64,000 nucleotides of DNA from the sequence record PZ379177.1, one strand, 5' to 3'. The position numbers and the translations under genes were made by a program. The notes below the pieces were generated by a model. It was not told the origin of the DNA, did no database searches, and saw nothing but the letters and a program-made list of their open reading frames with translations. Positions 1 to 64,000 of this stretch are shown in pieces (position 1 is the stretch's first letter; the number at the start of each line of letters is the position of its first letter). This stretch comes from a phage.

Positions 1-66
1 TTGCGCTGAATTGATGAATTTCATAAGTAACGCCAAACAAGTCAATTACTTTATTCTTTCTCATAT

Positions 67-939
67 TTATGCCGATGGTGCAACGCCGCCCGTCACCGTA
101 AATATATCATCACGACTTGCTAAATCATATTCAAGTTGCATGATGACAAATGTGGTGTCGTTCAAGCTTGGGTTTAAGACTGATTTGAATTTAACACCTT
201 GTGCAAGCTTCAAATCTGCGTTATACATACAAGTAAAGTCTGCACCCCACTCGTTCCACATCGGTATTCCGACAAATTCCTCAATGACCGTAATCTGGTC
301 TGGATTTAGAATTTTGTCTTTATCCTTGGCAATTAACGTATCGTCATCAATGTATGCCGCGATGGAGTTGCGTTGATAGTTCTGGATCTCAAGCAGCAGC
401 GCAGCAGCGACATATGTCGTTCTTCCTGGATTCACAAGTCGCTGATTGTTAATCGACGTATCACAAATAACAGTATCGATGTCCATTTGTTTTGCAGACC
501 ATTCCACAAACTCTTTGAAAGTCGGGTTGGATGGCGCAGCTTGAGTGATGAACTTAGTTCTGTTTATTTGGTTGGTGTAGCAAGTGATTCTGATGACAAT
601 ATTCGGCGGCGGCGCTGTTATCTCAACTGTCGTCACCTGTCCCTTGTATACCAAGTTGCTGCTGATTACATTCCCTTCTCTGTATCCAGCTTCAATAGTC
701 ACGTTGACGTAGTTCGCCGCCAGCTGGCCTTGATCACGCAGACGTTTGTTGAATGCCGTGAAGTTGGAAAGCAGGTACTCTCTCAAGTACCCTGTTAATC
801 CTGCGACTTCAATCGTGGCCTTATTCTGAACGGAAAGTGCTGCCTTTTTGATTCGGCATCTAAGCATCAATCCTTCGTCAAGCACTTGGCTTGTGCCATC
901 CGGCATGGATAAGGTGACTTTAAGGATTCTCTTTTTCAA
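67..939 (-). CDS. hypothetical tail/baseplate protein, immediately downstream of the tape-measure-like gene
   Basis: 290-aa ORF, 4-nt gap to upstream gene, position in tail module; no motif recognised. Confidence 0.4.
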   Translation of the reverse strand: MKKRILKVTLSMPDGTSQVLDEGLMLRCRIKKAALSVQNKATIEVAGLTGYLREYLLSNFTAFNKRLRDQGQLAANYVNVTIEAGYREGNVISSNLVYKGQVTTVEITAPPPNIVIRITCYTNQINRTKFITQAAPSNPTFKEFVEWSAKQMDIDTVICDTSINNQRLVNPGRTTYVAAALLLEIQNYQRNSIAAYIDDDTLIAKDKDKILNPDQITVIEEFVGIPMWNEWGADFTCMYNADLKLAQGVKFKSVLNPSLNDTTFVIMQLEYDLASRDDIFTVTGGVAPSA

Positions 940-943
940 ATGA

Positions 944-3124
944 TCACCACTTCAAAGGTGTAGCAGTAAGGTTGTTTATGTCGTTGATATCATCTTGTTC
1001 AAGCACGCGCTTAGTCTCAATAGCCGTGCTTCGTGGGTCTTGAGCGCCGTTGACGTTGATGACAACGTTTTTCTGACCCATAGTGATATCACGCCCACCA
1101 GGTCGACTATTCGCGGAGAGGTCGCCGCCGTATTTCTGGAACGCCTCAAGCTGGAATGCCGCAAGACGAGCATTCTTCATCGCTTCGGCCTGAATGTTCG
1201 GTCTTACGCCTGGAGTTGAAGCCAGCTGCATGTTTTTAATATAATCCCTTTGCGTTCCAAGTTTAAGGTAAGTTTGAGCAAAGTCAATATCACCTTTGTT
1301 AACTTGCCCTTGCATCAGCTGCTCAACTGGCACGTTTAGGTATCCTGCAATGGCTTCTTGCAACTGTCTGTATTGCACCGTTTGGCGGGATTGGCCTTGT
1401 ACTGGTGCATAGCTTCCTTTCGGCGCTTCTGCTCCGCTGCCGCTAAGAACTGGAGTAACTGGTGCACCTTGCGGCGCTCCTGTGGCGTATTCTCCATTCG
1501 CCTGTCGGTCGAGAGCAGCCATCACCTTGCCAGGATATGCACGGGTGTTCTTTCCCCATCCGCTGCGGTCATATCCACCGTGATACATAGTCAGGGCAAG
1601 ATTCCAATCGCCATTGGCAGCGGTTAAATATTCCTTGAGAAGTTGAGCGCCGCCCATAATGTTTTGTCTTGGGTCGTTACCGTCTGTAATGCCAAGTCCC
1701 TTGAAGTTGGAAGGCATTATTTGCATCAATCCGGTCGCGCCTGCTCCGCTCACAGCGTTAGGGTTGAATCCAGATTCGACTTCTGTGACGGCCTTCATCA
1801 TCGCAACAGGGATTCCATAACGCTTGGAGGCTTCCTCATAGATTGAGTCATATGCAGTCGGATTTCCTGACCCCAAGTTGTTGCCTACGGTCGCACCAGT
1901 GCTTAGTGCTGGCGTGCCAGGCATTGCGGATTGGCCTGCGCTTCGTCCTATCTCACCAGCCCATGCAGCCCACGCTTGTCGCTCATCAATAACACCAGCA
2001 AAGGTTGAAACGGCGCTTGAAAACAGGTTTATATCGCGAGTGAAAAGTGCTTGCGCAGAACGTTGTTCAGCCGCGTTTTGCTCCTGGTTCCTCTGGCGTT
2101 TCACATCGCCGTCAGCCATCTGAGTTATCCATCTATCAACGGCACGCTCGTGACGCTCGTTAACAGCCGCCTGTTTATCGAACGGGTGTTTCAAATCAGC
2201 GATGAAATTGTCGACAAATTCAGACCATCCATCAGACATCCTTTGGAACATCATCTGGAATCCTTCGACTGTATCGGCGGTCTTGCTGACAAGCATCGAG
2301 AATGCAGGCATCACGTTCTCACCGATTACCAGTTCAATGCGTCGCCAGTCTTCTTGAATTTGGCCCATGCTGTTTCGTATCGTTTCAAGCGCAGCCTGCT
2401 GTCTTTGCAGCTTCGCCGTTTCTTCGTCGCTTATACGGGTGCTTTCTTTGACTGATTGATTTCGCTCACGAAGCGCACGGACTTCATCGGCGGTAAAACC
2501 TGCCAGAGCACCAATAGCACGAGCGGTTTGCTCATTCACACTTCTCAGCTTTGTGCCAATTTCATCAAGCAGCTGGTTTGTGTCTTTGATGCCGCCGTTA
2601 CTGTTGAAAGGACTGGTCCCCATCTTGTTCAGAAGCAAGTTATCCTTGTTCATCACATCGGGGTTGGTGTATGCGTTAAATGCGAGATTAGAAGCCTTGC
2701 TGATTAAATCCCTTGACCCTTGCGCACCAAGAACTCCGCCTGAACTTTCATTCAATTGTCGCTGTAGTTGCTCCACTCCGATTGGTGAAAGCCCTGCTTC
2801 AAATCCAAGCTTCCTTTGCGCTTCATATTCTTTTCGAACATCAACGATTGATTTAACGACAACAGCCAATCCTGCAACAACAGGAACGAGCGCGGCGAAG
2901 CGATAAGTAAGCCGCGCAAGGATTCCGTCAATAGACCCCAGTTCAGCTGTGAGAGGCTTCAACTCACCAAACACATCTTTGAATGCTCCGGTGAAGTCTT
3001 TACCAGCGGACTTTGCCTTTTTGTTTGTCTGATCAACCTTATCTTGCAATTGCTCAAGACGATTGATGGACTCTTTCAAGTCCACCGTATATTGAAGCAC
3101 AAATTTTTCTAATGAGTCAGACAC
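944..3124 (-). CDS. tail tape-measure-like / tail lysin protein with C-terminal soluble lytic transglycosylase (SLT) domain
   Basis: 726 aa; coiled-coil N-terminus, hydrophobic segment ALVPVVAGLAVVV, SLT-like motif VTEVESGFNPNAVSGAGATGLMQIMP near C-terminus. Confidence 0.65.
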   Translation of the reverse strand: MSDSLEKFVLQYTVDLKESINRLEQLQDKVDQTNKKAKSAGKDFTGAFKDVFGELKPLTAELGSIDGILARLTYRFAALVPVVAGLAVVVKSIVDVRKEYEAQRKLGFEAGLSPIGVEQLQRQLNESSGGVLGAQGSRDLISKASNLAFNAYTNPDVMNKDNLLLNKMGTSPFNSNGGIKDTNQLLDEIGTKLRSVNEQTARAIGALAGFTADEVRALRERNQSVKESTRISDEETAKLQRQQAALETIRNSMGQIQEDWRRIELVIGENVMPAFSMLVSKTADTVEGFQMMFQRMSDGWSEFVDNFIADLKHPFDKQAAVNERHERAVDRWITQMADGDVKRQRNQEQNAAEQRSAQALFTRDINLFSSAVSTFAGVIDERQAWAAWAGEIGRSAGQSAMPGTPALSTGATVGNNLGSGNPTAYDSIYEEASKRYGIPVAMMKAVTEVESGFNPNAVSGAGATGLMQIMPSNFKGLGITDGNDPRQNIMGGAQLLKEYLTAANGDWNLALTMYHGGYDRSGWGKNTRAYPGKVMAALDRQANGEYATGAPQGAPVTPVLSGSGAEAPKGSYAPVQGQSRQTVQYRQLQEAIAGYLNVPVEQLMQGQVNKGDIDFAQTYLKLGTQRDYIKNMQLASTPGVRPNIQAEAMKNARLAAFQLEAFQKYGGDLSANSRPGGRDITMGQKNVVINVNGAQDPRSTAIETKRVLEQDDINDINNLTATPLKW

Positions 3125-3127
3125 AGT

Positions 3128-3544
3128 TTACCCCTTGTTTGGAGTCTCGCCGCTGAGGAATGGCGCGATTAATCGCATCGATTCGCCGATGAATGCTGCA
3201 GCCATTTCGCCGCCAGCTTGTTCCCAGTAGCCTTCACGCTCGGCGTGAGTATCTGGGTTTATACCGTTCTCCATGAGGACTGCTTCGAAGACTTCTTTAA
3301 GGTTTTCCCAGTCACCAAGATGGTTGTCAATTAGTGCACCAGTGCTTAATGGGATTTCTTGGCCCACATCAAGCTCGACTTTTGCGAAGCTCAACACTTC
3401 CATCGTATACTCTGAACGAAACGCAGGGTCCTTCGACATTGCAAATTCGACAAAGCGACGCTGAATATTCCAGCCTTCCATCGCAGTCATTTTGCTGATT
3501 TTGATTTCTACTGTACGACCAGTTTGTTTGTTGGTGATCTTCAT
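3128..3544 (-). CDS. hypothetical protein (possible tail assembly chaperone by position)
   Basis: 138-aa ORF tightly packed upstream of tape-measure-like gene. Confidence 0.4.
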   Translation of the reverse strand: MKITNKQTGRTVEIKISKMTAMEGWNIQRRFVEFAMSKDPAFRSEYTMEVLSFAKVELDVGQEIPLSTGALIDNHLGDWENLKEVFEAVLMENGINPDTHAEREGYWEQAGGEMAAAFIGESMRLIAPFLSGETPNKG

Positions 3545-3545
3545 T

Positions 3546-4106
3546 TTATATTCCTACTGTTGATTTTATTTTATTATATAACGAACTCACAGTTGTAGTC
3601 AAACTGACTGGTTCTTTAATAGCAACACCATTTGATGATTCGTCTGCAGATTGTTTAGGGTCGAAGCTTCCTTGAATGCTAAATGACGTTTGCTCGAAAG
3701 TTATTACTATTGAGACTCCATTCAAGTTTTCTTCTGACTGGGTTATTTCAACGTCGGACATCGACATTTTACTGGCAATGATGCTTCGAGAAGTTATTGA
3801 AAATGTGACTTCGTCATCATCAAATGAATTTATGATATTTTCAATTGTAGACTGGTCATTGCAAATTACGTTTAACGCCATATGGGCTGGCATTACAACC
3901 TTTGCCGCCTGTAAATTGCTTACTGATGACGTGCTTGATACTTCGACAACCTGCATGGCTGTACCAGCAAGAGGGAATTGAGTTGTTTCTGCTGGGGATG
4001 TTATTTCTGCAGAAACAGGTGAAAGCCTTGTCCAGACAGGAAGACCTGTTGACTCATTCGTTATGGTCAAAGATTGACCAGAAAGCAGAATCGAAACGAA
4101 GTCCAT
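3546..4106 (-). CDS. hypothetical tail-module protein
   Basis: 186-aa ORF, 1-nt gap to neighbour, same strand operon. Confidence 0.4.
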   Translation of the reverse strand: MDFVSILLSGQSLTITNESTGLPVWTRLSPVSAEITSPAETTQFPLAGTAMQVVEVSSTSSVSNLQAAKVVMPAHMALNVICNDQSTIENIINSFDDDEVTFSITSRSIIASKMSMSDVEITQSEENLNGVSIVITFEQTSFSIQGSFDPKQSADESSNGVAIKEPVSLTTTVSSLYNKIKSTVGI

Positions 4107-4639
4107 CAGAACATCCCCTTGATACCATTCATCACCTTTGTAGCGACGCCAGTGACGCTGGCAGAAGTTTCTTTTATGTATGCAATGCCGCGCTCTATTA
4201 CTGTTGAGTCGCCTGCCTGCGCTGTTTGAATAGACACATCCTGCTGTGTTAATATCTCATGGAAGACCAATTGTATGGGCTGAGATGTTATATTGTCAGC
4301 GTCCTGGCTGAAGTTGTTATTTTGCAGCACCATACGTTCGAATATTAGACCACGGGAATTAATTGTGTATATAGTCGACCTGTTTTGCAACATCTTAGCT
4401 ATTGCATCTGATGCGCTTTTCGTCTGAGCTATCACGGTGACAGTGAGTATTCGCGGCATCTTTACTCTGCCATCGACAATATAGCTGCCGTCTTCCCTTT
4501 GGTTTTTGAATATCTTCGCTTGGAGTCTTATTTTAACGTTAACAATCGCCCAACCAAGCGTTGACACTTCCCCAAGGTTGAAGCTTCTTATTGTGAAGCT
4601 TCTGTTGGAAAGACTATATGACAATAAATCGATAGCCAT
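4106..4639 (-). CDS. hypothetical tail-module protein
   Basis: 177-aa ORF, start/stop overlap with neighbours. Confidence 0.4.
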   Translation of the reverse strand: MAIDLLSYSLSNRSFTIRSFNLGEVSTLGWAIVNVKIRLQAKIFKNQREDGSYIVDGRVKMPRILTVTVIAQTKSASDAIAKMLQNRSTIYTINSRGLIFERMVLQNNNFSQDADNITSQPIQLVFHEILTQQDVSIQTAQAGDSTVIERGIAYIKETSASVTGVATKVMNGIKGMF

Positions 4640-5136
4640 TAAATTGACCCCAATATGCTCTGCACCACGCCTTTTGCAATTTGCGATGTGCTCTGTGCGC
4701 CGCCGTAGCTGGCAAACACGAATGTGTATCTGTTTGTCTTACGACGACCGGACTGCTCAATGGAGTCGCCAAGCGGACCGCTGATGATGGTCCCGTTCGA
4801 AAACGCCACTCTGCCGCCATCAGGATATGTAATAAGCATTGATGTGACATCCTGGATAGGAAGCCACTTGAATCCGCCTTTACGAGCGGAAAGCAAAAGC
4901 TTTAGGTTTATGTCATCTTCAGTGTTTGGGATCACCGCAATGGATACGCGAACGACGGCGGCCTTGTCATAAATACAAATGCCGCCGTCATAAGTAAGTT
5001 GATAGCCTACTGATTCAACTTCCTCAATAATTAGCGAATCCTGGTCATCAGACAAAGAACTGATATTCAGCCCAACAGGAAAAGATTGGAGAGCGACAAT
5101 TCTAATGCTTGTGCCAAATCCACTAATATTGACCAT
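4639..5136 (-). CDS. tail tube-like protein, paralog of 6087..6554
   Basis: 165 aa; N-terminus MVNISGFGTSIRIVA and later blocks align to 6087..6554 product (MINVSGFGASIRLVA; LTYPSG/ITYPDG). Confidence 0.5.
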   Translation of the reverse strand: MVNISGFGTSIRIVALQSFPVGLNISSLSDDQDSLIIEEVESVGYQLTYDGGICIYDKAAVVRVSIAVIPNTEDDINLKLLLSARKGGFKWLPIQDVTSMLITYPDGGRVAFSNGTIISGPLGDSIEQSGRRKTNRYTFVFASYGGAQSTSQIAKGVVQSILGSI

Positions 5137-5138
5137 GT

Positions 5139-5405
5139 TTACTCCGCAGATGCAGATTTAACTGCTGCAAGAATTTCATCCTTATAAGAAAGACCTTTGA
5201 TGTCAATCTCATGTTCCTTTGCATAAGCCTTCAATTCAGAGACGCTCATTGAATCAAAATCAACTTTCGATTCCACTTCCTTCTCTTCAACCTGTTCTTT
5301 CTTCTCCGCAACAGGGTTTGAAGTCTTTTTGAATAATTCCGATGCGTCTTCAAATTTTTCGCCAAATTTCATGACGCCATTAGCAAAATGAATTACTTGT
5401 GCCAT
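5139..5405 (-). CDS. hypothetical protein
   Basis: 88-aa ORF in tail operon, acidic, no motif. Confidence 0.4.
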   Translation of the reverse strand: MAQVIHFANGVMKFGEKFEDASELFKKTSNPVAEKKEQVEEKEVESKVDFDSMSVSELKAYAKEHEIDIKGLSYKDEILAAVKSASAE

Positions 5406-5761
5406 TATTGATTACTCACCTTTATACGTTCGCCATAAATAGTCACCACTTCAGCGGTGAATCCAAGAATACCGTTTTGGATGGTGACAGTCAATGAGTC
5501 GATTCCGGCAACGTCTGCTTTCTTCAGAATAGCATCTGCAATCGACTTTCTCGCACCGTCTTCATCAACGGGCGATTTGAAAACAGTGCCTAAATAATCG
5601 ACTCCGTTTTCAACATCGTACAAGTCTTCACCAAGTCGCAGTTGATGCGCTGCCTTGATAACTTGTACCATGGCCTTTTCTCCTGACAGAATATTCAAAT
5701 TTCTTCCATCAGGCAGAAACAGGTCGTTGTTATCATTAACTTCAATCGTTAGAGTTGTCAA
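5405..5761 (-). CDS. hypothetical protein
   Basis: 118-aa ORF, start overlaps upstream stop. Confidence 0.4.
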   Translation of the reverse strand: MTTLTIEVNDNNDLFLPDGRNLNILSGEKAMVQVIKAAHQLRLGEDLYDVENGVDYLGTVFKSPVDEDGARKSIADAILKKADVAGIDSLTVTIQNGILGFTAEVVTIYGERIKVSNQ

Positions 5762-6087
5762 ATTGCAAACTCCGCTTCAGCAGTTTTCTGGAATTCAGCC
5801 AACTCAGATTCTGACATGTAATATAAATTACAGCCGCCAGAGTTAAAATTCTCATAATCGGGTGTGCTGTCAAAAATAAAATTGCCGTACCCAATCATGA
5901 GATATTTATAAGGCACCATTGGTATACCACCAAAACAACGTACCCCCTGAATCAACAATTCGCCATTGCGGTAAACATCTGCGCACATGTGCTCAATTGC
6001 GGCGAATATGTGCAGCTGCCAATAAGCACCGTCAACGTTAAAGCTGATATTCTGGTTAGGTACGCTGTCAAGTGGTATTTGATACAT
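5758..6087 (-). CDS. hypothetical protein
   Basis: 109-aa ORF, overlapping start/stop with neighbours. Confidence 0.4.
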   Translation of the reverse strand: MYQIPLDSVPNQNISFNVDGAYWQLHIFAAIEHMCADVYRNGELLIQGVRCFGGIPMVPYKYLMIGYGNFIFDSTPDYENFNSGGCNLYYMSESELAEFQKTAEAEFAI

Positions 6088-6554
6088 TATAAAATCTCTT
6101 GGTTGCTCACGCCAGTTTTGACTACGTTCTCAAACTTAAAGCGATATTGACGTGTTTTTACACGACCCTGAGACTGGATGCCAGGAATTACTGAGCCAGT
6201 CGTCAAAGTGCCCTTGTTCAGTGTAATGACCATGCCAGAAGGGTAGGTCAGAATAAGGGTGATCACGTCTTTCGCAGAGTTCTTTCGCTTGCCTACACGG
6301 TTAGCCGCTGCCAGAACATCTAAGTTCACATCGCTTTCAGAAGTAGGGATGATGTTGACGCCTACTTCAAGAGGGTTGGCACGGTTCCATACTACCAGGT
6401 CACCGTTCAATCCCATTGCTGCTTCAGAGATTTGAAGATCAGGCGCGTCAATCGGATCAGCATCATCTGCGAAATCAGAAAGAGTTACACCATTTGGAAA
6501 AGTGTTTGATGCCACTAAACGAATCGAAGCGCCAAAACCGGAAACGTTAATCAT
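6087..6554 (-). CDS. tail tube-like protein
   Basis: 155 aa; directly downstream of sheath-like gene; paralog of 4639..5136. Confidence 0.5.
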   Translation of the reverse strand: MINVSGFGASIRLVASNTFPNGVTLSDFADDADPIDAPDLQISEAAMGLNGDLVVWNRANPLEVGVNIIPTSESDVNLDVLAAANRVGKRKNSAKDVITLILTYPSGMVITLNKGTLTTGSVIPGIQSQGRVKTRQYRFKFENVVKTGVSNQEIL

Positions 6555-6601
6555 TACAGATTCCTCTCAGAGAGATGGCCGCCAGTTACGGCGGCAATTA
6601 T

Positions 6602-8140
6602 TTAGATAAGAACGTCACGACCTTCAACGCGACGCACAGCATCATCTTTAGAGTAGATTAGCGTGTATGTTGCATAGTATTCGGTGCGCCCATCGGAAGT
6701 GGTTTCAGTATCAAAATCTACAGTCAGCCAGTAACCGATAGTTTCAACCTGCCGCCAAGCAGTGTTGTCACCGGAAGTTTGCGTGATGTATTGTTTCTGA
6801 ATCTCAGTCAGCGCCTTGCCAACAGAGATGGTGCCGTTCACTTTTGCGTTATCCACAGCAACCTGAATCATGGCTTGCACAGTCGCCTTCCCTTCTTCGT
6901 TAGCAGGGACGCGACCAAGATTCAAGAACATGCTGAACAGCTGAGATGTAATAGCAGACTTGAGCCACATTTCGTTGGCATAAGTGTTCATATCAACTGC
7001 TGCTGTCGACCCGCCCATCAATACGCCGCGCTGGAAGAATGCCAAGGTTTGTCCGGCCTGCTGAGTAGCACCGATGTAGTTCGCACGGTTTTGATCAGCA
7101 GTATCTGCGCGAGAGTCAGTTGAAACAGTCACGTTGCGAGTATCAAACTGATAATACATGTAGTTTTGAGTCGCATTCACAGTATTATAGTTTGTTGCCG
7201 CGAGGATTTCAGCAGGTGCTTGGTCGATGTAATCGTTGGCAAGGTTAGTTGCGCGAATCATCATGCCAACGCCTGAGTACCCTTTCAGAGCGGTGTAGTA
7301 TGACCCGATATTAGCGAACGAAGTCGAGAATAAATACATGTACATATTATTCTGCGAATGAGTCCACGCTGCCACAGCGGTAATTTCTTCCAGAGTTCGG
7401 TCAGCCCCAGCAAAAAGGAATGAGCCAAAGTTGTTGGAGATTTCCACAGATGCCGCGATGGCTTCTACCGGACTTGAAACGCCCTGGCCTGCAACGGTTA
7501 CGGTGCCAGTGGTGGTCCAACCCAATGCTTGAGACGGGTCGGTCGGTTGGCCTGTGACGTTGATAGACAGGTTGCCTGCACCAGCGGTCGACGGCGCTGC
7601 TTCCAGTGTAAACTGCTGAGTATTAGCATTCCAATACACTTCTGCATCAGCAAGTGCAGGCACCGACGTGCCACCAGCTGATGCAAATTTAGTATTGATT
7701 GCCGTTTCCAGAAGTTCAGCCACATTTGCCAGACTTGTTGCCGCTGAAAGGTTAATTGCGTCAGTCAGGTAGTCTGTACCATCATAAGTAATGCTTAAGA
7801 TAGCGCCAGTAAATGCTTGAAAAGTAGCAAGCACTTTAGGCTCAGTATCACCGATGACCATTGCTGGAATCGCAGTTGAAACAATGCGCGAGAAGCTGAT
7901 TGAATCAGGTGAGTTAATTTGCTTGCTGATGAATCCAAAATATAATGCTGCGCGCTTATATTCTTCGGAAGAATAACCGAAATATGATCCAACAGCATCA
8001 GCCGTTGAAAATTCTGCTACAATGCCAGGCGGCAGAACTGTATTAGAAGTCATGACGCGAAGAGACAGTTTGCGAACTGCAACAGCCGCGCCTGCTCCGA
8101 CCCCTGATACAATTTTAATATAACGAGATTGACTGATCAC
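6602..8140 (-). CDS. tail sheath-like protein
   Basis: 512 aa, Thr/Ala/Gly-rich structural protein followed by tube-like gene; assignment by gene order and composition only. Confidence 0.45.
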   Translation of the reverse strand: MISQSRYIKIVSGVGAGAAVAVRKLSLRVMTSNTVLPPGIVAEFSTADAVGSYFGYSSEEYKRAALYFGFISKQINSPDSISFSRIVSTAIPAMVIGDTEPKVLATFQAFTGAILSITYDGTDYLTDAINLSAATSLANVAELLETAINTKFASAGGTSVPALADAEVYWNANTQQFTLEAAPSTAGAGNLSINVTGQPTDPSQALGWTTTGTVTVAGQGVSSPVEAIAASVEISNNFGSFLFAGADRTLEEITAVAAWTHSQNNMYMYLFSTSFANIGSYYTALKGYSGVGMMIRATNLANDYIDQAPAEILAATNYNTVNATQNYMYYQFDTRNVTVSTDSRADTADQNRANYIGATQQAGQTLAFFQRGVLMGGSTAAVDMNTYANEMWLKSAITSQLFSMFLNLGRVPANEEGKATVQAMIQVAVDNAKVNGTISVGKALTEIQKQYITQTSGDNTAWRQVETIGYWLTVDFDTETTSDGRTEYYATYTLIYSKDDAVRRVEGRDVLI

Positions 8141-8152
8141 GTCGGTGTCCTC

Positions 8153-8638
8153 TTATTTAATGACTTGGCTGCTGACAGATTGCCACATGAGGCTGGTGTG
8201 AATCAAAGGCTTGTCGAATCCCTTCACACGTACAGTATATCTGGCGTTTGGTTGCCACGGTCCGTTTTTAATTGATTCGACAATCTTTGCTTCCATCGCA
8301 AGCCCAATTTGACCCAATGCCTGTCTAGCGTCTATTTTACCGGAAAAAATCTTTTTAGCAATTTTATTCTCTATTTCACTGCGCTCACTAACGAATAATT
8401 CATAGGCATATCTCATGAATGGTCTGGGTGGCACTTCCACCCTGACTGGGCCTTGTCCAAAGTTCAAAACGGCTATGTGACCAAATTCGTTAAGTCGCGC
8501 GACTTCTGACACCAGTATGCCTTCTCCACCAGTTTCTGAAGGGTATCTGGTGGAATCAAACCATCCTGCTTCAACAGTAAGACCCTTCATAGATTGAAGC
8601 GCCTTAATTTGTTTTTCTATCATTTTTGATTTTGTCAT
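8153..8638 (-). CDS. hypothetical head-tail joining/completion protein
   Basis: ORF 8153..8698 trimmed to internal Met (MTKSKMIEK) to avoid 59-nt overlap. Confidence 0.4.
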   Translation of the reverse strand: MTKSKMIEKQIKALQSMKGLTVEAGWFDSTRYPSETGGEGILVSEVARLNEFGHIAVLNFGQGPVRVEVPPRPFMRYAYELFVSERSEIENKIAKKIFSGKIDARQALGQIGLAMEAKIVESIKNGPWQPNARYTVRVKGFDKPLIHTSLMWQSVSSQVIK

Positions 8639-8639
8639 A

Positions 8640-9221
8640 TTACACCGGAACGTCACCCAAATCATTATTAACAGCTCTTGCCACTGCAGGAGTATCAATT
8701 GAAATTGCGTTTCTGTGAAGTATTACCAAATCAAAAGAAGGGAATGATTCGAATTGAGACATGTCATCATAAAACTTTTCATTATTATTCATGTCGATTC
8801 GATATACTGAAGCTTGGTGCTTTTTAAACCAATCTCTCAGATTAGCTTTATGAGTTATGAATCTTGCCAAATAAGTCAACACGTCATTAGCAGTAGGCTT
8901 TTCTGGATTGCCAGGAACTTCTGGGAATAAGCCGCTGATTTGAAAACGTGTTGCGTATATCTGATCTTCAATATCTTTAAATTTTCCGTTTACAAATTGA
9001 GACTCATCATTGACAAATTCACTTTTCCTCATGGACCATCCAAACGGAACTGAGAATAAAAGGTTAAACCAAATTTGGTCACCAGTCGGAATACCCTGTT
9101 GAGTCGGTTGATACTTTTTCTGGACCGGAACAGCAGAAAGGTCTGCACGACTATACGCCGCCAGACCTTCTTCAATTCGCGTTGCCAGCATGTCAATCAG
9201 GTCGACATCTGTCATATACAC
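8640..9221 (-). CDS. hypothetical protein
   Basis: 193-aa ORF in structural operon. Confidence 0.4.
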   Translation of the reverse strand: MYMTDVDLIDMLATRIEEGLAAYSRADLSAVPVQKKYQPTQQGIPTGDQIWFNLLFSVPFGWSMRKSEFVNDESQFVNGKFKDIEDQIYATRFQISGLFPEVPGNPEKPTANDVLTYLARFITHKANLRDWFKKHQASVYRIDMNNNEKFYDDMSQFESFPSFDLVILHRNAISIDTPAVARAVNNDLGDVPV

Positions 9222-9222
9222 C

Positions 9223-9609
9223 TCAAGTAGACACTGGAAAGCTTTGTTTTATTTCCACGGCAAGGCAAGTCGTCCAACCATCTTGGTCAAACCATGTCGT
9301 TTCATCTTCCATTTTATACGTTTTCCCACCAAACACAAAATAGTCGCCGGAAGCGTCGCGGTCAAGGTCAACAATGTCTTTGTCTACCCAGATTTTGACA
9401 TAGTTCTTTTGAAGCTCCAATCCAAGCTCGACGTATTGATTTCGAAGAACAGCCTGCACCGAAGCAAGTAGCGTGATTGGTTCTTCATAAGTGGTAACGT
9501 AGTTGCGCATTTTATCAAGAGCGCGCCCCTTGTACATGTAATATTGAATCGGTTGGCGACCGATGACCTTTGTCGCAACTCGATATAAGTTTACGCCAGG
9601 AATCCTCAC
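9223..9609 (-). CDS. hypothetical protein
   Basis: 128-aa ORF in structural operon. Confidence 0.4.
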   Translation of the reverse strand: MRIPGVNLYRVATKVIGRQPIQYYMYKGRALDKMRNYVTTYEEPITLLASVQAVLRNQYVELGLELQKNYVKIWVDKDIVDLDRDASGDYFVFGGKTYKMEDETTWFDQDGWTTCLAVEIKQSFPVST

Positions 9610-10070
9610 CAGAATACCCCACCAATTTTACGAAATCCTTCGCGCTCTGGAAGACCGCCAAACGACAAGCCGCCGACAGCCAGTGCTTGCAGAAGCGCCC
9701 AAAGCGCCATGCCATAAGGAGTGCTTGAAAGCCAGTATTCCCAACCATCACTTGCAGGCGGCGCTACCTTATTCACGGTGATGTCACCGATTGTTGCACC
9801 AGTCACGAAGCCGCCTTGTTCAACTCCGTCACCAGAAGACACAGACACCTGTTGGTCTGTGGCTATGCATAAAAGATGAGCCGTCATATATTCCAATGCC
9901 AGCTCCAATTTACTGCCATTTAAAACACGACAAGGACTGTCTTGTGATTCAATAAATTCACATGCCATGTCATAGAATACTTGAAGCGTTGCGTCAGGGA
10001 ATTTGACCTGATCAGCAAACTGTGGAAATTTTATTCTGAACTTGTCGTAATCTAATGACATGGCATTCAC
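9606..10070 (-). CDS. hypothetical protein
   Basis: 154-aa ORF, 4-nt overlap with neighbour. Confidence 0.4.
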   Translation of the reverse strand: MNAMSLDYDKFRIKFPQFADQVKFPDATLQVFYDMACEFIESQDSPCRVLNGSKLELALEYMTAHLLCIATDQQVSVSSGDGVEQGGFVTGATIGDITVNKVAPPASDGWEYWLSSTPYGMALWALLQALAVGGLSFGGLPEREGFRKIGGVFW

Positions 10071-10075
10071 CTTAT

Positions 10076-10540
10076 TTAAACGCGGAACAAATCATCTTCT
10101 TGGTCGCCGCTCAATTTAACCTTGATGCGCTTGTCAGCAGTTTCACGCGTCATAGGTGCGAACGGGTCATCTGACATGCCGCGCACTTCTTTAGCGACAG
10201 CCTTGTGATTGCCAACGATGTCGTGGTTAACCACTTTAACCAGACCTTTTTCAAGGTGCTGCTTGAATACGTGATGATCTTTTAAATGTTCAAAATCAGC
10301 ATCGCTTACAACGGTGACGATTCCTTCAGGAGTCCACAAAGGTGCACCATCAGCGCCTTTTGCCATTTCACCAAAGCCGGAAGTTGCCGAAGTAAGACCA
10401 GCACCGCCCTTGATCAGAATCTGTTTGCGAATATTTGGAAGAGCGCCTGAACCAGCTTTTGCGTTCGGATTTTCTTTCACTTCCGTATAGAAAGTGTAGT
10501 TGACTGACATAGACATAGTTGAAACGATGTATTTTGGCAT
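10076..10540 (-). CDS. hypothetical structural protein
   Basis: 154-aa ORF downstream of capsid gene. Confidence 0.4.
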   Translation of the reverse strand: MPKYIVSTMSMSVNYTFYTEVKENPNAKAGSGALPNIRKQILIKGGAGLTSATSGFGEMAKGADGAPLWTPEGIVTVVSDADFEHLKDHHVFKQHLEKGLVKVVNHDIVGNHKAVAKEVRGMSDDPFAPMTRETADKRIKVKLSGDQEDDLFRV

Positions 10541-10655
10541 TTTGTAGTCCTATTTATATAAGCCTCAGATAAGCCCCTACAGCCCTTGAGGTCTATTGAT
10601 ATGGGGCGAAGCCTTTCGACCACGCCCCATGTGTTTTACTGTGTAATCACAGCAA

Positions 10656-11795
10656 TTAGATACCAGTCATACGGACGACTGCGAAAGGACGCTTGAGCAG
10701 AACGCCTGCTGTTGCGTTTGCGTAGTCTTCAACGTAGCTCTTAGCACGTTTCTCAACGCCCAGAGTCATGAACTTAGTCTGGACCAGCTGACTGAATACT
10801 GAACCATCATCGCTTGAGCCATCAATTGAGGAATCGATGTGATCAGCGTACAGATATGCCACATTCAGGAAAGTCGGGTCACTGCCAAGTGCGCCGTTGA
10901 GTTCCGGTGCAGATTTGATCTTCATCTTCGGATAAGTCTGGGTGATCCAGTCACGTACAGAAATACCGAAGTCGGTGGTGTTTGACAGCCAATCAATAGA
11001 GTTGGTCGGCAGCGCCAGAGTCATGTCAACCTTCTCTGGATCAATCTGGTCCTGAGAGTTTACACGAATTTGACGAACCATCAAACGGATGTCTGCAGTC
11101 ACCTGTTGGAAGGTCGCAGTAGCCCAGCCGGAAGTGGTGTTTGAAGTCATCGCCGCTGGCAGGTTTGGATCATTCAGGAAGCCGAACGTGCGGTTGTTCC
11201 CGTTGTACCAACCATAGAAGCCGATTGCGTTACGCATGATTTCCAGAGATACAGCAGCCTGCTGGCGCTTGGTTTCTGCGGAGTTCAGACGCATCGCAGA
11301 CGCGCGACCTTCTTCCAGCATGCCGACTGCCATGCCCATTTCACCGCGAACGATGGAACGGCGTTCAAAGTTTACGTTCCAGCTTGCCAGAGGAATAGCG
11401 GTGAAATCACCATATTCAACTGCGGTGCCAGCTGGTTCAACAATGCCCTGAACGATTTCTGCATCTTCCCACTGGCCAACGGTGTCAATACCAACCAGCT
11501 CGTCAATTTTACGAGCAGCGGTCATGATTTTGACGAAGCCAGGCAGCCACTGTTGCAGGAACTGCAGCGGGGTCGGGATTGATGGCGTGGTCTGCGGCGC
11601 AGTAAATGCGGCGTCACCTACGCGGAAAGCGCCTGCACGGTTTAAGTGCTCAATCTGATCACGCACAATCGCGGAATCAAACACAATACCGATACGCGCA
11701 AGCTGGGAAACAGCCGCGTCGGTCACGGATTGCATATCAAAAGGGCGCACCTTGCTCGCTGGGAGGCGAGAGTGTGTTTGGCTAATGCGAGTCAT
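10656..11795 (-). CDS. major capsid protein (putative)
   Basis: 379 aa; position after scaffold-like gene; followed by a 115-bp hairpin-containing intergenic region; composition typical of coat proteins. Confidence 0.55.
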
Positions 11796-11809
11796 TATTC
11801 ACCTGCCTA

Positions 11810-12427
11810 TTAACGAGTCAATTGTACAATGGTATAAGTGGAAGACTGGACGCTTGGGCCGGAAAGGGCAATAGCAGTCGGGTCAATCACAATACCGCCT
11901 GGGATGGCAACCATGCCAGTTGGCAGTGAGCCAGTATAGGCGATAATTGCACCGATAGGCAAGTTGTTCGGGTTGTTGCCGCTGGAAATGCCTTTAGGTA
12001 CATAAGCGAGCAGGTCGCCGTAGTTCAGCGTCTGCGGGCTGGTGCTTGGGTTGAATACTTCAACTACGAGGCCCGTGCACATATCATAGAACTCGCCTTC
12101 GCTATATTGAGGCAGAACCATGCTGGCACCCAAAGGACCAGTAGAGTTGCCATACAGCGCGTAACGCTTGCTATTGCCGAGGATGCCGTAGTAGTTGGTG
12201 CCGCCCAGCTCAACTTCAAAGTCCTGCGCGCCCAAAGTTTTGGTTTGACCAGTACCCATTAAGGATACGTCAGTCTTAAAACCGAACACACGGCTGATGG
12301 CGTTTACGTTTGCGCCTTCGTTGGCGTTGGCAATTCGGCCTGGCTTCCCACGCTGTGGGCCGTCGCGAACGATGTCGCCAGGAAAGCCAGTTGTATATTG
12401 ACGGCCTACACTAGTTTGGAAAGTCAT
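11810..12427 (-). CDS. hypothetical head protein (decoration-like?)
   Basis: ORF trimmed to Met (MTFQTS) preceded by AAAGGGG RBS; Gly/Ser/Thr-rich. Confidence 0.45.
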   Translation of the reverse strand: MTFQTSVGRQYTTGFPGDIVRDGPQRGKPGRIANANEGANVNAISRVFGFKTDVSLMGTGQTKTLGAQDFEVELGGTNYYGILGNSKRYALYGNSTGPLGASMVLPQYSEGEFYDMCTGLVVEVFNPSTSPQTLNYGDLLAYVPKGISSGNNPNNLPIGAIIAYTGSLPTGMVAIPGGIVIDPTAIALSGPSVQSSTYTIVQLTR

Positions 12428-12429
12428 AT

Positions 12430-13848
12430 TTATTCCCCTTTCAACCAAGCTTCAAATGCTTCGTCAGTTGCTGCAGAATCCGCAGCGGCCTTTTGTTTTG
12501 CGACTACACGCTGTTTTTGACCGTGTTCAACGCCGCGCAGATAGTTATCCACAACGTCAAACTCAGCACCATCAACGCACTTCAAGCCTAACTTTTTAGC
12601 GCCATATTTCGCTACGGACTTGGAGTCCATAGTTGCATGATCAAAGGCACCAACAACTTTAGACAGGCGCTGGTAGAGGCTATTCTTACGAGCAGAATCA
12701 GCGTAGAAAGCAGCAACTGCTGAATCAGATGCCATTGAGTGTTCCCCTTTTGCTGGACCTGGCGACGCTTTCGCCGCTTTTGTCGGTTTGTCATCTTTTT
12801 CGACCGAAGCCCCCTTTACGTTGCTGTTTTGCAGGCCGCTAACCACATCTTCAGCTTTGTCGCAAGGTGATACATCTTCAGCCTTGACTTCAACTTCTTC
12901 GTCTTTGACTTCGGCTTCAACTTCTTCTTCATCACCTACCGCGCCACCTTTCAGTTTTGCAATAAGTGCTTCGATTTGGCTGATCAGTTGCGGAAGCTCG
13001 CCACCAGCGTGAGATTCAGTTTCAACTTCAAACTTCTCTTCACCTTCTGGAGTCTCTTCAGCTTCTGCTTTGACTTCTGGATCAACCATCACTTCTTCAC
13101 GTTCTTCGGTTGAATCCTTCTCTTCTGCTTTCACTTCAACTTCGTCCTGATGAGCAGCTTCGGTGCTCTCTTCATTCAGAAATTGTTCGAGCGCAGGGAT
13201 CAGTGATTTCAGCTGTTCAACAGCATTATCACGCGCTTTACCTTTTAACGGTTTTGGCATGTCTAAATCCTCGTTGGATGGTGTTACAGTCGTCAAACAA
13301 AGATGGTCAAAGCAACGACCATCCAGCACCCGTGCACCTGGTACTCGACCAACGTCCACGAGAGCAATGTGGTTGCCGCGAAGAGTTGTCTGTACCACTT
13401 CATACGGCTGCCCGTCAAACTCTCCAGACTGTATGATGAATTCACAGTCATAGCCCAAAGACAAGTCAACCTTTCCAGAATCGATGGCTTTCTTCAGACG
13501 ACGGCTAAAAACTTTAAGATCGCCGCGCATCCATGGCTTGTCATAATAAACATTGCCAGTTAGAACGCCATCAACGCCATACTCTTCGGGTGCTGTGTTA
13601 TCCTCATCACCTTCGAATCCAGAAAGCATTTCGTGATTGTCTATGAAAGGGATATTTTTGAATGAATCTATCGCTTCGGGGTCTTTCACCGCTGACTCTG
13701 GGCGATAAACTTTTACGATGCGATTCGGATCACCATCAAGTCCAACCTGACCTGCAGAATAATCAAAAATGCCAAATGACGAAATGGGACAACCCACAAT
13801 CGTCAAGAATCCATTTTTGTCAATTTCGCGTGCCGTTTGCATTCGCAT
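12430..13848 (-). CDS. scaffolding protein with N-terminal prohead-protease-like domain (putative)
   Basis: 472 aa; C-terminal half highly acidic (E/K/V/A low complexity) typical of scaffolds; first gene of leftward structural operon. Confidence 0.45.
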   Translation of the reverse strand: MRMQTAREIDKNGFLTIVGCPISSFGIFDYSAGQVGLDGDPNRIVKVYRPESAVKDPEAIDSFKNIPFIDNHEMLSGFEGDEDNTAPEEYGVDGVLTGNVYYDKPWMRGDLKVFSRRLKKAIDSGKVDLSLGYDCEFIIQSGEFDGQPYEVVQTTLRGNHIALVDVGRVPGARVLDGRCFDHLCLTTVTPSNEDLDMPKPLKGKARDNAVEQLKSLIPALEQFLNEESTEAAHQDEVEVKAEEKDSTEEREEVMVDPEVKAEAEETPEGEEKFEVETESHAGGELPQLISQIEALIAKLKGGAVGDEEEVEAEVKDEEVEVKAEDVSPCDKAEDVVSGLQNSNVKGASVEKDDKPTKAAKASPGPAKGEHSMASDSAVAAFYADSARKNSLYQRLSKVVGAFDHATMDSKSVAKYGAKKLGLKCVDGAEFDVVDNYLRGVEHGQKQRVVAKQKAAADSAATDEAFEAWLKGE

Positions 13849-13958
13849 CCACCCTCAAATAAGTATTGTGTATTATATCTAATGAAAAAAACTTAGGCAA
13901 ACAATAATTATGGTTTGAATATGTATAACAACCGATATAGCCGCGCCTTAATTAGTGT

Positions 13959-14221
13959 GATACGGATGATACGGATAAAATGAGGCGTATTTTTATCCGT
14001 ATCGGTGTATAAGCCGCGCTATCACTGGTGTGCTACGGATGATACGGATGATACGGATACTTTTCATATATAAGAGTTTATAAAAAAAATAAAATTAAAT
14101 TAGATATATAATTTTAAATTAATTTATTTGAATTCCTATAAAGTATCGCGGCAACGCGTATCATCCGTATCATCCGTAAGATTCTTTTGAAAACAACTAC
14201 TTACTTGATACGGATGATACG
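13959..14221. repeat. complex regulatory repeat module copy 1: inverted arrays of 9-bp GATACGGAT units flanking an AT-rich core
   Basis: GATACGGATGATACGGATA at 13959 and 14041, ATCCGTATC in opposite orientation at about 13995 and 14156-14184; core 14060-14150 is >85% AT. Confidence 0.6.
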
Positions 14222-14265
14222 TCATTATACGCGTAAAATCCTGCGGCAATCCATTGCCAGGCGAT

Positions 14266-14403
14266 TCAGTGAATATTAAAAAGCACTCCAGCAACTAAAA
14301 CGCCAATCAGCATCGAGTCGTAAACAGCCCATTTCCAAGAAAGCAAAGAGTTGCAATTAATATTTCGCACTTTAACGTAACGTGACTGAATAATCTTTTG
14401 CAT
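14266..14403 (-). CDS. small membrane protein (45 aa), not in ORF track
   Basis: ATG at 14403 preceded by AGAGGAAG RBS overlapping upstream stop; product MQKIIQSRYVKVRNINCNSLLSWKWAVYDSMLIGVLVAGVLFNIH has a C-terminal hydrophobic helix. Confidence 0.35.
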   Translation of the reverse strand: MQKIIQSRYVKVRNINCNSLLSWKWAVYDSMLIGVLVAGVLFNIH

Positions 14404-14413
14404 AACTTCCTCT

Positions 14414-15334
14414 TTAGTTCAACTTAATTGCGGTGATCTGTCCGTAAACGGTAGATGTCAATGCGTCTGTGCATTGATAGTTTAGATACACGTTGCCAGG
14501 CGCGGCAAGAGTAATTATCTTTGTTGGGATATTGCCGCCGAAACGACCTGCAGCCCGAATGCCAGCTGACATTGTAAATGCATCATCCGTAATATCTGAA
14601 TTACTTGTTGACAGCTTGACTGTAATTCCGGTATTCGCTTGAACTCCTGCTGTCGCGACAGTCAACTGACTTGCTGTCACAAGCCATTTCCCTGCAGGCA
14701 GGTTTAAGGTTGCCAGATTCACCAGAGTTGTCGGAGGATTGCTTACGCTGTTGCTTGCGTTCTGCACAGTGCTTGCAGCAGCATTAAGGACGCCAGAACC
14801 ATCAATTGATAGTGTCGTTCCTACCTTTATGCCACCCAAGGTTGATGCTGATGCAATCGGTAATGAGTATTGAGTCACACTAATTGTACCGTCACCTGCA
14901 ACGCTTATGCCACTTCCTATTTTGACGCCGCCAAGAACAGAAGCCGTTGCCGCTGGTAGTGTGTATTGGTTGCTGCTGGATTTGACTACCTTAACGGCGA
15001 CAGCATTCTTGGACCCTCCAGACTCCATGCCTATAATCACTGCTTCTCCAAAAGCGATGGCGATCGTAGATGCAGTTAAACCAGTCTGCACGTCTGTTAT
15101 GTTCATTTTGGGAACTGAAAGTGTCAGATTCGGCTTGCTGGTAGAATCGCCATCATTACCGATCATAAAGAACTGGCCAACTGAATTGTATCCAGACGCC
15201 AATGGCGGACTCAATGGAACAATCAGGTTTTTATCGGATGTGAATTCCGAAACAATCGCCAAACCGTTAGCATATACAGCAGGCAATACTGGCGTTTGTC
15301 CAGATAGAGGAAACGTGCTGATTGGTATCGTCAT
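14414..15334 (-). CDS. fibre-like structural protein with internal sequence repeats
   Basis: repeated block ATASVLGGVKIGSGISVAGDGTISV / ASASTLGGIKVGTTLSIDGSGVLN; start trimmed to internal Met to avoid overlap. Confidence 0.45.
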   Translation of the reverse strand: MTIPISTFPLSGQTPVLPAVYANGLAIVSEFTSDKNLIVPLSPPLASGYNSVGQFFMIGNDGDSTSKPNLTLSVPKMNITDVQTGLTASTIAIAFGEAVIIGMESGGSKNAVAVKVVKSSSNQYTLPAATASVLGGVKIGSGISVAGDGTISVTQYSLPIASASTLGGIKVGTTLSIDGSGVLNAAASTVQNASNSVSNPPTTLVNLATLNLPAGKWLVTASQLTVATAGVQANTGITVKLSTSNSDITDDAFTMSAGIRAAGRFGGNIPTKIITLAAPGNVYLNYQCTDALTSTVYGQITAIKLN

Positions 15335-15341
15335 AATGACC

Positions 15342-16193
15342 TCAAATGATTGGTATTTTTCTGCACTTGCAGTGTATCGCCCATCCAGGAGGACCGATGT
15401 CACCCTTTTTGAACTTCAACTCTCCGCCCACTTCCCATAGACGCTTGTCATCAAGTTTGAATCTCATTCCGTCGACATGTTCATGAGAGATTCGCGGCTC
15501 CTTTCCTGCTCCTGAGTGCGCCCATTCAAATTCTTCAACTCCATTCTGGCGCATCCTTTCATCGCTTAGAACGCAATACAATTTGCTTGTCTGGTCTTTA
15601 GCGATTAAGTCGACTCTCTTTGCAGAGAAGTGTTTTACGTTTCGCAGCGCCGCCTGAATGCCTGACGTGCCTTGCTGGGCTGGGTCGGGCGAAGTCAGCG
15701 AAAGCATGACTGCTTCGTACACTCTGTTGTGAATATCCTCGCCGACCTTAGTCACTAGAGTCGTGTTAAACGTCTCGCTTGTTCTAAGAGTGTTCTCAAC
15801 GAATTTGTTATATGTGGCCTTTGGCGCTTCTATGCCTGCGGACTTAAGGCTGGCGAATGTAGCAGAAGTAGCACCCTTTTCAACCGACTTGATAAAATCA
15901 GCGGCAATCTTCGACCCAACACGAGCAAACGCCTTTGCCCATTTCAGCTGCAGACGTTTCATAAGAGTTTGGAATGTTGAATCAGCAGAGTCTTGCGCAA
16001 AGAACTTCTGCACCTGCTTCTTTTCAAGCCACTCTGAAATTCCTGCCTGATAGTCATCAATCATCGCATAGCAAAGACCTTTCATCTCACGACGGTAGGC
16101 CATCGCAATAGCGTTTGATGGGATTATCGGACTGCCGCGCCCGATTCTATCGGGTGAGCGGCGTTCACGTTTTTTCGAAGCTTTAAAAGCCAT
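15342..16193 (-). CDS. head morphogenesis protein, Mu gpF / SPP1 gp7 family
   Basis: motifs HEHVDGMRF and GPPGWAIHCKCR near C-terminus; located directly downstream of portal. Confidence 0.7.
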   Translation of the reverse strand: MAFKASKKRERRSPDRIGRGSPIIPSNAIAMAYRREMKGLCYAMIDDYQAGISEWLEKKQVQKFFAQDSADSTFQTLMKRLQLKWAKAFARVGSKIAADFIKSVEKGATSATFASLKSAGIEAPKATYNKFVENTLRTSETFNTTLVTKVGEDIHNRVYEAVMLSLTSPDPAQQGTSGIQAALRNVKHFSAKRVDLIAKDQTSKLYCVLSDERMRQNGVEEFEWAHSGAGKEPRISHEHVDGMRFKLDDKRLWEVGGELKFKKGDIGPPGWAIHCKCRKIPII

Positions 16194-16194
16194 A

Positions 16195-18603
16195 TCAACC
16201 TTGCTTCGGTGAATTAGTAGGATTATTGAGTGCTCCGTATGCTTGAGAGCAATCACCCTTCAACCACTCCTTGAATGAGTTCACATCTAATTCGTGGATT
16301 GAGTCGAATCCGTTCCAACCGTTACCAAATGATGCTTGATAAGCTTCTTTCGCTTCTTCTGCTGAATCGAATCCAAGCATACACTTGTGTTCATCAAACT
16401 CGCCAGAGTAGTTATCGTTTTGGTTCACGATAAAGACTTTCGGCGACTTCAGATTTGGACCCACAAAGCAGTCGACTTCATCACCGTCTGCGCCCTTGGT
16501 GCCCTTGATGAATCCGTAGTGGTGCGGCATCTTCACGGCCCATTCACCGTCAAGGCTGTTTCCTCTACGAATGCTGTTTCGCGGATTCTCAATGCCAAGA
16601 ATCATTCCGTGCAACTTCATCTTAGGTAATGATGCTGCGTCCATTTTACCCACGTTGTGGCGTAAGTTGACGACGTGTCCTTTAACGCTTGGAAGGGTAG
16701 ACGGTTGCACCGACCGTGAATCTTTTTGAGGGTCAAAATCCACATCCTGACCTTCTTTCAGGTAGTAATCCGCAATACCCTCCAGCCCTTCTTTCAACTG
16801 CGTTAGGACATCAACCTGATGGCTTGATTCATCACCGGTATCGTCCATGTTGATTTCGACAGGCGCTTTGTCAGGGTTTTCCGCCAACTCACCACGCGCA
16901 GCACCCTCTGGCATAATACCTGTTTCGCTATAGAACTGGCCGCCCATCTTAACGACATCAGCTTTCGCCTGTTCAATATCGGCCTTACCTTGCAGGACTT
17001 CACCAGCAGACTTGCCAAGCAATGCCATATTCTCTGGAGACATCCCTGGGGTTTCTTCTGCTGCGTCTTCCGGCAGACGGTTGTAGCCGCTGTTTTTGTC
17101 GTCTTTGATGCGGTCGCGCTCTTCATCAGGAGAAATGACGCCAGCATCAATAAGAGTTTTGCCAGTGTTGGCTCGCTTATCATTGATTTCTGCAAGTTGA
17201 GTAGCAGTAAGTGAGCCAACTGGTTCCCATGCAACCTTAACATCGACATCCACCCCTTCTGATTTGAGAAGGATTTTGTAATGGCGGTCGAGAATTTTTG
17301 TCAGGTCATGCTGCTGGCACGTTTCCAACTCTTCGTGATAGCTGACCATCTCGAATTCACCAGTGGCGTTAAAGCCTTTTGGCGAAGTCCCAAGCAGTTT
17401 GGTCGACGGAACTTTTGCGATTGCGGCCACAAGCTGGTACTGGTTCATGATGATGCTGTCGAAGTCTGACAAGTTGATGTCAAACTGGTCCATCTCTTCT
17501 TTTTGGCCAAGCACTTTGACTGCATAGTTGTCGCGGTACTTGATCCACATCATCAGACGTTCTGCAAAAGACCGCTCATTGGCAATAGCCTTGTCAACGT
17601 CGGTCCGCAGCGTCGTTGTACGCTTGGACATCGCCAGCAATGGCGCTTCGTTGGCGGTACGTTCAGCGGCATAGATGCGTTCATAAATCTGCTGAGTCAG
17701 AGGGATGCCGCCGTAAATATAAGTCGGCTTGAGAATATCAGCTGGCTCATCGTTGCGCAAGATTATGAGGTGGCTGCGATGATAACGTTGTCCGCTGATT
17801 ACCCAATATTCTGGGTCATAGAAGTGCTGTGATGCAGGGTCTGCCGTGTTTTCAGACGTCAGAAACGGCATCATCCAATAAGGGTCAACCTGAATGATTC
17901 CCTTATAAGACCCCTTTGTCACACCATCAATGTTAAAAGGCTTGCTGTAATATTCTGGGTCATCGCTACGCACATCAAATATGATGACGCGGATACCAAA
18001 AATATTTTTGAATCGTTCGGCTTCAACTAAGTGCTCTTTGATATTAAATTCTTTATCAATTTGCTTTAGGCGTTCGCTTGCCTGTACTGACAATTCTGAC
18101 TCAGAACTGGATTTGACTTCCCAACCTTTACGGACCGCATCGCGGCCTACCATGGAACACGCCTTGTTCACCAGCCAATGCTGTGCGATGATGGCACAAG
18201 CTTGATAGCCGATGAATGACTGTGACAGATACCAGTTTTGAAGTTGAATAGGTACTGTGTATGGGTTGACTTGCCCTTCTGAACTGATGTTCTTTAAGGC
18301 ATTATCCATAACCTTTTTGGATACTGTTGCGGAATCGACTGAACGACCTTTTATGATTGCAACACCATCGCCATTAATATCAGGCTCATATAAAGGGAAG
18401 TCATCAACCGTTTTAAAGGTCGGTCGATTGCTTTCAGTCTTTTCCCAGCGTTGACCGCTGCCGCGCCTTTCAAGGCGTTCAAACGGTGCCAATGGGTCGC
18501 CTGGCGGCATCTCCGCTGGTTCGGCTTCTGGTTGCGTCTTCTCCCAGAGTTTTATGCCAAGAATTTTCATTGTTAACGCCACCTGACAGTGAAAGGGAAT
18601 CAA
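16195..18603 (-). CDS. portal protein with C-terminal inorganic pyrophosphatase-like domain
   Basis: 802 aa between terminase and Mu-F-like gene; C-terminal HHYGFIKGTKGADGDEVDCFVG and AEEAKEAYQASF resemble family I PPase YGYINHTLSLDGDPVDVLV and AEAAKAEIVASF. Confidence 0.6.
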   Translation of the reverse strand: MIPFHCQVALTMKILGIKLWEKTQPEAEPAEMPPGDPLAPFERLERRGSGQRWEKTESNRPTFKTVDDFPLYEPDINGDGVAIIKGRSVDSATVSKKVMDNALKNISSEGQVNPYTVPIQLQNWYLSQSFIGYQACAIIAQHWLVNKACSMVGRDAVRKGWEVKSSSESELSVQASERLKQIDKEFNIKEHLVEAERFKNIFGIRVIIFDVRSDDPEYYSKPFNIDGVTKGSYKGIIQVDPYWMMPFLTSENTADPASQHFYDPEYWVISGQRYHRSHLIILRNDEPADILKPTYIYGGIPLTQQIYERIYAAERTANEAPLLAMSKRTTTLRTDVDKAIANERSFAERLMMWIKYRDNYAVKVLGQKEEMDQFDINLSDFDSIIMNQYQLVAAIAKVPSTKLLGTSPKGFNATGEFEMVSYHEELETCQQHDLTKILDRHYKILLKSEGVDVDVKVAWEPVGSLTATQLAEINDKRANTGKTLIDAGVISPDEERDRIKDDKNSGYNRLPEDAAEETPGMSPENMALLGKSAGEVLQGKADIEQAKADVVKMGGQFYSETGIMPEGAARGELAENPDKAPVEINMDDTGDESSHQVDVLTQLKEGLEGIADYYLKEGQDVDFDPQKDSRSVQPSTLPSVKGHVVNLRHNVGKMDAASLPKMKLHGMILGIENPRNSIRRGNSLDGEWAVKMPHHYGFIKGTKGADGDEVDCFVGPNLKSPKVFIVNQNDNYSGEFDEHKCMLGFDSAEEAKEAYQASFGNGWNGFDSIHELDVNSFKEWLKGDCSQAYGALNNPTNSPKQG

Positions 18604-18732
18604 TCTATATTATAAATATTCATGTGTTTGTAAGCAAATGATATGTATGGTGATCATAAATAGTTCATAAAATATTTTGCTTTTGTATCATTTTGAGTTA
18701 TATTTTAGTTAACTAAACGAAAGGAGATTGAA

Positions 18733-19149
18733 ATGAGCACAACAATTGTATTTGTCGTCCTACACAACGGCGAAGTCGTTAACGTATGCGAATATGAAGA
18801 AATGGCAAAGGCCACTGCTGCGAGATACGAAGGTGCTACTATTGACCCGTGGATTTTAGATGCGCGCAGCGTCTTGCAGGCGACTTTAGATGAGTGGTTG
18901 TTGGGTCGCAAGGTCTATCCAGTAGACAACATCGACTCAATTCAAGGCGAAACAGTATACTTTGAAGATGAATGCGTTCGCGGCATCGGCAAATTTATGG
19001 GATTATGTCCATCTTCATCCAAAAATAAATTTTATCGTATTCAAGTTGAAGAAAACGATATGTTTGACAAAGTCACGCGCTCGATTGTTCCTGGCGGCGG
19101 CACTCCAATCTTTATGGCAGAATCAGACATCAAGGGGATTATCAAATGA
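18733..19149 (+). CDS. hypothetical protein
   Basis: 138-aa ORF with strong RBS AAAGGAG 6 nt upstream of ATG. Confidence 0.5.
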   Translation: MSTTIVFVVLHNGEVVNVCEYEEMAKATAARYEGATIDPWILDARSVLQATLDEWLLGRKVYPVDNIDSIQGETVYFEDECVRGIGKFMGLCPSSSKNKFYRIQVEENDMFDKVTRSIVPGGGTPIFMAESDIKGIIK

Positions 19150-19385
19150 GAACTTTAACCGAACTCGATGTTTTGAAAGATGTTGCAGCCGCGCTGGGCG
19201 TTGAAGTCTCCGAAAAGTCGACACTGGGTGCGTTGCGTCGCGATTTACTCGAAGCCGTCGACCGCAACGATTTTGATCGTAAGTGTTTGCAAAAGAAGAT
19301 TCGACAGGCAGTAAGGGCGGGTAAGCGATTCCGTGCCAGGTCGTTTGCCGCAAGAAAACTCGACCTTCAGCACGGAATGCTTTAA
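19146..19385 (+). CDS. hypothetical protein
   Basis: 79-aa ORF, ATGA start/stop overlap with upstream gene. Confidence 0.45.
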   Translation: MRTLTELDVLKDVAAALGVEVSEKSTLGALRRDLLEAVDRNDFDRKCLQKKIRQAVRAGKRFRARSFAARKLDLQHGML

Positions 19386-19388
19386 TTG

Positions 19389-20849
19389 TCAAAGGTTAGA
19401 GAAGAAGCCGGATGCTGCAACAATTGGTTTCATCAACGCCATGATTGCTGCGTCCGCTTTGTTAGGCGATTTGACTCCACGCTTTGCCATATCCTTTTTC
19501 GATTCAACTTTAAACTTACCAAGCACAGACGTGTCTTTGCGCGGCGCTGACATCTCAAAAAGAAATGTCTCAATTTCTTCCGCAGACCAAGCAGGAATCC
19601 CAAGTTCTGGAATGCCGTCTGTGTCGATGGAAATCAGCTCATCAGTCGGGTATACGGCCTGCCCTGTTGCATACTCATATGTCTTCCTGAATCGTTCGGC
19701 AATCTCAGTCCATTTTTGCGCTTTTATGTTTGCGAAATGGTCTTTATTGAGTATTTCAACGTGTGGTAACTCAAGGAAGACGTCATCAGGATCATCAACA
19801 GCACCTTGCGCGTTGAACGCATTAAATTCGATTCTTGGGAATGTTGGATTTTCATGGATTGCATACTCATTAAGCTCATCAAATTTTGAACCAGCAAATG
19901 CACCAACACCGATGGCGTCATAGGTAATTGATGCGCCGAATGTTAATGCATCTTTCCAAACTCCGCTTGCGGACTTAAGCAATTCATCTTCCAGACCTTC
20001 CCATGTCTTGATGCCGCGCAATACGTTGCCCGTGACAAATGCTGTGGCGTTTAAGTCGTCGCCGTCGTCTGCCACGTCAAAGCCTATGCGGTTAGACCCT
20101 GACAAGCTCCATCCCAGCGTAGGGTGTTTGTGTAGGTTTAGCGCGGCCTTGACGAATGCACGGTTTATGACAGACTTGTCGCCGCCTGTCTTCGGTACTC
20201 CGCCATAAACGTGTTCTGCCTTTTTCGGGTCGCGCTCATACATGCCAGCAATAACGTCCAGCATTGTTTGCGACAAGAATGGATTGTCCTGCCAGTTAAT
20301 CTTCTTAACGATGGCGTTCTTCGGCGGTCGCATGACAAAGTTCTGGTAGACGAAATCAGCCTCTTCATCAGGGTTAAATATGATCCATATTTCGGACCCT
20401 TCCTTACGAATTGTCGGCTCAATAATGTCCCACTGCTCTTCAGTCAGCGCGTGCGCTTCCTCAAGCCAAAGAACATCAACGCCTTCTGTTGATTTGATTT
20501 CGTCAACGTTGCGTGCAATACCGTAAAATAAAAATTCAGATTTTGTTCTTTTGTGTTCAATAGAGTTCTTTAATAAGTTGAACTCGTCTTTAAAATCAGA
20601 AATCTCTATTTTGTCTTTTAATAGCGTATATACTGATTCAGAAATCTTGTTCTGGAATTGTCGGACGCAAAGGAATTTTAATTTAAAGTTTGCCGCCAAA
20701 TAAATAGCAAAACCAGCGGCATCATGCGATTTGGAAGATGCACGACCGCCGTATATTACTTTGTATCGCGCTTTCGTCTTCCAGACTTCTCTTAAAGCAG
20801 GATTCAACTGGTACATGACTTTCCAATTATGTGTTAATATTTTATTCAT
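19389..20849 (-). CDS. terL: terminase large subunit
   Basis: 486 aa; Walker A-like KVIYGGRASSKSHD near N-terminus, acidic nuclease-type C-terminal half. Confidence 0.8.
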   Translation of the reverse strand: MNKILTHNWKVMYQLNPALREVWKTKARYKVIYGGRASSKSHDAAGFAIYLAANFKLKFLCVRQFQNKISESVYTLLKDKIEISDFKDEFNLLKNSIEHKRTKSEFLFYGIARNVDEIKSTEGVDVLWLEEAHALTEEQWDIIEPTIRKEGSEIWIIFNPDEEADFVYQNFVMRPPKNAIVKKINWQDNPFLSQTMLDVIAGMYERDPKKAEHVYGGVPKTGGDKSVINRAFVKAALNLHKHPTLGWSLSGSNRIGFDVADDGDDLNATAFVTGNVLRGIKTWEGLEDELLKSASGVWKDALTFGASITYDAIGVGAFAGSKFDELNEYAIHENPTFPRIEFNAFNAQGAVDDPDDVFLELPHVEILNKDHFANIKAQKWTEIAERFRKTYEYATGQAVYPTDELISIDTDGIPELGIPAWSAEEIETFLFEMSAPRKDTSVLGKFKVESKKDMAKRGVKSPNKADAAIMALMKPIVAASGFFSNL

Positions 20850-20967
20850 ATTATAGTTTGCTTGCGACAGCTATATCAAGTAAAATTATGATTCCAGCTT
20901 AGTATTGGATAAAGGGTGATCTTTTCGGCCAGATTCTTTCTGGCCATTTTTTTATCAGGAGTAAATC

Positions 20968-21198
20968 ATGGCCCTAGTAAATATTCAACTCACTCCATCT
21001 TACACTTCCGTTCTTTCTGTTGCTGAAAACGTATCAGGCGCACTTATTCAAGTTCGCGGCGGTGCCGCAGAGATCTGTTTCGAAGAAAAAGCCGATGACA
21101 AGTTGATCGGAATAGCAGTTGTTGGCACGGTCACAATCCCGCCAGGCGTTGAGATTTTCGCGAAAGGAAGCGGCACATTAGTCGTGTCTTCTCACTAA
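20968..21198 (+). CDS. hypothetical protein
   Basis: 76-aa ORF preceded by AGGAG RBS. Confidence 0.4.
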   Translation: MALVNIQLTPSYTSVLSVAENVSGALIQVRGGAAEICFEEKADDKLIGIAVVGTVTIPPGVEIFAKGSGTLVVSSH

Positions 21199-21287
21199 TC
21201 ATTTGCCATGGACGGCATAAATTCACAAAAAGTTTGCCTTTCTGAAACTCTGCATTATAATCATATTAACTCAAAACCGGAGGTAAT

Positions 21288-21503
21288 ATGAAACTAATCG
21301 ACCGCGCCATCAAAGTCATTGATAATCACTCCACCGCGCTTGCTTTCGTGATGGGATTTTGTTTCACTGCTGCGTTTGGCGACGTTCACACATTCAAGTC
21401 TGTCATCTTGTGCTGGTCCATTTGGTCACTTATTTCTCTGGTTTTGATTCTTCCGATGACATGGCTTGTTCTTACTTGTCTGGAATCTCAAGGTGAAGAC
21501 TGA
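21288..21503 (+). CDS. small membrane protein
   Basis: 71 aa with two hydrophobic helices; RBS GGAGG upstream. Confidence 0.4.
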   Translation: MKLIDRAIKVIDNHSTALAFVMGFCFTAAFGDVHTFKSVILCWSIWSLISLVLILPMTWLVLTCLESQGED

Positions 21504-21724
21504 TGAGGCTATCAATCAAAGAGCGGGCAAAGCGACCCAAAAGGAGTGAGCCAAAGTCCAAATACACATGCATCGGCGGACCATTCGACGGTCAAGTGAT
21601 GTGGCTTTCAAAATCTAATCCATCGACGGTTGAGTTCAGCCTTCATGGAATGCGCGGCAGATACCTGCTAAATAGAGAAACAAGTGGCAGTACATTCGTG
21701 GAGTGGAAAGAAAATGGCAAATGA
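21503..21724 (+). CDS. hypothetical protein
   Basis: 73-aa basic ORF, start overlaps upstream stop. Confidence 0.4.
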   Translation: MRLSIKERAKRPKRSEPKSKYTCIGGPFDGQVMWLSKSNPSTVEFSLHGMRGRYLLNRETSGSTFVEWKENGK

Positions 21725-21947
21725 ATTGACTTTAACAGTACCAAAAGAAGTGCTAGACAAGGCATATGCAGATTCTGTAAAAGAATTGGCTGGAGTGCTT
21801 GGAATTGAAAATGAATTCAACGTTCAGCTGCAATTCCTTAAGGATACTCTTCAGATTAAAGAGAACAGAGAGGCGGGAAGTGGTGCGCCTTTAGCTTTAG
21901 CAATCCTCTATGCGGGACTTGTTTTGCAATCTGGAGATGAACTGTGA
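21714..21947 (+). CDS. hypothetical protein
   Basis: ORF trimmed to MANELT start with GTGGAAAG RBS. Confidence 0.4.
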   Translation: MANELTLTVPKEVLDKAYADSVKELAGVLGIENEFNVQLQFLKDTLQIKENREAGSGAPLALAILYAGLVLQSGDEL

Positions 21948-22143
21948 ATCGTTGGTGCAGTTGGAAGTTGAAACGTCTCGCCTGGGCCAATGCCGCCAAT
22001 TCTGCTGGCCCAATCACCGCTGGTGTTGGGTCGATATGGGATGGTGAGGGCCGTTGGGACTCGCTGTGTGGCACGCGCTTATTCTTTCGCGTAAAATAAT
22101 ATTCGCCCTTCCCACATCGGGAAGGGAATTTAAAGAGGTTATC

Positions 22144-22485
22144 ATGAACAACACTTTATCACAACTTCTAATATGGACCATCGCCGCTATCATCGGCACC
22201 GTTATTATGATGTCAAGTGCAAAGGCCGATACGGATATTTGCGGCAGACTTATGTCTGAGAATGGCGAGATTTATTATGGCAACTCAAAAGGTGATTATA
22301 TATCGACTGAAGTTTGCGCTCAGAAGAAAGCAGAAATGCAAAAGCAGTATCATGAAGATCAATCCATATCTCAGGCCGCGCTGATTGAATTAAGTATATC
22401 AGCCATCATCTTTCTAATCGTTTTTATGCTCATTATTAAACCAAATAATGACAGCAACCGTCATATTCCTCTCAAAAGAAATTAA
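22144..22485 (+). CDS. secreted/membrane protein
   Basis: ORF trimmed to MNNTLSQ start with AAAGAGG RBS; N-terminal signal-like helix and C-terminal hydrophobic helix. Confidence 0.45.
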   Translation: MNNTLSQLLIWTIAAIIGTVIMMSSAKADTDICGRLMSENGEIYYGNSKGDYISTEVCAQKKAEMQKQYHEDQSISQAALIELSISAIIFLIVFMLIIKPNNDSNRHIPLKRN

Positions 22486-22523
22486 GGCTATAATACGGTT
22501 GTCGACAAAACGAGGACCGTAAA

Positions 22524-24866
22524 ATGCCAAGGCTAATATTCAAAAACAACTTTGAGGTCGCGCTCGCTCAGCCAACGACGACTTCAAACACCACAATCAC
22601 AATTCGCTCAGGGTCGGGCTTTCCGACCTTGGGCGCAAACGAGCGTGTAGTGGCGACAATCGTTGACGCTGCAACAGGCCTCCAATTCGAAATCGTCACA
22701 GTAACAGCCGTTGTTGGAAACGTCCTGACCGTGCAGCGTGCACAAGAAGGAACTGCAGCGCGTGCATGGGCAGCTGGCGATTTACTTTCCATTCGAACAA
22801 CTGCCGCGACTTTGACGGGTACTGTCCGAAACTTTGGAGAGATTCCCTCAGGCATCAACCTTAATGCGCTTACTGGCAGCTGGTTCGGTCAGTATTATCA
22901 ACCTTCTAGTGGCGCAGCATCAACTGCGCTTAATTACCCACTCCAATCGTCTGGCGTGCTGGAAGTAATTCAAATTTCAGCAAATGCTTGCTCACAAAAA
23001 TACACTACCACAGTAGGTTTTGAATATAATAGAACATTTGATGGCGCATCATGGTCACCTTGGAAGAGGGTTTATAGCGAACTCGATGTAATCCCAGTCT
23101 CCAACGGTGGTACAGGTCAAACTACCATCCAAGGAATGAAGTCTGCTTTTGGATTCGGGCAAGTCGCTGATCAGAATATTGTTCCTACTTCGATGGGCGG
23201 CACAGGCTCAGCAGACAACGCTCAAGCATGGCTAAATATTCGTCCACAAGGCTCAACACCGCTTGCTGGCGACCCAGTTAACGACTATGATGCGACAACT
23301 AAGCGTTGGGTTGAGAACTTAGTTAACACAGGCACCGTTGGCCCAAGTATGAACGGCGTCATGAACTATGGTGTTGGTGATTTCCATCTTCGCAATAGTA
23401 GATCATATATTCAGCAATACGAAGTCGTTGCAGACGGGCAATTACTAAACCGTGCTGACTGGCCTGAACTTTGGGCATATGCACAGATGCTTTCACCCAT
23501 TGCAGATGCCGATTGGCTTGCGGATAAGTTCAAACGTGCAAAATATTCTTTAGGCAACGGAACAACGACATTCCGTGTCCCAGACCTTAACGGTGTCCAG
23601 ACAGGTTCTGTACGGGCGCTGTATGGGCGCGGCGATGGCGGAAACTCCACTGCGAACGGTCAAATATTCGAATCTGCCGCGCCAAACATCACAGGCTCAG
23701 CCGCAGGTGTATCGGCAGGCACTTATGCGCAAATTTTTGGCACAGCCGTCCGAGGTGCTTTTTACACAAACAATGATTTGTACCCTCAAGGCGCTGGCGA
23801 CACCATACCTGTTGGAAGCGGTGCAGTAGAGGGTCGTCTCAATACAATAAATATTGATGCATCCAGATCAAGCCCGATTTATGGAGCAGCAACTGACGAA
23901 ATCATGGGCCGCAACTTTGTAGGCATTTGGGTTATTCGTGCATCGGGCGGATTTGTTGCCGCGAATACGCAATGGCAAGTTATCAATGCTGATGCTGTTC
24001 GCCCAGGGTCTGGAGTGAAGGCATCTTCTGGACAGGTAAAGGCACAATACAAAATTGGGACGACAGTTGAAGCAGAAGCAGGATTGCGAAGCGATGCATA
24101 CATGGATGGTATGTATTACGCAATAATGTCTGTCTACAACAAAACAAAAGGTGTTACAAAGGAATTTGCATTTGGCGATGATGGAATGCTGAATGGTGAC
24201 AGATACACTGCAAGATATGGCACATTGATGGCTTGGAGTGAGACTGGTACTAGAAGGGGAACATTCTCGATTGAGAACCAGTCACTTGCGGCGAACTATG
24301 CATTCAATAGTCTGCTCAGTGGTGGGCAATCGGTATCAGCAGGATATTATACTTCTACACACTTTGGCATGATTCACAATGACGGTGGAAGCTTTGCTCA
24401 ATCGTGCTGGCACGTGGTTGGTGACGAAAACAACGGGTATGGTTGCCGATTGGCGATTCAACCAAACAACGATAACATATTCTTTTATCGTTGGGTGCCT
24501 GGTGATACCGCTACTTATACACTTGCAAAGAATGCTGTGTCTGATGAAAGGCTTAAATCTGATATCACTGATGTCTCTGTTGATAAGGCTTGGGCGAATA
24601 TTGCTGCGCTTAACTTTGTTAATTTCGTCTATAAGTCCGATGAACAGCAAAGGTTGCGGCGCGGCATCATAGCACAGCCTACAGAGTTAATTGAGCCTCT
24701 TTATGTTAAAACTCGTAAATTTTACGACGACAACAATGTGCAACAAGAGCAAAAGGAGCTTGACACAACTCCAATGCTTCTTGACACGATGCACGTGGTT
24801 CAGGAGTTGATGAAAAAGGTTGAGTCACTAGAGGCAGAGATAGCCGCGCTGAAATCAGCAAAATAA
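22524..24866 (+). CDS. tail fibre protein with C-terminal intramolecular chaperone (peptidase S74-type) domain
   Basis: 780 aa; C-terminal block SDERLKSDITDVS...ALNFVNFVYK...GIIAQ typical of auto-cleaving fibre chaperone domains. Confidence 0.7.
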   Translation: MPRLIFKNNFEVALAQPTTTSNTTITIRSGSGFPTLGANERVVATIVDAATGLQFEIVTVTAVVGNVLTVQRAQEGTAARAWAAGDLLSIRTTAATLTGTVRNFGEIPSGINLNALTGSWFGQYYQPSSGAASTALNYPLQSSGVLEVIQISANACSQKYTTTVGFEYNRTFDGASWSPWKRVYSELDVIPVSNGGTGQTTIQGMKSAFGFGQVADQNIVPTSMGGTGSADNAQAWLNIRPQGSTPLAGDPVNDYDATTKRWVENLVNTGTVGPSMNGVMNYGVGDFHLRNSRSYIQQYEVVADGQLLNRADWPELWAYAQMLSPIADADWLADKFKRAKYSLGNGTTTFRVPDLNGVQTGSVRALYGRGDGGNSTANGQIFESAAPNITGSAAGVSAGTYAQIFGTAVRGAFYTNNDLYPQGAGDTIPVGSGAVEGRLNTINIDASRSSPIYGAATDEIMGRNFVGIWVIRASGGFVAANTQWQVINADAVRPGSGVKASSGQVKAQYKIGTTVEAEAGLRSDAYMDGMYYAIMSVYNKTKGVTKEFAFGDDGMLNGDRYTARYGTLMAWSETGTRRGTFSIENQSLAANYAFNSLLSGGQSVSAGYYTSTHFGMIHNDGGSFAQSCWHVVGDENNGYGCRLAIQPNNDNIFFYRWVPGDTATYTLAKNAVSDERLKSDITDVSVDKAWANIAALNFVNFVYKSDEQQRLRRGIIAQPTELIEPLYVKTRKFYDDNNVQQEQKELDTTPMLLDTMHVVQELMKKVESLEAEIAALKSAK

Positions 24867-24873
24867 TTCACTC

Positions 24874-24900
24874 AAGGCGCTGAAAAGCGCCTTTACTTTA
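24874..24900 (+). terminator. rho-independent terminator
   Basis: hairpin AAGGCGCTGAAAAGCGCCTT followed by T-rich tract, 8 nt after tail-fibre stop. Confidence 0.5.
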
Positions 24901-24947
24901 TGCTCGATTAAGTTATACTCATTATACGTTAACAAGTGAGGTGGTTC

Positions 24948-25154
24948 ATGGAAATTAAAGTATTGTCCGATTTTGTGAAAAGTATCGAAGCCAAAGGCAT
25001 GACAATCAAGGCCAAAGGCAGTCTCGTTTGCATTGATAAGCAACAAAGCGATCAAAGTATATCACTTGATGATATCAAAACGATGCAAAAGCTCAATAAG
25101 AAAGGTGCTTTGCACGAGTTCTTAACGGATATTGGAGCAGTGGACAATGGATAA
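24948..25154 (+). CDS. hypothetical protein
   Basis: ORF trimmed to MEIKVL start with GAGGTGG RBS. Confidence 0.4.
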   Translation: MEIKVLSDFVKSIEAKGMTIKAKGSLVCIDKQQSDQSISLDDIKTMQKLNKKGALHEFLTDIGAVDNG

Positions 25155-25248
25155 AGAGGCACGGCGCTTTGCATTTTGGGGCACGGTTTGTGTTGTCTCC
25201 CTGTTTGGGATAGTTTACGCAATCATTCATGCTGCTGCGGCATAAATT

Positions 25249-25644
25249 ATGATCATCGATATTGAAAAGGCGCTTAAGCGTGAACTGACACCAGGCGCAA
25301 CTCCTGGTGAAGAAGCCTACTACCGACCAAAGTCGCAACGCACCAATGATATTCCGGTCGCCAAGCGTACAGTGAATAAAAACGGTCAGCGGTCGCGACC
25401 GCGCTCTATCCGGTCCGGTGAGAAGCTGAAAACGATTCGTCAGTGTCTACAACGCCTCGAAATCATGGGTTGTCGCGCTTATATCGACCCTGATGGAAAG
25501 GTTCTGGTGAGAATTGGCAATAGTACACAACTACAAGACGGATTGCCCTGCGGCGAATCCAGACCCATAGCCAAGACCGACCGTGTAGCTACTGGCCGCG
25601 AGATTGAGGAAAGTTGGTTGGGTGCTTTCTTATTAAAATATTGA
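25249..25644 (+). CDS. hypothetical protein
   Basis: 131-aa basic ORF. Confidence 0.4.
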   Translation: MIIDIEKALKRELTPGATPGEEAYYRPKSQRTNDIPVAKRTVNKNGQRSRPRSIRSGEKLKTIRQCLQRLEIMGCRAYIDPDGKVLVRIGNSTQLQDGLPCGESRPIAKTDRVATGREIEESWLGAFLLKY

Positions 25645-25651
25645 GGATTAT

Positions 25652-25849
25652 GTGAATCAAAATGAATCAGTAGCATTCTTACAATGGCTGGAAGGTGTGG
25701 TGGAGTATTACGCTCCAAAAGACCGCTTCATCTTTCAAGGAAAAAGTTACAAGCGCAAAGGGCAGGCCCAGAAAGCAGCGCGTAAGTACTGGAAGGAAGT
25801 TTATTCAGAGTTCTTTCAGCAGATGGGCAGCACAGTTGGTATCGATTGA
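25652..25849 (+). CDS. hypothetical protein
   Basis: 65-aa ORF. Confidence 0.4.
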   Translation: MNQNESVAFLQWLEGVVEYYAPKDRFIFQGKSYKRKGQAQKAARKYWKEVYSEFFQQMGSTVGID

Positions 25850-25944
25850 TGAATGTTGATTTCGTGATGTTTTTGATCATATTGGCGATAAGTTCAGTAT
25901 TTGTTGTCGCTATGATCGCGCTTATTGATTGGTTGGATAAATAA
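25849..25944 (+). CDS. small hydrophobic protein (31 aa), not in ORF track
   Basis: ATG shares its A with the upstream TGA stop; product MNVDFVMFLIILAISSVFVVAMIALIDWLDK is a single transmembrane helix. Confidence 0.3.
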   Translation: MNVDFVMFLIILAISSVFVVAMIALIDWLDK

Positions 25945-26602
25945 ATCGTGGTTTTGGTGATTTTGGTGATTTAACCGTGAATCGTGGGTCGCTGTGGCGG
26001 CCCTTTCTTTTGCCTGCCGCGCAGGAGTGTACTGCAAATTTACTGTGGGCACAAAATAGTACGGTACTGTCCAGGACTTTTTCTTTGAAAAGTTAGTGGA
26101 CCAAATGTGTCGTATTTTGATTAGTGTACTGCAAATTCCATCAAGTAGCAAAACGCACCAAAAGACCCATGCCATAAAAACCACACGAACGCAATAATCA
26201 ATCGCCGTTACAGTTTCCAGCGTTACAATTCGAAAGCGAATGATTCGATGCATAATAATATGAAGCATAATGATTCGAAAGCTAATGATTGCGTGTAGGA
26301 TAATATCGGTGGGGATTATTCTAGATGCATGTAATTTCGCATGCGTACTATTTTCGGACGAAGGGTCGGCATATTCCTCGTTTTAGTTCGGAACGAAGGG
26401 AAAGTTTTGCGCCTTTATAAAACAATGACTTACGCGACCCGCCCTAACGGTCCGATATAGGTGTCTATATAAAACAAGGACTTACGCGATGTTCTCCATT
26501 TAACGTAATACCCGTTATGCGAACTAAGGCGCATCTCGACGAAGATTATGCGACGACGAAGGGAAGGATAAAGGAGTTTTCGCGGAGAAGCGCATCGAGA
26601 TA

Positions 26603-26634
26603 GGGACGAAGAAAAGCCGCGACTAAGCGCGGCC
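26603..26634 (-). terminator. rho-independent terminator closing the leftward arm of the atypical cassette
   Basis: minus-strand hairpin GCCGCGCTTAGTCGCGGC followed by TTTTCTTCG, about 20 nt after the 26654 stop. Confidence 0.4.
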
Positions 26635-26653
26635 TATTAGTAACGGAAGGGTA

Positions 26654-26944
26654 TTATAAGGAAACGATTTTAAAGAAAGAGTAACGGCCTTCGCCTTCGG
26701 ATACCGCGAGATATTCGCCGCCGAACTCCGTAGCAAAATAAACCTTGCCTTCGATAGTAACGCGGAAGGTAGAAATATCTTCCTCTTCGAGTTCCGTAAA
26801 TTCGCTAAAATCGATAGGACTATGAAGCTCCTCGATAGTCGCATCTACGTTAAAGAGATAAACGTTTTTAAGTTTTTCGCCAAATACGTTAGAGTTTTCG
26901 GAAGTTTCGGCGCGAGCGTTACGGATAGCGGCTAAAGTAATCAT
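26654..26944 (-). CDS. hypothetical small acidic protein (cassette gene 1)
   Basis: 96 aa; AGGAGATTATTATG initiation context; CG-rich codon usage unlike flanking phage genes. Confidence 0.55.
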   Translation of the reverse strand: MITLAAIRNARAETSENSNVFGEKLKNVYLFNVDATIEELHSPIDFSEFTELEEEDISTFRVTIEGKVYFATEFGGEYLAVSEGEGRYSFFKIVSL

Positions 26945-27045
26945 AATAATCTCCTAGTTGGGTCGGGAGGGTAGCGACCTATTCGCTACCTCATCCCCTC
27001 TCGATATAAAACATTATAGTCTTAGTGTACGAAGAAGTAAAGCAC
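26945..27045 (-). promoter_or_regulatory. sigma70-type promoter plus structured 5' UTR for cassette gene 1
   Basis: minus strand TTTACT-N17-TATAAT, then hairpin GGTAGCGA-ATAGG-TCGCTACC, then AGGAG RBS. Confidence 0.5.
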
Positions 27046-27052
27046 TTTTTCA

Positions 27053-27355
27053 TTATTCTGCGATAAAATATTTATAAGCTTTATCGCCTTCTACGTCGAT
27101 ATACTCGACGATAATTAACGCTTCGCCGCGAGGCGTAACCGTCTCGATAAGGGTAACGGCTTCGTCGTCGGTCTTCGCGAAGCGGATGGCGCTACGTTCG
27201 GCATACTTCATATCGTCGAAGGAAAGGCCGATGAAGGCGACCGCGCGGACCTTAATGGCGCTAGATTCTAGTTCCGCGTTAACGGCGGCGATAAGAGAGC
27301 GAACAGTTAAGCGGTCTTCGTCGTAAGTAAGGATGGAAGAGATTAAAGTAGTCAT
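27053..27355 (-). CDS. hypothetical small acidic protein (cassette gene 2)
   Basis: ORF trimmed to MTTLISS start with GGGAGCTTTATTATG context; same atypical codon style. Confidence 0.55.
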   Translation of the reverse strand: MTTLISSILTYDEDRLTVRSLIAAVNAELESSAIKVRAVAFIGLSFDDMKYAERSAIRFAKTDDEAVTLIETVTPRGEALIIVEYIDVEGDKAYKYFIAE

Positions 27356-27396
27356 AATAAAGCTCCCGATGCTAGTAGAAGAAAGGGCCATCGCCC

Positions 27397-27579
27397 GTCT
27401 CGATATAAACAAGTATACGCGAGTGTACGAAGAAGTAAAGAAAAAAGATAAAATAATTTATCGCATTTTTATCTAAAAAGTGCTTTACTTTTTTCTACAC
27501 TATATTATAATGTACTCATATCGGGACGGGATGAGTTAACGAATAGGTCGTTAACGCCTCTCCCAACTAGGAGTTTATT
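27397..27579. promoter_or_regulatory. divergent promoter pair with central palindromic operator and structured 5' UTR
   Basis: leftward TTTACT-N16-TATACT; rightward TTTACT-N16-TATAAT; between them AGATAAAA-N13-TTTTATCT; rightward UTR hairpin GTTAACGA-ATAGG-TCGTTAAC then AGGAG RBS. Confidence 0.5.
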
Positions 27580-27894
27580 ATGGCTATCGTTACCCGCTTT
27601 ACCCTCGAAAACGCAACCGCCGAAGTCCAGGGCGTTACGCTTACTTACGGCGAAATTCTCGCTAAATTCTCCGGCGTTCGCTTAGGCGAAGAAATTAACG
27701 ACGCGACGGTAATCGAGCAACTCGCTGCTTCTCGCTTAGAGCGCGACGAAAACGGATTCTTCGAAGTCGATGCGGAATTAAATTTATGCGGTAAAACGGC
27801 GTTTATTAACGAGTTCGAACTCGCCGTTTTAGTTAATTACGATAGCAAAGCTTACGCCTTCGCCCTCGAATTAATCGAAGACGACGAAGAGTAA
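27580..27894 (+). CDS. hypothetical small acidic protein (cassette gene 3)
   Basis: 104 aa, acidic C-terminus IEDDEE; AGGAGTTTATTATG context. Confidence 0.6.
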   Translation: MAIVTRFTLENATAEVQGVTLTYGEILAKFSGVRLGEEINDATVIEQLAASRLERDENGFFEVDAELNLCGKTAFINEFELAVLVNYDSKAYAFALELIEDDEE

Positions 27895-27974
27895 GAGAGG
27901 ATTTTTAGAGCGTCGTGCGCGGCGCTTTAATAAAATTCTTTCGCGCCTAGCGCCCTAACAAATAGGAGTTTATT

Positions 27975-28601
27975 ATGGTTAGCTTAAATCGCTTTTCTAC
28001 TAGCGGCGACGTTATCGCAACTAAGACCGCCGACCTCGTTGCATTCTATAATGCAAATTCCGGCTCAAAACCGATTAAGAAGTTTGCGGACCGCCGGACC
28101 GCCGAGACTCGCGTAATCGCGTTAATCGAGTCCTTAAACGCGCTCGATGCGCCGTCCAACGAGTCGCCCATCCCCGACGCGAAGGCGCGCGAGGAAGTGT
28201 CCAGCGATGTAAAAACTCATAAGGCGCGTGCGGTCGTTAAAAAGGCTGAGCCGACCCAGGAAGAACTCGACGCGATGACCGACGAAGAATATGAAGCCTT
28301 CGTTAAGAGCGGTTTAAATGATAGTGCAAATTGCGTAGTGCAAAATGGAACTCCTTCCCATCGCCGTTCGAATAGCGAAGGTATTGCAAAAAGCTGGGAT
28401 AATAAGGAAGTGGCGCAAAAGCGTCTCACCCGTAACGGTGTCATGGTCGAGGGTGTAGGCGAGTTCAAATCGGTCCGCGTAGCGTTCGCTGCGCTGGGAT
28501 TACCGGATAGCAAGCACATTCGCTTCCGCATGAAGCTTAAGGAAGCTGGGCGCTTGAACTTCGAGTTCGGCAACAAGTCCTACACCTTCCAGATTATCTA
28601 A
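27975..28601 (+). CDS. hypothetical protein (cassette gene 4)
   Basis: 208 aa; identical AGGAGTTTATTATG context; contains two ATAGTGCAAAT-type motif copies in its coding sequence. Confidence 0.6.
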   Translation: MVSLNRFSTSGDVIATKTADLVAFYNANSGSKPIKKFADRRTAETRVIALIESLNALDAPSNESPIPDAKAREEVSSDVKTHKARAVVKKAEPTQEELDAMTDEEYEAFVKSGLNDSANCVVQNGTPSHRRSNSEGIAKSWDNKEVAQKRLTRNGVMVEGVGEFKSVRVAFAALGLPDSKHIRFRMKLKEAGRLNFEFGNKSYTFQII

Positions 28602-28607
28602 TAGAAT

Positions 28608-28631
28608 GGCGGCCCTTCGGGGTCGCTTTTC
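28608..28631 (+). terminator. rho-independent terminator closing the rightward arm of the cassette
   Basis: hairpin GGCGGCCC-TTCG-GGGTCGC followed by TTTT, 7 nt after the 28601 stop. Confidence 0.4.
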
Positions 28632-28651
28632 ATAGTGCAAATTGGTGGCTT

Positions 28652-28915
28652 ATGAATACGCTCATTCTCATCGCTACGTTATCCATCGGAAGTGGTCGCA
28701 CCTTATCCCTTTACGACCATAGTGCAAATTGCGCTTATCCTACGCGCGTTGCGGCGATAGTTAATAGTGCAAATAAGATGCTATTCGAGACTTGCTGGCG
28801 GGTCGATAACGAGAAAGGTCGGGTAGTCTTAGGTTATAGTGCAAATCTGCTGGTGGAGTCGTTCGATTGGACGGTTGAAGGTCGTAAATTGTTACGGAAA
28901 GTGACTAAAAGATGA
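28652..28915 (+). CDS. questionable ORF (87 aa) carrying three in-frame copies of the 11-mer
   Basis: weak RBS; motif copies read as HSANCA, NSANKM, YSANLL; may be a repeat region rather than a gene. Confidence 0.25.
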   Translation: MNTLILIATLSIGSGRTLSLYDHSANCAYPTRVAAIVNSANKMLFETCWRVDNEKGRVVLGYSANLLVESFDWTVEGRKLLRKVTKR

Positions 28916-28976
28916 CTTATAATAATACACTTTCTAACGCGTTTATGGTTGTAACCTTCCCCGTCGTATTACCGAT

Positions 28977-29016
28977 GGCCCTAGAAGTGGAGAAAATGTG
29001 TTCTAGGGCCGTTTTA
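28977..29016 (+). terminator. rho-independent terminator
   Basis: perfect 10-bp inverted repeat GGCCCTAGAA...TTCTAGGGCC followed by GTTTTA. Confidence 0.5.
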
Positions 29017-29029
29017 TAGTGCAAATTGG

Positions 29030-29503
29030 CTAGTGGCGGGAGAATTGCTCACCTTCTTTGGCCGCCTCTCCAAAATCCTTGTAGAAATCGTCCATGGAAC
29101 GGCCCATTTTACTATTGCCGTTTTCATCAATCATCGTGATGCCGTAGATGATATTCAGTTCACGAATAGCATTAAGTTTGGCTGACGCCGCGACTTCTGG
29201 ATCACGCACAAGCTTGACCAAATTGTGAATTGCACCTTTTACGCTCCACAAATCCTTGAGTGGCATCTCTTCCATACGCTTTTTGAAGCGCATCTTGTAG
29301 TATGGATTGCGTTGCGCGCAAAGGATTCGCTGGCCAGTGTAGTTATCCGTTGCAACTTCCATTCCAAATACTAGTGCAAAAGCTGCGCGCATGTCATGGC
29401 CCTGAATAACAAGGTCAATGAACTCATCGAATAAAGCCTGATTGTGCTCTGCAAATCGCGGGTCTTCAAAGTCTTCAGGCATCGCTACATAATCTTGACT
29501 CAT
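29030..29503 (-). CDS. hypothetical protein (speculatively terminase small subunit-like)
   Basis: 157 aa with normal phage codon style; no clear SD; both candidate ATGs lie inside copies of the 11-mer (read as TTTGCACTATG on the coding strand). Confidence 0.45.
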   Translation of the reverse strand: MSQDYVAMPEDFEDPRFAEHNQALFDEFIDLVIQGHDMRAAFALVFGMEVATDNYTGQRILCAQRNPYYKMRFKKRMEEMPLKDLWSVKGAIHNLVKLVRDPEVAASAKLNAIRELNIIYGITMIDENGNSKMGRSMDDFYKDFGEAAKEGEQFSRH

Positions 29504-29654
29504 AGTGCAAAATCCCATAGTGCAAATTAATAGTGTGAATTATACAATGGATGGACATTATATTCAAGTGCAGATTGATGTTCATTATGGCTATAAACGT
29601 ACACAAATCATAGTGCTGAATGGATAACGGACCGTGGTGCGTGGTGTACTGTTT

Positions 29655-30004
29655 GATACGGATAAAAGAAATCCATCCCTTTCGCCGCTTGTTATGCAAA
29701 TCAATGACTTAGCCGCTGCTGGCTGGTTTAAGCGTATCATGACGTATCATCCGTATTGCCGCAAGTCTTTGTTTTTACTTATATCTTACGGATAATACGT
29801 TAAATATATAAATTAACATAAGTATGAGGATGTAGAAAAAAAATTAATTTAAATTAATTCAAAATGGAGTTAATTAATTTTTGAAATAATTCTGGTTACA
29901 ATAAGGAAAAATGGCGTATCATCCGTATCATCCGTAAGATTCAGTGTACAAATCCAGGCGCGGCGCACCCTAGCGCCATGATACGGATAAAAACCTATCC
30001 GTAA
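29655..30004. repeat. complex regulatory repeat module copy 2 (GATACGGAT units flanking an AT-rich core)
   Basis: 29-bp block GCGTATCATCCGTATCATCCGTAAGATTC identical to 14156-14184; GATACGGATAAAA at 29655 and 29980; AT-rich core 29800-29900. Confidence 0.6.
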
Positions 30005-30319
30005 GAGTGTACGCTTCAATTAAAGAATCCAGGCGCGGCGCGGCTTTCACCACCACACACCACGGTTCACTCTCCAAAATCCGCACACTAAATTCCAAAA
30101 TCCAATGCTCATACTCCAAAAATAAATCCAAATTTCCATTTTATTTATTATTTTCATCCACAATATACTAAATTCTATCCGTATTAACCACGACTCAACC
30201 CACCACGATTCATGCCAATCACTTCAAAATTTCCATCGAAAACGACAAAAGGCCGCGTAAAGCGACCAATTGCACACATTCCATTATTCAAAACACGTAA
30301 ACGAGTGTTCTTTTATCCA

Positions 30320-30859
30320 CTATAATTTAGGCATCAATCCCTTTTCCGTTCTCCTTTTTATCTCGTCTTCTATCATTTTATTGGTCACTCTATAGCCAAT
30401 CCTTTCCAATTCCATTAATACTTCCTTTTGGTATTTTCTTATTTTCACAATGTCAACCGTATCCCTCCAATAAGATAATACCTTCTTAATGACTGACTTT
30501 TCCATTTTATATCTGGCGGTAGTCATATACTTCATTTTAAAAATAGAGTTGATCGCATCAGTCTTTAACCATTCCTTTCTTAATTCAGGATGATCATTCC
30601 AAAGAGTAATGGCGAACTCCTGCGGACTTTTGCACCTGCTTTGAAGCTCCTTTATATAGTCAGCCGTTTTTACTTTTCTATCTAAACGCGCGCGGCAAAC
30701 GGTGCACTCTTCCTTGAGCAACCAATCGGCCTTCTTATCAATTTGCAAAGTTGAATTGCCATCCCTTTTATACCTGCCGCAAAAGCTTATGCCTTCATCT
30801 TTTAAGAAGTAATGCAACTCTTTAGAGTATTTCGCTTTACGCCAAAAGCCTCCCATCAC
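30320..30859 (-). CDS. hypothetical protein
   Basis: 179-aa basic ORF. Confidence 0.45.
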   Translation of the reverse strand: MMGGFWRKAKYSKELHYFLKDEGISFCGRYKRDGNSTLQIDKKADWLLKEECTVCRARLDRKVKTADYIKELQSRCKSPQEFAITLWNDHPELRKEWLKTDAINSIFKMKYMTTARYKMEKSVIKKVLSYWRDTVDIVKIRKYQKEVLMELERIGYRVTNKMIEDEIKRRTEKGLMPKL

Positions 30860-31425
30860 CCCTCCTTAACTACCCGATAAGCAACAACGTCCCAAGCTTC
30901 TCCGTGGTGATCCCAATGCAAAACACTCGAGTGAATTTGATCATTGCCACGTTCGCCGTTACGCATTTTGAATTCAACCATTTCCCCAGGCACCGGATTA
31001 TCGCCACCAAACCACACGGTCCACGCTTCCTCCTTCGGCGCATCAGAATCCACGCCTATAGTAGCAACGACGTCATGCAACTGCTTAACGAGCGCCGACG
31101 CATCACGGACTTGTGAGCGTAATGCAACCAACTCGCGTTGCACTTCACTGTATTTCGCTTCCAGCGCGGCATAATCAGCAAACTTCACATATGAACCAGA
31201 GGTGTCATCACCCTCTGTATTGAGCCATGCATCATTGCAGTTTACTGCATACGTTTTAACTTCACCGCATTTCGGCTCAAGCGCGACGCGACTTTTTACT
31301 TCACTGTATTTCGCTTCCAGCGCGGCATAGTCCTCATATTCAACATAGCCGCCTTCATCATCCTTTACAACTTCGCATGTGCAAGCGTGCTGCGTGCAAT
31401 AATCAACATCATAACGTTGTATCAT
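30856..31425 (-). CDS. hypothetical protein with internal tandem duplication
   Basis: 189 aa; repeated block DYAALEAKYSEV encoded by duplicated DNA around 31138-31175 and 31288-31325. Confidence 0.45.
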   Translation of the reverse strand: MIQRYDVDYCTQHACTCEVVKDDEGGYVEYEDYAALEAKYSEVKSRVALEPKCGEVKTYAVNCNDAWLNTEGDDTSGSYVKFADYAALEAKYSEVQRELVALRSQVRDASALVKQLHDVVATIGVDSDAPKEEAWTVWFGGDNPVPGEMVEFKMRNGERGNDQIHSSVLHWDHHGEAWDVVAYRVVKEG

Positions 31426-31642
31426 TTAACTTCTCCAAAATTTCGATGGCGATTTGTGTTTGCTTCTCAAGAGCAAGACGCAACATGTCAATTTGCAAGT
31501 CACGGTGGGCCAGTTCAGCGGCGATGTCTGACTTGCGGTAAAGTCCTTCATGAGTCATGGCATAGATGTGGCGCGTATAATAGCCGCCCTCGTCGAGTTG
31601 CTCGATGTCACGTTGCCCGACTGCGTATTGTTTATCGGTCAT
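31409..31642 (-). CDS. hypothetical protein
   Basis: 77-aa ORF in tightly packed leftward block. Confidence 0.35.
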   Translation of the reverse strand: MTDKQYAVGQRDIEQLDEGGYYTRHIYAMTHEGLYRKSDIAAELAHRDLQIDMLRLALEKQTQIAIEILEKLNDTTL

Positions 31643-31695
31643 GATGCATCCTTAGTTGGATAAAATTTAGGATTGGCCTTGTAGAATGCTTTGAG

Positions 31696-31971
31696 TCATG
31701 CCTTTGCTTCGGCAATGCTGCTGAACTCTTCCTTGGAGAGTCCGGTGCGGTCCTCGCCTGCGACCTTGAAATGGATGCGCACCTTGAGCCGAAGGTTGGT
31801 TGCTCTCGCGTAGTGGCCTTCATAGCCGTGATGGTCTAGGCTTACGATTGCGGCGAGAAGCTCGCAATCTTCTTTATCTGGATTGCCGCTGTAACAAGTC
31901 GGCCAGCCGCGACGTTGGAATGACCTGTATGAGCCTGTTGGCTCAGGGTCCACGTACCATTTCAATTTCAT
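31696..31971 (-). CDS. hypothetical protein
   Basis: 91-aa ORF. Confidence 0.35.
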   Translation of the reverse strand: MKLKWYVDPEPTGSYRSFQRRGWPTCYSGNPDKEDCELLAAIVSLDHHGYEGHYARATNLRLKVRIHFKVAGEDRTGLSKEEFSSIAEAKA

Positions 31972-32291
31972 TCAAATTTCTCCGTTTCTTTAATACACTG
32001 TAATACTTCTTCAAGGCCGACTTCAACTTGAACATTGCTTTGACGCATCTCATCAATGAAGTCATCTTCACAGCGTATCGGGTTGTGCATTGTTGATATT
32101 TCAAATACCTCGACGTGACTTACCAAAGGCAGAAGGTGCTTCCTTACTAGTTTGATCAAAACATCGTGGGAGTCTTTGTCTTTTAATTCTGATTCAATAT
32201 TGTTTTCTTCACAGAAAAGTGACACGATGTCACCATCCATGAATCCGAACTTAGATGCAAGCGAACGCGCCTGCAAGTTAAGAGTTTTCAT
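31968..32291 (-). CDS. hypothetical protein
   Basis: 107-aa acidic ORF, 4-nt overlaps with neighbours. Confidence 0.4.
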   Translation of the reverse strand: MKTLNLQARSLASKFGFMDGDIVSLFCEENNIESELKDKDSHDVLIKLVRKHLLPLVSHVEVFEISTMHNPIRCEDDFIDEMRQSNVQVEVGLEEVLQCIKETEKFE

Positions 32292-32686
32292 TTGACCTTC
32301 TCCAATTGGAATCTCGCTTCTGGAAAGCCTGCGACAAACATGTCACGGCCCTCGACATCACGCTTCACGAACCAACGCATCCCGTTGACGACCGTGAAGA
32401 CAATTTGCCTTCCATCAATAATAAGTCCTTTTGCCTCATAAAGCAAATAAGTCTGCCCGACTTTGAAGCTTAACATATCCTTGCTTGTGCTGGTGCACTT
32501 AAGCCGCCACTGGGTGAGATTGGATTCGCTTGCCTCGATGTCAACAACCTTACCGCGCAGCAGCGATGTGCGCTGAAGCTCTTGCATTTGCTCGTCGAAC
32601 GTTAGCTCACGGCCTTCTTGCTCTTCCATTATTCCTCCACGACGCGATGATAGACATTCTTGCGCCGCTTTGCCTTGTACAGACAA
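32288..32686 (-). CDS. hypothetical protein, paralog of 33366..33728
   Basis: shared block FKVGQTYLLY vs FKVGETYKLF. Confidence 0.4.
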   Translation of the reverse strand: MSVQGKAAQECLSSRRGGIMEEQEGRELTFDEQMQELQRTSLLRGKVVDIEASESNLTQWRLKCTSTSKDMLSFKVGQTYLLYEAKGLIIDGRQIVFTVVNGMRWFVKRDVEGRDMFVAGFPEARFQLEKVK

Positions 32687-32773
32687 CGGTCGCCGCTGCG
32701 GTTGTAGATGTTAAGCCAGGTGCGCTTACTAATCTTATATGGCACATGCGGCTTGATGAATAACAAACGGGCT

Positions 32774-33067
32774 TTAAGATTGGATGTCATAATATTTACC
32801 TCCAGCCATATTTTCTTTAATCTCTTTTAATGCCGCGCGACCTGCTTTTGTCATCACCACGGATGAATAGCGCGTCGGGTCTTTCTCCCCTGGCACCGCC
32901 CAATCAACAAGGCCCAACCGGAATAAGACAGGGATTGATGGCGCATTGATGTCGTGAAACAGTGATGGCCGCTTTTCATAAGCCTTCTTGCGGTCGCCGC
33001 GCAGCATGTATGGCGTTCCGTCTTCCATCCGGTACAATGTTTGAATTTGCGCTAGACTTAGTCTCAT
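32774..33067 (-). CDS. hypothetical protein
   Basis: 97-aa ORF. Confidence 0.4.
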   Translation of the reverse strand: MRLSLAQIQTLYRMEDGTPYMLRGDRKKAYEKRPSLFHDINAPSIPVLFRLGLVDWAVPGEKDPTRYSSVVMTKAGRAALKEIKENMAGGKYYDIQS

Positions 33068-33369
33068 AGCTCCCCTCCAAACGTTGCAACACGGATGCCG
33101 CGCCGCTCGAACGTTAACATTGGGTTAAGGCCGTCAGCGCAAGTGATGAACAAATCATCAACGATAAGCTCATATCCGCCGACGTAAAGGATGAATGTGT
33201 CATCGCTGTTCTTCAACAGCATTATGGCAGCAATTCCGTTTTTGTTATTATTGAATCCGTGCACCGTCACCTCACCGACTTGCCTTTCAGTAAAGGTTTT
33301 AATGGCACCACAGTTCACGGCTTCTTGCAAAGCGTTCAAAATCTTTTTCTTCATCGCTTCGGTACTCAT
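33064..33369 (-). CDS. hypothetical protein
   Basis: 101-aa ORF, 4-nt overlap. Confidence 0.4.
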   Translation of the reverse strand: MSTEAMKKKILNALQEAVNCGAIKTFTERQVGEVTVHGFNNNKNGIAAIMLLKNSDDTFILYVGGYELIVDDLFITCADGLNPMLTFERRGIRVATFGGEL

Positions 33370-33728
33370 AGCTCACCCTCTTTAAAAACAAAGCCGCTGA
33401 TAACAGATTGATAGTAGTTCACGCCGCGCACCTCTACAACCTTGCAGCGATGGGCCTGGCCCTTATGTTCTATCCACCAGACTTCCATATCAGGCAAGTT
33501 GTTGCGACGCGTCAACCAGCCGTGAAACAGCTTGTATGTTTCGCCGACCTTAAAAGGTTTCAGCGTACCGTAAGAATCAACCTTGAATGCGCAGACAACA
33601 TCTTTGCTGTCTTTGTGCACCGCGTCATGAAATAATCCGCTTCTGCCAAACCTTTCGTCGTAACTCATAATCATTTCTCCTTTGCTTGATGAACTAAGTA
33701 TAATACAGACAAATAAAAAGGCAAGCAT
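33366..33728 (-). CDS. hypothetical protein, paralog of 32288..32686 (true start may be internal Met MSYDERF)
   Basis: 120-aa ORF; shared FKVG[EQ]TY block. Confidence 0.4.
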   Translation of the reverse strand: MLAFLFVCIILSSSSKGEMIMSYDERFGRSGLFHDAVHKDSKDVVCAFKVDSYGTLKPFKVGETYKLFHGWLTRRNNLPDMEVWWIEHKGQAHRCKVVEVRGVNYYQSVISGFVFKEGEL

Positions 33729-33746
33729 TTAGCTCACCTTTTTGAA

Positions 33747-34007
33747 TTAAATATTCTTTGCCTCTTCGTGAAGGCCGACCGACCTTAGTTTACGCCGCAA
33801 GTAAGCTTTCTTTTCGCTCTCCCGTCCGGCTGGAGTGACGCGCCAGCGTAATGTGTTCTCCAGATTCTTGCGACGGTTGTGCTCGTCGAGTAGCTCTACC
33901 AGTGCCTTTGCGTCGTCGAGTGTTAACGCCACGGGCCGCGACCCATTAACGGCTTGTCGAAGCTTCCGCGCGGCAACGGCCAACTTAGTCATCGGACCCT
34001 TGTTCAC
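33747..34007 (-). CDS. hypothetical protein
   Basis: 86-aa basic ORF. Confidence 0.4.
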   Translation of the reverse strand: MNKGPMTKLAVAARKLRQAVNGSRPVALTLDDAKALVELLDEHNRRKNLENTLRWRVTPAGRESEKKAYLRRKLRSVGLHEEAKNI

Positions 34008-34396
34008 GGCAACTCCTTATTCATCGGCGTTATGGACAGCACCTTCACTTCAGTGATGTCACGGTTGTATTCGCGCTTGATTTGTAGAATCTGGGATTGG
34101 ATGCGCGCGATAAAGTGCGACGTGATTCCTTCCTTAACGTTAATCCAAGCCGCAAGTTGGATTGAGTCGATGTCACTTCTCAATGTCGTTGGGCAGTTAA
34201 TAGCACTTGGCGCACCGCTCGCACCGTAAGCCAGTTGCGCGTCATAAGCTGAATACTTGAATGACACCAGAAACATTCTTTCTTCAAGTTCGCTTTCGCT
34301 CTTAGGATTCTTATCACAGTTAATCATGTGCTGCACGAACTCTTCGTGTGGAAGGTGCATCACATCGTGGCAATAAGGGCAACGCTTCATTCTCAT
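34004..34396 (-). CDS. hypothetical Cys/His-containing protein
   Basis: N-terminal CPYCHD...H...H...C zinc-finger-like motif. Confidence 0.4.
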   Translation of the reverse strand: MRMKRCPYCHDVMHLPHEEFVQHMINCDKNPKSESELEERMFLVSFKYSAYDAQLAYGASGAPSAINCPTTLRSDIDSIQLAAWINVKEGITSHFIARIQSQILQIKREYNRDITEVKVLSITPMNKELP

Positions 34397-34629
34397 TTTG
34401 CATACTCCATAGCATATTGCTGCAGCTTAAATGCAGCCTTTTGTAATTGTTTACGACGCTCATTCAATTCTTTCCATTCTTCTTCAGGACAATTTAGAGA
34501 GTAGGCCTTGTTTGCAATCTTGATTAGTGATAAATGCGTTTGTTGAAAGCGCGACACCATACGCAACTCGTTGCGCTTGTTGAAAGACAGCTTACCCAGC
34601 GCGGCATTCATAATTGCACCTCGACACAC
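34393..34629 (-). CDS. hypothetical protein
   Basis: 78-aa ORF. Confidence 0.35.
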   Translation of the reverse strand: MCRGAIMNAALGKLSFNKRNELRMVSRFQQTHLSLIKIANKAYSLNCPEEEWKELNERRKQLQKAAFKLQQYAMEYAK

Positions 34630-34925
34630 GATTCACTAGCCTCGAAGCCCCACCCCTCCAGGCCGACTTCGCCGCAACAGCGCACACTTGCCCAGCCAGT
34701 CATGAGCCATTGGTGATACTTTTCGAAGTATGTCGGCTTTTCTGAGTAACAATGAACAAGGCCGTTATCGTCAATGGCCACGTAACGCGTCCAAGGTGCA
34801 ACGGGTACAACTACGTCGCCGTGGTCTTCTGGCCAAGGCTTGATGTGTACAGCTGTGTTCAAGTCTACGTTTAACACGCTTCCTAACCGCTCGTCTTGTT
34901 CCTTGTCGATTCCTAAGTAAATCAT
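34608..34925 (-). CDS. hypothetical protein
   Basis: 105-aa ORF. Confidence 0.4.
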   Translation of the reverse strand: MIYLGIDKEQDERLGSVLNVDLNTAVHIKPWPEDHGDVVVPVAPWTRYVAIDDNGLVHCYSEKPTYFEKYHQWLMTGWASVRCCGEVGLEGWGFEASESCVEVQL

Positions 34926-35010
34926 AATTCACCTCGCTTGTTTGTCTTGATGAAAAGAGTATAAGTATTGATAAAAGAAAAGGCAAGCATTTAGCTCACC
35001 TTTTTGATAT

Positions 35011-35343
35011 TCATTTTACATAGTGGAGTAGGTCAATCTCTATCTCGTGCCGCGTCCTTGTTATCTTTGTATCACCCGTCCGATGGGAGAATTGATAGAA
35101 GAAAGAGTCTTTGTGAGCACCTCGTTCAAACGTCATGCTGGCAATTCTGCACCCGCATATTGCATCAAGCTTTGCTCCGTTGGACAAAAGGTTGAATGTC
35201 AATACAGTGTTATCCATCCTTGCGTTTTGTTTGATGCACTTCTTTAAGAAGTAATAAGAATCAGCAAAAGAATTGGCCTTCTTCCATACTTCTTTTATCA
35301 ATCCACGCTCATGCGCGGCGAGTATCTGATCACGGGTCATCAC
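35011..35343 (-). CDS. hypothetical protein
   Basis: 110-aa ORF. Confidence 0.4.
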   Translation of the reverse strand: MMTRDQILAAHERGLIKEVWKKANSFADSYYFLKKCIKQNARMDNTVLTFNLLSNGAKLDAICGCRIASMTFERGAHKDSFFYQFSHRTGDTKITRTRHEIEIDLLHYVK

Positions 35344-35642
35344 TGCACCTCTGTTATTCCGGTAATTCGAACGATGACTGTGTCATCCAAATTGAACTGC
35401 TGCCGCGCGACGCGTTTGATGTCGTCCTTAAGGTCCGCAATCAACTCCCTTGTTAACACTGTACGCTCTGAAACGTCATATTGAACGTCAAAGGTATACT
35501 CGCCATAAAATACCGCGCCATTGGGAAGTTGCACGACATAGAATGCCATATACATCGCATTGATATAATCTTCCATTATACATTCTCCGAATCTTGATGA
35601 TATTTCGTAAGCCATTTTTGATATCGAAATAAGCAATCGCAA
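35340..35642 (-). CDS. hypothetical protein
   Basis: 100-aa ORF. Confidence 0.4.
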   Translation of the reverse strand: MRLLISISKMAYEISSRFGECIMEDYINAMYMAFYVVQLPNGAVFYGEYTFDVQYDVSERTVLTRELIADLKDDIKRVARQQFNLDDTVIVRITGITEVQ

Positions 35643-35857
35643 GCCTTTTTATTGCTTTTAAATCTTTCTAAGAAAAGAGTGTCAACTCCCATTGTTAAGG
35701 ATTCGTCACAGCTCGAACGACCTACCAGCCACAAGCTATAAGTCTGAATGTCCAACCCATAATTTCTATCAAGATTCAAACGCACTTTTAACGGCCTTTC
35801 ACCTTGCTCTTTTTCGAATTTCGTTAATCTTTCTTTAAAAGTATCTTTATTCATTAT
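35576..35857 (-). CDS. hypothetical protein
   Basis: ORF trimmed to internal Met MNKDTF to remove overlap. Confidence 0.35.
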   Translation of the reverse strand: MMNKDTFKERLTKFEKEQGERPLKVRLNLDRNYGLDIQTYSLWLVGRSSCDESLTMGVDTLFLERFKSNKKACDCLFRYQKWLTKYHQDSENV

Positions 35858-36201
35858 ACATTCTCCACGGGTCGACGGATGAGTTTGCGTAATCCTTCGG
35901 GCCATACCTTCTTGATGACGGCCTTCGCTGGGCTGGATGAAAGCTTCTTCAGCTTCAATAGAACACAGCCTTCATCATCGTTCGGTTGCACCTGGATAAC
36001 GACGCGCGCTTGTCGGTCGATGACCATGACATCGCCAACGCGAATGTCTTTTACCAACACGCCCATCTCCTTCGTGCCGGATACGCCAATCACATGGTCG
36101 CATCGAACGCGCGGCGGTAGCAGCGTGCCACCTTCAGCCATCTCACGCACGCGCTTCTTGATCTCTGCGCCATACAGCACTTCGTCTTTAACATGAGCCA
36201 T
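35854..36201 (-). CDS. hypothetical protein
   Basis: 115-aa ORF. Confidence 0.4.
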   Translation of the reverse strand: MAHVKDEVLYGAEIKKRVREMAEGGTLLPPRVRCDHVIGVSGTKEMGVLVKDIRVGDVMVIDRQARVVIQVQPNDDEGCVLLKLKKLSSSPAKAVIKKVWPEGLRKLIRRPVENV

Positions 36202-36670
36202 GGTCGAGTACCTTATAAAGAGTGCAAGAAGGACTGCTGAATTCCCTTAATGCATAAGCCACGTTCAAGCTGCCAGGTTCTTTCTTTGCGTTTGTCACTT
36301 CCATGTATTGGCAGCCGTTTATGCTGTATCGTCTTACTACAACAGCATTGAAAATCTGACTGCCGTAATAGACGCAGACGATAACATCACCGACTTCTAT
36401 TTTATCAGCCGGAACAGGTTTAAGGCGCGGCTTTTTATCAACATAAGTTTTAATAGGAACTTTTACGCAACGTGATTGATGATGGACAAGTCTTTCAACA
36501 TGCCTTTTTGTTGGCGGTAAGATATTGAATGACTCAACACCTGCAAACTCGTTGTCGATAAATGTATTTATTTTCATCCTTAATGGCATTGGGACGTCGC
36601 ATTGACTTGCTGCCGCTAAAATAATTGCGGCTTCTGATTTACTTAACATTAAAGGGCGATGGATGATCAT
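36188..36670 (-). CDS. hypothetical protein
   Basis: 160-aa ORF. Confidence 0.4.
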   Translation of the reverse strand: MIIHRPLMLSKSEAAIILAAASQCDVPMPLRMKINTFIDNEFAGVESFNILPPTKRHVERLVHHQSRCVKVPIKTYVDKKPRLKPVPADKIEVGDVIVCVYYGSQIFNAVVVRRYSINGCQYMEVTNAKKEPGSLNVAYALREFSSPSCTLYKVLDHGSC

Positions 36671-36824
36671 AATTAACCTCTGATTTGTGACACAAAACGT
36701 TTATAATGTTCTTTGGCTAAGACGCGTGCGCGCTCTTTTGTATGGCCGCTGGCTTCAAGTACGCGGCGAAGCTGCTTGATTGCGTCCGCTTTACTAATCT
36801 TGTTATCGTTAAACTGAAATTTAT

Positions 36825-37046
36825 TCATGCTTCACAAGCCGCCTTAATTTGACGTGGAGTAACGATGACTACTTCACCAACCAGTGACTTGTCATCTTCT
36901 TTTACCGTATCGATTCGAACGCGATAGTGATTGCGACCGCGCGAATCAGTAAGGTATTGATCCAGCTCAAGGATGGTGCCTGCGCGCATATTCTGTCCTG
37001 ACATCCAACTGATGCGGTCCCCAGCCTTAAGAGTTTTCTTGCTCAT
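36825..37046 (-). CDS. hypothetical protein
   Basis: ORF trimmed to internal Met MSKKTLK. Confidence 0.3.
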   Translation of the reverse strand: MSKKTLKAGDRISWMSGQNMRAGTILELDQYLTDSRGRNHYRVRIDTVKEDDKSLVGEVVIVTPRQIKAACEA

Positions 37047-37053
37047 CTTCAAC

Positions 37054-37332
37054 TCACTTATAATATTTAAACATAGCCGCGCAAAAGTCTTGCATGGCAT
37101 TCTTAATTTGCTTCTTGAACAACGGGTCGTGCATCGTTTCAACATTCGTCTTAATCCGAACGTGACCGATAACATCAAACGCAGTTGCCGGCATCGGCTC
37201 ATAGATTTCATGATCGTTCAATATTATATCTAGTCTTGACTCAGAAATCACGGGATAATTCTTTCCAGCAGTAAACTGGTCATCAATCGATGACGTGCAC
37301 TTGACAAAGAACACTTTGTATGTAGAAATCAT
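37054..37332 (-). CDS. hypothetical protein
   Basis: 92-aa ORF. Confidence 0.35.
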   Translation of the reverse strand: MISTYKVFFVKCTSSIDDQFTAGKNYPVISESRLDIILNDHEIYEPMPATAFDVIGHVRIKTNVETMHDPLFKKQIKNAMQDFCAAMFKYYK

Positions 37333-37767
37333 AGTGAGTCCTTCGGGCCGCAGTAGCGCCCGTCCAGGTATCGGTCGTATTGGATTAAAGCGAATGTTTT
37401 CAACGAAAGGTTACGGCGCTTAAACAGGTGACCCGTTGATGGATTCTGCTCGTGCGCCGTAGGATAAAGGCGTGTCAGGTAGTGGATGAGGACTTGTAAA
37501 GCCCTACGTTGCTTTGTTATTCTCCCTTGTGTATTCATGGCTGAATCTACCCTCTGTCAATATCCGGTCGTGGATGACTATACCAGTGCACCGCAGGCGG
37601 TTGGCATTGCTTCGCGCCTTTGCTGCTTGATGAGGATTGAACAAGCCAAATAAACTAGCCTTAAAAGCAAACTGGTAATATTTGATTAAGGTACTAAGTG
37701 CTAACTCAATCCTGTCTAAATTAATCATAATATCACCTCGTCAGAAAAGCAAATATTTTGATGATAA

Positions 37768-38415
37768 TTATCCTGTGGCCTGCATATTGCGTACATACTT
37801 CTGCTCTAATGAATAGATGAAGTCGGCGACCGTCAATCCTTTGGTGTGCCACTCATACATTGTGTAGCCTGTATTCAGGAAATAGCCGCGCACTTTATCC
37901 ATCGCTTCAGCTTCCTCCATGGAAGCCATCAGCGCGGCGACGTTATCATAAGAAGGCACAAATCCCTTCTTGCGTAGCGCATTGCGCAAATCTTTAGTTC
38001 TGAATCCAATCTTGCACGGGTCATCACGGCCCGTTGATGATGCAACCTTCGGCAAAGCAAGGAACTCTTTGAGGAACATCGAGATGTTCAGGTCGCCTGC
38101 ATCATCAAGCTTCTGGAGTCGGTTGCGACCGCGCCCCTTGAATTCACTCGCACGGGGGTGAGCGCCAAAACAGTGCGCACCTTCCAATTTAGGGTCGATG
38201 ATCATCAAATCTTTTCCTACGCGCAATTCAACGTAGTAAAGGTATGTCTCATCGACAAGCTTCGTGCGTTTACAGGTGATGGAGTCCTTATCGTAACCAA
38301 AACCACGCAACACGGTTGAAATCATCCGGTTCATTTCTTCTCCGTGAACGTCACTCTCTTTGTTCAGTTCACCGAGATGTTGAAAGAATTTAGCGATGTT
38401 GATTGCTTTATTCAT
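37768..38415 (-). CDS. hypothetical protein
   Basis: 215-aa ORF immediately downstream of primase-helicase gene. Confidence 0.45.
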   Translation of the reverse strand: MNKAINIAKFFQHLGELNKESDVHGEEMNRMISTVLRGFGYDKDSITCKRTKLVDETYLYYVELRVGKDLMIIDPKLEGAHCFGAHPRASEFKGRGRNRLQKLDDAGDLNISMFLKEFLALPKVASSTGRDDPCKIGFRTKDLRNALRKKGFVPSYDNVAALMASMEEAEAMDKVRGYFLNTGYTMYEWHTKGLTVADFIYSLEQKYVRNMQATG

Positions 38416-40085
38416 CAGAATTCATCCTTATCTCTTCCTAAAGAACGTTTGCGCTCAATAACCTTCTTCAAGAATTCAATATCTTCAGGGTCAGACTCGT
38501 CGCGAATAAGATACGCTAAGATAGTCATCAAGTCAGAAATGTATTCCCCTGCTTCATTCTTAATCAGCGGCGTAAAGTATCCACGCTGGTTGCGATAGGT
38601 CGCAGGCTCAAATCCAAGCTTCGACATGTGCGGCGCAAGGGTACGTGAGAAAGGCGACTTGCCGCACTTAGCTCTGAATCCCATAGCGATTGCACCACTG
38701 GTGATGTGCCAGCGTCCGCTGTGATGTCGGTCATAAGGCGCGGTAATGACGACTTCAACAAGGTCGTTGTCGACCATCTCATCACGGATAACGCCGCGAG
38801 CACGTTCCATTTCATTCTTGCTAAACTCAGTAAGCATGCGAGATGTTTCACCAACAAACGCGTTGTAACCTGCTTCGCCGTGCTTCTCCATCCATGCAGC
38901 GCACTCAGCCATCAATTGCCAAACGTCTTCTTTCAAAGTGGAAAGATCAGCTTGGAAGTCTTTCGACCAGTTCGGCTGCCCGTCCTTGTCAGCAAGTTGG
39001 CCAACAAAGATAGGATATACACGACGGTTGCCCGTGTCATCACGCTGCATACCTGCGTATTCGTTGCCGTCCATGATAGCAATCCACTGGCGTGGTTTAA
39101 CCTGCGTATCTTCAAATTTGAAGTCCAGGTCATCTTCCGTCTTAGTCAGGAATGCTTTCATGTTTTCGATGTCAGCCTTTTTAAAGCCTGTCATCTCGCC
39201 AACGTTCGCGATAATTGAGCGACCCGTAATAGCTCGCAAGAACGGGTTGAAGTTCTGCGCGGCCAAGTTCAACGGAATCGGTGTTGCGTGGCGGTCGTTC
39301 ATAATAGCTTCGCAAAGTAGCTTACTAAAATAACTCTTCCCTGCGTTCTGGCCGCCGATGAGCGCGATGGAGATTGGCGCTTGACATCCAGGGTTTGTCA
39401 GGCGGTTGTAGAGCGATAGCCAAAAATACACACCGATTTGTCGGTTTAACTCTGTATCGAACGGTCGGAATAGCTCGATAAGGTATTTTTCAATGCGCGC
39501 AGTACCGTCCCATTCAGGAAGCTTCTTGTAGAAGAAGTCCATCAGGTCGTCGCGCTGATAACGCATGGCCCATTCCTTATAGGATTGAGCGACCTGACGT
39601 GAGTTTGGGTTGGACAGTCCTGCTGCGTCGACAGCGGCAACTATCTCTGTGACTTCCAAAGTACGGTCGGTGAATGTTTCGCCGCGATGGTCGACTAAGC
39701 GCCCACGAAAAGTATCTTTGTGAGGGAATGGAACAACGCCACTTCCCTTATCAAACAACGCGTCGAAAACCGCATAACGGTTCATGTCACTCGTCCGGTC
39801 TGCCTGTAGAACGAAGTCATCTTTGGTAGGCTTGTAGTGAGGGAACTTGATTACCTGAAGTGAGGCGAGCAAGCGTGCTCTTTCAACCAAGTCTTCTTCA
39901 CCGTAGCATTCCATGCGCTCTGCATCTTTCTCAACAGCCTTATGCTGGAGGCTGATTTTAGCTCTGGTGCCTTGCTGCTCTGCCGCTTGCATCTCTTCTG
40001 AAACACCAGCGTCTTGAATTTCGTCAAAGATTGCACCAAATTCATCACCTGTATCCTCTGGAAGATTGTCATGTTCAATTGACAT
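38415..40085 (-). CDS. primase-helicase-type P-loop NTPase (D5/P4 family-like)
   Basis: 556 aa; Walker A IALIGGQNAGKSYFSKLL in C-terminal half. Confidence 0.55.
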   Translation of the reverse strand: MSIEHDNLPEDTGDEFGAIFDEIQDAGVSEEMQAAEQQGTRAKISLQHKAVEKDAERMECYGEEDLVERARLLASLQVIKFPHYKPTKDDFVLQADRTSDMNRYAVFDALFDKGSGVVPFPHKDTFRGRLVDHRGETFTDRTLEVTEIVAAVDAAGLSNPNSRQVAQSYKEWAMRYQRDDLMDFFYKKLPEWDGTARIEKYLIELFRPFDTELNRQIGVYFWLSLYNRLTNPGCQAPISIALIGGQNAGKSYFSKLLCEAIMNDRHATPIPLNLAAQNFNPFLRAITGRSIIANVGEMTGFKKADIENMKAFLTKTEDDLDFKFEDTQVKPRQWIAIMDGNEYAGMQRDDTGNRRVYPIFVGQLADKDGQPNWSKDFQADLSTLKEDVWQLMAECAAWMEKHGEAGYNAFVGETSRMLTEFSKNEMERARGVIRDEMVDNDLVEVVITAPYDRHHSGRWHITSGAIAMGFRAKCGKSPFSRTLAPHMSKLGFEPATYRNQRGYFTPLIKNEAGEYISDLMTILAYLIRDESDPEDIEFLKKVIERKRSLGRDKDEF

Positions 40086-40221
40086 TTAATCCTCCTGATA
40101 CGGCTTTGTTATATTGTTGCATGGATATATCCTTTCAGGGTGCGGTAAATAAACGCCAGATTTCTGGCGTTGTATATTAATATAGTAAAACTCAATTTAA
40201 AGCAATATAACTGGTGAACTA

Positions 40222-40512
40222 TCAGCAAGGAAATTGGTTGGCGTATGCCTTTCTCAATTTGTTTACTGATTGAACAGCATGAAGGTATTGGCAATCGGTG
40301 AAGATGCGGCGCAAATGATCCATAGAAGACAGGTCATCGTTAGTAACCACCAGAATCTCTTCCGAAGGACAGCCAGCTTCTTTGACAATCTCATTGAGAT
40401 TTGCGCCACTAATTTCTTCAACACGTTTCACCTCATCGATACCGTAAACATCAACGGCAACTTCGATGTCGTCATCGCTGATATTTTCACCATAAAGAAT
40501 TACAATATTCAT
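40222..40512 (-). CDS. hypothetical protein
   Basis: 96-aa acidic ORF. Confidence 0.35.
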   Translation of the reverse strand: MNIVILYGENISDDDIEVAVDVYGIDEVKRVEEISGANLNEIVKEAGCPSEEILVVTNDDLSSMDHLRRIFTDCQYLHAVQSVNKLRKAYANQFPC

Positions 40513-40631
40513 CCACTCACCCCTGCCAAATAATATGCCATATCCAATACATATAATAGCCCCAGGATGATGACAAGGGAAATGATTAATGTGTATTTCT
40601 TTACGGCTTTCATAAGTATCTATACCTAAAT

Positions 40632-40895
40632 TTACTGTTGAGGATCACCAATGGAGTCTGTTGCATCCCATTCAACGCGTGCTGTGCGCTCTGCTGGTGG
40701 GCAACCTTCGCCAGCGTAAAGCTCCACAACGCCTTCATGAGAGCAGCACTGGCACTCTACAAGGTCGCCATCTTCCCAGGCACCTTCCTCCGCGTTGCGA
40801 TGCTGCCGCACCTTGATAACATCGCTTGCACAGTTAGGACAAGTCGAGAGATTGCTGGTAACGTTCCAGGTGAACTCGTTACGGAAAGCACCCAT
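40632..40895 (-). CDS. hypothetical zinc-ribbon protein
   Basis: CPNCASD...CQCCSHEG motif; start trimmed to internal Met. Confidence 0.35.
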   Translation of the reverse strand: MGAFRNEFTWNVTSNLSTCPNCASDVIKVRQHRNAEEGAWEDGDLVECQCCSHEGVVELYAGEGCPPAERTARVEWDATDSIGDPQQ

Positions 40896-40896
40896 G

Positions 40897-41187
40897 CTAC
40901 ACCTCTTGATCTCTTTGCTGTTGAATCGCGGCTGAAGCTTCGTCAAAATTGACTGGCTCAACGGTGAACGTTGCACTGACCGTAAGGTTTTTAATAGTCA
41001 GCAGCGTATTGAATCGTTCGGCCTGAAGATTCATAGCGACATGCGTGGATACGTTAAGGATTGCCCCAACAACTTCCTCCACTGCGTAGCCTGCAAACAA
41101 AGGAAGAATCTGGTTGACAAGCTTAAGCTCGTTTTCAACACGAAGATTTTGTGCTTCTTCAACGGTCATCATTTTTGGTTCGTTCAT
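40897..41187 (-). CDS. hypothetical protein
   Basis: 96-aa ORF. Confidence 0.35.
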   Translation of the reverse strand: MNEPKMMTVEEAQNLRVENELKLVNQILPLFAGYAVEEVVGAILNVSTHVAMNLQAERFNTLLTIKNLTVSATFTVEPVNFDEASAAIQQQRDQEV

Positions 41188-41394
41188 TTTTATTCCTTAA
41201 CAAATTCAGAGTAGTGTTGGGCCGCAGCCGCTTGATGGTGAGCCATGACTCCTTGAAGGGTCGGAAGCTCTGCTGGTTTAGGTTCTAACGACTTTAACAG
41301 ACATTCAACCTCGATGTTCAATTCTTCGCTTTGCATGAATCACCTCTGCTTCAGTTCATAAAATGATTATAGTTGCTATGAAAATAAAAGCAAA

Positions 41395-42477
41395 CTATTT
41401 TATGCCACCTGCACGACGATTTATCATGTCAAGTTGATTCTCAATATAAGGCATGACGATTGCTTCAACAAAAGCAGTCCAACCTTTCTTGCCTTCCCCT
41501 TTCCGGTGACAGTCGTGAGCGCAACCGAAAACGAATTCATGTTCAGCGCCAGGGATTGGGCCGCGAAAATAAGCGCCGTATGGGTCGCCGTTGGTGTGTT
41601 CTTCACCCCAAGGACAGATGATGCGGCATTTGCCTGACATGTTTTCAACAACATCGCCATCGGACCCTTCACCCATCTTATTGCGAGCAAGGATTTGCTG
41701 GGCTATTTTATACCAAACAGCATCATATTTGTATTCGTCAACGTCAATTTGAATTTCACGCTTTTGCGGCATAACGACGTGGAAACCGAAGGCTTGGCAA
41801 ATCTCTTCGATTGTGTAGCGCAAAGAATAGTCTGCATGAACAAGTCGGCAGCGGAACGGGTCGCCGTTCTCATCGACATATTTATAGGGGCCGTCGTGAG
41901 TCACACGCTTGTTGTTGATGCACCCAGGAACACGGCCCACGCGCGTTACGTCTTTAATCGTGTTGTCGCCGCCCTTCTTGAGTACCATGTTAACGAAAGA
42001 CCCAAGGAACGCTTTGAACTGAATAAGATGGTCAATCGGTTCTTTAAAGAAGTACCAAAGCTGGTGGTTGTTCGGTGAAGTCTCGACGATGACAGTCGGC
42101 TTCAGTCGCTCGAAAAAGAATTCCAAATCTAAATCGCCTTTGGACCCTTTACCGTGACCGATGTCGTCGACCATCATCGCCATACCGTGACCAAAGGCCG
42201 ACTCTGTACGCCAGTATCGCATCTCACCCGTCTTTGGGTTGGGAGACTTACGCATCGAACTGATGCAAGCATAGCCGTTTTGGTGCTGCATGAGCGGCTT
42301 GCCCAACTTCCAAGGCTTAGGCCAGAAGCTGCTGTTGATCTTCTTGCCGCGTTCGTCGGTCTGTACCGTTGCTTCAGGAGCAAACACCGTCATGACGCGC
42401 TCATCTTCTGGAATGCCTCTTTGGAGTTCTGTTAAAAACTCTTCGATTATTTTTGCTTCTTCTCTTAAACTAGCCAT
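41395..42477 (-). CDS. replication-associated protein with C-terminal Cys/His cluster (possible primase-polymerase)
   Basis: 360 aa; acidic MMVDDIGHG motif and C-terminal CPWGEEH...CAHDCH cluster; no secure family assignment. Confidence 0.35.
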   Translation of the reverse strand: MASLREEAKIIEEFLTELQRGIPEDERVMTVFAPEATVQTDERGKKINSSFWPKPWKLGKPLMQHQNGYACISSMRKSPNPKTGEMRYWRTESAFGHGMAMMVDDIGHGKGSKGDLDLEFFFERLKPTVIVETSPNNHQLWYFFKEPIDHLIQFKAFLGSFVNMVLKKGGDNTIKDVTRVGRVPGCINNKRVTHDGPYKYVDENGDPFRCRLVHADYSLRYTIEEICQAFGFHVVMPQKREIQIDVDEYKYDAVWYKIAQQILARNKMGEGSDGDVVENMSGKCRIICPWGEEHTNGDPYGAYFRGPIPGAEHEFVFGCAHDCHRKGEGKKGWTAFVEAIVMPYIENQLDMINRRAGGIK

Positions 42478-42637
42478 CTTTCTTTCCTTCGGTGATCAAT
42501 ACCTGCAGTATAATATTGAGTGATACAAAGTCAACAATATTTACCATTTAGTTCACAATTTCGATTTACTTTGCTTTATACTATATCTGCAATTATACTA
42601 TCAGAAAATATTTCCGCACTAACAAAGGTCGCCTGAA

Positions 42638-42964
42638 ATGAACGAAAAAGAGACGAAGCAACGCGAACGTGCAACACACGTCGGCATCGTTGAGTCCTTC
42701 CTTAATACAAGATTGAATTCAAGCCTAACAATCATGCGATTCCTGGGTCAACCAGACAGAATCAAATTTATTTTTGCCGCAAATCCGGTATCGCTGTACA
42801 TCCCTGTTGAATCCATGGCGTACTTAGTGCGCGACGAGAAAGGATGGAAGATACCAAACACAACTGTTTTCTTCAGCCATGTTGATGGTGAGATGTTTGA
42901 ACGAAAAGAAGATTGCCATTTTATTCCAGTATATCTGGACCTTGACAGCGTAGTGGAGTTATAA
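42638..42964 (+). CDS. hypothetical protein
   Basis: 108-aa ORF, first gene of rightward replication block. Confidence 0.4.
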   Translation: MNEKETKQRERATHVGIVESFLNTRLNSSLTIMRFLGQPDRIKFIFAANPVSLYIPVESMAYLVRDEKGWKIPNTTVFFSHVDGEMFERKEDCHFIPVYLDLDSVVEL

Positions 42965-44148
42965 TGAGCATTCCAGAATTTAATGATGAGCCAGTGATTC
43001 AGTTTAACGCGCAACAAATCGATGCCATCGAGAAGGCCGTTGCATGGTACAAGCGATTGCAGGACGGTAAAACTACGAAGCGCGTGTTTTTCATTGCTGG
43101 CTATGCAGGGACTGGTAAAACCTCTATTGCTCGCGAGATTGTGCGCCGATGTGTCGGTGAGTACGGCGCTATCTATATTGCTCCGACCGGAAAGGCTGCA
43201 AGCCGATTAAAGCAAAAAGGCTGTCGTGGCGCTAAGACCCTTCACCAGTTCATCTATAACGTGCGCGGCGTTAACGATGACAATGAACCAATCTTCGCAA
43301 GAAAGTCAACGCTTGATGAAAGGCCGCACCTTGTCGTCCTTGATGAAGCTTCAATGGTCGGTGAGTGGGACACAGAGCGCCTTCTTGATCACCGCATCCC
43401 TGTCCTGGCATTAGGCGACATTGGACAAGTCCCTCCGGTAAAAGCCGCAGCCTACTTTACCGAAGAAGCCGTTGACGTACTGTTAACCGAAATCATGCGG
43501 CAGGGGAAAGAGTCAAACATAATCCGCGCCTCCTTCTTCGTGCGCCAAGGCAACCGACTTCCTCCGCGTGAATACGATGACGTCAAAGTATTGGCAGAAT
43601 CGCCGCGCGTTACTGCGTTGAAGAAATTCATGGGCAAAGATGATCAAATTATTTGCTCCTATAACAGCACCAAAGATAAATGGAATTCATTATTACGGCA
43701 AGTGAGCGGACGTATAACGCCAATGCCAGGAATCGGTGAGAAGGTTATTTGCACCTTCAACCAACACGGGCCAGGATTCTGTAATGGCGAGCAAGGGATT
43801 GTTATTAGCTATGAGCCAGTGCCGGACTTTGAAAGGGATGAAGATGAGTCGAATGAAATCATGTATGTTAATTTACGCTCATTGACTGATGGGAAAGATA
43901 TAAAGGTAAAGATCAATCCTCTTTCCTTCTCTACTGATCAGGAAGTGCGCAAAGAGGCCCAACGCGCTGTTGGAGGCATGGACTATGGCTATGTCATCAC
44001 GGTGCACAAATCGCAAGGCAGCGAGTGGGACAATGTGTGCGTGCTGGAAGAAATCTTGCACGGCGTTCCGTACTCCAAGATGATGTACACCGCTATCACC
44101 CGTGCTAAGAAGAATCTGACCGTGTACCGTGATTTGAAAGCGCGTTAA
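42964..44148 (+). CDS. Dda/RecD-like superfamily 1 DNA helicase
   Basis: Walker A GYAGTGKTS, Walker B VVLDEASMV, motif VI VITVHKSQGSEWDNV. Confidence 0.75.
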   Translation: MSIPEFNDEPVIQFNAQQIDAIEKAVAWYKRLQDGKTTKRVFFIAGYAGTGKTSIAREIVRRCVGEYGAIYIAPTGKAASRLKQKGCRGAKTLHQFIYNVRGVNDDNEPIFARKSTLDERPHLVVLDEASMVGEWDTERLLDHRIPVLALGDIGQVPPVKAAAYFTEEAVDVLLTEIMRQGKESNIIRASFFVRQGNRLPPREYDDVKVLAESPRVTALKKFMGKDDQIICSYNSTKDKWNSLLRQVSGRITPMPGIGEKVICTFNQHGPGFCNGEQGIVISYEPVPDFERDEDESNEIMYVNLRSLTDGKDIKVKINPLSFSTDQEVRKEAQRAVGGMDYGYVITVHKSQGSEWDNVCVLEEILHGVPYSKMMYTAITRAKKNLTVYRDLKAR

Positions 44149-44307
44149 TGTTGACGTAAATTTACGAAAAATAAAACTGAAAATCAGTTTAATTAAAGTG
44201 GCATTGCCGCCATAGTTTTTAGTTGCTACTGGCGGCGACTGAAGGCATAATTAAGTTATCCCAAACGGGGAATATAAAATAAACTAATTTATTTAAGGAC
44301 TGTGAAT

Positions 44308-45147
44308 ATGGCCGAAGCAATCAAAGTATTATCTAAAGAAGAAAAACAAGCAGCCGCAGCAGAACGTCGTCGCGTGGCTGAAGAAAAACGCCTGGCTAAA
44401 AAGAAAGAAGCCGAAGAAAAACGCCAGAAGCGTGAGCAGGAAAAACAAGCCAAGCGTGAAGAAGCTGCGCTGAAACGCAAGCAAGCTGCTGATGAGAAGG
44501 CTCAGAAGCGTGCTGAAGAAGCAGCTAAGAAAGCTAAAGAGCGTGCAGAAAAGGCTGCCGCTAAGAAGGCAGAGCGTGAAGCCGCTAAAGCCGCTAAAGA
44601 AATTGAAAAGGCAAAGGCGAAAGAAGAAGCCAAGCGCCTGAAAGCTGAGCAGGCTGCGGCCAAGAAAGCTGAGCGTGATCAAGCCCGTGCTGCAGCGAAG
44701 GCCGAAAAAGAGAAGGCAAAAGAAGAAGCTAAAGCGAAACGCAAGGCAGAGCGTGAAGCTGCTAAGATTGCGGCGAAAGAAGCTGCAGAACAGCAGAAAG
44801 AACAGCGTAAGAAAGAAGCTGAAGAACGTCGCAAAGCCATCGCAGAACGTAAGGCTGCTAAAAAGGCAAACGGTCAGCGTCGTGCAAAAGCCACTCACTT
44901 CATCTACACTGGCAATGGCCTGAGCCAGCCGCAAGAGCATTCCACCCGTGGACGCGTTCTGGCGGCGATCAAAGAAGGCGAAGTTGGCGTGGCGCAGTCT
45001 ATCGATGAGCTGGGCGAAAAAGTTAAAGATCAACTGTTTGGCGCTTCCGTTCGCTCCTACCTGAGCAAGCTGGAAGAGATGGGCCACATCGAGTTTGTCG
45101 ATGTTGAATCCAATGACGATGCCGAAGACGGTGATCAAGCGGAATAA
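44308..45147 (+). CDS. Lys/Ala/Glu-rich coiled-coil protein with globular C-terminal domain
   Basis: about 190 aa of KAE low-complexity repeat, then a non-repetitive 80-aa C-terminus; RBS AAGGA before ATG at 44308. Confidence 0.5.
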   Translation: MAEAIKVLSKEEKQAAAAERRRVAEEKRLAKKKEAEEKRQKREQEKQAKREEAALKRKQAADEKAQKRAEEAAKKAKERAEKAAAKKAEREAAKAAKEIEKAKAKEEAKRLKAEQAAAKKAERDQARAAAKAEKEKAKEEAKAKRKAEREAAKIAAKEAAEQQKEQRKKEAEERRKAIAERKAAKKANGQRRAKATHFIYTGNGLSQPQEHSTRGRVLAAIKEGEVGVAQSIDELGEKVKDQLFGASVRSYLSKLEEMGHIEFVDVESNDDAEDGDQAE

Positions 45148-45175
45148 CCTGTAGGACGGTTATGTAGCGGTAATT

Positions 45176-45203
45176 GACCCACACTTGTTGTGGGTCTTTT
45201 TTC
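45176..45203 (+). terminator. rho-independent terminator
   Basis: hairpin GACCCACACTTGTTGTGGGTC followed by TTTTTTCG. Confidence 0.5.
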
Positions 45204-45281
45204 GTCTGTACTAAATAGAAATGACTTGTTGCTGTAAAATAATTTAGCTATTATACTTCTCATATCACCCACAAAGGACAA

Positions 45282-46277
45282 ATGAACATGAAACAACCTG
45301 TAATGATTATCGGCGGCGGCTTGGCAGGACTTATTACCGCGTGTCACTTCCCGAACTCTATTGTGTACGAAGCAGGGGAGCGAGCGCCACAGCACAAGGC
45401 GCTGCTACGCTTTCGCGGCGAAGAAGTAAGCCGTATTACCGGAATACCTTTTAAGGCCGTGACAGTTGACAAGGCTGTGTATTTTCGCGGTAACTACTAC
45501 CACGACCATTGCCCAATTAACCTTGCAAATATGTATTCCATGAAGGTCACCAATCAGTTTGGCAGCCGTTCAATCATGAAGCTTAAGACTGCAACGCGTT
45601 ATATTGCGCCTGATGACTTTTATGATCAGCTTGTCGACAAACTGGGTGACCGCATATTCTTTAATACTCCGGTTGATACTCTTTGCGGCTATAGCGAGAC
45701 GCCAATCATCAACACGTCGCCGCTGCCAGTAATGATGAAGCTTGCTGGGATTGATCAAAAGCTTGATTTCTCATTTGATAAAGCAAACATTCGCGTTTAC
45801 CGCTTTAAGATTAAACGTAAGTGTGATTTGTATCAGACAATTTACTTCCCTGACTACTCCGTCAGAACTTACCGCGCATCAATTACTGGTGACACACTTA
45901 TCATTGAAACCATTCCTTTGGTCAGCGTGAGTGAAGCTGCAGTTGAAGCCGCTGGCGGCATCACTCGTTACCGTGACATGAAGCTGCGCGCAGAAGTCGA
46001 CGAAGTGTTGACAGCCTTTGGCCTCTCATGGAGTGACATCGCTCTTGAAGAAGTTGAAAAGGTCGACCAGAAATATGGCAAGATTGTCGACATTCCGAAA
46101 GACTTGCGACACGCCCTACTCCTGCAGCTGACCATGGATTTAAACGTGTTTAGTGTCGGTCGATTTGCTACCTGGCGCAACATTTTGCTTGATGACGTCG
46201 CTCATGACCTTGTTGAAGTTGAAAAACTCATCAAAGCAAATAACTATCAAAAATTTGCTTATATTGCTAATAAATAA
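45282..46277 (+). CDS. FAD/NAD(P)-binding oxidoreductase (putative)
   Basis: N-terminal dinucleotide-binding motif MIIGGGLAGL. Confidence 0.5.
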   Translation: MNMKQPVMIIGGGLAGLITACHFPNSIVYEAGERAPQHKALLRFRGEEVSRITGIPFKAVTVDKAVYFRGNYYHDHCPINLANMYSMKVTNQFGSRSIMKLKTATRYIAPDDFYDQLVDKLGDRIFFNTPVDTLCGYSETPIINTSPLPVMMKLAGIDQKLDFSFDKANIRVYRFKIKRKCDLYQTIYFPDYSVRTYRASITGDTLIIETIPLVSVSEAAVEAAGGITRYRDMKLRAEVDEVLTAFGLSWSDIALEEVEKVDQKYGKIVDIPKDLRHALLLQLTMDLNVFSVGRFATWRNILLDDVAHDLVEVEKLIKANNYQKFAYIANK

Positions 46278-46342
46278 TTTGCTTTCTGCTTCAATGGGCG
46301 TATACTTTAATCATTGAAGCAGAACTCATAGAGGAAACGAAA

Positions 46343-46789
46343 ATGAAACGAATCACTGGAATCGCGCTTGCCGCGACTGCTATTCTCGGCACCATGTATA
46401 TGGAAGCGACTGAAGCCGCTGTCCGTACTTCCGATTCAATCGCTGTTTACGATTGTGAAGCGATGGACGGTAAGACCGCAGCAACGACTGGTGCAAAGAT
46501 TACCACTTACATCGGTGTGAATGAGCAAGAAGGTCTGAATATTCAGATTCAGGGATTCACGGGAAAAGGTGTCAACCGGACTCCGTGGATGCAACGTTTC
46601 ACTTTCGTCCAGCCTCGTTCAACTGGCGGCTTTATCAACCTGATTGGTGAAAACCGTTCTGGTGCAGAAATCTTTACATCAATGAGTTCTAATAATGAAC
46701 CAAAGAAAAGTTTTCAGTTGCTTTATAACGCACAATTCGTTTATCATTGCGTTTTCTCTGGTGATCAGCAACTGGTAAATTACCGTTAA
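46343..46789 (+). CDS. secreted protein of unknown function
   Basis: N-terminal signal-peptide-like segment MKRITGIALAATAILG. Confidence 0.45.
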   Translation: MKRITGIALAATAILGTMYMEATEAAVRTSDSIAVYDCEAMDGKTAATTGAKITTYIGVNEQEGLNIQIQGFTGKGVNRTPWMQRFTFVQPRSTGGFINLIGENRSGAEIFTSMSSNNEPKKSFQLLYNAQFVYHCVFSGDQQLVNYR

Positions 46790-46802
46790 TAGGATAATTA
46801 AA

Positions 46803-47576
46803 ATGAAAGTTGAATTAGTAAGATACACCCAAGATGCACTTGAACTTCTGCTGGAAACAAAGAACACGCGCATGACTGGCAAGCCTGTCTCTGAGATGAC
46901 AGAGTCAGAGAAACAAGAGCACTGGCGATATATGCTTGACACCATCAAGTCACCTTTTGACTTTGTGGACTATATCTTTGACATCACCGACGTGTCTAAG
47001 AACATGACCCATCAAATGGTGCGCACCCGCACAGGCGCATATCAAGAGCGCACCAGTCGCGCTCAGGAGTCGTCAGCGTTTGATGCGATTCGTCCGAAGG
47101 CTTTTGAACATCCTGAAGGGTCCACAAGCGTGCTTGGCGAAAAGTGGGATGATGCCATGGCGACTATTGACGCAATCTATCAAGAGTTGCGCGCGGCGGG
47201 TGCAGAAATCCAAGATGCGCGTGGCGTCCTGCCTTCGAATATGCAAACGCACATCATGGCCAAGTTCAACTTGCGCACGCTGCAACAAATGGCATCCAAC
47301 CGCCTCTGCACGCGCACTCAAGGCGAGTACCAAAACGTATTTCGCGCAATGGTTGCTGAAGTTCTTAATGTGCACCCGTGGGCAAACCCTCTCTTACAGC
47401 CGCTGTGCATCGGTATGGGTAAGTGCGCATTCCCTCGTCACGGTAAGGCCCATTGCCCTTGGTATCGTGATTGGATGGATACCACTGCACAGCAAGAAGA
47501 ATTACGCATCCAGTTTTGGGATGCCGCGCCAATCACCAATAATCCAGTTGCCAAAGATGGAGTATCAAAAGGATGA
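46803..47576 (+). CDS. ThyX-like flavin-dependent thymidylate synthase homolog (putative)
   Basis: overall resemblance to ThyX; the RHR-x7-S signature region reads RTRTGAYQERTSR, so the His appears replaced. Confidence 0.45.
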   Translation: MKVELVRYTQDALELLLETKNTRMTGKPVSEMTESEKQEHWRYMLDTIKSPFDFVDYIFDITDVSKNMTHQMVRTRTGAYQERTSRAQESSAFDAIRPKAFEHPEGSTSVLGEKWDDAMATIDAIYQELRAAGAEIQDARGVLPSNMQTHIMAKFNLRTLQQMASNRLCTRTQGEYQNVFRAMVAEVLNVHPWANPLLQPLCIGMGKCAFPRHGKAHCPWYRDWMDTTAQQEELRIQFWDAAPITNNPVAKDGVSKG

Positions 47577-48421
47577 AAACCTTAAACATTTTTGATTTAG
47601 ACGGCACCATATTTAATGACGCTTGGCGTTTACAATACATCGATAAAGAAAACAAGAACTATGATGGCTATCACGAGCGATTGACTCATGATGATCACTT
47701 TCCTAATATAGCTTCGCAAGTAGGCTGGTCACTAAGTGAAGGCGCTGTTGAGTTCTGGACAGCGCGACCTAACAAGTGGCGTGCGACTACAACTAAGAAG
47801 TTGGAAGATACTTTCGGATGTATGCCTGGCGTAATCATACGCATGCGCGGCGATGATGATTTGCGTAGCGCGGCAGCATTGAAAGCAGATTACATGCGTC
47901 GACTCCCTTCAGGCTATGATCAGGTGTATGTGTACGACGACCGCGCAGACGTTTTGGATGCCATGATCATTGAAGCGCGTCCAAAGACTGGCGTCACGTT
48001 CCGATTCTACCTTTGCACCAATGGTAGCTTCACGGAATACCACACACTTTTTAACCGCTCTAATAAAGCGAAAGTGCCTACTACGCAGGACACGCTGGGA
48101 GATTCGTTAGAAGCAACCAAGCCTGCCACCGCCGCCGATATTCTTGATGCGATGGCCGCGACCTTCCGTGAGCGCAACGCCGTTTATGGCGATAACGCTG
48201 TGATGGTAGGTCAGGTTATGCAGGTGCTTTTCCCTAATGGCGTAACGTTGAAAACGCCGGAAGACTACCACATGTGGCATCTGTTCGAGCTTAAGATTGT
48301 CAAGCTTACACGCTTTGCAATCAGCGGCCTGAAGCACGAAGACTCTATACACGATGATGGTGTTTACAGCGCCATGTGTGAACGTCTTGTCAACACCCAT
48401 AATATTAATTTCAATAAATAG
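47573..48421 (+). CDS. HAD-superfamily hydrolase fused to C-terminal domain of unknown function
   Basis: HAD motif I IFDLDGTIFN near N-terminus; ATGA overlap with upstream gene. Confidence 0.55.
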   Translation: MKTLNIFDLDGTIFNDAWRLQYIDKENKNYDGYHERLTHDDHFPNIASQVGWSLSEGAVEFWTARPNKWRATTTKKLEDTFGCMPGVIIRMRGDDDLRSAAALKADYMRRLPSGYDQVYVYDDRADVLDAMIIEARPKTGVTFRFYLCTNGSFTEYHTLFNRSNKAKVPTTQDTLGDSLEATKPATAADILDAMAATFRERNAVYGDNAVMVGQVMQVLFPNGVTLKTPEDYHMWHLFELKIVKLTRFAISGLKHEDSIHDDGVYSAMCERLVNTHNINFNK

Positions 48422-48485
48422 TTTACTTGTGCGTTTCGATGAGTTATATTTATCTCATCGAAACGAAGTCCAAAAGGATAAATAA

Positions 48486-49169
48486 ATGAAAAAAGTAATT
48501 GTTGTAACTGGCTGCAATTCCGGTCTTGGTAAATCCATTTTTGACACCCTTGGTGCTTACGGTCATGAAGTTGTCGGTATTGATTTGGAGAACGGCTATG
48601 ACATCCGTAACGCGAAACAGATGAAAGAGCTTCTCTCTCAATACGACGTAGAAGGCTTGATCAACTGCGCTGGCGTCAACTCCAACAACTGGTTCGAAGA
48701 TGTTAACTACGAAGAGTTCAATCGCGTTATGCACACCAACGCCTTCTCTTTCGTCAACACGACTCAGGCCGCGCTGAAAAGTCTTATTGACAACAAAGGT
48801 TTTGTGATCAACATCGTTTCCAACGCTGCGCATATTCCTATGACGTCCAGCTTGTGTTATAATGCATCCAAGGCTGCTGCGCTTATGATTAGCAAGCAGA
48901 TGGCTCACGAGCTTACGCCTAAGTACGGAATCACGGTATTCTCTATTAGTCCTAACAAGCTACGTGGTACTGGCATGTCCAAACAGATTGAAGATGCTGT
49001 TTGCGCGACTCGCGGCTGGACTCCTGAGTATGCTGCTGAATACCAGAAAAAGGCGTTGATGAACGGATTGGAGACTGAGCCGCAAGTAATTGCTGACTTC
49101 ATTCGCCATATCTTAATTACGGGCGCATGGCGCTTTATGTCTGGTACTGATATTCCATTTGGGAAATAA
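48486..49169 (+). CDS. short-chain dehydrogenase/reductase (SDR)
   Basis: cofactor motif VTGCNSGLGKS and catalytic YNASKAA (YxxxK). Confidence 0.7.
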   Translation: MKKVIVVTGCNSGLGKSIFDTLGAYGHEVVGIDLENGYDIRNAKQMKELLSQYDVEGLINCAGVNSNNWFEDVNYEEFNRVMHTNAFSFVNTTQAALKSLIDNKGFVINIVSNAAHIPMTSSLCYNASKAAALMISKQMAHELTPKYGITVFSISPNKLRGTGMSKQIEDAVCATRGWTPEYAAEYQKKALMNGLETEPQVIADFIRHILITGAWRFMSGTDIPFGK

Positions 49170-49171
49170 AT

Positions 49172-49342
49172 CATGACTATCAAAGTTGTTGTAGAAGTGA
49201 TTGGCGACGTAGCAGAAGTGAAGATTGATCAAGAAGGTGTTGGATTTGAAGTAATAAGAATCGAAAACGCAAAGATTAACCACGAGCGCGTCGGTGCCAT
49301 TGAGACTTATTCCATCGAAGGCAACACAGTAATTAATCAATA
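49172..49342 (+). CDS. small hypothetical protein (56 aa), not in ORF track
   Basis: ATG 2 nt after upstream stop; product MTIKVVVEVIGDVAEVKIDQEG... Confidence 0.3.
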
Positions 49343-49363
49343 ATATTTAATTAAGGAAACAAA

Positions 49364-49915
49364 ATGCCACATTTTAAAATTGAACAAATCGCCCTGTCAA
49401 TTCCAGGTGCTCAGCGCGCACAGAATTTCCTGGCTAAAATCGGCCTGACAGAATGGTTCCATGATCACGTTGTTGCTACTGGTCGCGTATTTGAAGCTGA
49501 TGTCTTTAAGGGTCAGCGCGGCGATTGCACCAACGAAGCTGACTTGCGCTTCAACTATCAGGCTGGCAACGGCACCGATGGCGGCGCTGGTAAGCCTCTT
49601 GAGCTTGAAATTCTTGACTATACAAAAGGTTGCAACTGGATTCACGAAAACATCGAATACATCGATGCGCACGACAATCAGGTTAGCCATCTTGGTATGC
49701 ACGTGACTGCCGCTGAACTTGCTGAATGGCGCAAGTTCTTTAAAGAAGAAGGCATTCAGGTTGCGCAGGAAGTCGTAACCGACTCTCACACCAACCCAAA
49801 TATTGCTGGTCAGCGTCGTTACAACTATGTGATCTTTGATACGCGTGAGATCATCGGCGTTGATTTGAAGTTTATCGTGCGCTTGAATCAAGACGGTACT
49901 CCGTACACTGTATAA
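49364..49915 (+). CDS. hypothetical protein (possibly VOC/glyoxalase-like)
   Basis: 183-aa ORF with RBS; fold assignment is a guess. Confidence 0.4.
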   Translation: MPHFKIEQIALSIPGAQRAQNFLAKIGLTEWFHDHVVATGRVFEADVFKGQRGDCTNEADLRFNYQAGNGTDGGAGKPLELEILDYTKGCNWIHENIEYIDAHDNQVSHLGMHVTAAELAEWRKFFKEEGIQVAQEVVTDSHTNPNIAGQRRYNYVIFDTREIIGVDLKFIVRLNQDGTPYTV

Positions 49916-49931
49916 CGAATCGTGAATCTGT

Positions 49932-49957
49932 GGCCGTCCTAATGGGCGGCCTTTTTG
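49932..49957 (+). terminator. rho-independent terminator
   Basis: hairpin GGCCGTCCTAATGGGCGGCC followed by TTTTTG. Confidence 0.5.
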
Positions 49958-49969
49958 TAGGAGGCCAAT

Positions 49970-50512
49970 GTGTTATTTCTCCCTTATGACTTCGAAACAA
50001 CCGGATTGACCGTGCACCCGAAAGCGCCGCTTGGGATGCAGCCGCGCCCTATTGAATTTGCAGGTCTGTTGACAGACGGCAAAGAGATTATTGAAACGTT
50101 TGAATTCATAATTAATCCTGAAATCGTGATTGAAGAAATTATCACAAAGATTACCGGATTAACAAATGAAGACCTTGAGTGCAATCCACCATTCATCAAT
50201 TTTGTCCCGCAGCTAAAAGAAATCTTCAAGAAGACGGCTGCCACTATCGCGCACAACCATGCGTTCGATAAAAACATTCTTGATTATGCACTACAGCGCG
50301 AAGGACTTACGCTTGATGATGTTAATTTTCCAGAAATAAACATTTGTACAGTTGAGCAAACCTTGCCTATTTTTGGCCGAAGAGTTAAGCTTCAAGAGCT
50401 GTATGAATTATATTTCGGAAAATATGAACAGAAACACCGTGCATTAGACGACGTAATATTACTGCACAAAGTCTGCCAACAAATTGGCGTATATGACATC
50501 TGGAGTAAATAA
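49970..50512 (+). CDS. DnaQ-like 3'-5' exonuclease (DEDD family)
   Basis: Exo I motif YDFETTGL; GTG start with GGAGG RBS; directly upstream of polymerase gene. Confidence 0.7.
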   Translation: MLFLPYDFETTGLTVHPKAPLGMQPRPIEFAGLLTDGKEIIETFEFIINPEIVIEEIITKITGLTNEDLECNPPFINFVPQLKEIFKKTAATIAHNHAFDKNILDYALQREGLTLDDVNFPEINICTVEQTLPIFGRRVKLQELYELYFGKYEQKHRALDDVILLHKVCQQIGVYDIWSK

Positions 50513-53409
50513 TGTTTCCACAATTGAGAGTTCGCAGCGGTTACACGTTCAAAGAAGTTTATGGACGGCATCCTGAAATTATAGCACGGCTCAAAGAGTT
50601 GGGCTGCGAAGTCGCGGCATTAGTTGATAACAACACATGGGGTCACGTTCGCTGGGAAAAGGAATGCCAGAAAAATGATATTAAGCCTATGTTTGGAATG
50701 GAGATTCCAATCATCGACCCTGATGCGGACCCGAAAAAGGGATTCAAACCGAAGGCTTGGATATTGGCCCTTGACTTAAAATCTTTTTACAACGCTACAA
50801 CACTTGCAACGCAGCGTGGTGGTCTTACCCGTGCAGAGTTCGGGGCGCTTGATGGCGTCGTTAAATTCTGTGGCGGTGCCGTGGAACTGCTGCGGCCAGA
50901 GGACTACGACTATATAGACGTCAACCCATCGTCGTTCCTTTTGGCAAAGCGCCAGGCGTTGGCTCATCGTAGCAGTGGAAGGCCGCTGGTTTTAACCGGA
51001 TACAATCACATGCCTTCTCCTGAGCACGTTGACTTCGCTTATGCGTGGGAAGTGCGCGACACGGTTAAGCCGCATTGCATCGTTGACGTTGAAGACTTGC
51101 GCAAACAGCTTAAAGGCATCTTGACTGAAGATGAGCTTGATCAGGCAACGGCCAATGCCGTGGACATCGCGAACGGCATAGTCGGACTTGACTTGAAATT
51201 GCGTAAGGCACCGATTATTCACCTTGCTGGTGACATGGTAAAGCTTGCTCGCGAGGGGATGGAGTACCGTCTAAAAGCAGGTCACATCAAAGAATGGACT
51301 CAGGAATATGAGGACCGCTTCAACGAAGAAATTCACCAGATTCAGCTGAAAGATTTCGACTCATACTTTCTGGTGGTAGCGGACCTTGTACGATTCGCAA
51401 AAACAAAAATGCTAGTCGGTCCTGCGCGCGGCTCATCGGCTGGTTCACTTGTTTGCTATTGCCTCGGCATCACGGAAGTGGACCCAATACCGTATAAACT
51501 GCTTTTTGCCCGATTCATCGACGTAAGCCGCGCCGACCTTCCTGACATCGACATCGACTTTGAAGATACCAAACGCTATATGGTGTTTGATTATCTTAAA
51601 GAGAAATACGGCGAAATGAACGTTGCAAAGCTTGGCAACATTAACACGCTTAAGGCCAACTCAGTAATGGCGCAGGTTGGTAAGAAGTTCAACATTGGAT
51701 ACCACGAAACGGCCAACATTAAAAACGCACTGCTTGAATACTCATCCGGTGACGCCCGTTATGGCCACGGCCTGGAGGATACCTTTGCCACAACAACCAC
51801 GGGTCAAGAGTTTGTGGCCAAATATCCTGATGCCGCGCGTTGCATGGGCGACCTTGAGATTCACCCGTCTCACACAGGTGTTCACGCAGCGGGAATCATT
51901 GTGTGTAATGACCCAATCTCTGATTATTGTACTGTAACTGCAGAAGGGATTGCACAAATTGATAAGCCTGACAGCGAATACCTTAACCTTTTGAAGCTTG
52001 ATGCGCTGGGCCTTCGTACTCTCGGCATTATTTCTGATACAGGCGTTATTGATGCTGAAACGCTCTACGGCATCAAGCTTGATGATCAAAGCGTCCTTGA
52101 CATTCTTAACGAAAACAAGATGTCAGGCATCTTCCAGTTTGAAGGCGACGCTGTACGCTCAGTAACAAACTTTGTGCACGTCGATAACTTTAACAAAATC
52201 GACAACCTGACGGCTTTGGGTCGACCTGGCCCGTTGTCATCCGGTATGGCCCAGAAATACATTGAACGCGCAGCAGGGCGTGCGCCGATTGAATACGACG
52301 TGCCGCAGCTTGAGCCGTACTTAAAAGAGACTTACGGCGTGTTCCTTTACCAAGAGCAAATCATGGCCGTGGTTAAAGAGATTGGTTCATTTGACTGGGC
52401 GAAAACATCCGCTGTGCGTAAGGCAATGTCAGGCCGTAAGGGTGAGGAATACTTTAACAAGCTTGGCGAAGACTTTGTTGCAGGCGCAATAAATAACGGC
52501 GTACCGGAAGCGGATGCAAGAAAGCTTTGGCAGGCGATGGCTACGTTCGGGTCATGGGGCTTTAACAAGTCGCACTCCGTGTCATACGCGGTCGTGACCT
52601 ACTGGACCTTGTGGCTTAAACGACACTACCCGTTGGAATTTGCCGCTGCTTGCTTACGCGCTGCTAAGGACGAAGACCAGACGATTGCGATATTACGTGA
52701 ACTTGCGAAGGAAGGCGTGGATTATGTGCCAATCGACCCTGATCACTCTTCAATGAACTGGACCATCGCTAACGGAAAGCTAATCGGCGGCATCATGAAC
52801 GCGAAAGGGTACGGAATGGTGAAGGCGATGAAGTATATCGAAGCACGTGAAGCCGGAACCTTAACGCAAAAGCAAAAGGACGCATTGGCCAATGCTGAAG
52901 TAAAATACGGCGACCTTACAGAGATGCACACAAAGTTCGGCTGGGCGTATAATGACCCGTATCTGATTGGTGTGACGTCCGGCGCTTCAATACGCCAGAT
53001 GAAGGAAGTCGGTGATGACGAGCGCGCAATAGTAATCGGCAAGTTGACAAAGAAAGTGCTTGCGGACGAGAACGAAGCAACACGCATCCGTAAACGACTT
53101 GAGCGCGGCATCTATACAAAGCACGGCAAGCTTAAAAAGGGTCTTCAAGTTGATGGCCGCTACGCAGAGTTTGACCAGTACGGGAACAAGCTTGAGACTC
53201 AGTTCATCGACCTTATGTGCAAAGACGACTCGACCGACTCGCCAATGCGCTTCAGGATTCGCCCAGAGAAGTTCCAGAAGTACGGGAAGTACATTGCTGA
53301 AAACGTCGGGAACGGCGCATTCTTCCTGATGAAAGGTCGCAAGCTTGAAGGCATTGACATGTTCATCGTTGACGTGATCAAACAGGTGTATCCAGATGGC
53401 AACAAATAA
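50512..53409 (+). CDS. DNA polymerase III alpha (DnaE)-like replicative polymerase
   Basis: 965 aa; N-terminal PHP-like start, central GPARGSSAGSLVCYCLGITEVDP and DIDIDFE motifs. Confidence 0.7.
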   Translation: MFPQLRVRSGYTFKEVYGRHPEIIARLKELGCEVAALVDNNTWGHVRWEKECQKNDIKPMFGMEIPIIDPDADPKKGFKPKAWILALDLKSFYNATTLATQRGGLTRAEFGALDGVVKFCGGAVELLRPEDYDYIDVNPSSFLLAKRQALAHRSSGRPLVLTGYNHMPSPEHVDFAYAWEVRDTVKPHCIVDVEDLRKQLKGILTEDELDQATANAVDIANGIVGLDLKLRKAPIIHLAGDMVKLAREGMEYRLKAGHIKEWTQEYEDRFNEEIHQIQLKDFDSYFLVVADLVRFAKTKMLVGPARGSSAGSLVCYCLGITEVDPIPYKLLFARFIDVSRADLPDIDIDFEDTKRYMVFDYLKEKYGEMNVAKLGNINTLKANSVMAQVGKKFNIGYHETANIKNALLEYSSGDARYGHGLEDTFATTTTGQEFVAKYPDAARCMGDLEIHPSHTGVHAAGIIVCNDPISDYCTVTAEGIAQIDKPDSEYLNLLKLDALGLRTLGIISDTGVIDAETLYGIKLDDQSVLDILNENKMSGIFQFEGDAVRSVTNFVHVDNFNKIDNLTALGRPGPLSSGMAQKYIERAAGRAPIEYDVPQLEPYLKETYGVFLYQEQIMAVVKEIGSFDWAKTSAVRKAMSGRKGEEYFNKLGEDFVAGAINNGVPEADARKLWQAMATFGSWGFNKSHSVSYAVVTYWTLWLKRHYPLEFAAACLRAAKDEDQTIAILRELAKEGVDYVPIDPDHSSMNWTIANGKLIGGIMNAKGYGMVKAMKYIEAREAGTLTQKQKDALANAEVKYGDLTEMHTKFGWAYNDPYLIGVTSGASIRQMKEVGDDERAIVIGKLTKKVLADENEATRIRKRLERGIYTKHGKLKKGLQVDGRYAEFDQYGNKLETQFIDLMCKDDSTDSPMRFRIRPEKFQKYGKYIAENVGNGAFFLMKGRKLEGIDMFIVDVIKQVYPDGNK

Positions 53410-53818
53410 CCGTGAGCAGAAATACATATTCGTGCCTTTGAAGAAGCATTCAGAATCGGTATTGAAGCTTCAACGAATCGAGTCGATGACTGGTGATGGC
53501 GTGCCGGACGTAATCGGCACCAACCGGAAAGGGCGCGGCTTTTGGCTTGAAATGAAGTTCTTTGAATCGTGGCCTGCAAGGGCCACCACTGCACCTTTCA
53601 GAAATGCATTTGAGAAAGGCCAATGCAGCTTTCTTTCTTCGTGGAATGATTGGAAATACCCATCATTTGTTCTGCTTAAGGTTGATTCTGAGAAGATGTT
53701 TTATTTAGTCCACCCTTCTATTGAATTAAAGCGTTATAATATTGCAGACGTTCAACGTGAGATAATCGTGAAGGGAACTATTCATCACATCATCAAGTAT
53801 TTAGAGGAATTGTCATGA
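53396..53818 (+). CDS. VRR-NUC domain nuclease
   Basis: GVPDVIGTNRKGRGFWLEMK motif; immediately upstream of SNF2 helicase. Confidence 0.5.
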   Translation: MATNNREQKYIFVPLKKHSESVLKLQRIESMTGDGVPDVIGTNRKGRGFWLEMKFFESWPARATTAPFRNAFEKGQCSFLSSWNDWKYPSFVLLKVDSEKMFYLVHPSIELKRYNIADVQREIIVKGTIHHIIKYLEELS

Positions 53819-55338
53819 AAACACAAGGAATGCGCCACCAATTATTGGCGCTTGATAAAGCAGGCCGCAGAAAATACTTTGCTTATTTTATGGAGCAGGG
53901 TCTTGGCAAAACCTGGACTGCTTTGGCAGAGTTTGAAAAGCACTTCACTGCTGGCGCGTTCGATGCCATGGTCGTCATCGCTCCAAACGGTGTCCACTCC
54001 AACTGGATTCGTCGTGAAGCACCAGAACACCTTTCCATCAAGTGGATTGGGCACTACTGGCGCGGCAACGACAAGATGAAGACTAAAAAGGGCAAGGCGC
54101 TTTGGGAGAAGATGTTTGCTGATCACTACCCTGAAGGCGAAGTGCCTGCGCGCATCTTCTCATTCAACATCGATACCGTCAACACACCAGTAGGTTATCA
54201 ACACATCGAGTCGGTCTTGAAGAAATACCGCTGCCTGATGATCATTGATGAATCGACTCGCATCAAAAATAACACAGCAAAACGCTCCATCAAGGTCGTG
54301 GAGTTGGGTCGGCTGGCAAAGGCCCGTCGAATCCTTTCTGGCACGCCGTTGCCGCGCTCGCCTGCGGATATTTACATGCAATATCACTTCCTTGAAGCAG
54401 GCTTGCTCGGCACCAAATCTTTCCGCGCCTTCAACTCTGAATTCACTGTGCTACTTGAAGCGCACGACCCAGAAATGCAAGCCATCCTCAAGAAAATCGG
54501 CGGCAATGGCTATGGGATTCCGCAAGTGCCGCGCAAAGACCAGTTTGGCCGACCGATGTACAAAAACCTTGACAAGCTTATCCGGCTGATGGAACCGCAC
54601 TATTTTCGTGCGACAAAAGCGGAATACTTGCCTGACCTTCCAGAGAAGGTGTATAAGTTTATCGACTTCGAGCTGTCGCCTAAACAACGCGATGTCTACG
54701 ATGAACTCAAGAATGAGTACAACTATTTGATGGAATACAAGGGCGAAGAAGAAAACGTCAAGTTTGAGATGATCGCATCTCGCACTAAGATGAAGCAGGT
54801 GACATCAGGCTTTGTTAAGGTGTATGATGAGATGGTCTACATGGAAGACAACCCACGATTCACAGCCTTTAAGGATTATGTGGAAGGGGTGCTGGAAGAC
54901 GACCCAGAGCGCAAATTCATTGTTTGGGCCATCTTTAAGGAAGAGATGAACCAGATTAAGGACTGGCTTGAGTCTGAAGGCGTGGTCACTGGTGTGTACA
55001 ACGGTGAAACATCAAAAGAGCAGCGCGAGTTCTTGATTGATGACTTCCAGAAAAACACAGTCGAGAACGGTGGAACGCAAGTGTTGGTGTGTCACGCAGC
55101 TGCGGCAGGCATCGGAATCACGCTTACCGCCGCCGACTTGGCAATCTATTATTCTTGCAACTATGACAACGAGTTGCGAAAGCAATCCGAAGACCGAAAT
55201 CACCGCATCGGCACCAAATCAAGCGTGTTGTATGTTGATTTTATTGGCGTTGATACCATCGACGAAGAAATTCAGCGTTCACTGAGCATGAAATCTATGC
55301 TTGCTGATCACATCCTCGACGGCAAAAAGATGAATTAA
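53815..55338 (+). CDS. SNF2-family helicase
   Basis: Walker A GLGKTWTA, DExx box MIIDESTRI, C-terminal helicase domain. Confidence 0.7.
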   Translation: MKTQGMRHQLLALDKAGRRKYFAYFMEQGLGKTWTALAEFEKHFTAGAFDAMVVIAPNGVHSNWIRREAPEHLSIKWIGHYWRGNDKMKTKKGKALWEKMFADHYPEGEVPARIFSFNIDTVNTPVGYQHIESVLKKYRCLMIIDESTRIKNNTAKRSIKVVELGRLAKARRILSGTPLPRSPADIYMQYHFLEAGLLGTKSFRAFNSEFTVLLEAHDPEMQAILKKIGGNGYGIPQVPRKDQFGRPMYKNLDKLIRLMEPHYFRATKAEYLPDLPEKVYKFIDFELSPKQRDVYDELKNEYNYLMEYKGEEENVKFEMIASRTKMKQVTSGFVKVYDEMVYMEDNPRFTAFKDYVEGVLEDDPERKFIVWAIFKEEMNQIKDWLESEGVVTGVYNGETSKEQREFLIDDFQKNTVENGGTQVLVCHAAAAGIGITLTAADLAIYYSCNYDNELRKQSEDRNHRIGTKSSVLYVDFIGVDTIDEEIQRSLSMKSMLADHILDGKKMN

Positions 55339-55412
55339 TATCAAAAATAATTTGACTTGTCATGGAAGATGAGTCATAATTACTTCATCGAAACGAAACA
55401 GAGGAATACAAA

Positions 55413-55676
55413 ATGGTACGCATCCTTGAACGTTACAAAAATGAAGCTACTGGCGCAATCGCTTTCAAACGTCTTTTGGTCAAAGAAATTGACGGGATGT
55501 TCCGCGTTGTTAAAGAGTTTGATTATGGCAACGGTGCTGGGGTGAATACCGTTATTATGCCTGGCATCAAGGCGTATAAAACCTTGAAAGGCGCTGAGAA
55601 GGCTTTGGCGGCTTGGAAGCCTGAACGTTATCAAATGACCCGTGTTGAAGGGCTAATGCAAGAAGGTAAAATATGA
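55413..55676 (+). CDS. hypothetical protein
   Basis: 87-aa ORF. Confidence 0.4.
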   Translation: MVRILERYKNEATGAIAFKRLLVKEIDGMFRVVKEFDYGNGAGVNTVIMPGIKAYKTLKGAEKALAAWKPERYQMTRVEGLMQEGKI

Positions 55677-56230
55677 GCAATATTAATTGGGAAGATGATT
55701 TGCCGCAGGTCGCTCCTGAGAGCATTCAAGAGCGCCTTGCGCGCTTAGTATCTGAACTGGCAGAACGCCAAGAAGCTTTGACAGAGCTTGAAGATGAAGC
55801 TGATATGCAAAAGCAGCGAATCAGTGAAATCAAAACTGTTCTGCTTCCTGGCGTTATGGATGAGCTTGGCGTGTCCGAAATCAAGCTTGAGGACAAGACC
55901 AAAATCAAGGTCGAGTCCAAGGTGAATGCTTCAATCAAGAAAGAAAACGAATTAAAAGTTTTCGATTGGCTTGTCAACAACGGTTACGGCGGCTTGATCA
56001 AGTCCAGCGTCACGGCTGAGTTCGGTCGCGAAGAAATCGAACAGGCGCAAGAGATTGTTGCCGCGCTGCGTGAAGATGGTGTTGAAGTCACATTGAAACA
56101 AGGCGTTCATTCTGCTACACTGAAGTCATTTGTAAAAGAACAGCTGGAAGCAGGCAATCCAGTTAGTGAAGATATTAGCGTTTTTGAATACAAAGAAGCT
56201 AAAATAACCTTGCCTAAAAGCAAAAAGTAA
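55673..56230 (+). CDS. hypothetical coiled-coil protein
   Basis: 185-aa acidic ORF. Confidence 0.4.
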   Translation: MSNINWEDDLPQVAPESIQERLARLVSELAERQEALTELEDEADMQKQRISEIKTVLLPGVMDELGVSEIKLEDKTKIKVESKVNASIKKENELKVFDWLVNNGYGGLIKSSVTAEFGREEIEQAQEIVAALREDGVEVTLKQGVHSATLKSFVKEQLEAGNPVSEDISVFEYKEAKITLPKSKK

Positions 56231-56289
56231 TTTAACCTTTATCTTGAAATCAGGTTGCCACGAAACTTGATACTATAGGAAAATATCAA

Positions 56290-57150
56290 ATGTCTAAGAA
56301 AGAAACTACCGAAGTTGCAGTGAAAAACACCCAGATGTCCGCTATGGCTGATTTTGTCGACATGACCGATTTTGGCGCTGGTTTTGAAGGTGCCGATGCC
56401 GATGCATATGCCATTCCTTTTATCGTCGTGCTGCAGAAGATGTCTCCTATGGTCGACGAAGATGATCCAAAACACGTTCCTGGCGCAAAAGCTGGCATGC
56501 TTTACAACACCGTTACTGGTGAGTTGTATGACGGCAAGAAAGGCGTGCAGATCATTCCTTGCGCATTCAAACGTACCTTCATTCTTTGGGGCGGTCGCGA
56601 GTCCGACGATAAAGGCTTTAAAGGTGAATTTACCAAAGAGCACGTTGATGCAGAAGTAGCGGCAGGCCGCGCTGTTGAGATCAACGGTAAAGTATTTGTG
56701 CCGGACGAAAACGGCAAGGTGCACGAGAAGAAGTCTCCTTACTACGCAGATACACGTAACCACTTCGTAATTCTGTTGAACGAAGAAACGGGTGAATTTG
56801 GTAGCGCAATGCTGTCTTTGACTTCTTCCATGATCAAGCCGTCTCGCATGCTGATGACCGCTCTGCAGCAGAAGAAAGTTCAGACTCCGCAAGGTCTGAA
56901 AACGCCGCCGACCTTTATGAACATCGTTCGCATGGGTACTGCATCCCAGTCCAAAGACGGCAACACCTGGTCCGTTCTTAAGTTTGAGCTGGAAGGTCTG
57001 GTGCAGGACAAAGGTCTGTACGAAGTCGCCAAGGCATTCCACAACGACGTAGTTGGCGGCAACGTTAACATCGACCGCAGCAAGCAAGAAGAAGCAAGTG
57101 GCGCTGCTGGCCCTGTCAATGAAACTCCGACCGACGCAGAAGAGTTTTAA
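56290..57150 (+). CDS. possible ssDNA-binding protein
   Basis: acidic C-terminal tail ending in Phe (TPTDAEEF), as in T7 gp2.5-type SSBs; replication-module context. Confidence 0.35.
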   Translation: MSKKETTEVAVKNTQMSAMADFVDMTDFGAGFEGADADAYAIPFIVVLQKMSPMVDEDDPKHVPGAKAGMLYNTVTGELYDGKKGVQIIPCAFKRTFILWGGRESDDKGFKGEFTKEHVDAEVAAGRAVEINGKVFVPDENGKVHEKKSPYYADTRNHFVILLNEETGEFGSAMLSLTSSMIKPSRMLMTALQQKKVQTPQGLKTPPTFMNIVRMGTASQSKDGNTWSVLKFELEGLVQDKGLYEVAKAFHNDVVGGNVNIDRSKQEEASGAAGPVNETPTDAEEF

Positions 57151-57169
57151 TCGACAATCAAATCAACAA

Positions 57170-57198
57170 GGCTGCCGATTGGCGGCCTTTTATTTATC
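57170..57198 (+). terminator. rho-independent terminator
   Basis: hairpin GCTGCCGATTGGCGGC followed by CTTTTATTTAT. Confidence 0.45.
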
Positions 57199-57207
57199 TG
57201 GTGCATC

Positions 57208-57726
57208 ATGATAGAAAGAATTGTACCGCTCCTGAAGATTCTGGCCCTTGTTGGCGCATTTGCCGCTGGATCATACGTTGAAGACCTGCAGCAAACCAAC
57301 GCATCACTGGCCAAGGATAATCAATATCTGACATCGCTTAATGAGCGTAAGGACAAGATAAATGCACTCGAAGAGCAAATTGCATCTTTACAGGTTGAAT
57401 CGGCATCGGCATATGAGAAGGGTCGCCAGGAAGCGCAACTGGTTGCTGATGACACTATTGCTAGTTACAAGTCTGGGAATATCAAGCTGCGCGAGCAACT
57501 CAGCTGCTCCCGTGAGTTACTCAGGAGTATGCCCGACTCTGCGACCACTGGACGCCTCTCTATCCCAGAAGGAAACTGTGGACTATCAGAAGAAGATGTC
57601 AGATTTCTTGTTCAGTTCGCCGCAGAAACAAACCGATTAAAAGAGAAGGTTAATAGCTTGATTGATACTTATAATCAGGCTAAAATAAAAATCGATCAAT
57701 TCAATGCATCAAAGGAAAATAAATGA
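57208..57726 (+). CDS. i-spanin (Rz-like)
   Basis: N-terminal TM helix IVPLLKILALVGAFAAG followed by long coiled coil; contains nested o-spanin ORF in another frame. Confidence 0.5.
   Translation: MIERIVPLLKILALVGAFAAGSYVEDLQQTNASLAKDNQYLTSLNERKDKINALEEQIASLQVESASAYEKGRQEAQLVADDTIASYKSGNIKLREQLSCSRELLRSMPDSATTGRLSIPEGNCGLSEEDVRFLVQFAAETNRLKEKVNSLIDTYNQAKIKIDQFNASKENK
57413..57640 (+). CDS. o-spanin (Rz1-like lipoprotein), nested within i-spanin gene
   Basis: MRRVARKRNWLLMTLLLVTSLGISSC signal with lipobox ISS-C; short Pro-rich mature part. Confidence 0.45.
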   Translation: MRRVARKRNWLLMTLLLVTSLGISSCASNSAAPVSYSGVCPTLRPLDASLSQKETVDYQKKMSDFLFSSPQKQTD

Positions 57727-58316
57727 AACAGATTTATGCAAACATTCGCCAGTGGGCTTCTGACCGTAACATCATCCAAGGTTGCGACCTTAAGGACCAA
57801 TACCCGAAGCTTATCAGCGAGTTTGGGGAGTTAACCGACCACGTTGATCAACTCCATGACCTTGTGTTCTTTGACCCTGAAATCGGATATACAGAGCAGG
57901 CCATTTGTGATTTGCAAGCCGCAATCAAGGACGACATCGGTGATTGCCTTGTTGTGTTAACTATTCTTGCCGCGCAAAATGGTGCAAAAATCGAAGACAT
58001 CAACGGCGGCGGTTGCGCTGACAAAGGCGCTCACCCTCATTCCTTTATCCTTCGCTTGGCGAAGACTCTCGGACGGCTTGGTGACGCCATTGCTAAAAAT
58101 CAAAGCATGGATATTGATGTCACTATCATGGCCGCAGTCGATTATCTTTCCGGCGTAGCGCATGATTATGGACTTCGACTGTCTGATTGCGCTCAAGCCG
58201 CCTATGAAGACATCAAGGACCGTAAAGGTGTGATGTACAACGGAACGTTTATCAAATCGACTGATCAGGCTTATGCCTATGCGCTGGAACAAGTGATGAA
58301 TAAGGAGTTTGAGTGA
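57723..58316 (+). CDS. MazG-like nucleotide pyrophosphohydrolase (putative)
   Basis: helical protein with EFGELTDH and DDIGDCLVVL motifs resembling MazG EExxE/D boxes. Confidence 0.35.
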   Translation: MKQIYANIRQWASDRNIIQGCDLKDQYPKLISEFGELTDHVDQLHDLVFFDPEIGYTEQAICDLQAAIKDDIGDCLVVLTILAAQNGAKIEDINGGGCADKGAHPHSFILRLAKTLGRLGDAIAKNQSMDIDVTIMAAVDYLSGVAHDYGLRLSDCAQAAYEDIKDRKGVMYNGTFIKSTDQAYAYALEQVMNKEFE

Positions 58317-59290
58317 TGGCAGGAGAAATCAAAGCATTAAAACCAATGAAAGGTTGCCAGCGTAAACAAATCATCGAGCGCGGCGAAGATGTGCCGCTGC
58401 CTTGCGGATTATCCTTCAAGGTCGATGGAATACGCGCGATGGCGTATGACAACTTGCCAATGGGCACATCCGGCATGGCACTGCGCAACATTCAAATCAA
58501 AAAAGAGTTCCTATTCTTGGGTGAATTGATTCACGGACTTGATGGAGAGCTAATTGACGGTAATCCGAATGACAAGAACGTCATGCAACAGGCCTATACT
58601 GCATGCATGAACACTGATGCAATCACTAACTTTACATGGTGGGTGTTTGATGACTTCAGCGACCCTGATTTGCCTTTTGAAAAGCGTTATGCAAACTATC
58701 GCGCTAGAGTTGCTGAAGTCAATCAGCACCTCATCAACCATGGTCGACGCCCATTCCTTCGCGCTCTCGAATATCGAAACATCGAAAATATGGAACAGTA
58801 CGCGGCGATGCAAATCGAAGCAGACCAACTTGGCTATGAAGGCTTGTATGGCAAGTCTTGGACGGGCAAATACAAGCATGGCCGCGCGACGCCAAAGTCA
58901 CGTGATGTGTGGAAGGACAAGCCGTGGACCGATGAGGAAGGACTGATCATAGACTTCGTTGAGATGATGGAGAACAACAACGAAGCATTCATTGATGAGT
59001 TGGGTCGCACTAAGCGTTCGAAAGAGGCTGAAGGCTTAGTTGCAAAAGGATACCTTGGATCATTTGTGGTTGTCAATCCAAAATATGTTGATGAGAAAGG
59101 TGAAATGATTCCTTTCCGCGTCTCCGCTGGTTCAATGCCTATGGCAGAGAGAAAAATGCTTTGGGAGAATCGCGAGAATTATCGCAACAAGTATCTGACA
59201 TATAAATTCTTCAACTTTGGCATCGTTGACGTGCCGCGCTCTGCCTTGTATAAATGCTTCCGTGATATTACCGATATGGAGTATTTTTAA
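58316..59290 (+). CDS. ATP-dependent DNA ligase
   Basis: adenylation motif I SFKVDGIRAM (KxDGxR); ATG shares its A with the upstream TGA stop. Confidence 0.6.
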   Translation: MAGEIKALKPMKGCQRKQIIERGEDVPLPCGLSFKVDGIRAMAYDNLPMGTSGMALRNIQIKKEFLFLGELIHGLDGELIDGNPNDKNVMQQAYTACMNTDAITNFTWWVFDDFSDPDLPFEKRYANYRARVAEVNQHLINHGRRPFLRALEYRNIENMEQYAAMQIEADQLGYEGLYGKSWTGKYKHGRATPKSRDVWKDKPWTDEEGLIIDFVEMMENNNEAFIDELGRTKRSKEAEGLVAKGYLGSFVVVNPKYVDEKGEMIPFRVSAGSMPMAERKMLWENRENYRNKYLTYKFFNFGIVDVPRSALYKCFRDITDMEYF

Positions 59291-59363
59291 CACACTGGAT
59301 AAATAATTGGTGCGTATAATCTATCGCGCCGTTTTCTAGAATTTAATATACAGTGTATACATA

Positions 59364-59393
59364 AAGCCGGAAATTTCCGGCTTTTCTTTTATT
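59364..59393 (+). terminator. rho-independent terminator
   Basis: hairpin AAGCCGGAAATTTCCGGCTT followed by TTCTTTTATTT. Confidence 0.5.
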
Positions 59394-59465
59394 TACTTTC
59401 GGCGTATTTACTTTCAAAACCTTGAGCCTATACTATTAATATTCATAATCAAAAGGTGAATTATA

Positions 59466-60008
59466 ATGAAAGCGAACAAATTAAAGATTGTTTTGATCAT
59501 CATCATGGCTATGCTGACAGTTATATTCTTCACCAAGACTGCATCGGCTGAAAATATGTTTACGCCGCCGAATGGAAGTGCAAAAGTTTTGACAAGATAT
59601 TTCAACAATGGGCAGTCATTTGAGTTTTGCTGGAATAAATACGACGTAATAAAAGAAAGATTTGACAAAGAAAAGATGTGCGTAATGAATGATCGCGGTC
59701 GGCAGGTCGTGTCGTTTGTGTTCGGAATGTCAATGGCAAAAGTTGATGCCCCTGAAATCGTTGTCAGGTATAATACATTGGACAGCGGCCTTGTCGACAA
59801 GACATACCCTGTTGCAGTAGACAGCAGGACAGGCGGCGCACTAATACTCACTCCAGAAGATAAATCAGATGTCGTTAACATGCTCATCAACAGCAAAGAC
59901 GTAATCGTGTTTTATCATATTGAAGGCGTATCAGACTACCAAATGGCCTACTATCCACTGCCCTTGAGAGATTCTTCAGGTAATGTTAAGACACAGGAAG
60001 CGCGTTGA
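59466..60008 (+). CDS. secreted/periplasmic protein of unknown function
   Basis: signal-peptide-like N-terminus MKANKLKIVLIIIMAMLTVIFFTKTASA. Confidence 0.45.
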   Translation: MKANKLKIVLIIIMAMLTVIFFTKTASAENMFTPPNGSAKVLTRYFNNGQSFEFCWNKYDVIKERFDKEKMCVMNDRGRQVVSFVFGMSMAKVDAPEIVVRYNTLDSGLVDKTYPVAVDSRTGGALILTPEDKSDVVNMLINSKDVIVFYHIEGVSDYQMAYYPLPLRDSSGNVKTQEAR

Positions 60009-60235
60009 CATGGGTGGTAGTTATGCAGAAAGATTTGGAAGAAAACAAAAGGCTGAAAAAGGCTTTGACGTCTCAAATCTTGTCCCTGTTGGTAAAGCTT
60101 ATTGGGGAGTCAATTAGCAACAAGGTGGCACGGGCCGCGATTGTGGGTGCAATTGGTATGGCGGGTTATTATTTCGACTTACCAGACATTGATACAAGTT
60201 CCGCTCCGCCCGTCCAAGTTGAAGCCGTAAAATAA
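60005..60235 (+). CDS. small membrane protein (holin candidate by context only)
   Basis: 76 aa with one hydrophobic helix AAIVGAIGMAGYYF; converges on endolysin gene. Confidence 0.3.
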   Translation: MTWVVVMQKDLEENKRLKKALTSQILSLLVKLIGESISNKVARAAIVGAIGMAGYYFDLPDIDTSSAPPVQVEAVK

Positions 60236-60237
60236 AC

Positions 60238-60262
60238 AAAGGCCCATATGGGCCTTTTTTCT
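60238..60262. terminator. bidirectional rho-independent terminator between convergent genes
   Basis: hairpin AGGCCCATATGGGCCT flanked by A-run upstream and T-run downstream. Confidence 0.55.
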
Positions 60263-60906
60263 TACATAACTGCTAGTGCATCTTTGTAACGCTTTCTTCG
60301 CAACTCACCGTGGTTTGCTGCATTCGGCGCGGCCCCGTTAATCCGCTTAACGGTTGAATCAAAATTTCCTGCATCCGCAAGAGGAATACAGCCGCTATTC
60401 TTAAAGAACCATGCCGCGCTGTCAGCAATGTATTTTGGTTCAGTCAGAATATCAGGATTGTTCAATGCATCGTATCCTGATTGACGCGTATATTCCGCAT
60501 AGTTGGCCTTGCCAGTAAGCTGAATGGCACCACGGCCACGATACTTCCAACCGTCGCCAGATGATACCGAACCGTTGCCCATGCGGTTTGCATATGTATT
60601 ATTGGCGATTTCCACAGGTTTACGTGCAATCGACAGGGCCAATGAGTTCGGGGCGCTTCCAGAACGACCGTTGACGCTGTAACGACTAGGCCATGTATTG
60701 GCAAGACCTTGAGCAGAGTAGTTGAGATTTTCCACAAAGGTCTTCAAGCTGCCCGTTTCTACTCCTACGTTTGCAAGGAATGCCGCGATGGCATTCTTGC
60801 TTTTGATTCCGTAGTGCTCACAAGCCTGCTTGAAAGGGTCCACCCATTTCTCTGCAACATCCATGCTGCATCCGGTCCCTTTAGATATTACGTTTGCGTT
60901 AATCAT
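60262..60906 (-). CDS. endolysin, glycoside hydrolase family 19-like
   Basis: motifs FLANVGVETG and GRGAIQLTGKANY. Confidence 0.65.
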   Translation of the reverse strand: MINANVISKGTGCSMDVAEKWVDPFKQACEHYGIKSKNAIAAFLANVGVETGSLKTFVENLNYSAQGLANTWPSRYSVNGRSGSAPNSLALSIARKPVEIANNTYANRMGNGSVSSGDGWKYRGRGAIQLTGKANYAEYTRQSGYDALNNPDILTEPKYIADSAAWFFKNSGCIPLADAGNFDSTVKRINGAAPNAANHGELRRKRYKDALAVM

Positions 60907-60914
60907 AAATCACC

Positions 60915-62759
60915 TTATGCGCTTCTGTACCAGCCATTCAAAACAACGTATCGCGGCAAAGTCGCAACAGCCGTTGGCACCGACTGCCCTGCATTGCCAG
61001 TGTTACCGACCACATCGTGAGTGTGAGCGGGAAGGGTATAGCTGTGGCTGTGATTGCCAGCGTAATTTATATTCAACCCATGGGTGTGTGATCCAGAAGA
61101 TTGAATATTATGAACGTGGTTGCCATTAGTTGACGTATTGTATTTGTAGTTATCCCAGTCGCCGCCTTTGCGACTTCCGAAGTTGTTGTGTGTCCCATCA
61201 TAAACGCCGTACCGCGCATCGCTAGTATTGGCTTCACCCCAGCTACTGTCATGGTGGTGGTTGCCTGCCGTGTCCATTCCGTGCACGTGAGCGCCGTTTT
61301 GACTGGTATCGCCTGTGTGGTTGTGGTTGCCTGCGTCTCCAGTGGTATTGGACCATGGACCACTTTGTCGCGTGGTAATGTTCACACTGTGATTGTGGAG
61401 AGGAAGCATGGCGGCGGTAAGGGTAACAGAGTCTGCTCCGCCTGTATCAAGACCGTTTCGTGCAGCGCCGGACGTTCGAATCACCATGTTATCAGGCAGT
61501 CGTGTCCATACCTGGCCGTAAGCGCCCAGTTTAGTATTCGGGTTGGTCCCGTTGGTGAGGAATCGAGTCTCACCGACTTCGAACACATCACCCATAGTGA
61601 TCAACTTCGCAGCCAAAGCATCGAGTTGGCGCTTTGTAACAAACTGTTGCGGCTCAGTAGCATCAACGCCGATTTGCGCCGCGCCAAACGCCTGAAGGAG
61701 ACGCCAAACAGTTCCGTCATAAATGATGGTGAATGGCAGCAATCCTACGATAGCGCCAGCTGGCAACTCGCCGCCGTCGAATCCAAGAACGGCAACTTTG
61801 TTTACACCAATGGTCACGGTGACAGGTCCGGTAGTCGTTACATCATTGACGATTGTCAGGCGACTACCTGCTGACGGAGGCCATGAATACCCTGCTGGAA
61901 CGGTGAGAATTATATCTTGCGCGCCTTTACCTGATGCAAGATTCGGCGTTCCAATTTGCACATCTTGAACAGTGGCATTTTGAATCCAAGCACTCCAAGC
62001 ACCAGAAGTATAAGAGCGAGTAAACAAATAGCCATTCATTGATGTATATTGCTGCAAGGCAAAGGTTTGCGCATCGACCTGCCAAGCGCAGACCTGCAGT
62101 CGACCTGCAACCTTCGTTGCGCCAACCGCATTCGGGATGTTAGAGCACAGAGCGGCGACGGCATAGGATTGAATGACGATAGTTGTGGATGTCGTGATGT
62201 TATCGAAGTCCACAAAACTTGAAATCAATCCGCGAACAAAGTACGGGTTTTGCGCATCGCCGCCAGCAGGCATCGGAATGTATTTTCGCGCTTCGCTGGG
62301 CAGTGTTAATTCCTGCCAAGATTCCGTTTCTCCGTTAGCTGGTACGGCGCTTGTGTTGCCGTCGACCACGCTCTGAAAGATGCGCCACTCAGGTGCTGAA
62401 GGCGTTCCAGAGTTGCTGACAACGATGGCATTTTTCGGGTATCCATCAGGCTTCAAGTCAGAAGAGAAATATTGTTGAGCGCCATGATCTTGAATAAACA
62501 TAAGGTTGTCTGTGATCAAATTCAGCAACCAGTTCATCGATTCGCGCTCAACAGCTTTCGCGGCGACGTTTCCAGCCTCCAGAGCAAGCGCATAGTCAGG
62601 GGTGTAGCCGCGCTGGAAGTTTACATAACCGCTTGGGCTTGCATCCGGCACCACGGATACATCACCGCTTTGCGCGAAAGGTCTGTTAATAAGTGTTGGC
62701 ATTGCCGTTCCTCTACACGATGTATTTAATTTTTGATAAAAGGGTCGATGCCCAATCAC
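60915..62759 (-). CDS. tail fibre protein with His-rich C-terminal repeats
   Basis: 614 aa; C-terminus has repeated HxH and GNH motifs (NHNHTGD, HVHGMD, NHHHDS, HVHNIQ, HTHGLN, HSHSYT, HTHDVV). Confidence 0.55.
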   Translation of the reverse strand: MIGHRPFYQKLNTSCRGTAMPTLINRPFAQSGDVSVVPDASPSGYVNFQRGYTPDYALALEAGNVAAKAVERESMNWLLNLITDNLMFIQDHGAQQYFSSDLKPDGYPKNAIVVSNSGTPSAPEWRIFQSVVDGNTSAVPANGETESWQELTLPSEARKYIPMPAGGDAQNPYFVRGLISSFVDFDNITTSTTIVIQSYAVAALCSNIPNAVGATKVAGRLQVCAWQVDAQTFALQQYTSMNGYLFTRSYTSGAWSAWIQNATVQDVQIGTPNLASGKGAQDIILTVPAGYSWPPSAGSRLTIVNDVTTTGPVTVTIGVNKVAVLGFDGGELPAGAIVGLLPFTIIYDGTVWRLLQAFGAAQIGVDATEPQQFVTKRQLDALAAKLITMGDVFEVGETRFLTNGTNPNTKLGAYGQVWTRLPDNMVIRTSGAARNGLDTGGADSVTLTAAMLPLHNHSVNITTRQSGPWSNTTGDAGNHNHTGDTSQNGAHVHGMDTAGNHHHDSSWGEANTSDARYGVYDGTHNNFGSRKGGDWDNYKYNTSTNGNHVHNIQSSGSHTHGLNINYAGNHSHSYTLPAHTHDVVGNTGNAGQSVPTAVATLPRYVVLNGWYRSA

Positions 62760-63945
62760 CAGTCAAGTCAGTTATATTCATGCTTGAAACATAACCGCCA
62801 GCAGCACTTCTTGGAAAGTTTACTGTCGCTACAACATCACCATTCGAAGCTATCAATTGAACTCCAGTCGCCAGTGACCCTGGGTTTTTGATGTATATAG
62901 AAGTTGCAGTTTTCTTTGCAAAATCTTCGCTTGTTGAAATCGCAAGCGCATTCATCGTATTACCAGAAACAAGCATCAAGCTTAAAATATCAAGTTCAAG
63001 AGTCGTACCAACTTCGGTCGGCAAGTCTTTCCCTGATATCAAACCGATGCTGATTCCACCTGTCGAACCATCCCAAGTCGTTCCTGCAACAATCTCAGCG
63101 GCAAGGTCAATTTCGATACGTTGCAAATCACCTGCGCCTATGCTGTAGAATTTAGGGATATAGCCGCCCATACCATCCGGTACGGTTACGAAAAGTTTTT
63201 GACCGTTCACCGTGTTGTTTTTAACTATTGCGATAAATGACAAAGGACCAGTCAGGCTGCCAGTGTATTTAGTAGCAAGTACAGCGCGTGCATAGCCGGA
63301 CGATGGCACAGTCCCTATTGTAGCGGAAAGCTTGAATGATGGAAACTGGTTGGGCACACCGCTTATTGGCGTTGCCGTTACCGTGTTGCCTCCGTCCTTG
63401 ACAATATTGCCAAAAGATGTGCCGTCATTGGGCTGTGTGTATCGCCAGTAGTTTGTGATCGCGGCACGTGGGATTTCACGACCAAAGTCATCTCTTGATG
63501 CTTTTGAGATTGAATAGTCGTTGACAAGTGCGCCGTCGATAACTTGGTTCACACCTTTCAAAGATTCAAGCTGTCGTATTACACCTTTGAAGTTGTTCAG
63601 CGACCACTCGTTTATGCCGCCAACTCTGATGATGCCGTCAGTGTTAATCCATGCGACACCTTCCGTTTCGAATCCTACTCGCGTGTCTGTTATGTTGCTG
63701 ACAGTCAAATCAATATCAGATAAGTCTGCGACTTCTTGGTAAAGCTGCCAACGTATCCCAGCGTTTGCTGGCAAGAATCCTTCATTCCTGTCGCCAACTA
63801 GCGTCTTAAAGTTATCAGACAAGTTGTTGGCAAAATAAGGCCCGATGACATATTCCATGTAATAGTCAGCGGTCGGCGGCGGCGGTACGCCGTCCAATCG
63901 GCTAACGTTCCATGAGCGTCTGATGCCGTCAGTCTCTGCAATCAA
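62713..63945 (-). CDS. tail fibre/baseplate-associated protein (putative)
   Basis: 410-aa ORF upstream of tail fibre in same operon; a further upstream gene probably continues beyond the window edge. Confidence 0.4.
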   Translation of the reverse strand: MIAETDGIRRSWNVSRLDGVPPPPTADYYMEYVIGPYFANNLSDNFKTLVGDRNEGFLPANAGIRWQLYQEVADLSDIDLTVSNITDTRVGFETEGVAWINTDGIIRVGGINEWSLNNFKGVIRQLESLKGVNQVIDGALVNDYSISKASRDDFGREIPRAAITNYWRYTQPNDGTSFGNIVKDGGNTVTATPISGVPNQFPSFKLSATIGTVPSSGYARAVLATKYTGSLTGPLSFIAIVKNNTVNGQKLFVTVPDGMGGYIPKFYSIGAGDLQRIEIDLAAEIVAGTTWDGSTGGISIGLISGKDLPTEVGTTLELDILSLMLVSGNTMNALAISTSEDFAKKTATSIYIKNPGSLATGVQLIASNGDVVATVNFPRSAAGGYVSSMNITDLTGDWASTLLSKIKYIV

Positions 63946-64000
63946 TGTTGCGTTTCCTGGGTACGGGTAGCCGCCGATTGAACCAGAGTACGCAAGTGAT

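What the first reader, a model, noticed from the sequence alone, without database searches (positions are those of the whole stretch)
27397..27579. Three near-identical sigma70-type promoters and a palindromic operator between the divergent pair
Each cassette transcription unit is preceded by the same module: GAAAAAGTGCTTTACTT, a 16-17 nt spacer containing ACACT, then TATAAT or TATACT (leftward copies at about 27013-27041 and 27412-27439; rightward copy at 27484-27511). Between the back-to-back promoters lies a perfect inverted repeat AGATAAAA-N13-TTTTATCT (27446-27474). That is the classic layout of an autoregulated divergent operon controlled by a dimeric DNA-binding protein. No HTH regulator is recognisable in the cassette, so the factor may be one of the four unknown proteins or host-encoded.
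Basis: seen in the sequence. Interest (0 to 1): 0.65.

Follow-up and report, generated by a model that had tools for sequence, protein, structure and literature searches.

The report
Phage early promoters in terminal repeat
Three copies of a host-type promoter drive small early genes in the 3.7-kb terminal repeat of an E. coli Wifcevirus phage; the "operator" palindrome between two of them is better read as two back-to-back AT-rich promoter-enhancing (UP-like) elements, so the feature is real but ordinary.

Summary
The window is a Wifcevirus (WFH/WFC-like E. coli myophage). The finding lies inside its 3.7-kb direct terminal repeat, which maps to window 26161-29865.

The three promoter modules are real, and the coordinates are correct. 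CTTTACTT-N14-18-TATAMT gives 4 hits against 0.01 expected. The fourth hit is at 24892-24919.

Two of the modules are really ~108-nt inverted duplicates. Each holds a promoter, a 5'UTR hairpin supported by compensatory changes, a Shine-Dalgarno site and the ATG.

Across 17 relatives the -35 hexamers never vary. The -10 hexamers change only at positions 3-5.

The palindrome is present but weak evidence for an operator:
- An arm of 8 bp or more arises in 3% of shuffles of the 80% A+T segment.
- Its outer pair is specific to this window (G in all 17 relatives).
- It lies upstream of both -35 hexamers, centred near -55/-58, and overlaps neither core promoter.
- Its arms coincide with strong matches to the UP-element subsite consensus.
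- The three small genes that directly follow the three promoters encode acidic proteins (pI 4.1-4.6), which are unlikely DNA binders.

Best reading: strong, largely constitutive sigma70 early promoters with UP-like upstream DNA, driving small early genes of unknown, possibly anti-host, function. An operator cannot be excluded without experiments.

The parts
26161..29865 (.). Direct terminal repeat (DTR) of the phage genome. It contains the whole feature.
   Evidence: The ends of the WFH record and the PhageTerm-annotated DTR of Mansfield map to 26161 and 29865. 'Terminal repeat of about 3.7 kb' is stated in PMC6563267.
27484..27511 (+). Rightward sigma70-type promoter: TTTACT (27484-27489), 16 nt, TATAAT (27506-27511). 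Inferred start about 27518.
   Evidence: Only one variable site, in the spacer, across 17 relatives.
27412..27439 (-). Leftward sigma70-type promoter of the divergent pair: TTTACT (27439-27434), 16 nt, TATACT (27417-27412). Inferred start about 27405.
   Evidence: Invariant in 17 relatives.
27013..27041 (-). Second leftward sigma70-type promoter: TTTACT, 17 nt, TATAAT. Inferred start about 27006.
   Evidence: -35 invariant. The -10 varies only to TATACT or TATGAT.
27440..27483 (.). 80% A+T segment between the two -35 hexamers, with UP-like subsites for both promoters and phased A/T tracts. It includes a 9/10 match to the H-NS motif (GCGATAAATT, reverse complement of 27455-27464).
   Evidence: UP scoring: leftward distal subsite 10/10 (top 0.02% of window positions); rightward proximal 7/8 (top 0.3%); full element 10/14 for both (top 0.45%). 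Consensus taken from PMC4132738. A/T tracts. H-NS motif from PMC2094087.
27446..27474 (.).
   Evidence: Present. Arm >=8 bp in 3% of shuffles. 27474 is G in all 17 relatives.
27060..27087 (.). Sibling inverted repeat GCGATAAA-N12-TTTATCGC, upstream of the 27013 promoter and inside the 3' end of the 100-aa CDS.
   Evidence: The inner pair is broken in 8 of 17 relatives (27080 is C in 7 and A in 1). It lies 178 bp further from the promoter in ECO71P1, AV128 and RCIP0363.
27043..27051 (-). GAAAAAGTG, a proximal UP-like subsite of the 27013 promoter. The same 9-mer, with T for the first G, is at 27474-27482 (+).
   Evidence: 7/8 match to AAAAAARNR, top 0.3% of window positions.
27535..27555 (+). 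5'UTR stem-loop of the rightward transcript: GUUAACGA-AUAGG-UCGUUAAC.
   Evidence: Folding. Covariation with the paralogous copy and with relatives.
26970..26990 (-). Paralogous 5'UTR stem-loop of the 27013 transcript: GGUAGCGA-AUAGG-UCGCUACC.
   Evidence: z = -2.35. 98% of cells paired, 3 of 8 pairs with changes on both sides, G.U intermediates.
27580..27894 (+). 104-aa acidic protein (pI 4.07), first gene of the rightward unit. It is an accessory gene, absent from four relatives.
   Evidence: Absent in RCIP0319, ECML-117, Ro157lw and Eco4M-7.
27975..28601 (+). 208-aa basic protein (pI 9.1, phrog_4730), second gene of the rightward unit. It is conserved in Pbunavirus, Myosmarvirus and Carpasinavirus phages.
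27053..27355 (-). 100-aa acidic protein (pI 4.55), driven by the 27412 promoter.
26654..26944 (-). 96-aa acidic protein (pI 4.40), driven by the 27013 promoter. A terminator follows at 26635-26614.
24892..24919 (+). Fourth promoter of the same type (TTTACT-16-TATACT), just outside the DTR and overlapping the tail-fibre gene terminator.

Best explanation
These are strong host-type (E. coli sigma70) promoters. They transcribe small genes located in the direct terminal repeat of a Wifcevirus phage, and these are probably immediate-early genes.

Each promoter has a conserved TTTACT -35 hexamer, a 16-17 nt spacer and a TATAAT or TATACT -10 hexamer. Two of them also carry a duplicated leader with a stable 5' stem-loop and a strong SD (AGGAG-N6-ATG).

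The 44-bp A+T-rich DNA between the back-to-back promoters most likely acts as two head-to-head UP-like elements, that is, contact sites for the RNAP alpha C-terminal domains combined with phased A/T tracts. These would boost both promoters. The inverted repeat is largely a by-product of that arrangement and of the head-to-head duplication of the module, not a repressor operator.

Shut-off later in infection, if it happens, is more likely to act on RNAP than on this DNA.

Shown here: the sequence anatomy, its conservation, the location in the DTR and the covariation in the leader hairpin. Inferred: transcription start sites, early timing, UP function and the roles of the proteins.
For: - Identity and location: 91-98% nucleotide identity to Wifcevirus genomes. 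The DTR maps to 26161-29865 (PMC6563267).
- Promoter pattern: 4 hits against 0.01 expected, among the best consensus matches in 22-32 kb.
- Conservation: 27405-27518 has 4 variable sites in 114, against 33 in 110 for the two flanking leaders. The -35 hexamers are invariant and -10 changes occur only at positions 3-5.
- UP-consensus matches at the expected place: leftward distal 10/10 (top 0.02%), rightward and 27013 proximal 7/8 (top 0.3%) (consensus from PMC4132738).
- In three relatives a 178-bp insertion removes the sibling IR from the 27013 promoter but again places an A-tract next to GTGC-TTTACT.
- The leader hairpin shows compensatory and G.U changes on the predicted transcribed strand, which supports transcription in the predicted direction.
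- No phage RNAP was found among the ten largest ORFs. The relative 14-1 relies on host RNAP, and its sigma70-like promoters are active in E. coli.
- The Serratia homologue of the 208-aa gene is also preceded by a sigma70-like promoter, in a region enriched for them (17 found, 7.1 expected).
- The three small proteins directly downstream of the three promoters are acidic, as many early anti-host phage proteins are (own knowledge).
Against: - No transcript data exist for any Wifcevirus, so start sites, timing and strength are inferred.
- The -35 hexamer matches only 4 of 6 consensus positions.
- The UP-like subsites are offset 1-3 bp from the canonical rrnB P1 register, and the leftward promoter lacks a proximal subsite.
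- The half-site GATAAA/TTTATC recurs as an inverted repeat at two promoters with similar centre-to-centre spacing (about 19-20 bp): 3 hits against 0.14 expected. A pure UP reading does not require this.
- The AT-rich segment is as conserved as the core promoter, which also fits a protein-binding site.
- The relatives are at least 91% identical, so conservation has little power to discriminate.
Confidence: 0.6

Rival explanations
1. The inverted repeat, and its sibling at 27060-27087, is a binding site for a dimeric or tetrameric regulator encoded by the phage. The regulator would switch the divergent early promoters on or off. This is the first reader's operator, or a phi29 p4-like switch that binds upstream of -35 in curved DNA.
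For: - A perfect 8-bp IR in this window.
- The same half-site recurs as an IR upstream of the 27013 promoter, with 19-20 bp between half-site centres in both. GATAAA-N2-20-TTTATC gives 3 hits against 0.14 expected.
- The segment is highly conserved: 3 variable sites in 44.
- A basic 208-aa protein of unknown fold is encoded in the rightward unit.
Against: - An arm of >=8 bp arises in 3% of shuffles, and >=7 bp in 9.5%.
- The outer pair is absent in all 17 relatives.
- The IR overlaps neither -35 nor -10.
- The inner pair of the sibling IR is broken in 8 of 17 relatives, and that IR lies 178 bp away from its promoter in three.
- The two IRs are partly the same duplicated module, so they are not independent (I6).
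- No HTH or other DNA-binding domain in any DTR protein.
- The three small proteins directly downstream of the three promoters are acidic.
Confidence: 0.17
2. The A+T-rich inter-promoter DNA is a target for a host nucleoid protein. It could be an H-NS nucleation site, or a Fis or IHF site, that silences or modulates the incoming phage's early promoters. The inverted repeat would be incidental.
For: - GCGATAAATT (reverse complement of 27455-27464) matches the H-NS high-affinity motif tCGATAAATT at 9 of 10 positions.
- GCGATAAAAT at 27060-27069 matches it at 8 of 10 (motif from PMC2094087; sequence).
- The segment is 80% A+T with phased tracts.
Against: This rests on motif resemblance only. Such 10-mers are easy to find in A+T-rich DNA. 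No IHF core was found by eye, and Fis was not tested. Lytic phage early promoters must fire at once, so silencing would be counter-productive unless the phage counters it, and no known H-NS antagonist was identified here.
Confidence: 0.1
3. The inverted repeat has no function of its own. It is a neutral relic of the head-to-head duplication that created the two promoter modules, and the upstream DNA contributes little.
For: - The two promoters are inverted duplicates: 27422-27440 against 27483-27501, 84% (I17). The dyad centre at about 27461.5 is close to the IR centre at 27460.
- The 27013 module carries the same TTTATCGCA upstream block (I6).
- The IR is statistically marginal.
Against: The arms are not in register with the -35 hexamers: 6 nt against 9 nt. 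The segment is far more conserved than the flanking leaders and scores in the top 0.02-0.5% for UP subsites.
Confidence: 0.1

Closest known systems
Early or host-takeover promoter clusters in the long terminal repeats of virulent phages (SPO1 host-takeover module; T5 pre-early and early promoters such as PN25). From own knowledge, not checked in the literature here.
   Same: Several strong host-RNAP promoters with A+T-rich upstream blocks drive many very small genes of unknown or anti-host function. They lie in a direct terminal repeat, so each virion DNA carries two copies. The units are modular, each with its own promoter, a strong SD and a terminator.
   Different: The DTR is much shorter (3.7 kb, against about 10-13 kb) and also carries a TerS-like gene. 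The proteins have no detectable homology to SPO1 or T5 proteins. Early timing has not been shown for Wifcevirus.
UP elements of E. coli promoters (rrnB P1). Consensus: distal NNAWWWWWTTTTN, proximal AAAAAARNR (PMC4132738).
   Same: A/T tracts lie immediately upstream of -35. Matches are 10/10 to the distal subsite (leftward promoter) and 7/8 to the proximal subsite (rightward and 27013 promoters).
   Different: The register is shifted by 1-3 bp. Two elements are packed head to head in 44 bp and would have to be shared by, or competed for by, two polymerases. Contact with the alpha C-terminal domain is untested.
Phage phi29 regulator p4 sites between the divergent A2b/A2c and A3 promoters. From own knowledge.
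   Same: An inverted repeat of A/T-rich arms separated by more than one helical turn, in curved DNA between back-to-back phage promoters and upstream of one -35.
   Different: No p4-like protein was identified. In phi29 the site overlaps the -35 of the repressed promoter, whereas here the IR overlaps neither core promoter. phi29 switches from early to late promoters, whereas here both promoters appear to be of the same class.
Sigma70-like promoters of Pbunavirus 14-1, mapped by ONT-cappable-seq (PMC10914365).
   Same: A distantly related lineage that relies on host RNAP. About half of its 50 start sites have sigma70-like promoters, and the four tested in a reporter assay were active in E. coli. 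A homologue of the 208-aa gene is present in Pbunavirus genomes.
   Different: No sequence similarity between the promoters. No terminal-repeat location is known for 14-1 from the data here. No homologue of the RNAP-alpha-binding protein gp12 of 14-1 was detected in the window.

Membership tests
Sigma70-dependent bacterial promoter | A -10 hexamer close to TATAAT, with T1, A2 and T6 kept | tested here: met
   TATAAT twice and TATACT twice. Variants in relatives (TATACT, TATGAT) keep T1, A2 and T6.
Sigma70-dependent bacterial promoter | A -35 hexamer close to TTGACA, 16-18 bp upstream of the -10 | tested here: met
   TTTACT (4 of 6) with a 16 or 17 bp spacer in all four copies. Invariant in 17 relatives.
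Sigma70-dependent bacterial promoter | Transcription starts 6-8 nt downstream of the -10, by E-sigma70 | not testable with these tools
   No transcriptome exists for any Wifcevirus. Indirect support comes from strand-specific covariation, including G.U pairs, in the leader hairpin.
UP element (binding site for the RNAP alpha C-terminal domain) | A/T-rich sequence at about -38 to -59 matching the proximal and/or distal subsite consensus | tested here: met
   Distal 10/10 (leftward), proximal 7/8 (rightward and 27013), full element 10/14 for both divergent promoters. All are in the top 0.02-0.45% of window positions, with a 1-3 bp register offset.
UP element (binding site for the RNAP alpha C-terminal domain) | Stimulation of transcription that depends on the alpha C-terminal domain | not testable with these tools
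   Needs in vitro transcription with truncated alpha, or reporter fusions.
Operator of a dimeric repressor in an autoregulated divergent operon (lambda OR or TetR/tetO type) | An inverted repeat beyond chance expectation | tested here: inconclusive
   An 8-bp arm occurs in 3% of shuffles and a 7-bp arm in 9.5%. A second IR with the same half-site exists but is partly the same duplicated module.
Operator of a dimeric repressor in an autoregulated divergent operon (lambda OR or TetR/tetO type) | The operator overlaps the -35, the -10 or the start site of the regulated promoters | tested here: not met
   The IR at 27446-27474 lies wholly between the -35 hexamers (27434-27439 and 27484-27489), with gaps of 6 and 9 bp.
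Operator of a dimeric repressor in an autoregulated divergent operon (lambda OR or TetR/tetO type) | A cognate DNA-binding regulator is encoded in one of the divergent units | tested here: not met
   No Pfam, PHROG-function, NCBIfam or PDB hit for any of the six DTR proteins. The three proteins next to the promoters have pI 4.1-4.6. The 208-aa basic protein remains of unknown fold; the single-sequence AF2 model has pLDDT 38.
Operator of a dimeric repressor in an autoregulated divergent operon (lambda OR or TetR/tetO type) | The symmetry of the site is kept in relatives | tested here: inconclusive
   The 7-bp core arms are invariant, but so is nearly everything in the segment. The outer pair is absent in 17 of 17 relatives. 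With three variable sites among the 44 positions, having none fall in the 14 core-arm positions is expected by chance in roughly 30% of cases (own hypergeometric estimate from the counts).
H-NS nucleation site | Match to tCGATAAATT within A+T-rich DNA | tested here: met
   9 of 10 at 27455-27464 (reverse complement) and 8 of 10 at 27060-27069. This is a resemblance only; binding is untested.

The most novel reading that the evidence does not exclude
The promoter-leader module may carry dedicated regulatory sites that no library knows. One candidate is the GATAAA/TTTATC inverted repeats upstream of two of the promoters, as targets of an unidentified phage early protein. That protein could be the conserved basic 208-aa protein encoded right behind the promoter, acting as a phi29-p4-like switch on alpha-CTD/UP-dependent promoters. 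The other candidate is the invariant AAUAGG loop of the covarying 5'UTR hairpin, as the target of a post-transcriptional regulator. Together they could time the very fast (3-5 min) Wifcevirus cycle from the terminal repeat.
Probability: 0.15. Interest if true: 0.5.

Novelty: new member of a known kind. Interest (0 to 1): 0.3.

Why it matters
Wifceviruses are poorly studied E. coli phages. One earlier study, cited in PMC11990801, reported very fast replication for two isolates, and nothing is known about their transcription.

Placing three or four strong host-type promoters and a covarying leader hairpin inside the terminal repeat gives a concrete and cheap starting point for mapping the immediate-early programme. 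It also marks the small acidic DTR proteins as candidate host-takeover or anti-defence factors. The compact promoter-leader-SD modules could be useful expression parts.

As biology it is expected, not surprising: early sigma70 promoters with A+T-rich upstream DNA are standard for phages that lack their own RNA polymerase.

Tried and rejected
- IMG/VR search with the 104-aa protein gave only Wifcevirus contigs and one false lead (L007, a short local match inside an unrelated larger ORF).
- Rfam at E<=1 over 24800-30200 gave nothing.
- Pfam, PHROGs, NCBIfam and PDB sequence searches of the DTR proteins gave no function. The only hits were phrog_4730 and phrog_4783, both 'unknown'. A PDB search with a five-sequence profile of the 208-aa family gave only a chance hit.
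- The search for homologous proteins for the 208-aa protein listed only relatives with at least 98% identity among its best 120, which is useless for alignment depth. A single-sequence AlphaFold model was unusable (pLDDT 38), so no fold search was run.
- A homologue of the RNAP-alpha-binding gp12 of Pbunavirus 14-1, which could have explained shut-off of UP-dependent promoters, was not found by tblastn at E<0.01. About 4 kb of the genome lies outside the window.
- The third GATAAA...TTTATC hit, at 13974, belongs to a different motif family (the ACGGATAAAA/TATCATCCGTA iterons) and is not a promoter-linked copy.
- The three small proteins were tested as paralogues. 96 aa against 104 aa gave 29% identity over 84 aa, E = 0.12. 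100 aa against 104 aa gave nothing. This is inconclusive.
- CRP, IHF and DnaA-box readings of the region were checked by eye against consensus sequences recalled from own knowledge and rejected for poor matches.
- AGTGTAC enrichment in the DTR (6 of the 8 window hits) is partly explained by the duplicated promoter spacers and was not pursued.

Full report
**What the window is.** The region 24800-31500 is 90-95% identical to Wifcevirus genomes (WFH, WFC, CWP003, Bas98-101 and others). The 661 bp around the finding is 91-98.5% identical in 29 records.

Wifceviruses are 66-72 kb E. coli/Shigella myophages distantly related to Pbunavirus (PMC11990801). WFC and WFH have 'a terminal repeat of about 3.7 kb' (PMC6563267). 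In the WFH record, genes gp001-006 are repeated as gp100-105, and Mansfield carries a PhageTerm-annotated DTR of 3673 bp. Mapping both sets of ends onto the window places the DTR at 26161-29865. The finding (27397-27579) therefore sits in the middle of the direct terminal repeat.

**Genes around it.**
- Leftward: a 100-aa gene (27053-27355) and a 96-aa gene (26654-26944), the latter followed by a terminator at 26635-26614.
- Rightward: a 104-aa gene (27580-27894), a 208-aa gene (27975-28601), then 87-aa and 35-aa ORFs.
- Leftward again: a 162-aa gene (29030-29518) that Mansfield annotates as the small terminase subunit.

None of these has a Pfam, NCBIfam or PDB match. PHROGs gives only 'unknown function' families for the 208-aa and 162-aa proteins. 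The three small proteins directly behind the promoters are acidic (pI 4.40, 4.55, 4.07), and the 208-aa protein is basic (pI 9.1).

**Checking the promoters.**
- TTTACT-17-TATAAT at 27041-27013 (-)
- TTTACT-16-TATACT at 27439-27412 (-)
- TTTACT-16-TATAAT at 27484-27511 (+)

CTTTACTT-N14-18-TATAMT occurs 4 times in the window against 0.01 expected. The fourth site, 24892-24919 (+), lies just behind the tail-fibre terminator.

The description 'same module GAAAAAGTGCTTTACTT' is only partly right. It is exact at 27035-27051 (-). The rightward copy starts with T in this window, and the 27412 copy has CTTTTTTC instead.

The repeat is also much longer than a promoter. 26942-27050 (-) and 27475-27582 (+) are inverted duplicates of about 108 nt. 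They run from an upstream TTTATCGCA block through the promoter, a conserved initial transcribed sequence (ATATCGRGA), a hairpin, CTAGGAG and the ATG (I1, I3, I6, I8).

**The leader hairpin.** The two long copies fold into an 8-bp stem with loop AUAGG:
- 27535-27555 (+): -17.1 kcal/mol for the leader.
- 26970-26990 (-): -20.7 kcal/mol, z = -2.35.

In an alignment of the 14 distinct versions from 18 genomes, 98.2% of cells pair. Three of 8 pairs show changes on both sides (G-C to U-A, G-C to A-U, U-A to A-U), with G.U intermediates. No slid control comes close on cells paired, and RNAalifold finds the same helix. The number of independent events is small: one paralogue split plus a few strain variants. 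G.U pairs make sense only in RNA of the predicted sense, which indirectly supports transcription from these promoters. There is no Rfam match. In IMG/VR the motif occurs only in Wifcevirus-sized contigs.

**Comparative evidence for the promoters.** In 17 relatives the 114 bp from 27405 to 27518 has 4 variable sites, against 33 in 110 for the two flanking leaders. All -35 hexamers are invariant. The only -10 changes (TATAAT to TATACT or TATGAT at the 27013 promoter) spare T1, A2 and T6.

The units behave as movable cassettes:
- The 104-aa gene is missing in RCIP0319, ECML-117, Ro157lw and Eco4M-7. There the promoter and leader are fused directly to the 208-aa gene.
- A 50-aa gene is inserted just upstream of the 27013 promoter in ECO71P1, AV128 and RCIP0363.

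None of the ten largest ORFs is an RNA polymerase. The distant relative 14-1 depends on host RNAP. 52% of its 50 mapped start sites are sigma70-like, and the four tested in a reporter assay were active in E. coli (PMC10914365). In the Serratia Myosmarvirus Spe5P4, the homologue of the 208-aa gene lies in a region enriched for sigma70-like sites (17 against 7.1 expected), one of them directly upstream of it.

**Checking the palindrome.** AGATAAAA (27446-27453), 13 nt, TTTTATCT (27467-27474) is present and perfect. Five points count against reading it as an operator.
1. The 44 bp between the -35 hexamers is 80% A+T. An arm of >=8 bp with a spacer of <=20 arises in 3.0% of shuffles, and >=7 bp in 9.5%.
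2. Position 27474 is G in all 17 relatives, so the perfect 8-bp form is private to this genome.
3. The IR lies entirely between the two -35 hexamers. Its centre is about -58 from the rightward start and -55 from the leftward one (starts inferred 7 nt after each -10). That is where activators and UP elements sit, not where classical repressors do.
4. Its arms are parts of sequences that score very highly against the UP-element subsite consensus (distal NNAWWWWWTTTTN, proximal AAAAAARNR; PMC4132738). The left arm plus spacer is a 10/10 distal subsite for the leftward promoter (top 0.02% of all window positions). The DNA from the right arm to the -35 gives a 7/8 proximal subsite and a 10/14 full element for the rightward promoter (top 0.3% and 0.45%). 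The 27013 promoter has the same 7/8 proximal subsite. A/T tracts recur every 7-9 bp.
5. No candidate regulator emerged (see 'Genes around it' above).

**What speaks for a specific site.** GATAAA-N2-20-TTTATC occurs three times in the window against 0.14 expected. One copy, at 13974, belongs to an unrelated iteron family. The other, GCGATAAA-N12-TTTATCGC at 27060-27087, lies upstream of the 27013 promoter, and its half-site centres are 19 bp apart, against 20 bp in the divergent region.

This sibling is not independent, because its promoter-proximal arm is part of the duplicated module (I6). It lies inside the 3' end of the 100-aa CDS. Its inner pair is broken in 8 of 17 relatives. In the three genomes with the 178-bp insertion it is moved away from the promoter, while a new A-tract (…GAAAAAAACGAAAAAAA-GTGC-TTTACT) takes its place. 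That pattern favours a need for A-tracts over a need for the IR.

The central GCGATAAATT is also a 9/10 match to the H-NS high-affinity motif tCGATAAATT (PMC2094087). This is a lead, not a test.

**Most likely mechanism.** On entry of the DNA, host E-sigma70 fires at these promoters. The A+T-rich upstream DNA probably raises their strength through contacts with the alpha C-terminal domains and through curvature. The 5' stem-loop and the strong SD give stable, well-translated short mRNAs for small acidic proteins and for the conserved 208-aa protein.

The nearest analogues are the early or host-takeover promoter clusters in the terminal repeats of SPO1 and T5 (own knowledge). I give this reading a probability of about 0.6. 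The rivals are a dedicated operator or a phi29-p4-like switch (about 0.17), a host nucleoid-protein site (about 0.1) and a functionless duplication relic (about 0.1). All functional steps are inferred, and no Wifcevirus transcriptome exists.

**Verdict.** The 'palindromic operator of an autoregulated divergent operon' is not supported by position, statistics, relatives or gene content, although it is not excluded. The feature is a new, undescribed example of a well-known kind, of modest interest.

Noticed in passing
window 26028-29527 (+ strand only): The motif (Y)ATAGTGCAAAT occurs about 11 times. All copies are on the + strand and all fall between 26028 and 29527: nine with at most 1 mismatch lie at 28047-29527 inside the DTR (26161-29865), and two 2-mismatch copies at 26028 and 26125 lie just outside its left boundary. 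Several are embedded in frame in CDSs, giving HSAN, NSAN and YSAN in the 87-aa protein and YNAN and DSAN in the 208-aa protein. Others sit just 5' of gene starts (28631, 29015, 29501, 29516). It looks like a strand-specific DNA signal. Candidates are terminase recognition, nick sites, or -10-like (TATAGT) promoters for modified RNAP.
   Followed up: partly
window 13960-14220 and 29745-29936: TATCATCCGTA / TACGGATGATA iterons give 11 hits against 0.76 expected, in two clusters. One cluster flanks a nearly pure A+T stretch at 14060-14130 in a 560-bp intergenic gap, a candidate replication origin. The other lies at the right boundary of the DTR.
   Followed up: partly
window 29830-29895: The right DTR boundary (about 29865) lies in an extremely A+T-rich stretch (…AAAAAAAATTAATTTAAATTAATTCAAAATGGAGTTAATTAATTTTTG…).
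   Followed up: no
window 29539-29584 (-): Two overlapping good sigma70-like sites (TGAACA-16-TATAAT and TTGAAT-17-TATAAT, 10 of 12 each) lie directly upstream of the TerS-like gene (29030-29518, -) inside the DTR. A small terminase gene with its own host-type promoter in the terminal repeat is unusual.
   Followed up: no
window 27333-27476 (+); L002 4548-4718: Bas100, Bas101 and kaset annotate a + strand CDS (171 nt in Bas100 and Bas101, a shorter 117-nt one in kaset) across the divergent promoter region. In this window the T at 27474 creates a TAA stop that truncates the ORF. The annotation is probably spurious.
   Followed up: partly
window 27580-27894; L010/L012/L013 1621-1773: Accessory-gene turnover occurs at the promoter modules. 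The 104-aa gene is absent from four relatives, with the repeated AGGAGTTTATTATGG block at both junctions. A 50-aa gene is inserted upstream of the 27013 promoter in three others (D8, 22-31, 53).
   Followed up: yes
window 27975-28601: The 208-aa protein has two conserved domains joined by a variable charged linker: an N-terminal domain of about 50 aa (DLVAFYNAN..IKKF.DR.TAE.RV) and a C-terminal domain of about 75 aa (IA.SW…R.TRNGV…SKHIRFRMKLK). Homologues occur in 356 phage records, mostly Pbunavirus. The Serratia homologue carries an extra N-terminal domain of about 130 aa.
   Followed up: partly
window 16195-18603 (-): The portal protein ORF carries a C-terminal inorganic pyrophosphatase (InPase, PF18823) domain.
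   Followed up: no

What the first reader, a model, noticed from the sequence alone, without database searches (positions are those of the whole stretch)
28652..28915. ORF or repeat region: three in-frame 11-mer copies inside an 87-aa reading frame
The three motif copies fall at regular 45-72 bp spacing and all translate as a Ser-Ala-Asn tripeptide. The RBS is weak. Either the repeats are constrained to be coding-compatible, or the ORF is a by-product of a non-coding repeat array.
Basis: seen in the sequence. Interest (0 to 1): 0.35.

Follow-up and report, generated by a model that had tools for sequence, protein, structure and literature searches.

The report
Oriented DNA-word array in phage terminal repeat
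The three in-frame repeats lie in a real small phage gene, but they belong to a larger one-strand cluster of 10-12 copies of a DNA word near the end of the phage genome, next to the small terminase gene, and this cluster is probably a signal for handling the genome end, possibly DNA packaging.

Summary
ORF 28652-28915 holds three in-frame ATAGTGCAAAT copies (S-A-N), spaced 45 and 72 bp. The core TAGTGCAAA occurs 10 times in the 64-kb window, all on the + strand and all within 28322-29526 (0.77 expected by chance).

The window is a Wifcevirus (E. coli myovirus). The array lies in the left third of its ~3.8-kb direct terminal repeat (DTR, window ~26080-29865), 0.3-1.5 kb from the physical left end. 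It spans the 3' end of a 208-aa gene (gp208), ORF87, two intergenic spacers and the antisense strand of the small terminase gene (terS).

ORF87 is a real gene: intact in 20/20 genomes, pN/pS 0.09, distant homologues in Pantoea and Serratia phages. The word is also selected at the DNA level. In a homologue 59% identical in protein, motif codons are 97% identical in DNA against 58% elsewhere, and S-A-N appears only where the DNA word is present.

Kylevirus phages carry 9-10 co-oriented copies of TAGTGC(A/G)A at the same place. Individual positions turn over, and oriented Chi sites are interspersed.

Function is unproven. My best guess is a polar recognition array for the terminase (confidence about 0.35). 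I found no published description.

The parts
28652..28915 (+). ORF87, a real protein-coding gene (CPT_Mansfield_003 / WFC_00109 family). It carries three array copies at loop positions of a predicted small beta protein.
   Evidence: Intact in 20/20 genomes. Codon-position bias 7/8/32. pN/pS 0.09. Homologues P0002, Kyle gp002 and MTx_014. AF2 model has pLDDT 72 with no fold match.
28719..28729 (+). Array copy, ATAGTGCAAAT (H-S-A-N in ORF87)
   Evidence: Exact core in 19/20 genomes. Exact in the divergent contig L025.
28764..28774 (+). Array copy, ATAGTGCAAAT (N-S-A-N in ORF87). This is the only ORF87 position shared with Kylevirus.
   Evidence: 18/20 genomes. Kyle and PA1 both have TAATAGTGCGAATC at the homologous site.
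28836..28846 (+). Array copy, ATAGTGCAAAT (Y-S-A-N in ORF87), followed after 2 nt (CT) by Chi
   Evidence: 13/20 genomes exact. Seven have the synonymous change GCA>GCG.
28321..28345 (+). Left-edge tandem pair, ATAGTGCAAAT and GTAGTGCAAAA, 14 bp apart, inside the 3' part of gp208 (frames D-S-A-N and V-V-Q)
   Evidence: Present in 16-17 of 20 genomes. Replaced by a divergent patch in ECML-117, Ro157lw and RCIP0319.
28632..28642 (+). Array copy in the gp208-ORF87 spacer, immediately after an intrinsic terminator (stem 28609-28626, T-run 28627-28630)
   Evidence: 20/20 genomes. Terminator annotated in WFH. Duplicated in tandem in L025.
29016..29026 (+). Array copy in the spacer between the convergent genes, immediately after an intrinsic terminator (stem 28977-29010, T-run 29012-29015). 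Followed by the Chi-like GCTAGTGG.
   Evidence: 19/20 genomes. Terminator annotated in WFC.
29371..29381 (+). Array copy CTAGTGCAAAA, antisense inside terS
   Evidence: 20/20 genomes.
29502..29540 (+). Right-edge tandem cluster of two exact copies (29502, 29517) plus one degenerate copy (29530, ATAGTGTGAAT). It lies between the terS -10 hexamer and the terS start codon, and the ATG is fused to a copy.
   Evidence: 20/20 genomes.
28048..28058 (+). Degenerate outlying copy ATAATGCAAAT inside gp208
26027..26137 (+). Two copies of GTGTACTGCAAATT (26027-26040 and 26124-26137), which contain the related word TACTGCAAAT. They bracket the right DTR boundary (26080) at -50 and +47.
   Evidence: Conserved with point variants across Wifcevirus.
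29030..29503 (-). Small terminase gene (terS), E217 / PDB 7UXE family
   Evidence: phmmer against PDB 7UXE 'Small terminase', E = 7e-34. Mansfield annotation. pN/pS 0.05.
29539..29567 (-). Sigma-70-like promoter for terS (TTGAAT-17-TATAAT)
   Evidence: Consensus scan, 10 of 12 matches. Sequence. This is a prediction only.
27975..28601 (+). gp208, the family-wide convergent partner of terS. Its C-terminal domain (residues ~152-208) has a confident helix-turn-helix-like fold.
   Evidence: PHROG 4730. tblastn distribution. AF2 C-terminal pLDDT ~90. Foldseek top hits are all winged-helix proteins but not significant, E >= 0.17.
26080..29865 (.). Direct terminal repeat, present as a single collapsed copy in this window. 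The physical left end of virion DNA is at 29865, and the virion + strand is the window - strand.
   Evidence: The two WFC ends are 100% identical over 3,784 bp and map here. Mansfield has a PhageTerm DTR of 3,673 bp. Korf et al. report ~3.7 kb.
28849..28856 (+). E. coli Chi (GCTGGTGG), co-oriented with the array and active for RecBCD entering at the left genome end
   Evidence: 20/20 genomes. Conserved in L025. Orientation rule from PMC12315714.

Best explanation
Shown:
- ATAGTGCAAAT is a DNA-level, strand-polar word. It is kept in about ten copies in the left third of the Wifcevirus direct terminal repeat.
- It is written across whatever lies there: the end of gp208, ORF87 (a real gene, at loop positions that tolerate Ser-Ala-Asn), two spacers, and the antisense strand plus 5' leader of terS.
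- Selection acts on the number and polarity of the words in this segment, not on each individual site.

Inferred mechanism: the array marks the terminal repeat for the packaging machinery. The ring-shaped small terminase (E217 type, a decamer with many weak DNA-binding domains) would bind many dispersed copies by avidity, or read them while the motor translocates through the repeat. Terminase would thereby be recruited to, or stopped at, the correct concatemer segment. Cleavage would then occur at the nearby repeat boundaries, one of which is itself bracketed by two related words. No step of the terminase part has been shown.
For: Word statistics: 10 exact copies on one strand within 1.2 kb and none elsewhere in 64 kb, against 0.77 expected. 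With one degenerate position there are 12 of 12 copies, all + strand, all in or at the DTR.

Location: inside the DTR, 327-1544 bp from the physical left end. The array flanks and overlaps terS, which is confirmed as a small terminase (PDB 7UXE, E = 7e-34). Two related words bracket the other DTR boundary at about +/-50 bp.

Conservation:
- All 20 Wifcevirus genomes have 7-10 copies, never on the other strand.
- DNA-level selection: identity to the divergent homologue is 97% in motif codons against 58% elsewhere. Codon identity at conserved residues is 11/12 against 17/37, p = 0.005.
- S-A-N is absent from family members that lack the DNA word.
- Kylevirus phages Kyle and PA1 have 9-10 co-oriented TAGTGC(A/G)A copies at the same DTR position (580-1476) and none in the other 66 kb. 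Positions turn over while the count is kept.

Precedent: pac sites within or next to terS in P22, and multiple TerS contacts flanking the cut in SPP1. E217 TerS is a decamer with no detectable binding to DNA in vitro, which is consistent with a need for many sites (PMC9611059).
Against: - There is no binding, packaging or terminus-mapping experiment, so the terminase link rests on position only.
- Known pac and cos recognition sites are compact (about 300 bp or less), whereas this array spans 1.2 kb with irregular spacing.
- Turnover of positions is unusual for a precise packaging signal.
- Pbunavirus, Myosmarvirus, Carpasinavirus and Burkholderia phage WTB have homologous TerS, and all but WTB also have a detectable gp208 homologue. 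None has a comparable word array. Hera has a different 3-copy repeat.
- Motif columns are not measurably more conserved than background within Wifcevirus at ~5% divergence: 17/90 against 193/1171 variable.
- Co-clustering with Chi would also fit a recombination or end-protection role.
Confidence: 0.35

Rival explanations
1. The word is a polar signal read by some other machine that tracks DNA from the genome end. This would be a Chi- or KOPS-like logic, for example a nuclease-helicase, a recombination or replication-restart factor, or the ejection and internalisation machinery. It would work together with the co-oriented Chi sites to protect the leading end and recombine the terminal repeats.
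For: - The array has single polarity, irregular spacing, and turnover of positions with the count maintained. These are the signatures of density-selected polar words.
- The array is interleaved with Chi sites in the same polarity. Kyle has 9 Chi in 2 kb, P about 1e-15. PA1 has 7. Wifcevirus has one exact Chi and one Chi-like site, each in 20/20 genomes. L025 has 2 Chi in 521 bp.
- Motif-plus-Chi composites occur within 0-12 nt several times.
- Terminally clustered, oriented Chi arrays are documented in P1, LLS and MD8 (PMC12315714).
Against: - No enzyme other than RecBCD is known to read an octamer directionally in enterobacteria, and the word has no similarity to Chi.
- The order of motif and Chi is not fixed, so the adjacency may only reflect co-clustering.
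- Nothing identifies a reader protein.
Confidence: 0.15
2. The copies are operator-like binding sites for an early phage DNA-binding protein (gp208 or an unidentified factor). This protein would shut off or time terS expression and manage the convergent transcription zone.
For: - Three tandem copies sit between the predicted terS -10 hexamer and the start codon, with the ATG fused to a copy.
- Two copies directly follow intrinsic terminators.
- gp208 is encoded within the array and has a confident helix-turn-helix-like C-terminal domain.
- TerS overdose is reported to be harmful for E217 (PMC9611059).
Against: - Kyle's terS leader has no copy, so the operator arrangement is not conserved.
- Copies deep inside ORF87 and gp208 are not explained.
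- The putative recognition helix of gp208 is invariant from Pbunavirus to Wifcevirus, yet the word is absent from those other genera.
- The winged-helix match is not significant.
Confidence: 0.15
3. The array is a set of iterons of a replication origin located in the terminal repeat, bound by a phage initiator such as a primase-helicase.
For: - The repeats are direct and in one orientation.
- An AT-rich stretch (34-36% GC, 29550-29999) adjoins the right-hand tandem cluster.
- Embedding iterons in coding sequence has a classical precedent in lambda ori inside gene O (own knowledge).
- In relatives a primase or helicase gene lies just upstream of terS.
Against: - The spacing is neither regular nor helically phased, and the span of 1.2 kb is far wider than known iteron origins.
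- Positions turn over between relatives.
- No initiator gene is adjacent in Wifcevirus or Kyle.
- The DnaA-box consensus is not met.
- The GC-skew change at ~29900 is explained by the switch in gene orientation.
Confidence: 0.1
4. The word acts as RNA. Every copy lies on the sense strand downstream of the leftward early promoter (27484-27511), so a long early transcript would carry about ten AUAGUGCAAAU motifs. These could bind a protein, or pair with the complementary terS initiation region and delay terS translation.
For: - All copies are on one strand and downstream of one promoter.
- In Wifcevirus the terS leader and start codon are exactly complementary to the word, AUUUGCACUAUG, twice.
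Against: - Two intrinsic terminators lie within the array, so distal copies would be transcribed only by read-through.
- Kyle's terS leader lacks the complement.
- There is no Rfam family and no conserved structure.
- The two boundary words at 26027 and 26124 lie upstream of that promoter.
Confidence: 0.08
5. This is the first reader's second option, or a purely protein-level repeat. Either ORF87 is a spurious frame created by a non-coding repeat, or the repeat exists because the protein needs three Ser-Ala-Asn motifs.
For: - The SD is weak.
- No Pfam or PHROG family matches ORF87.
- Some annotations omit the gene, e.g. EC150 and AV128.
Against: Against a spurious ORF:
- pN/pS is 0.09 against 1-2 in the other frames, and the frame is intact in 20/20 genomes.
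- Homologues exist at 59%, 31% and 26-29% identity.
- The L025 homologue has GGAGG-N5-GTG at the equivalent start.

Against a protein-level repeat:
- Seven of the ten exact copies are outside ORF87, in another frame, antisense or non-coding.
- S-A-N is not conserved in family members that lack the DNA word.
Confidence: 0.02

Closest known systems
Terminase recognition sites built from repeated words in or beside the small-terminase gene: P22 pac inside terS, SPP1 pacL/pacR, lambda cosB R-sites and cosQ, P1 pac hexamers
   Same: A unique cis-site next to or inside terS and near the DNA end produced by terminase. It is made of several short, sequence-specific words. The polarity matters, as with cosQ. 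It partly overlaps coding sequence, as the P22 and SPP1 sites do.
   Different: It spans 1.2 kb, whereas the known sites are about 300 bp or less. It has 10-12 copies at irregular spacing, and the positions turn over between relatives. The phage makes long exact terminal repeats rather than cos ends or headful ends. No TerS binding has been shown, and the homologous E217 TerS showed no DNA binding in vitro. The details for lambda and P1 are from my own knowledge.
Chi sites clustered and oriented near phage genome ends (P1, lambdoid LLS, Pseudomonas MD8; PMC12315714)
   Same: Short words of one polarity relative to a DNA end, clustered terminally and at irregular spacing. Genuine Chi sites are interleaved with the array here, very densely so in Kylevirus.
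   Different: The word TAGTGC(A/G)AA is unrelated to GCTGGTGG, and no enzyme is known to read it. Within this family the Chi positions are better conserved than the motif positions.
Repeat-rich injection-stop (iss) region in the long terminal repeat of T5-like phages (bioRxiv 10.1101/866236)
   Same: A conserved cluster of short repeats inside a multi-kb direct terminal repeat that also carries early genes. Its function has been inferred only in silico.
   Different: The T5 region is non-coding, lies at the distal end of the repeat, mixes inverted repeats and palindromes, and contains consensus DnaA boxes. Here there is one word in one orientation, largely inside genes and proximal to the end, and the DnaA consensus is not met.
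Iterons embedded in coding sequence (lambda ori in gene O; P4 ori/crr octamers); own knowledge
   Same: Direct repeats written in frame into a real gene, so the same DNA both encodes protein and is a binding site.
   Different: Iteron origins are compact and phased, and they lie in or next to the initiator gene. This array crosses three unrelated genes on both coding strands and has no adjacent initiator.
T7 SRL/SRR arrays of short one-orientation repeats adjoining the terminal repetition (Dunn and Studier 1983); own knowledge, not retrieved in the library
   Same: About a dozen short co-oriented repeats next to the terminal repeat of a DTR phage. Their function is still unclear and has been discussed in relation to concatemer processing.
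   Different: The T7 arrays are tightly spaced, non-coding and lie outside the 160-bp repeat. Here the array is inside a 3.8-kb repeat and overlaps genes.

Membership tests
Terminase (pac/cos-type) recognition site | Located in or next to the small-terminase gene | tested here: met
   The copies flank terS, lie inside it and precede it (29030-29503). terS matches PDB 7UXE at E = 7e-34.
Terminase (pac/cos-type) recognition site | Close to the physical genome terminus or cleavage site | tested here: met
   The array is 327-1544 bp from the left end at 29865. Related words lie about +/-50 bp from the right DTR boundary at 26080.
Terminase (pac/cos-type) recognition site | Unique in the genome | tested here: met
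   No copy outside the DTR in 64 kb, nor in Kyle's 66-kb unique region.
Terminase (pac/cos-type) recognition site | Bound by TerS and required in cis for packaging | not testable with these tools
   Needs EMSA or footprinting and packaging or transduction assays.
Terminase (pac/cos-type) recognition site | Compact site (tens to a few hundred bp) | tested here: not met
   The span is 1.2 kb and the spacing ranges from 13 to 355 bp.
Iteron-type replication origin | Direct repeats in one orientation | tested here: met
   10 of 10 copies are on the + strand.
Iteron-type replication origin | Regular, helically phased spacing in a compact block | tested here: not met
   Spacings are 14 to 355 bp with no common phase.
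Iteron-type replication origin | Adjacent initiator gene and/or DnaA boxes and an AT-rich unwinding element | tested here: inconclusive
   An AT-rich stretch at 29550-29999 adjoins the array. No initiator gene is adjacent, and no consensus DnaA box falls in the array.
Chi (RecBCD) site | Sequence 5'-GCTGGTGG-3' | tested here: not met
   The word is TAGTGCAAA. A genuine Chi is separately present at 28849.
Chi (RecBCD) site | One polarity relative to a DNA end, with terminal clustering | tested here: met
   The array has the same strand and the same segment as the Chi sites in Wifcevirus, L025, Kyle and PA1.
DnaA box array (as proposed for T5 iss) | Match to TTWTNCACA or to the relaxed YYHTMCRHM consensus | tested here: not met
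   No array position matches either pattern. The reverse complement (A/T)TTTGCACT fails at positions 5 and 9 of the relaxed consensus.
Sigma-70 or phage-specific promoter | -35/-10 geometry, or a conserved -10 upstream of genes, with copies at other transcription units | tested here: not met
   The flanks share no -35. Most copies are inside genes. There are none elsewhere in the genome. Most Kyle copies have G, T or C where a -10 element needs its conserved A (GTAGTG, TTAGTG or CTAGTG; one copy has ATAGTG), although PA1 copies mostly keep the A.
Coding tandem or peptide repeat | Repeat explained by a conserved peptide motif in the protein family | tested here: not met
   S-A-N is absent at sites 1 and 3 in Kyle and at all three sites in Myosmarvirus homologues. 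Copies also occur in other frames, antisense and in non-coding DNA.
Known structured RNA (Rfam) | Match to any Rfam 15 covariance model | tested here: not met
   No hits at E <= 1 over 25800-30400 on either strand.
Real protein-coding gene (ORF87) | Purifying selection in frame, intact frame in homologues, distant homologues | tested here: met
   pN/pS 0.09. Intact in 20/20 genomes. Homologues at 59%, 31% and 26-29% identity.

The most novel reading that the evidence does not exclude
TAGTGC(A/G)AA is a second polar control word, distinct from Chi. It would be read directionally by a translocating enzyme at the leading end of the genome: either the packaging motor approaching the terminal cut, or an unknown end-processing helicase-nuclease. 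It would be kept at a set density in the terminal repeat alongside Chi. That would make it a new class of end-proximal orientation signal in virulent phages with long terminal repeats.
Probability: 0.15. Interest if true: 0.8.

Novelty: new variant of a known kind. Interest (0 to 1): 0.55.

Why it matters
How small terminases of the E217 / Pbunavirus / Wifcevirus type find viral DNA is unknown. The solved E217 TerS decamer showed no DNA binding in vitro, and no pac-like site has been proposed for these phages. Some of their relatives are used therapeutically.

This array is a concrete, testable candidate. It is a defined 11-mer in about ten copies, next to terS and near the mapped genome end, and it is conserved in two genera. 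If TerS needs many dispersed weak sites, that would explain the negative experiments with short oligonucleotides.

Independently of mechanism, this is a clean example of dual-use sequence, in which a DNA signal is written into tolerant loop positions of a real gene. It also warns annotators against dismissing small ORFs that contain repeats. The same comparisons showed that related enterobacterial phages (Kylevirus, Myosmarvirus) carry dense, correctly oriented Chi clusters in their terminal repeats. That extends the recently described terminal-Chi strategy to virulent myoviruses with long DTRs.

Tried and rejected
1. DnaA-box reading of the reverse complement. It fails both the strict and the relaxed consensus.

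2. Promoter reading. The flanks share no -35, the copies lie inside genes, and most Kyle copies lack the conserved A that a -10 element needs.

3. Scans of viral and metagenome contigs for tandem pairs of the word (TAGTGCAAAN{4,34}TAGTGCAAA). Apart from two known Wifcevirus contigs they returned only unrelated tandem repeats.

4. Conservation of motif columns within Wifcevirus. It is not significant at ~5% divergence (17/90 against 193/1171 variable). The signal appeared only with the 59%-identity homologue L025.

5. Protein searches for gp208. The lists were saturated by sequences 97% identical or more, and only one diverse sequence (P0139) was obtained. The structure models therefore rest on shallow alignments.

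6. Structure and fold searches.
   - ORF87: pLDDT 72, but the other four models are poor, and there is no fold match.
   - gp208: only the terminal domains are confident. The fold hits are uniformly winged-helix proteins but not significant. There is no solved relative by sequence.

7. ORF87 as the binder of its own word. This is unlikely. The family has two invariant Cys and a hydrophobic N-terminus, which suggests an exported protein, and it exists in Myosmarvirus without the array.

8. Antisense pairing of sense copies with the terS initiation region. Kyle lacks the complementary leader.

9. Fixed motif-Chi composite. The order and the spacing both vary.

10. Equivalent arrays in Pbunavirus PAP8, Xanthomonas XcP1 and Burkholderia WTB. 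None was found. Serratia Hera has a different 3 x ~25-nt repeat with a palindromic core.

11. Literature. No paper mentions the word in a phage context or describes repeats in the Wifcevirus DTR. The search for T7 pacB returned mostly 'PacBio' hits.
Full report
**1. The observation**

ORF 28652-28915 (+, 87 aa) exists. It contains exact ATAGTGCAAAT copies starting at 28719, 28764 and 28836, spaced 45 and 72 bp. All three are in the same codon phase and read H-S-A-N, N-S-A-N and Y-S-A-N.

The repeat is much larger than the ORF. The 9-mer core TAGTGCAAA has 10 exact copies, all on the + strand and all between 28322 and 29526. There are none elsewhere in the 64-kb window on either strand. Shuffles give 0.77 copies on average, with a maximum of 3. 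Degenerate copies lie at 28049, 29531 and about 29611. Relaxing one position (TA[G/C]TGCAAA) gives 12 copies, still all on the + strand, between 26030 and 29526.

The spacing is irregular: 14, 297, 87, 45, 72, 180, 355, 131 and 15 bp. The two edges of the array are tight tandem clusters.

The shared frame is weak evidence. The word contains TAG, so only two sense frames are open, H-S-A-N or I-V-Q. The copy at 28336 uses the second frame, and the copy at 29372 is antisense within another gene.

**2. Genomic setting**

The window is a Wifcevirus, an E. coli/Shigella myovirus of about 68 kb. It is 92-97% identical to WFC, WFH, FEC19, Mansfield and Bas98-101.

These phages have a direct terminal repeat (DTR). 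Korf et al. report about 3.7 kb for WFC and WFH (PMC6563267). PhageTerm gives 3,673 bp for Mansfield. The two ends of the WFC record are 100% identical over 3,784 bp. WFC and Mansfield place the physical left end at the same base, window 29865 (...AACTCC|ATTTT...), and the other boundary is at 26080. The window therefore holds one collapsed copy of the repeat, and the virion + strand is the window - strand.

In virion coordinates the array occupies 327-1544, the left third of the repeat. It covers these features:
- the 3' part of a 208-aa gene (gp208, 27975-28601);
- the gp208-ORF87 spacer, with a copy immediately after an intrinsic terminator;
- ORF87;
- the spacer after a second terminator, again with a copy immediately after the T-run;
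- the convergent gene 29030-29503 on the - strand, together with its leader.

That convergent gene is the small terminase. It matches PDB 7UXE 'Small terminase' at E = 7e-34 over residues 3-147. The review PMC9611059 describes a cryo-EM structure of Pbunavirus E217 TerS. It reports a decamer with no appreciable DNA binding in vitro and a gene about 58 kb from terL. I take 7UXE to be that entry, but the identification is from my own recollection.

A sigma-70-like promoter (TTGAAT-17-TATAAT, -10 hexamer ending at 29539) precedes terS. The three right-edge copies lie between its -10 hexamer and the ATG, which is fused to a copy.

**3. ORF87 is a real gene**

In an alignment of the window with 19 Wifcevirus genomes, the frame is 264 nt in all 20, with no stops or indels. 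Variable sites fall 7/8/32 by codon position.

| Gene | pN/pS in annotated frame | pN/pS in shifted frames |
|---|---|---|
| ORF87 | 0.09 | 2.2, 0.96 |
| gp208 | 0.07 | 4.20, 2.65 |
| terS | 0.05 | 2.29, 4.50 |
| ORF 28912-29019 (35 aa) | 1.19 | 0.75, 0.49 |

The overlapping 35-aa ORF, which many records annotate, also shows no codon-position bias (5/8/8), so it is probably not a gene.

ORF87 has a homologue 59% identical in protein, P0002, on ENA contig L025. In L025 the equivalent start is GTG, preceded by GGAGG. Distant homologues exist in Pantoea phage Kyle (gp002, at the same position in its DTR) and in Serratia Myosmarvirus.

There is no Pfam or PHROG family. The AlphaFold model is a six-strand beta fold with a C-terminal helix. 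Its best pLDDT is 72 from a shallow alignment, and it has no significant fold match. The family has two invariant Cys and a hydrophobic N-terminus, so I infer an exported protein.

**4. The word is selected as DNA, not as peptide**

Between the window and L025:
- nucleotide identity is 97% in the 12 motif codons and 58% in the rest of the ORF;
- among conserved residues, 11 of 12 motif codons are identical, against 17 of 37 elsewhere (Fisher p = 0.005);
- L025 also has two tandem exact copies in the gp208-ORF87 spacer.

In the family alignment the S-A-N tripeptides are not conserved residues:

| Site | Wifcevirus | Kyle | Myosmarvirus |
|---|---|---|---|
| 1 | HSAN | DSTG | YKD |
| 2 | NSAN | NSAN (Kyle has a DNA copy here) | NGGG |
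| 3 | YSAN | NGHD | DQYS |

In the model all three sites are loops or turns just after strands. The DNA word has therefore been written into tolerant positions of a real protein.

Redundancy is visible within Wifcevirus. Individual copies are lost, often by synonymous changes: GCA>GCG in seven phages, plus AGT>AGC and AAT>AAC. A recombinant patch removes the two leftmost copies in three phages. Even so, every genome keeps 7-10 copies and never has one on the other strand. At about 5% divergence the motif columns are not measurably more conserved than background.

**5. Conservation beyond the genus**

Kyle (Kylevirus) has a 3,603-bp DTR with the same layout: terS at 357-839, convergent with the ORF87 and gp208 homologues. 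It has nine copies of T(T/C)GCACTA on the virion + strand at 580-1476. This is the same strand and the same place as in Wifcevirus. There are none in the 66-kb unique region and none on the opposite strand.

PA1, a second Kylevirus, has ten copies with the consensus (C/A)ATAGTGC(A/G)AAT, essentially the Wifcevirus word.

Kyle and PA1 are 58% identical over this region. Only about 4-6 of the 9-10 motif positions are shared, and each phage has private copies. Only one of the three ORF87 positions is shared between Wifcevirus and Kyle, and Kyle's other copies use other sites and frames. What is maintained is the number and polarity of words in this segment.

Pbunavirus, Myosmarvirus, Carpasinavirus and Burkholderia phage WTB have homologous TerS, and all but WTB also have a detectable gp208 homologue. 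None has such an array. Serratia phage Hera has a different 3 x ~25-nt repeat after terS.

**6. Co-resident Chi sites**

The array is interleaved with E. coli Chi (GCTGGTGG) on the same strand. By the rule quoted in PMC12315714, that orientation is active for RecBCD entering at the left end.
- Wifcevirus has one exact Chi (28849) and one Chi-like site (GCTAGTGG, 29029), each in 20/20 genomes.
- L025 has two Chi sites in 521 bp.
- Kyle has nine in its first 2 kb against six in the other 66 kb (Poisson P about 1e-15).
- PA1 has seven and Hera four.
- Chi positions are better conserved than motif positions: 6 of 9 are shared between Kyle and PA1.

Terminal, oriented Chi clusters are a recently described phage strategy, seen in P1, LLS and MD8. 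From the Chi polarity I infer that the left end is the one exposed to RecBCD, and so probably the leading end.

**7. Mechanism**

Shown: a polar, density-maintained DNA word cluster that is unique to the terminal repeat and overlaps real genes.

Inferred (confidence 0.35): it is read by the terminase. The supporting arguments are:
- its position around terS and near the mapped end;
- its uniqueness in the genome;
- two related words (GTGTACTGCAAATT) bracketing the other repeat boundary at -50 and +47;
- precedents of pac sites in or beside terS;
- the fact that a decameric TerS with weak individual contacts would need many sites, which could explain the negative in-vitro result for E217.

The arguments against are the 1.2-kb span, the turnover of positions, the absence of the array from other genera with homologous TerS, and the lack of any experiment.

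Rival explanations:
- Another polar reader linked to Chi and end processing (0.15).
- Operator sites for an early DNA-binding protein (0.15). The three copies in the terS leader fit this, but Kyle's leader has none. The putative recognition helix of gp208 is invariant across genera that lack the word.
- Origin iterons (0.10). The spacing and span do not fit, no initiator gene is adjacent, and the DnaA consensus is not met.
- An RNA-level motif in a leftward early transcript (0.08). There are terminators within the array, no Rfam family matches, and the pairing with the terS start is specific to Wifcevirus.
- A spurious ORF or a peptide repeat (0.02), which is refuted above.

**8. Comparison with known systems and novelty**

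The closest known systems are repeated-word terminase recognition sites, terminal Chi clusters, the T5 iss repeat region (bioRxiv 10.1101/866236), iterons embedded in genes, and the T7 SRL/SRR arrays (own knowledge).

The array fails at least one defining feature of each, or the decisive feature cannot be tested here. I therefore do not file it as a member of any of them.

Full-text searches found no description of the word or of repeats in the Wifcevirus DTR. I rate it a new variant of a known kind (a cis-acting oriented word array) with an unproven reader.

Interest is 0.55. It is not spectacular by itself, but it gives a concrete and cheap test for how E217-type small terminases find their DNA, and it is a clear case of dual-use coding sequence.

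Noticed in passing
window 28849-28856 and 29029-29036; L266 (Kyle) 255-1972; L271 (PA1) 2869-4441; L023 (Hera) 3737-4840; L025 195 and 422: E. coli Chi sites are clustered in the left part of the terminal repeat, all in the polarity that is active against RecBCD entering at the left end. Kyle has 9 in 2 kb against 6 in the other 66 kb (P about 1e-15). Wifcevirus has one exact and one single-mismatch Chi, each in 20/20 genomes. This extends the terminal-Chi pattern known from P1 and LLS to virulent myoviruses with long DTRs.
   Followed up: partly
window 29743-29755, 29915-29927, 29924-29936; inverted partner 29783-29799: A second repeat family (CGTATCATCCGTA / ACGGATGATACG) flanks the physical left end (29865) on both sides, within a very AT-rich stretch. 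It is a candidate determinant of the terminase cut itself.
   Followed up: no
window 26027-26040 and 26124-26137: Two copies of GTGTACTGCAAATT bracket the right DTR boundary (26080) at -50 and +47. They are conserved with point variants in Wifcevirus. Kyle has a homologous CAGTACACTAATCA block just outside its own boundary.
   Followed up: partly
window 27475-27511 (+), 27448-27412 (-), 27050-27013 (-): There are three near-identical strong sigma-70-like early promoters with an upstream A-tract (AAAAAGTGCTTTACTT..TACACTATAAT). They drive divergent transcription inside the terminal repeat.
   Followed up: no
window 28912-29019 (+): The 35-aa ORF annotated in many Wifcevirus records (e.g. WFC_00108) shows no coding signature: pN/pS is 1.19 and codon-position counts are 5/8/8. 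It also contains the intrinsic terminator hairpin, so it is probably not a gene.
   Followed up: yes
window 27975-28601 (+): gp208 (PHROG 4730, unknown function) is the convergent partner of terS from Pbunavirus to Wifcevirus. Its C-terminal 55 residues, with the invariant LPDSKHIRFRMKLK, model confidently as beta-beta-helix-turn-helix-beta-beta. The fold hits are all winged-helix DNA binders, but none is significant.
   Followed up: partly
L268 (MTx) 2012-3773 and L267 (MyoSmar) 2041-3797: In Myosmarvirus a gp208-like domain, fused into a 344-aa protein, and an ORF87-family gene sit together next to terL. They are outside the terminal repeat and have no array. The gp208-ORF87 pair therefore behaves as a conserved gene cassette that is independent of the DNA word.
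   Followed up: partly
L023 (Hera) 4509-4650: Three copies of a ~25-nt repeat (AAAAAATAAGCATGCTTTGTA) with a palindromic AAGCATGCTT core lie just downstream of terS in Serratia phage Hera. This may be that genus's own element at the equivalent place.
   Followed up: no
alignment of window 28300-28350 with ECML-117, Ro157lw and RCIP0319 (L006, L013, L008): A short divergent, apparently recombinant patch in three phages replaces both left-edge copies. GATAGTGCAAATTG becomes GATACTCCGGTTGG or GATGCTCCGGTTGG, and CGTAGTGCAAAATG becomes CGCGGATAAAATTG. These copies are therefore dispensable.
   Followed up: partly
Kyle/PA1 alignment, column ~1098; Kyle record ~1192-1204: At one aligned position Kyle has a Chi (GCGCTGGTGGCTAA) where PA1 has a motif copy (GCGCTTAGTGCAAA). 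The two kinds of word appear to replace each other at the same spot.
   Followed up: no

What the first reader, a model, noticed from the sequence alone, without database searches (positions are those of the whole stretch)
29504..30319. An 800-bp non-coding hub with additional repeat families and phased A-tracts
Besides module copy 2, this gene-free stretch contains AATCCAGGCGCGGCGC twice (about 29951 and 30027). It also has a C/A-rich strand with TCCAAAAT-type repeats at about 30073, 30094, 30115 and 30127. The roughly 21-bp spacing equals two helical turns and predicts intrinsically bent DNA. An intergenic region this long is unusual in a compact phage genome and suggests an origin, a regulatory hub or an unannotated ncRNA.
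Basis: seen in the sequence. Interest (0 to 1): 0.5.

Follow-up and report, generated by a model that had tools for sequence, protein, structure and literature searches.

The report
Phage genome end and packaging site
This 800-bp gene-free stretch is the place where copies of this E. coli phage's genome are joined and then cut for packaging, and a second copy of its repeat-flanked, A+T-rich core sits 16 kb away for reasons still unknown.

Summary
AATCCAGGCGCGGCGC occurs at 29951 and 30026. TCCAAAW occurs at 30073, 30094, 30115 and 30127. The A-tract phasing there ranks first in the whole 64-kb window. No ORF in the gap shows coding signal.

The window is a Wifcevirus, an E. coli myovirus with a ~3.7-kb direct terminal repeat (DTR). 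Four database records that carry both repeat copies all begin at the nucleotide homologous to window 29865. So the gap is the concatemer junction. The left physical end lies at 29865|29866, inside an 83-87% A+T core. That core is flanked on both sides by 9-bp iterons (NCGTATCAT / ATCCGTA), GC boxes and CACCACGG boxes.

The small-terminase gene starts 362 bp inside the repeat (E=7e-34 to the solved E217 TerS). In the headful relative JG024, published long-read starts map into the homologous module.

A paralogous module lies at 13939-14240, upstream of the prohead protease gene. Kylevirus and Pbunavirus have the same two-module layout, each with its own iteron sequence.

The GC boxes are only partly conserved. 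The phased A-tracts occur only in this lineage.

Best reading: a packaging-initiation site. An iteron-type replication origin remains a live rival or a second function. No ncRNA evidence was found.

The parts
29030..29503 (-). Small terminase subunit (TerS) gene, 157 aa. It is the first gene inside the terminal repeat.
   Evidence: phmmer against PDB gives 7UXE (Pseudomonas phage E217 small terminase decamer), E=7.3e-34 over residues 3-147. PHROG 4783 matches at E=8.6e-75. The Mansfield orthologue is annotated as terminase small subunit.
29502..29539 (-). TTTGCACTATG repeats overlapping the TerS start codon (29517-29525 and 29502-29510, plus a degenerate copy). They belong to a family of 8 exact TTGCACTAT copies, all on the minus strand, all within 28321-29525.
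   Evidence: L013 has the same arrangement, with three copies, the last holding the ATG.
29539..29584 (-). Two overlapping sigma-70-like promoter matches facing TerS (TGAACA-16-TATAAT and TTGAAT-17-TATAAT).
   Evidence: These are consensus matches only, and their number is not above shuffles. Kyle has TTGACG-17-TATAAT at the equivalent place. This block is 7-8/8 identical across the genus.
29621..29799 (.). DTR-internal arm of module 2. It holds a CACCACGG box (29632-29639, minus), iterons at 29653-29661 (minus), 29732-29740 (+), 29742-29755 (+) and 29785-29793 (minus), and TTGCCGCAAG at 29756-29765.
   Evidence: The arm is nearly invariant in 9 Wifceviruses.
29800..29912 (.). A+T-rich core of module 2 (83-87% A+T). 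It contains the inferred left physical end of the virion DNA between 29865 and 29866 (...CAAAAT|GGAGTTAATTAATTTTT on the + strand). The terminal repeat runs from 29865 downward.
   Evidence: This is the second most A+T-rich 90-bp window of the 64 kb. WFC, Mansfield, Ro157lw and SP13 records all start at the homologous nucleotide, and Kyle starts at the aligned position. Inverted repeat 29783-29799 / 29924-29940 (94%) is centred 4 bp from the end.
29913..30044 (.). Outer arm of module 2. It holds tandem 9-bp iterons at 29914-29940 (GCGTATCAT CCGTATCAT CCGTAAGAT), GC box 1 at 29951-29966, the inverted pair GATACGGATAAAA-N6-TATCCGTAAG at 29979-30005, and GC box 2 at 30026-30044.
   Evidence: These elements survive as conserved islands in an otherwise diverging sequence.
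30045..30245 (+). Hypervariable, G-poor (5% G) spacer. It carries a CACCACGG box (30058), TCCAAAW x4 (30073-30133) with phased A-tracts, a further ATCCGTA (30177) and ACCACGA boxes (30187-30212).
   Evidence: This sequence is shared only with RCIP0319.
30241..30267 (-). Intrinsic-terminator-like hairpin (GGTCGCTTTACGCGGCC + TTTTGTCGTT) ending the last minus-strand operon before the junction. It overlaps the second phased A-tract segment.
   Evidence: It is alignable in six of the eight relatives. ECML-117, Bas101 and Bas99 instead carry GGGCC(A/G)AT(C/T)GGCCC at the equivalent place, read from the alignment as a replacement hairpin and not scanned.
13939..14240 (.). Module 1, a paralogue of module 2. 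It has the same 9-bp iterons (8 copies of NCGTATCAT at <=1 mismatch), GC boxes (13940, 14013) and a 90% A+T core (14057-14146). It lies in the gap upstream of the prohead protease gene (12430..13848, minus).
   Evidence: 14043-14184 aligns with 29787-29942 at 78%. It is the most A+T-rich 90-mer of the window. The whole 565-bp gap is 94-100% identical in all 29 Wifcevirus records.
26080..26161 (.). Inferred other boundary of the terminal repeat. It maps to 26161 by homology to the Mansfield boundary, which is also the aligned Kyle boundary, or to 26080 by homology to the WFC record. It lies in a second non-coding stretch that has a 15-bp tandem repeat at 26239-26290.
   Evidence: Repeat lengths differ between records (3533, 3673, 3784), so this boundary is less certain than the left one.

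Best explanation
The gap is the concatemer junction of a Wifcevirus genome. Its conserved two thirds (about 29620-30045, 'module 2') is the packaging-initiation site.

Proposed mechanism:
- Terminase cuts inside the A+T-rich core between window positions 29865 and 29866. This creates the left physical end of the virion DNA, which is the left boundary of the ~3.7-kb direct terminal repeat.
- It then packages in the direction of the adjacent small-terminase gene.
- The arrays of 9-bp iterons (NCGTATCAT / ATCCGTA) are arranged as inverted sets on both sides of the cut. I read them as the sequence-specific recognition elements, most likely for the ring-shaped small terminase. A ring bound on both sides would hold and distort the A+T core for the large subunit's nuclease.

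The rest of the gap is ordinary plumbing:
- TerS promoter-like sites and TTTGCACTATG repeats on the repeat side.
- A fast-evolving G-poor spacer, in this lineage with phased A-tracts.
- The terminator of the last operon on the other side.

Shown here: the position of the end by homology to five deposited genomes, the identity of TerS, the anatomy of the module, its conservation pattern, and iteron co-variation across genera.

Inferred, not shown: which protein reads the iterons, that cutting needs them, and what the second module at 13939-14240 does.
For: (1) Physical end.
- WFC, Mansfield (opened at a PhageTerm-predicted DTR boundary, PMC6753283), Ro157lw and SP13 all begin ATTTT(G/A)A... at the nucleotide homologous to window 29865.
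- WFC carries two identical 3784-bp copies. Upstream of its right copy the sequence reads ...TTAATTAACTCC, as in the window.
- Pantoea phage Kyle (TerS 43% identical, 3603-bp terminal duplication) starts at the aligned position.

(2) TerS is the adjacent gene (E=7e-34 to 7UXE).

(3) Evidence from a headful relative.
- In Pbunavirus JG024, 36 of 161 long reads start at 59,376 +/-5, and a matching pac fragment was seen (PMC10913387).
- I mapped that position into the homologous Pbunavirus module. It lies about 45 nt outside the A+T core and 600 nt upstream of TerS. It is exactly where the Pa193 record starts.
- The coverage dip at 50-60 kb in that paper fits packaging toward TerS.

(4) Conservation.
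- The repeat side is 7-8/8 identical in 9 Wifceviruses.
- Identity collapses about 20 nt past the cut. Only the iterons and GC boxes remain as conserved islands.

(5) Symmetry. The inverted iteron pair 29783-29799 / 29924-29940 is centred 4 bp from the end.

(6) Iteron statistics and co-variation.
- ATCCGTA occurs 23 times in the window against 5.3 expected, and 17 of those are in the two modules.
- Each relative uses its own word: L013 GATACGT, Kyle AATAACC and AATATCC, Pa193 GTAATTTG. Each word is confined to that phage's modules.

(7) Precedent, from established knowledge. The P1 pac site has hexamer repeats on both sides of the cut. SPP1 has pacL and pacR flanking pacC (the SPP1 case is summarised in PMC9611059).
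Against: - The paralogous module 1 is 15.8 kb from the end, is even better conserved, and is not a known terminus. A packaging-only model does not explain it.
- Recombinant E217 TerS showed no appreciable DNA binding in vitro (PMC9611059). TerS as the iteron reader is therefore unproven.
- The iteron / A+T-core / iteron layout is also the classic layout of a replication origin.
- The end is inferred by homology to other isolates. No reads from this isolate were available.
- How the ends of WFC, Ro157lw, SP13 and Kyle were determined is not stated in what I could read, so some records may have copied each other's start.
- In Xanthomonas phage XcP1 the corresponding A+T module sits directly after the primase/helicase gene and 2.5 kb from TerS.
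Confidence: 0.72

Rival explanations
1. Modules 1 and 2 are iteron-type replication origins, or an origin plus a cis-acting partner as in P4 ori/crr. A phage-specific initiator, for example the VapE-like SF3 helicase with the RepB-type primase, would bind the iterons and melt the A+T core. That the genome end falls in the core of one of them would be secondary or coupled to replication. This could hold in addition to the packaging role.
For: - Two copies per genome share a layout of tandem and inverted 8-9-bp iterons around a 74-113-bp core of 83-92% A+T. These cores are the two most A+T-rich spots in the 64 kb.
- The iteron sequence is lineage-specific and identical in both modules of each phage, as expected for a cognate initiator.
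- The window encodes a VapE-like helicase (38415..40085, E=1.6e-28) and a RepB primase (41395..42477, E=1.6e-36).
- In Pa193, JG024 and XcP1 the module lies immediately downstream of the primase/helicase gene.
- Module 1 has no packaging explanation.
- Analogues from established knowledge: SaPI ori (two iteron sets flanking an A+T-rich stretch), P4 ori and crr (the same octamer in two places 4.5 kb apart), and RSF1010 oriV.
Against: - There is no replication data.
- DnaA boxes are not enriched (14 found, 14.0 expected).
- Cumulative GC skew shows no inflection at module 1 and a local maximum, not a minimum, at module 2. Skew here follows transcription direction, so this is weak evidence.
- Published Pbunavirus skew minima lie in the replication genes, not at the modules (PMC12390725).
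- This model does not by itself explain why DNA ends in three genera map inside module 2.
Confidence: 0.3
2. The modules are upstream regulatory regions. A phage-encoded transcription factor would bind the iterons, and the A+T core would act as an UP-element or bend. Together they would control the sigma-70-like promoters of the two downstream operons: TerS, and protease-scaffold-major capsid protein.
For: - Both modules sit in the same orientation upstream of minus-strand operons in the window.
- The same holds in Kyle and Pa193.
- Promoter-like hexamers lie between each module and its gene.
Against: - Only two sites exist in the genome. Other late-operon starts (TerL, portal) have no iterons.
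- The modules extend symmetrically 200-340 bp on both sides of the core. In module 2 that is far beyond a promoter and runs onto the side that faces a terminator.
- Promoter matches are not above shuffle expectation.
- No transcript data were available. The supplement of the 14-1 cappable-seq paper is not held.
Confidence: 0.15
3. The region would act mainly through intrinsic DNA curvature from phased A-tracts, or would encode an unannotated non-coding RNA.
For: - A-tract phasing at 30071-30175 and 30240-30344 ranks first and second in the window.
- The wedge-model curvature maximum of the window is at 30261.
- The RNA fold of the minus strand of 29866-30319 has z = -2.6.
Against: - Phasing is absent or weak in most other Wifceviruses and in the distant relatives, and the sequence at 30045-30245 is hypervariable.
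- There is no Rfam match at E<=1 and no tRNA or tmRNA.
- The conserved half folds no better than shuffles (z = -0.5).
- The stretch with z = -2.6 contains the terminator hairpin and the inverted iterons.
Confidence: 0.07

Closest known systems
Direct-terminal-repeat boundaries of Wifcevirus genomes as deposited (Mansfield MK903282, WFC NC_048195, Ro157lw MH051335)
   Same: The same locus. The left end of these records is homologous to window 29865. TerS starts about 360 nt inside, and the repeat is about 3.5-3.8 kb (PMC6753283, PMC6563267).
   Different: Those records and papers give only the coordinates of the repeat. In the literature I could search, none describes the iteron / A+T-core anatomy, the second module, or the lineage-specific iterons.
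pac sites with repeats on both sides of the cut: P1 pac (TGATCA/G hexamers, 4 + 3) and SPP1 pacL-pacC-pacR bound by small terminase G1P
   Same: Short repeated words flank the cleavage point on both sides. The terminase small-subunit gene is next to the site. Bent or distortable DNA lies at the site.
   Different: P1 and SPP1 are headful packagers, whereas this phage has a fixed terminal repeat. Its Pbunavirus relatives, which have the same module, are headful. The central core here is far more A+T-rich. The iterons are 8-9 bp and partly tandem. A second complete copy exists elsewhere in the genome. Binding by TerS is untested.
Iteron-type origins served by SF3 helicase/primase initiators: SaPI ori, P4 ori plus crr
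   Same: Two sets of short iterons flank an A+T-rich stretch (SaPI). The same iteron occurs at two sites kilobases apart (P4 ori and crr). Iterons are specific to each element. A VapE/D5-like helicase and a primase are encoded by the same genome.
   Different: There is no evidence of replication function. In this window the helicase gene is 8 kb from module 2. One module coincides with the packaging cut, which is not a property of those origins.
Putative pac site of Pbunavirus JG024 (position 59,376; PMC10913387)
   Same: It is the homologous module in a related genus. DNA ends pile up inside it, upstream of the orthologous TerS.
   Different: JG024 is circularly permuted and headful. Its iteron is GTAATTTGG with an 8-bp period. 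The cut lies about 45 nt outside the A+T core rather than within it.
T7/T3 concatemer junction
   Same: It is a junction between genome copies holding one copy of a direct terminal repeat, with repeat arrays near the ends. The repeat must be duplicated during maturation.
   Different: The T7 repeat is 160 bp and its processing depends on phage RNA polymerase transcription. There is no sequence or protein homology, and the terminase here is of the E217 type.

Membership tests
Packaging-initiation / terminal-repeat boundary site | A physical end of virion DNA maps to the site | tested here: met
   Met by homology only. Four Wifcevirus records that include the terminal repeat, plus Kyle, start at the nucleotide aligned with window 29865. 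JG024 read starts map into the homologous module. No reads from this isolate were available.
Packaging-initiation / terminal-repeat boundary site | A terminase small subunit is encoded by the phage, typically next to the site | tested here: met
   Window 29030-29503 (minus strand) matches the solved E217 small terminase 7UXE at E=7.3e-34. The gene starts 362 nt from the inferred end.
Packaging-initiation / terminal-repeat boundary site | The site is bound by terminase and is necessary and sufficient in cis for cutting and packaging | not testable with these tools
   This needs EMSA, ChIP or footprinting, and plasmid-transduction or site-mutation assays. E217 TerS did not bind DNA detectably in vitro (PMC9611059). 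Which DNA was offered in that assay was not checked here.
P1/SPP1-type pac site | Repeated short recognition words on both sides of the cleavage point | tested here: met
   Iterons lie at 29653-29793 on one side and 29914-30005 (plus 30177) on the other. An inverted pair is centred 4 bp from the end.
P1/SPP1-type pac site | Headful termination giving circularly permuted, terminally redundant DNA | tested here: not met
   Wifcevirus records carry a fixed terminal repeat with a defined left end. The feature is met only in the Pbunavirus relatives (PMC12390725, PMC10913387).
Iteron-type replication origin | Clustered iterons adjacent to an A+T-rich unwinding element | tested here: met
   The cores of the two modules are the two most A+T-rich 90-mers of the window.
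Iteron-type replication origin | A cognate initiator is encoded and binds the iterons, and the site supports initiation | not testable with these tools
   Candidate proteins exist: a VapE-like helicase and a RepB primase. Binding and replication are untested.
Iteron-type replication origin | Host DnaA boxes, for DnaA-dependent origins | tested here: not met
   TTATCCACA at <=1 mismatch: 14 found, 14.0 expected. Only two 1-mismatch copies lie in the gap.
Intrinsically curved DNA (phased A-tracts) | A-tracts repeated in phase with the helical repeat | tested here: met
   The amplitude is 4.70 of 5 at 30071 and 4.41 of 5 at 30240. These rank first and second of the window at period 10.5.
Intrinsically curved DNA (phased A-tracts) | The property is conserved in homologous loci, as expected if it is functional | tested here: not met
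   The best amplitude is 2.0 in ECML-117 and Bas101 and 2.7-3.5 in the other Wifceviruses. The values are unremarkable in L013 and Pa193, where the gap does not hold the sampled genome's maximum.
Non-coding RNA | Match to a known RNA family, or a conserved stable structure with its own promoter and terminator | tested here: not met
   There is no Rfam match at E<=1 and no tRNA or tmRNA. Fold z-scores are -0.5 and -2.6. Covariation could not be assessed, because the conserved half is nearly invariant and the other half is hypervariable and poorly alignable.

The most novel reading that the evidence does not exclude
The iteron / A+T-core module could be a bifunctional element, and the two copies could work as a pair.

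One version: both copies are origins of the SaPI or P4 ori/crr type, read by the phage's VapE-like helicase-primase. Terminase would then use the opened core of the TerS-proximal copy as its cut site. Replication initiation and packaging initiation would be physically coupled.

Another version: stacked TerS rings synapse module 1 with module 2, as in the twin-ring pac synapsis proposed for T4, before cutting is licensed.

Either version would be a conserved feature of Wifcevirus, Kylevirus and the therapeutic Pbunavirus phages. It would also offer one possible reason why E217 TerS showed no DNA binding in vitro.
Probability: 0.15. Interest if true: 0.8.

Novelty: new variant of a known kind. 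Interest (0 to 1): 0.5.

Why it matters
[quoted passage not shown] Wifceviruses have been reported to replicate unusually fast. For both groups the DNA signal that terminase recognises is unknown, and purified E217 small terminase showed no DNA binding in vitro.

This analysis gives a concrete candidate for that signal. It is a lineage-specific 8-9-bp iteron array around an A+T core, located where DNA ends actually map in three genera. The candidate can be tested directly by EMSA, by iteron swaps and by plasmid transduction.

It also matters for engineering and rebooting these genomes, where the ends must be designed, and for judging transduction risk.

The second, highly conserved copy inside the head-gene cluster has no explanation. 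I found no description of it in the literature I could search.

Tried and rejected
- Rfam at a permissive threshold on 29000-31000 gave nothing. ARAGORN on the whole window gave nothing.
- Pfam and PHROGs on every small ORF of the gap, and on the 95-aa ORF annotated in RCIP0319, gave nothing.
- The recurrent 49-52-aa ORF (annotated as Mansfield_001, Bas99_0093 and Bas100_0091) was rejected as a gene. Its variation is concentrated at codon position 1, and it is missing in Bas101 and in the Kyle and L013 gene lists.
- DnaA boxes are not enriched.
- Promoter and terminator scans are not above shuffles, except for one plausible terminator.
- Satellites or prophages carrying the module were sought in 5,426 E. 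coli genomes. There was no match.
A direct sequence match to the solved E217 TerS replaced it.
- 14-1 cappable-seq data could not be used. No supplement is held, and the 14-1 record starts near TerL, so promoter P001 cannot be assumed to lie upstream of TerS.
- XcP1 was examined as an outgroup. It has an A+T module after the primase/helicase gene, but its protease-upstream gap is not clearly a paralogue. The two-module layout is therefore shown only for Wifcevirus, Kylevirus and Pbunavirus.
- A T5-like nick site was considered as the meaning of the GC box. The T5 consensus R/GCGCRGG (PMC3517423) matches only 6 of 7 positions. The word here occurs on both strands. The idea was not pursued.
- The short Logan contigs L014 and L015 (6.4 and 4.0 kb, the latter close to repeat length) start 100-180 nt beyond the predicted end. 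They give no precise support.
Full report
**What the window is.** The region and its flanks match 29 phage records. All are Wifcevirus or unclassified relatives that infect E. coli or Shigella. The closest is RCIP0319 (95.7% over the full kilobase). These are 66-72-kb myoviruses distantly related to the Pseudomonas Pbunavirus (PB1-like) phages. They are reported to have a terminal repeat of about 3.7 kb (PMC6563267, PMC6753283).

**Checking the observation.**
- AATCCAGGCGCGGCGC is at 29951 and 30026, inside a 33-nt imperfect direct repeat.
- TCCAAAW is at 30073, 30094, 30115 and 30127.
- I measured A-tract phasing as the vector sum of A4+/T4+ tract centres at a 10.5-bp period in 105-bp windows. 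The segments starting at 30071 (4.70 of 5) and 30240 (4.41 of 5) are the two best in the 64 kb.
- A wedge-model path, with parameters recalled from memory, puts the window's most curved segment at 30261.
- The stretch is gene-free as far as I can tell. No ORF hits Pfam or PHROGs.
- The one recurrent small ORF (29591..29740, minus strand) varies mostly at first codon positions (12/5/4). Its start is lost in Bas101, and no gene is listed there for Kyle or L013.

**What the region is physically.**
- The minus-strand gene ending the gap on the left (29030-29503) is the small terminase. It matches the solved E217 TerS decamer (7UXE) at E=7.3e-34.
- Phage Mansfield was opened at a PhageTerm-predicted repeat boundary (PMC6753283), and its record starts 360 nt upstream of this gene.
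- WFC contains two identical 3784-bp copies of the repeat and starts at the same nucleotide. So do Ro157lw and SP13.
- All four begin ATTTT(G/A)A. In the window this is the reverse complement of ...CAAAAT ending at 29865. The sequence just outside (GGAGTTAATTAATTTTT) is what precedes the right-hand repeat copy in WFC and Ro157lw.
- Pantoea phage Kyle is in a different genus (TerS 43% identical) and has a 3603-bp terminal duplication. It starts at the aligned position.
- The gap is therefore the concatemer junction. Positions 29504-29865 are the first 362 bp of the virion DNA, present again at the right end. Positions 29866-30319 are the last 454 bp of unique sequence.
- The other repeat boundary maps to about 26161 (Mansfield and Kyle agree) or 26080 (WFC). 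Repeat lengths differ between records (3533, 3673, 3784), so that end is less secure.

**Anatomy around the end.**
- ATCCGTA occurs 23 times in the window against 5.3 expected. Seventeen of those lie in two clusters: 29657-30183 (module 2) and 13961-14215 (module 1).
- The full unit is a 9-mer, (C/G/A)CGTATCAT, partly in perfect 9-bp tandem.
- In module 2 the iterons sit on both sides of a core at 29800-29912 that is 83-87% A+T and contains the end.
- The inverted pair 29783-29799 / 29924-29940 is centred 4 bp from the end.
- Further out on each side lie CACCACGG-type boxes in inverted orientation (29632 minus strand, 30058 plus strand). On the outer side only, there are also two GC boxes.
- The cores of modules 1 and 2 are the two most A+T-rich 90-mers of the whole window. 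Positions 14043-14184 align with 29787-29942 at 78%.

**Conservation.**
- In an alignment of nine Wifceviruses, the repeat side of the gap is 7-8 of 8 identical at nearly every position.
- Identity collapses about 20 nt beyond the end. After that only the tandem iterons, CCAGGCGCGGC, TACGGATA and the second GC box remain as islands.
- Positions 30045-30245 are hypervariable but G-poor in the window.
- A terminator hairpin follows at 30251-30267. A different GC-rich hairpin-like sequence replaces it in three phages.
- The TCCAAAW repeats and the strong phasing occur only in the window and RCIP0319.
- The GC box is absent from ECML-117 and Bas101. Its core, GCGCGGC, is over-represented genome-wide: GGCGCGGC occurs 20 times against 2.1 expected from shuffles or 5.0 from an order-3 model, on both strands.

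**Distant relatives.**
- TerS homologues are rare in the large protein collection (6 clusters). They are present in 359 phage records, mostly Pbunavirus.
- Upstream of TerS, the metagenomic relative L013 (68% identical TerS) has the same layout but with GATACGT iterons. L014 and L015 use ACGGATA and ATACGGAA/ATACGCA.
- Kyle has AATAACC and AATATCC repeats around an A+T core at its junction. It has the same words and a homologous core in the 515-bp gap upstream of its protease homologue.
- Pbunavirus Pa193 has GTAATTTGG repeats, and long stretches of direct similarity, at the same two places.
- A motif-by-region table is clean. Each phage's word is found in both of its modules, almost nowhere else in its sampled genome, and not in the other phages' modules.
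- Module 1 is 94-100% identical over its whole 565-bp gap in all 29 Wifcevirus records.
- In Xanthomonas phage XcP1 an A+T module lies directly after the primase/helicase gene and 2.5 kb before TerS. Its protease-upstream gap is not clearly paralogous.

**Function.**
- The strongest outside evidence comes from Pbunavirus JG024, which packages by the headful route. In that phage 36 of 161 long reads begin at 59,376 +/-5, a matching pac fragment was seen on gels, and coverage dips just upstream (PMC10913387).
- I mapped that coordinate into the Pbunavirus module 2. It lies between the outer iterons and the A+T core, 600 nt upstream of TerS, at the very nucleotide where the Pa193 record starts.
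- DNA ends made by terminase therefore fall inside the homologous module in three genera, whether the phage ends up with a fixed repeat or a permuted genome. In each case the DNA retained runs toward TerS.
- That is why I favour packaging initiation as the function of module 2. The iterons would be the recognition elements and the A+T core the place that is distorted and cut. The analogy is with the P1 and SPP1 pac sites.

**What remains open.**
- Nothing here shows which protein reads the iterons. E217 TerS did not bind DNA in vitro (PMC9611059).
- Module 1 is not explained by packaging.
- The layout is equally that of an iteron origin (SaPI ori; P4 ori with crr). The phage encodes a VapE-like SF3 helicase and a RepB-type primase.
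- I therefore keep an origin, or a combined origin and pac element, as a serious rival.
- A transcription-factor platform for the TerS and protease/capsid operons is a weaker rival.
- Curvature or an ncRNA as the main function is unlikely.

**Novelty.**
- The terminal repeat and its coordinates are already in the database records, and TerS is known by homology.
- The following appear in none of the papers I could search: the anatomy of the site, its exact duplication upstream of the prohead protease gene, and the genus-specific iterons shared by both copies.
- I class it as a new variant of a known kind of element. It is of moderate interest because it offers a testable candidate for the unknown terminase recognition signal of Wifcevirus and Pbunavirus phages.

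Noticed in passing
window 13849-14413 (module 1 at 13939-14240): A second complete copy of the iteron / A+T-core module lies inside the head-gene cluster, just upstream of the prohead protease gene. The whole gap is 94-100% identical in all 29 Wifcevirus records. Equivalent paralogous modules exist in Kyle (L016 17571-18085) and Pa193 (L018 20083-20593). Its function is unknown.
   Followed up: partly
window 28321-29525, minus strand: There are eight exact copies of TTGCACTAT (usually ATTTGCACTAT[G/A]), all on the minus strand, all inside this 1.2-kb part of the terminal repeat and nowhere else in the 64 kb. Two overlap the TerS start codon. Others lie antisense within plus-strand ORFs. L013 has three tandem copies at its TerS start.
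   Followed up: partly
whole window, e.g. 8085, 14499, 16134, 23626, 36424, 47523, 53532, 60326: The GC-rich core GCGCGGC(A) is over-represented genome-wide on both strands. GGCGCGGC occurs 20 times against 2.1 expected from dinucleotide shuffles or 5.0 from an order-3 Markov model, and GCGCGGCA occurs 29 times against 5.7. It resembles, at 6 of 7 positions, the published T5 nick consensus R/GCGCRGG, but it shows no strand bias.
   Followed up: partly
window 25940-26420: The other boundary of the terminal repeat also lies in a non-coding stretch of about 450 bp with its own repeats. These are a 15-bp tandem array (26239-26290, AATGATTCGAAGCAT x3.5), TTGCAGTACAC x2, a 9-bp array (25948-25972) and a CCACGATTCACGG box like those in module 2. 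Kyle has AATCATT repeats at the equivalent place.
   Followed up: partly
window 29866-30319 and the equivalent region in relatives: Sequence conservation across the genus drops abruptly about 20 nt outside the physical end, from 7-8/8 identical to about 4/8. The unique right-end spacer has been replaced repeatedly between isolates, while the repeat side is almost frozen.
   Followed up: yes
window 31142-31191 and 31298-31347: A 50-nt direct repeat (86% identical, 156 nt apart) lies inside the minus-strand ORF 30856..31425. It looks like an internal duplication in a small gene whose N-terminus weakly matches Lar-like restriction-alleviation PHROGs.
   Followed up: no
window 33708-33745 and 34970-35007: A 38-nt repeat (92% identical), AAAAGGCAAGCATTTAGCTCACCTTTTTGA, lies 1262 nt apart in the small-gene region. 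By eye it looks like a reused terminator hairpin. This was not scanned.
   Followed up: no
window 27023-27050 and 27475-27502: A 28-nt inverted repeat (89% complementary) brackets about 420 bp inside the terminal repeat. By coordinate conversion this is the position of the Mansfield_006 orthologue.
   Followed up: no
window 44001-45000: This 1-kb bin is an AT-skew outlier (+0.384, against |0.2| or less elsewhere) and contains a 9-bp tandem repeat at 44579-44599. In XcP1 a 'putative structural protein' gene at 43.3-44.2 kb, in the replication-gene block, shows clustered repeated 8-mers. No homology between the two loci was tested.
   Followed up: no
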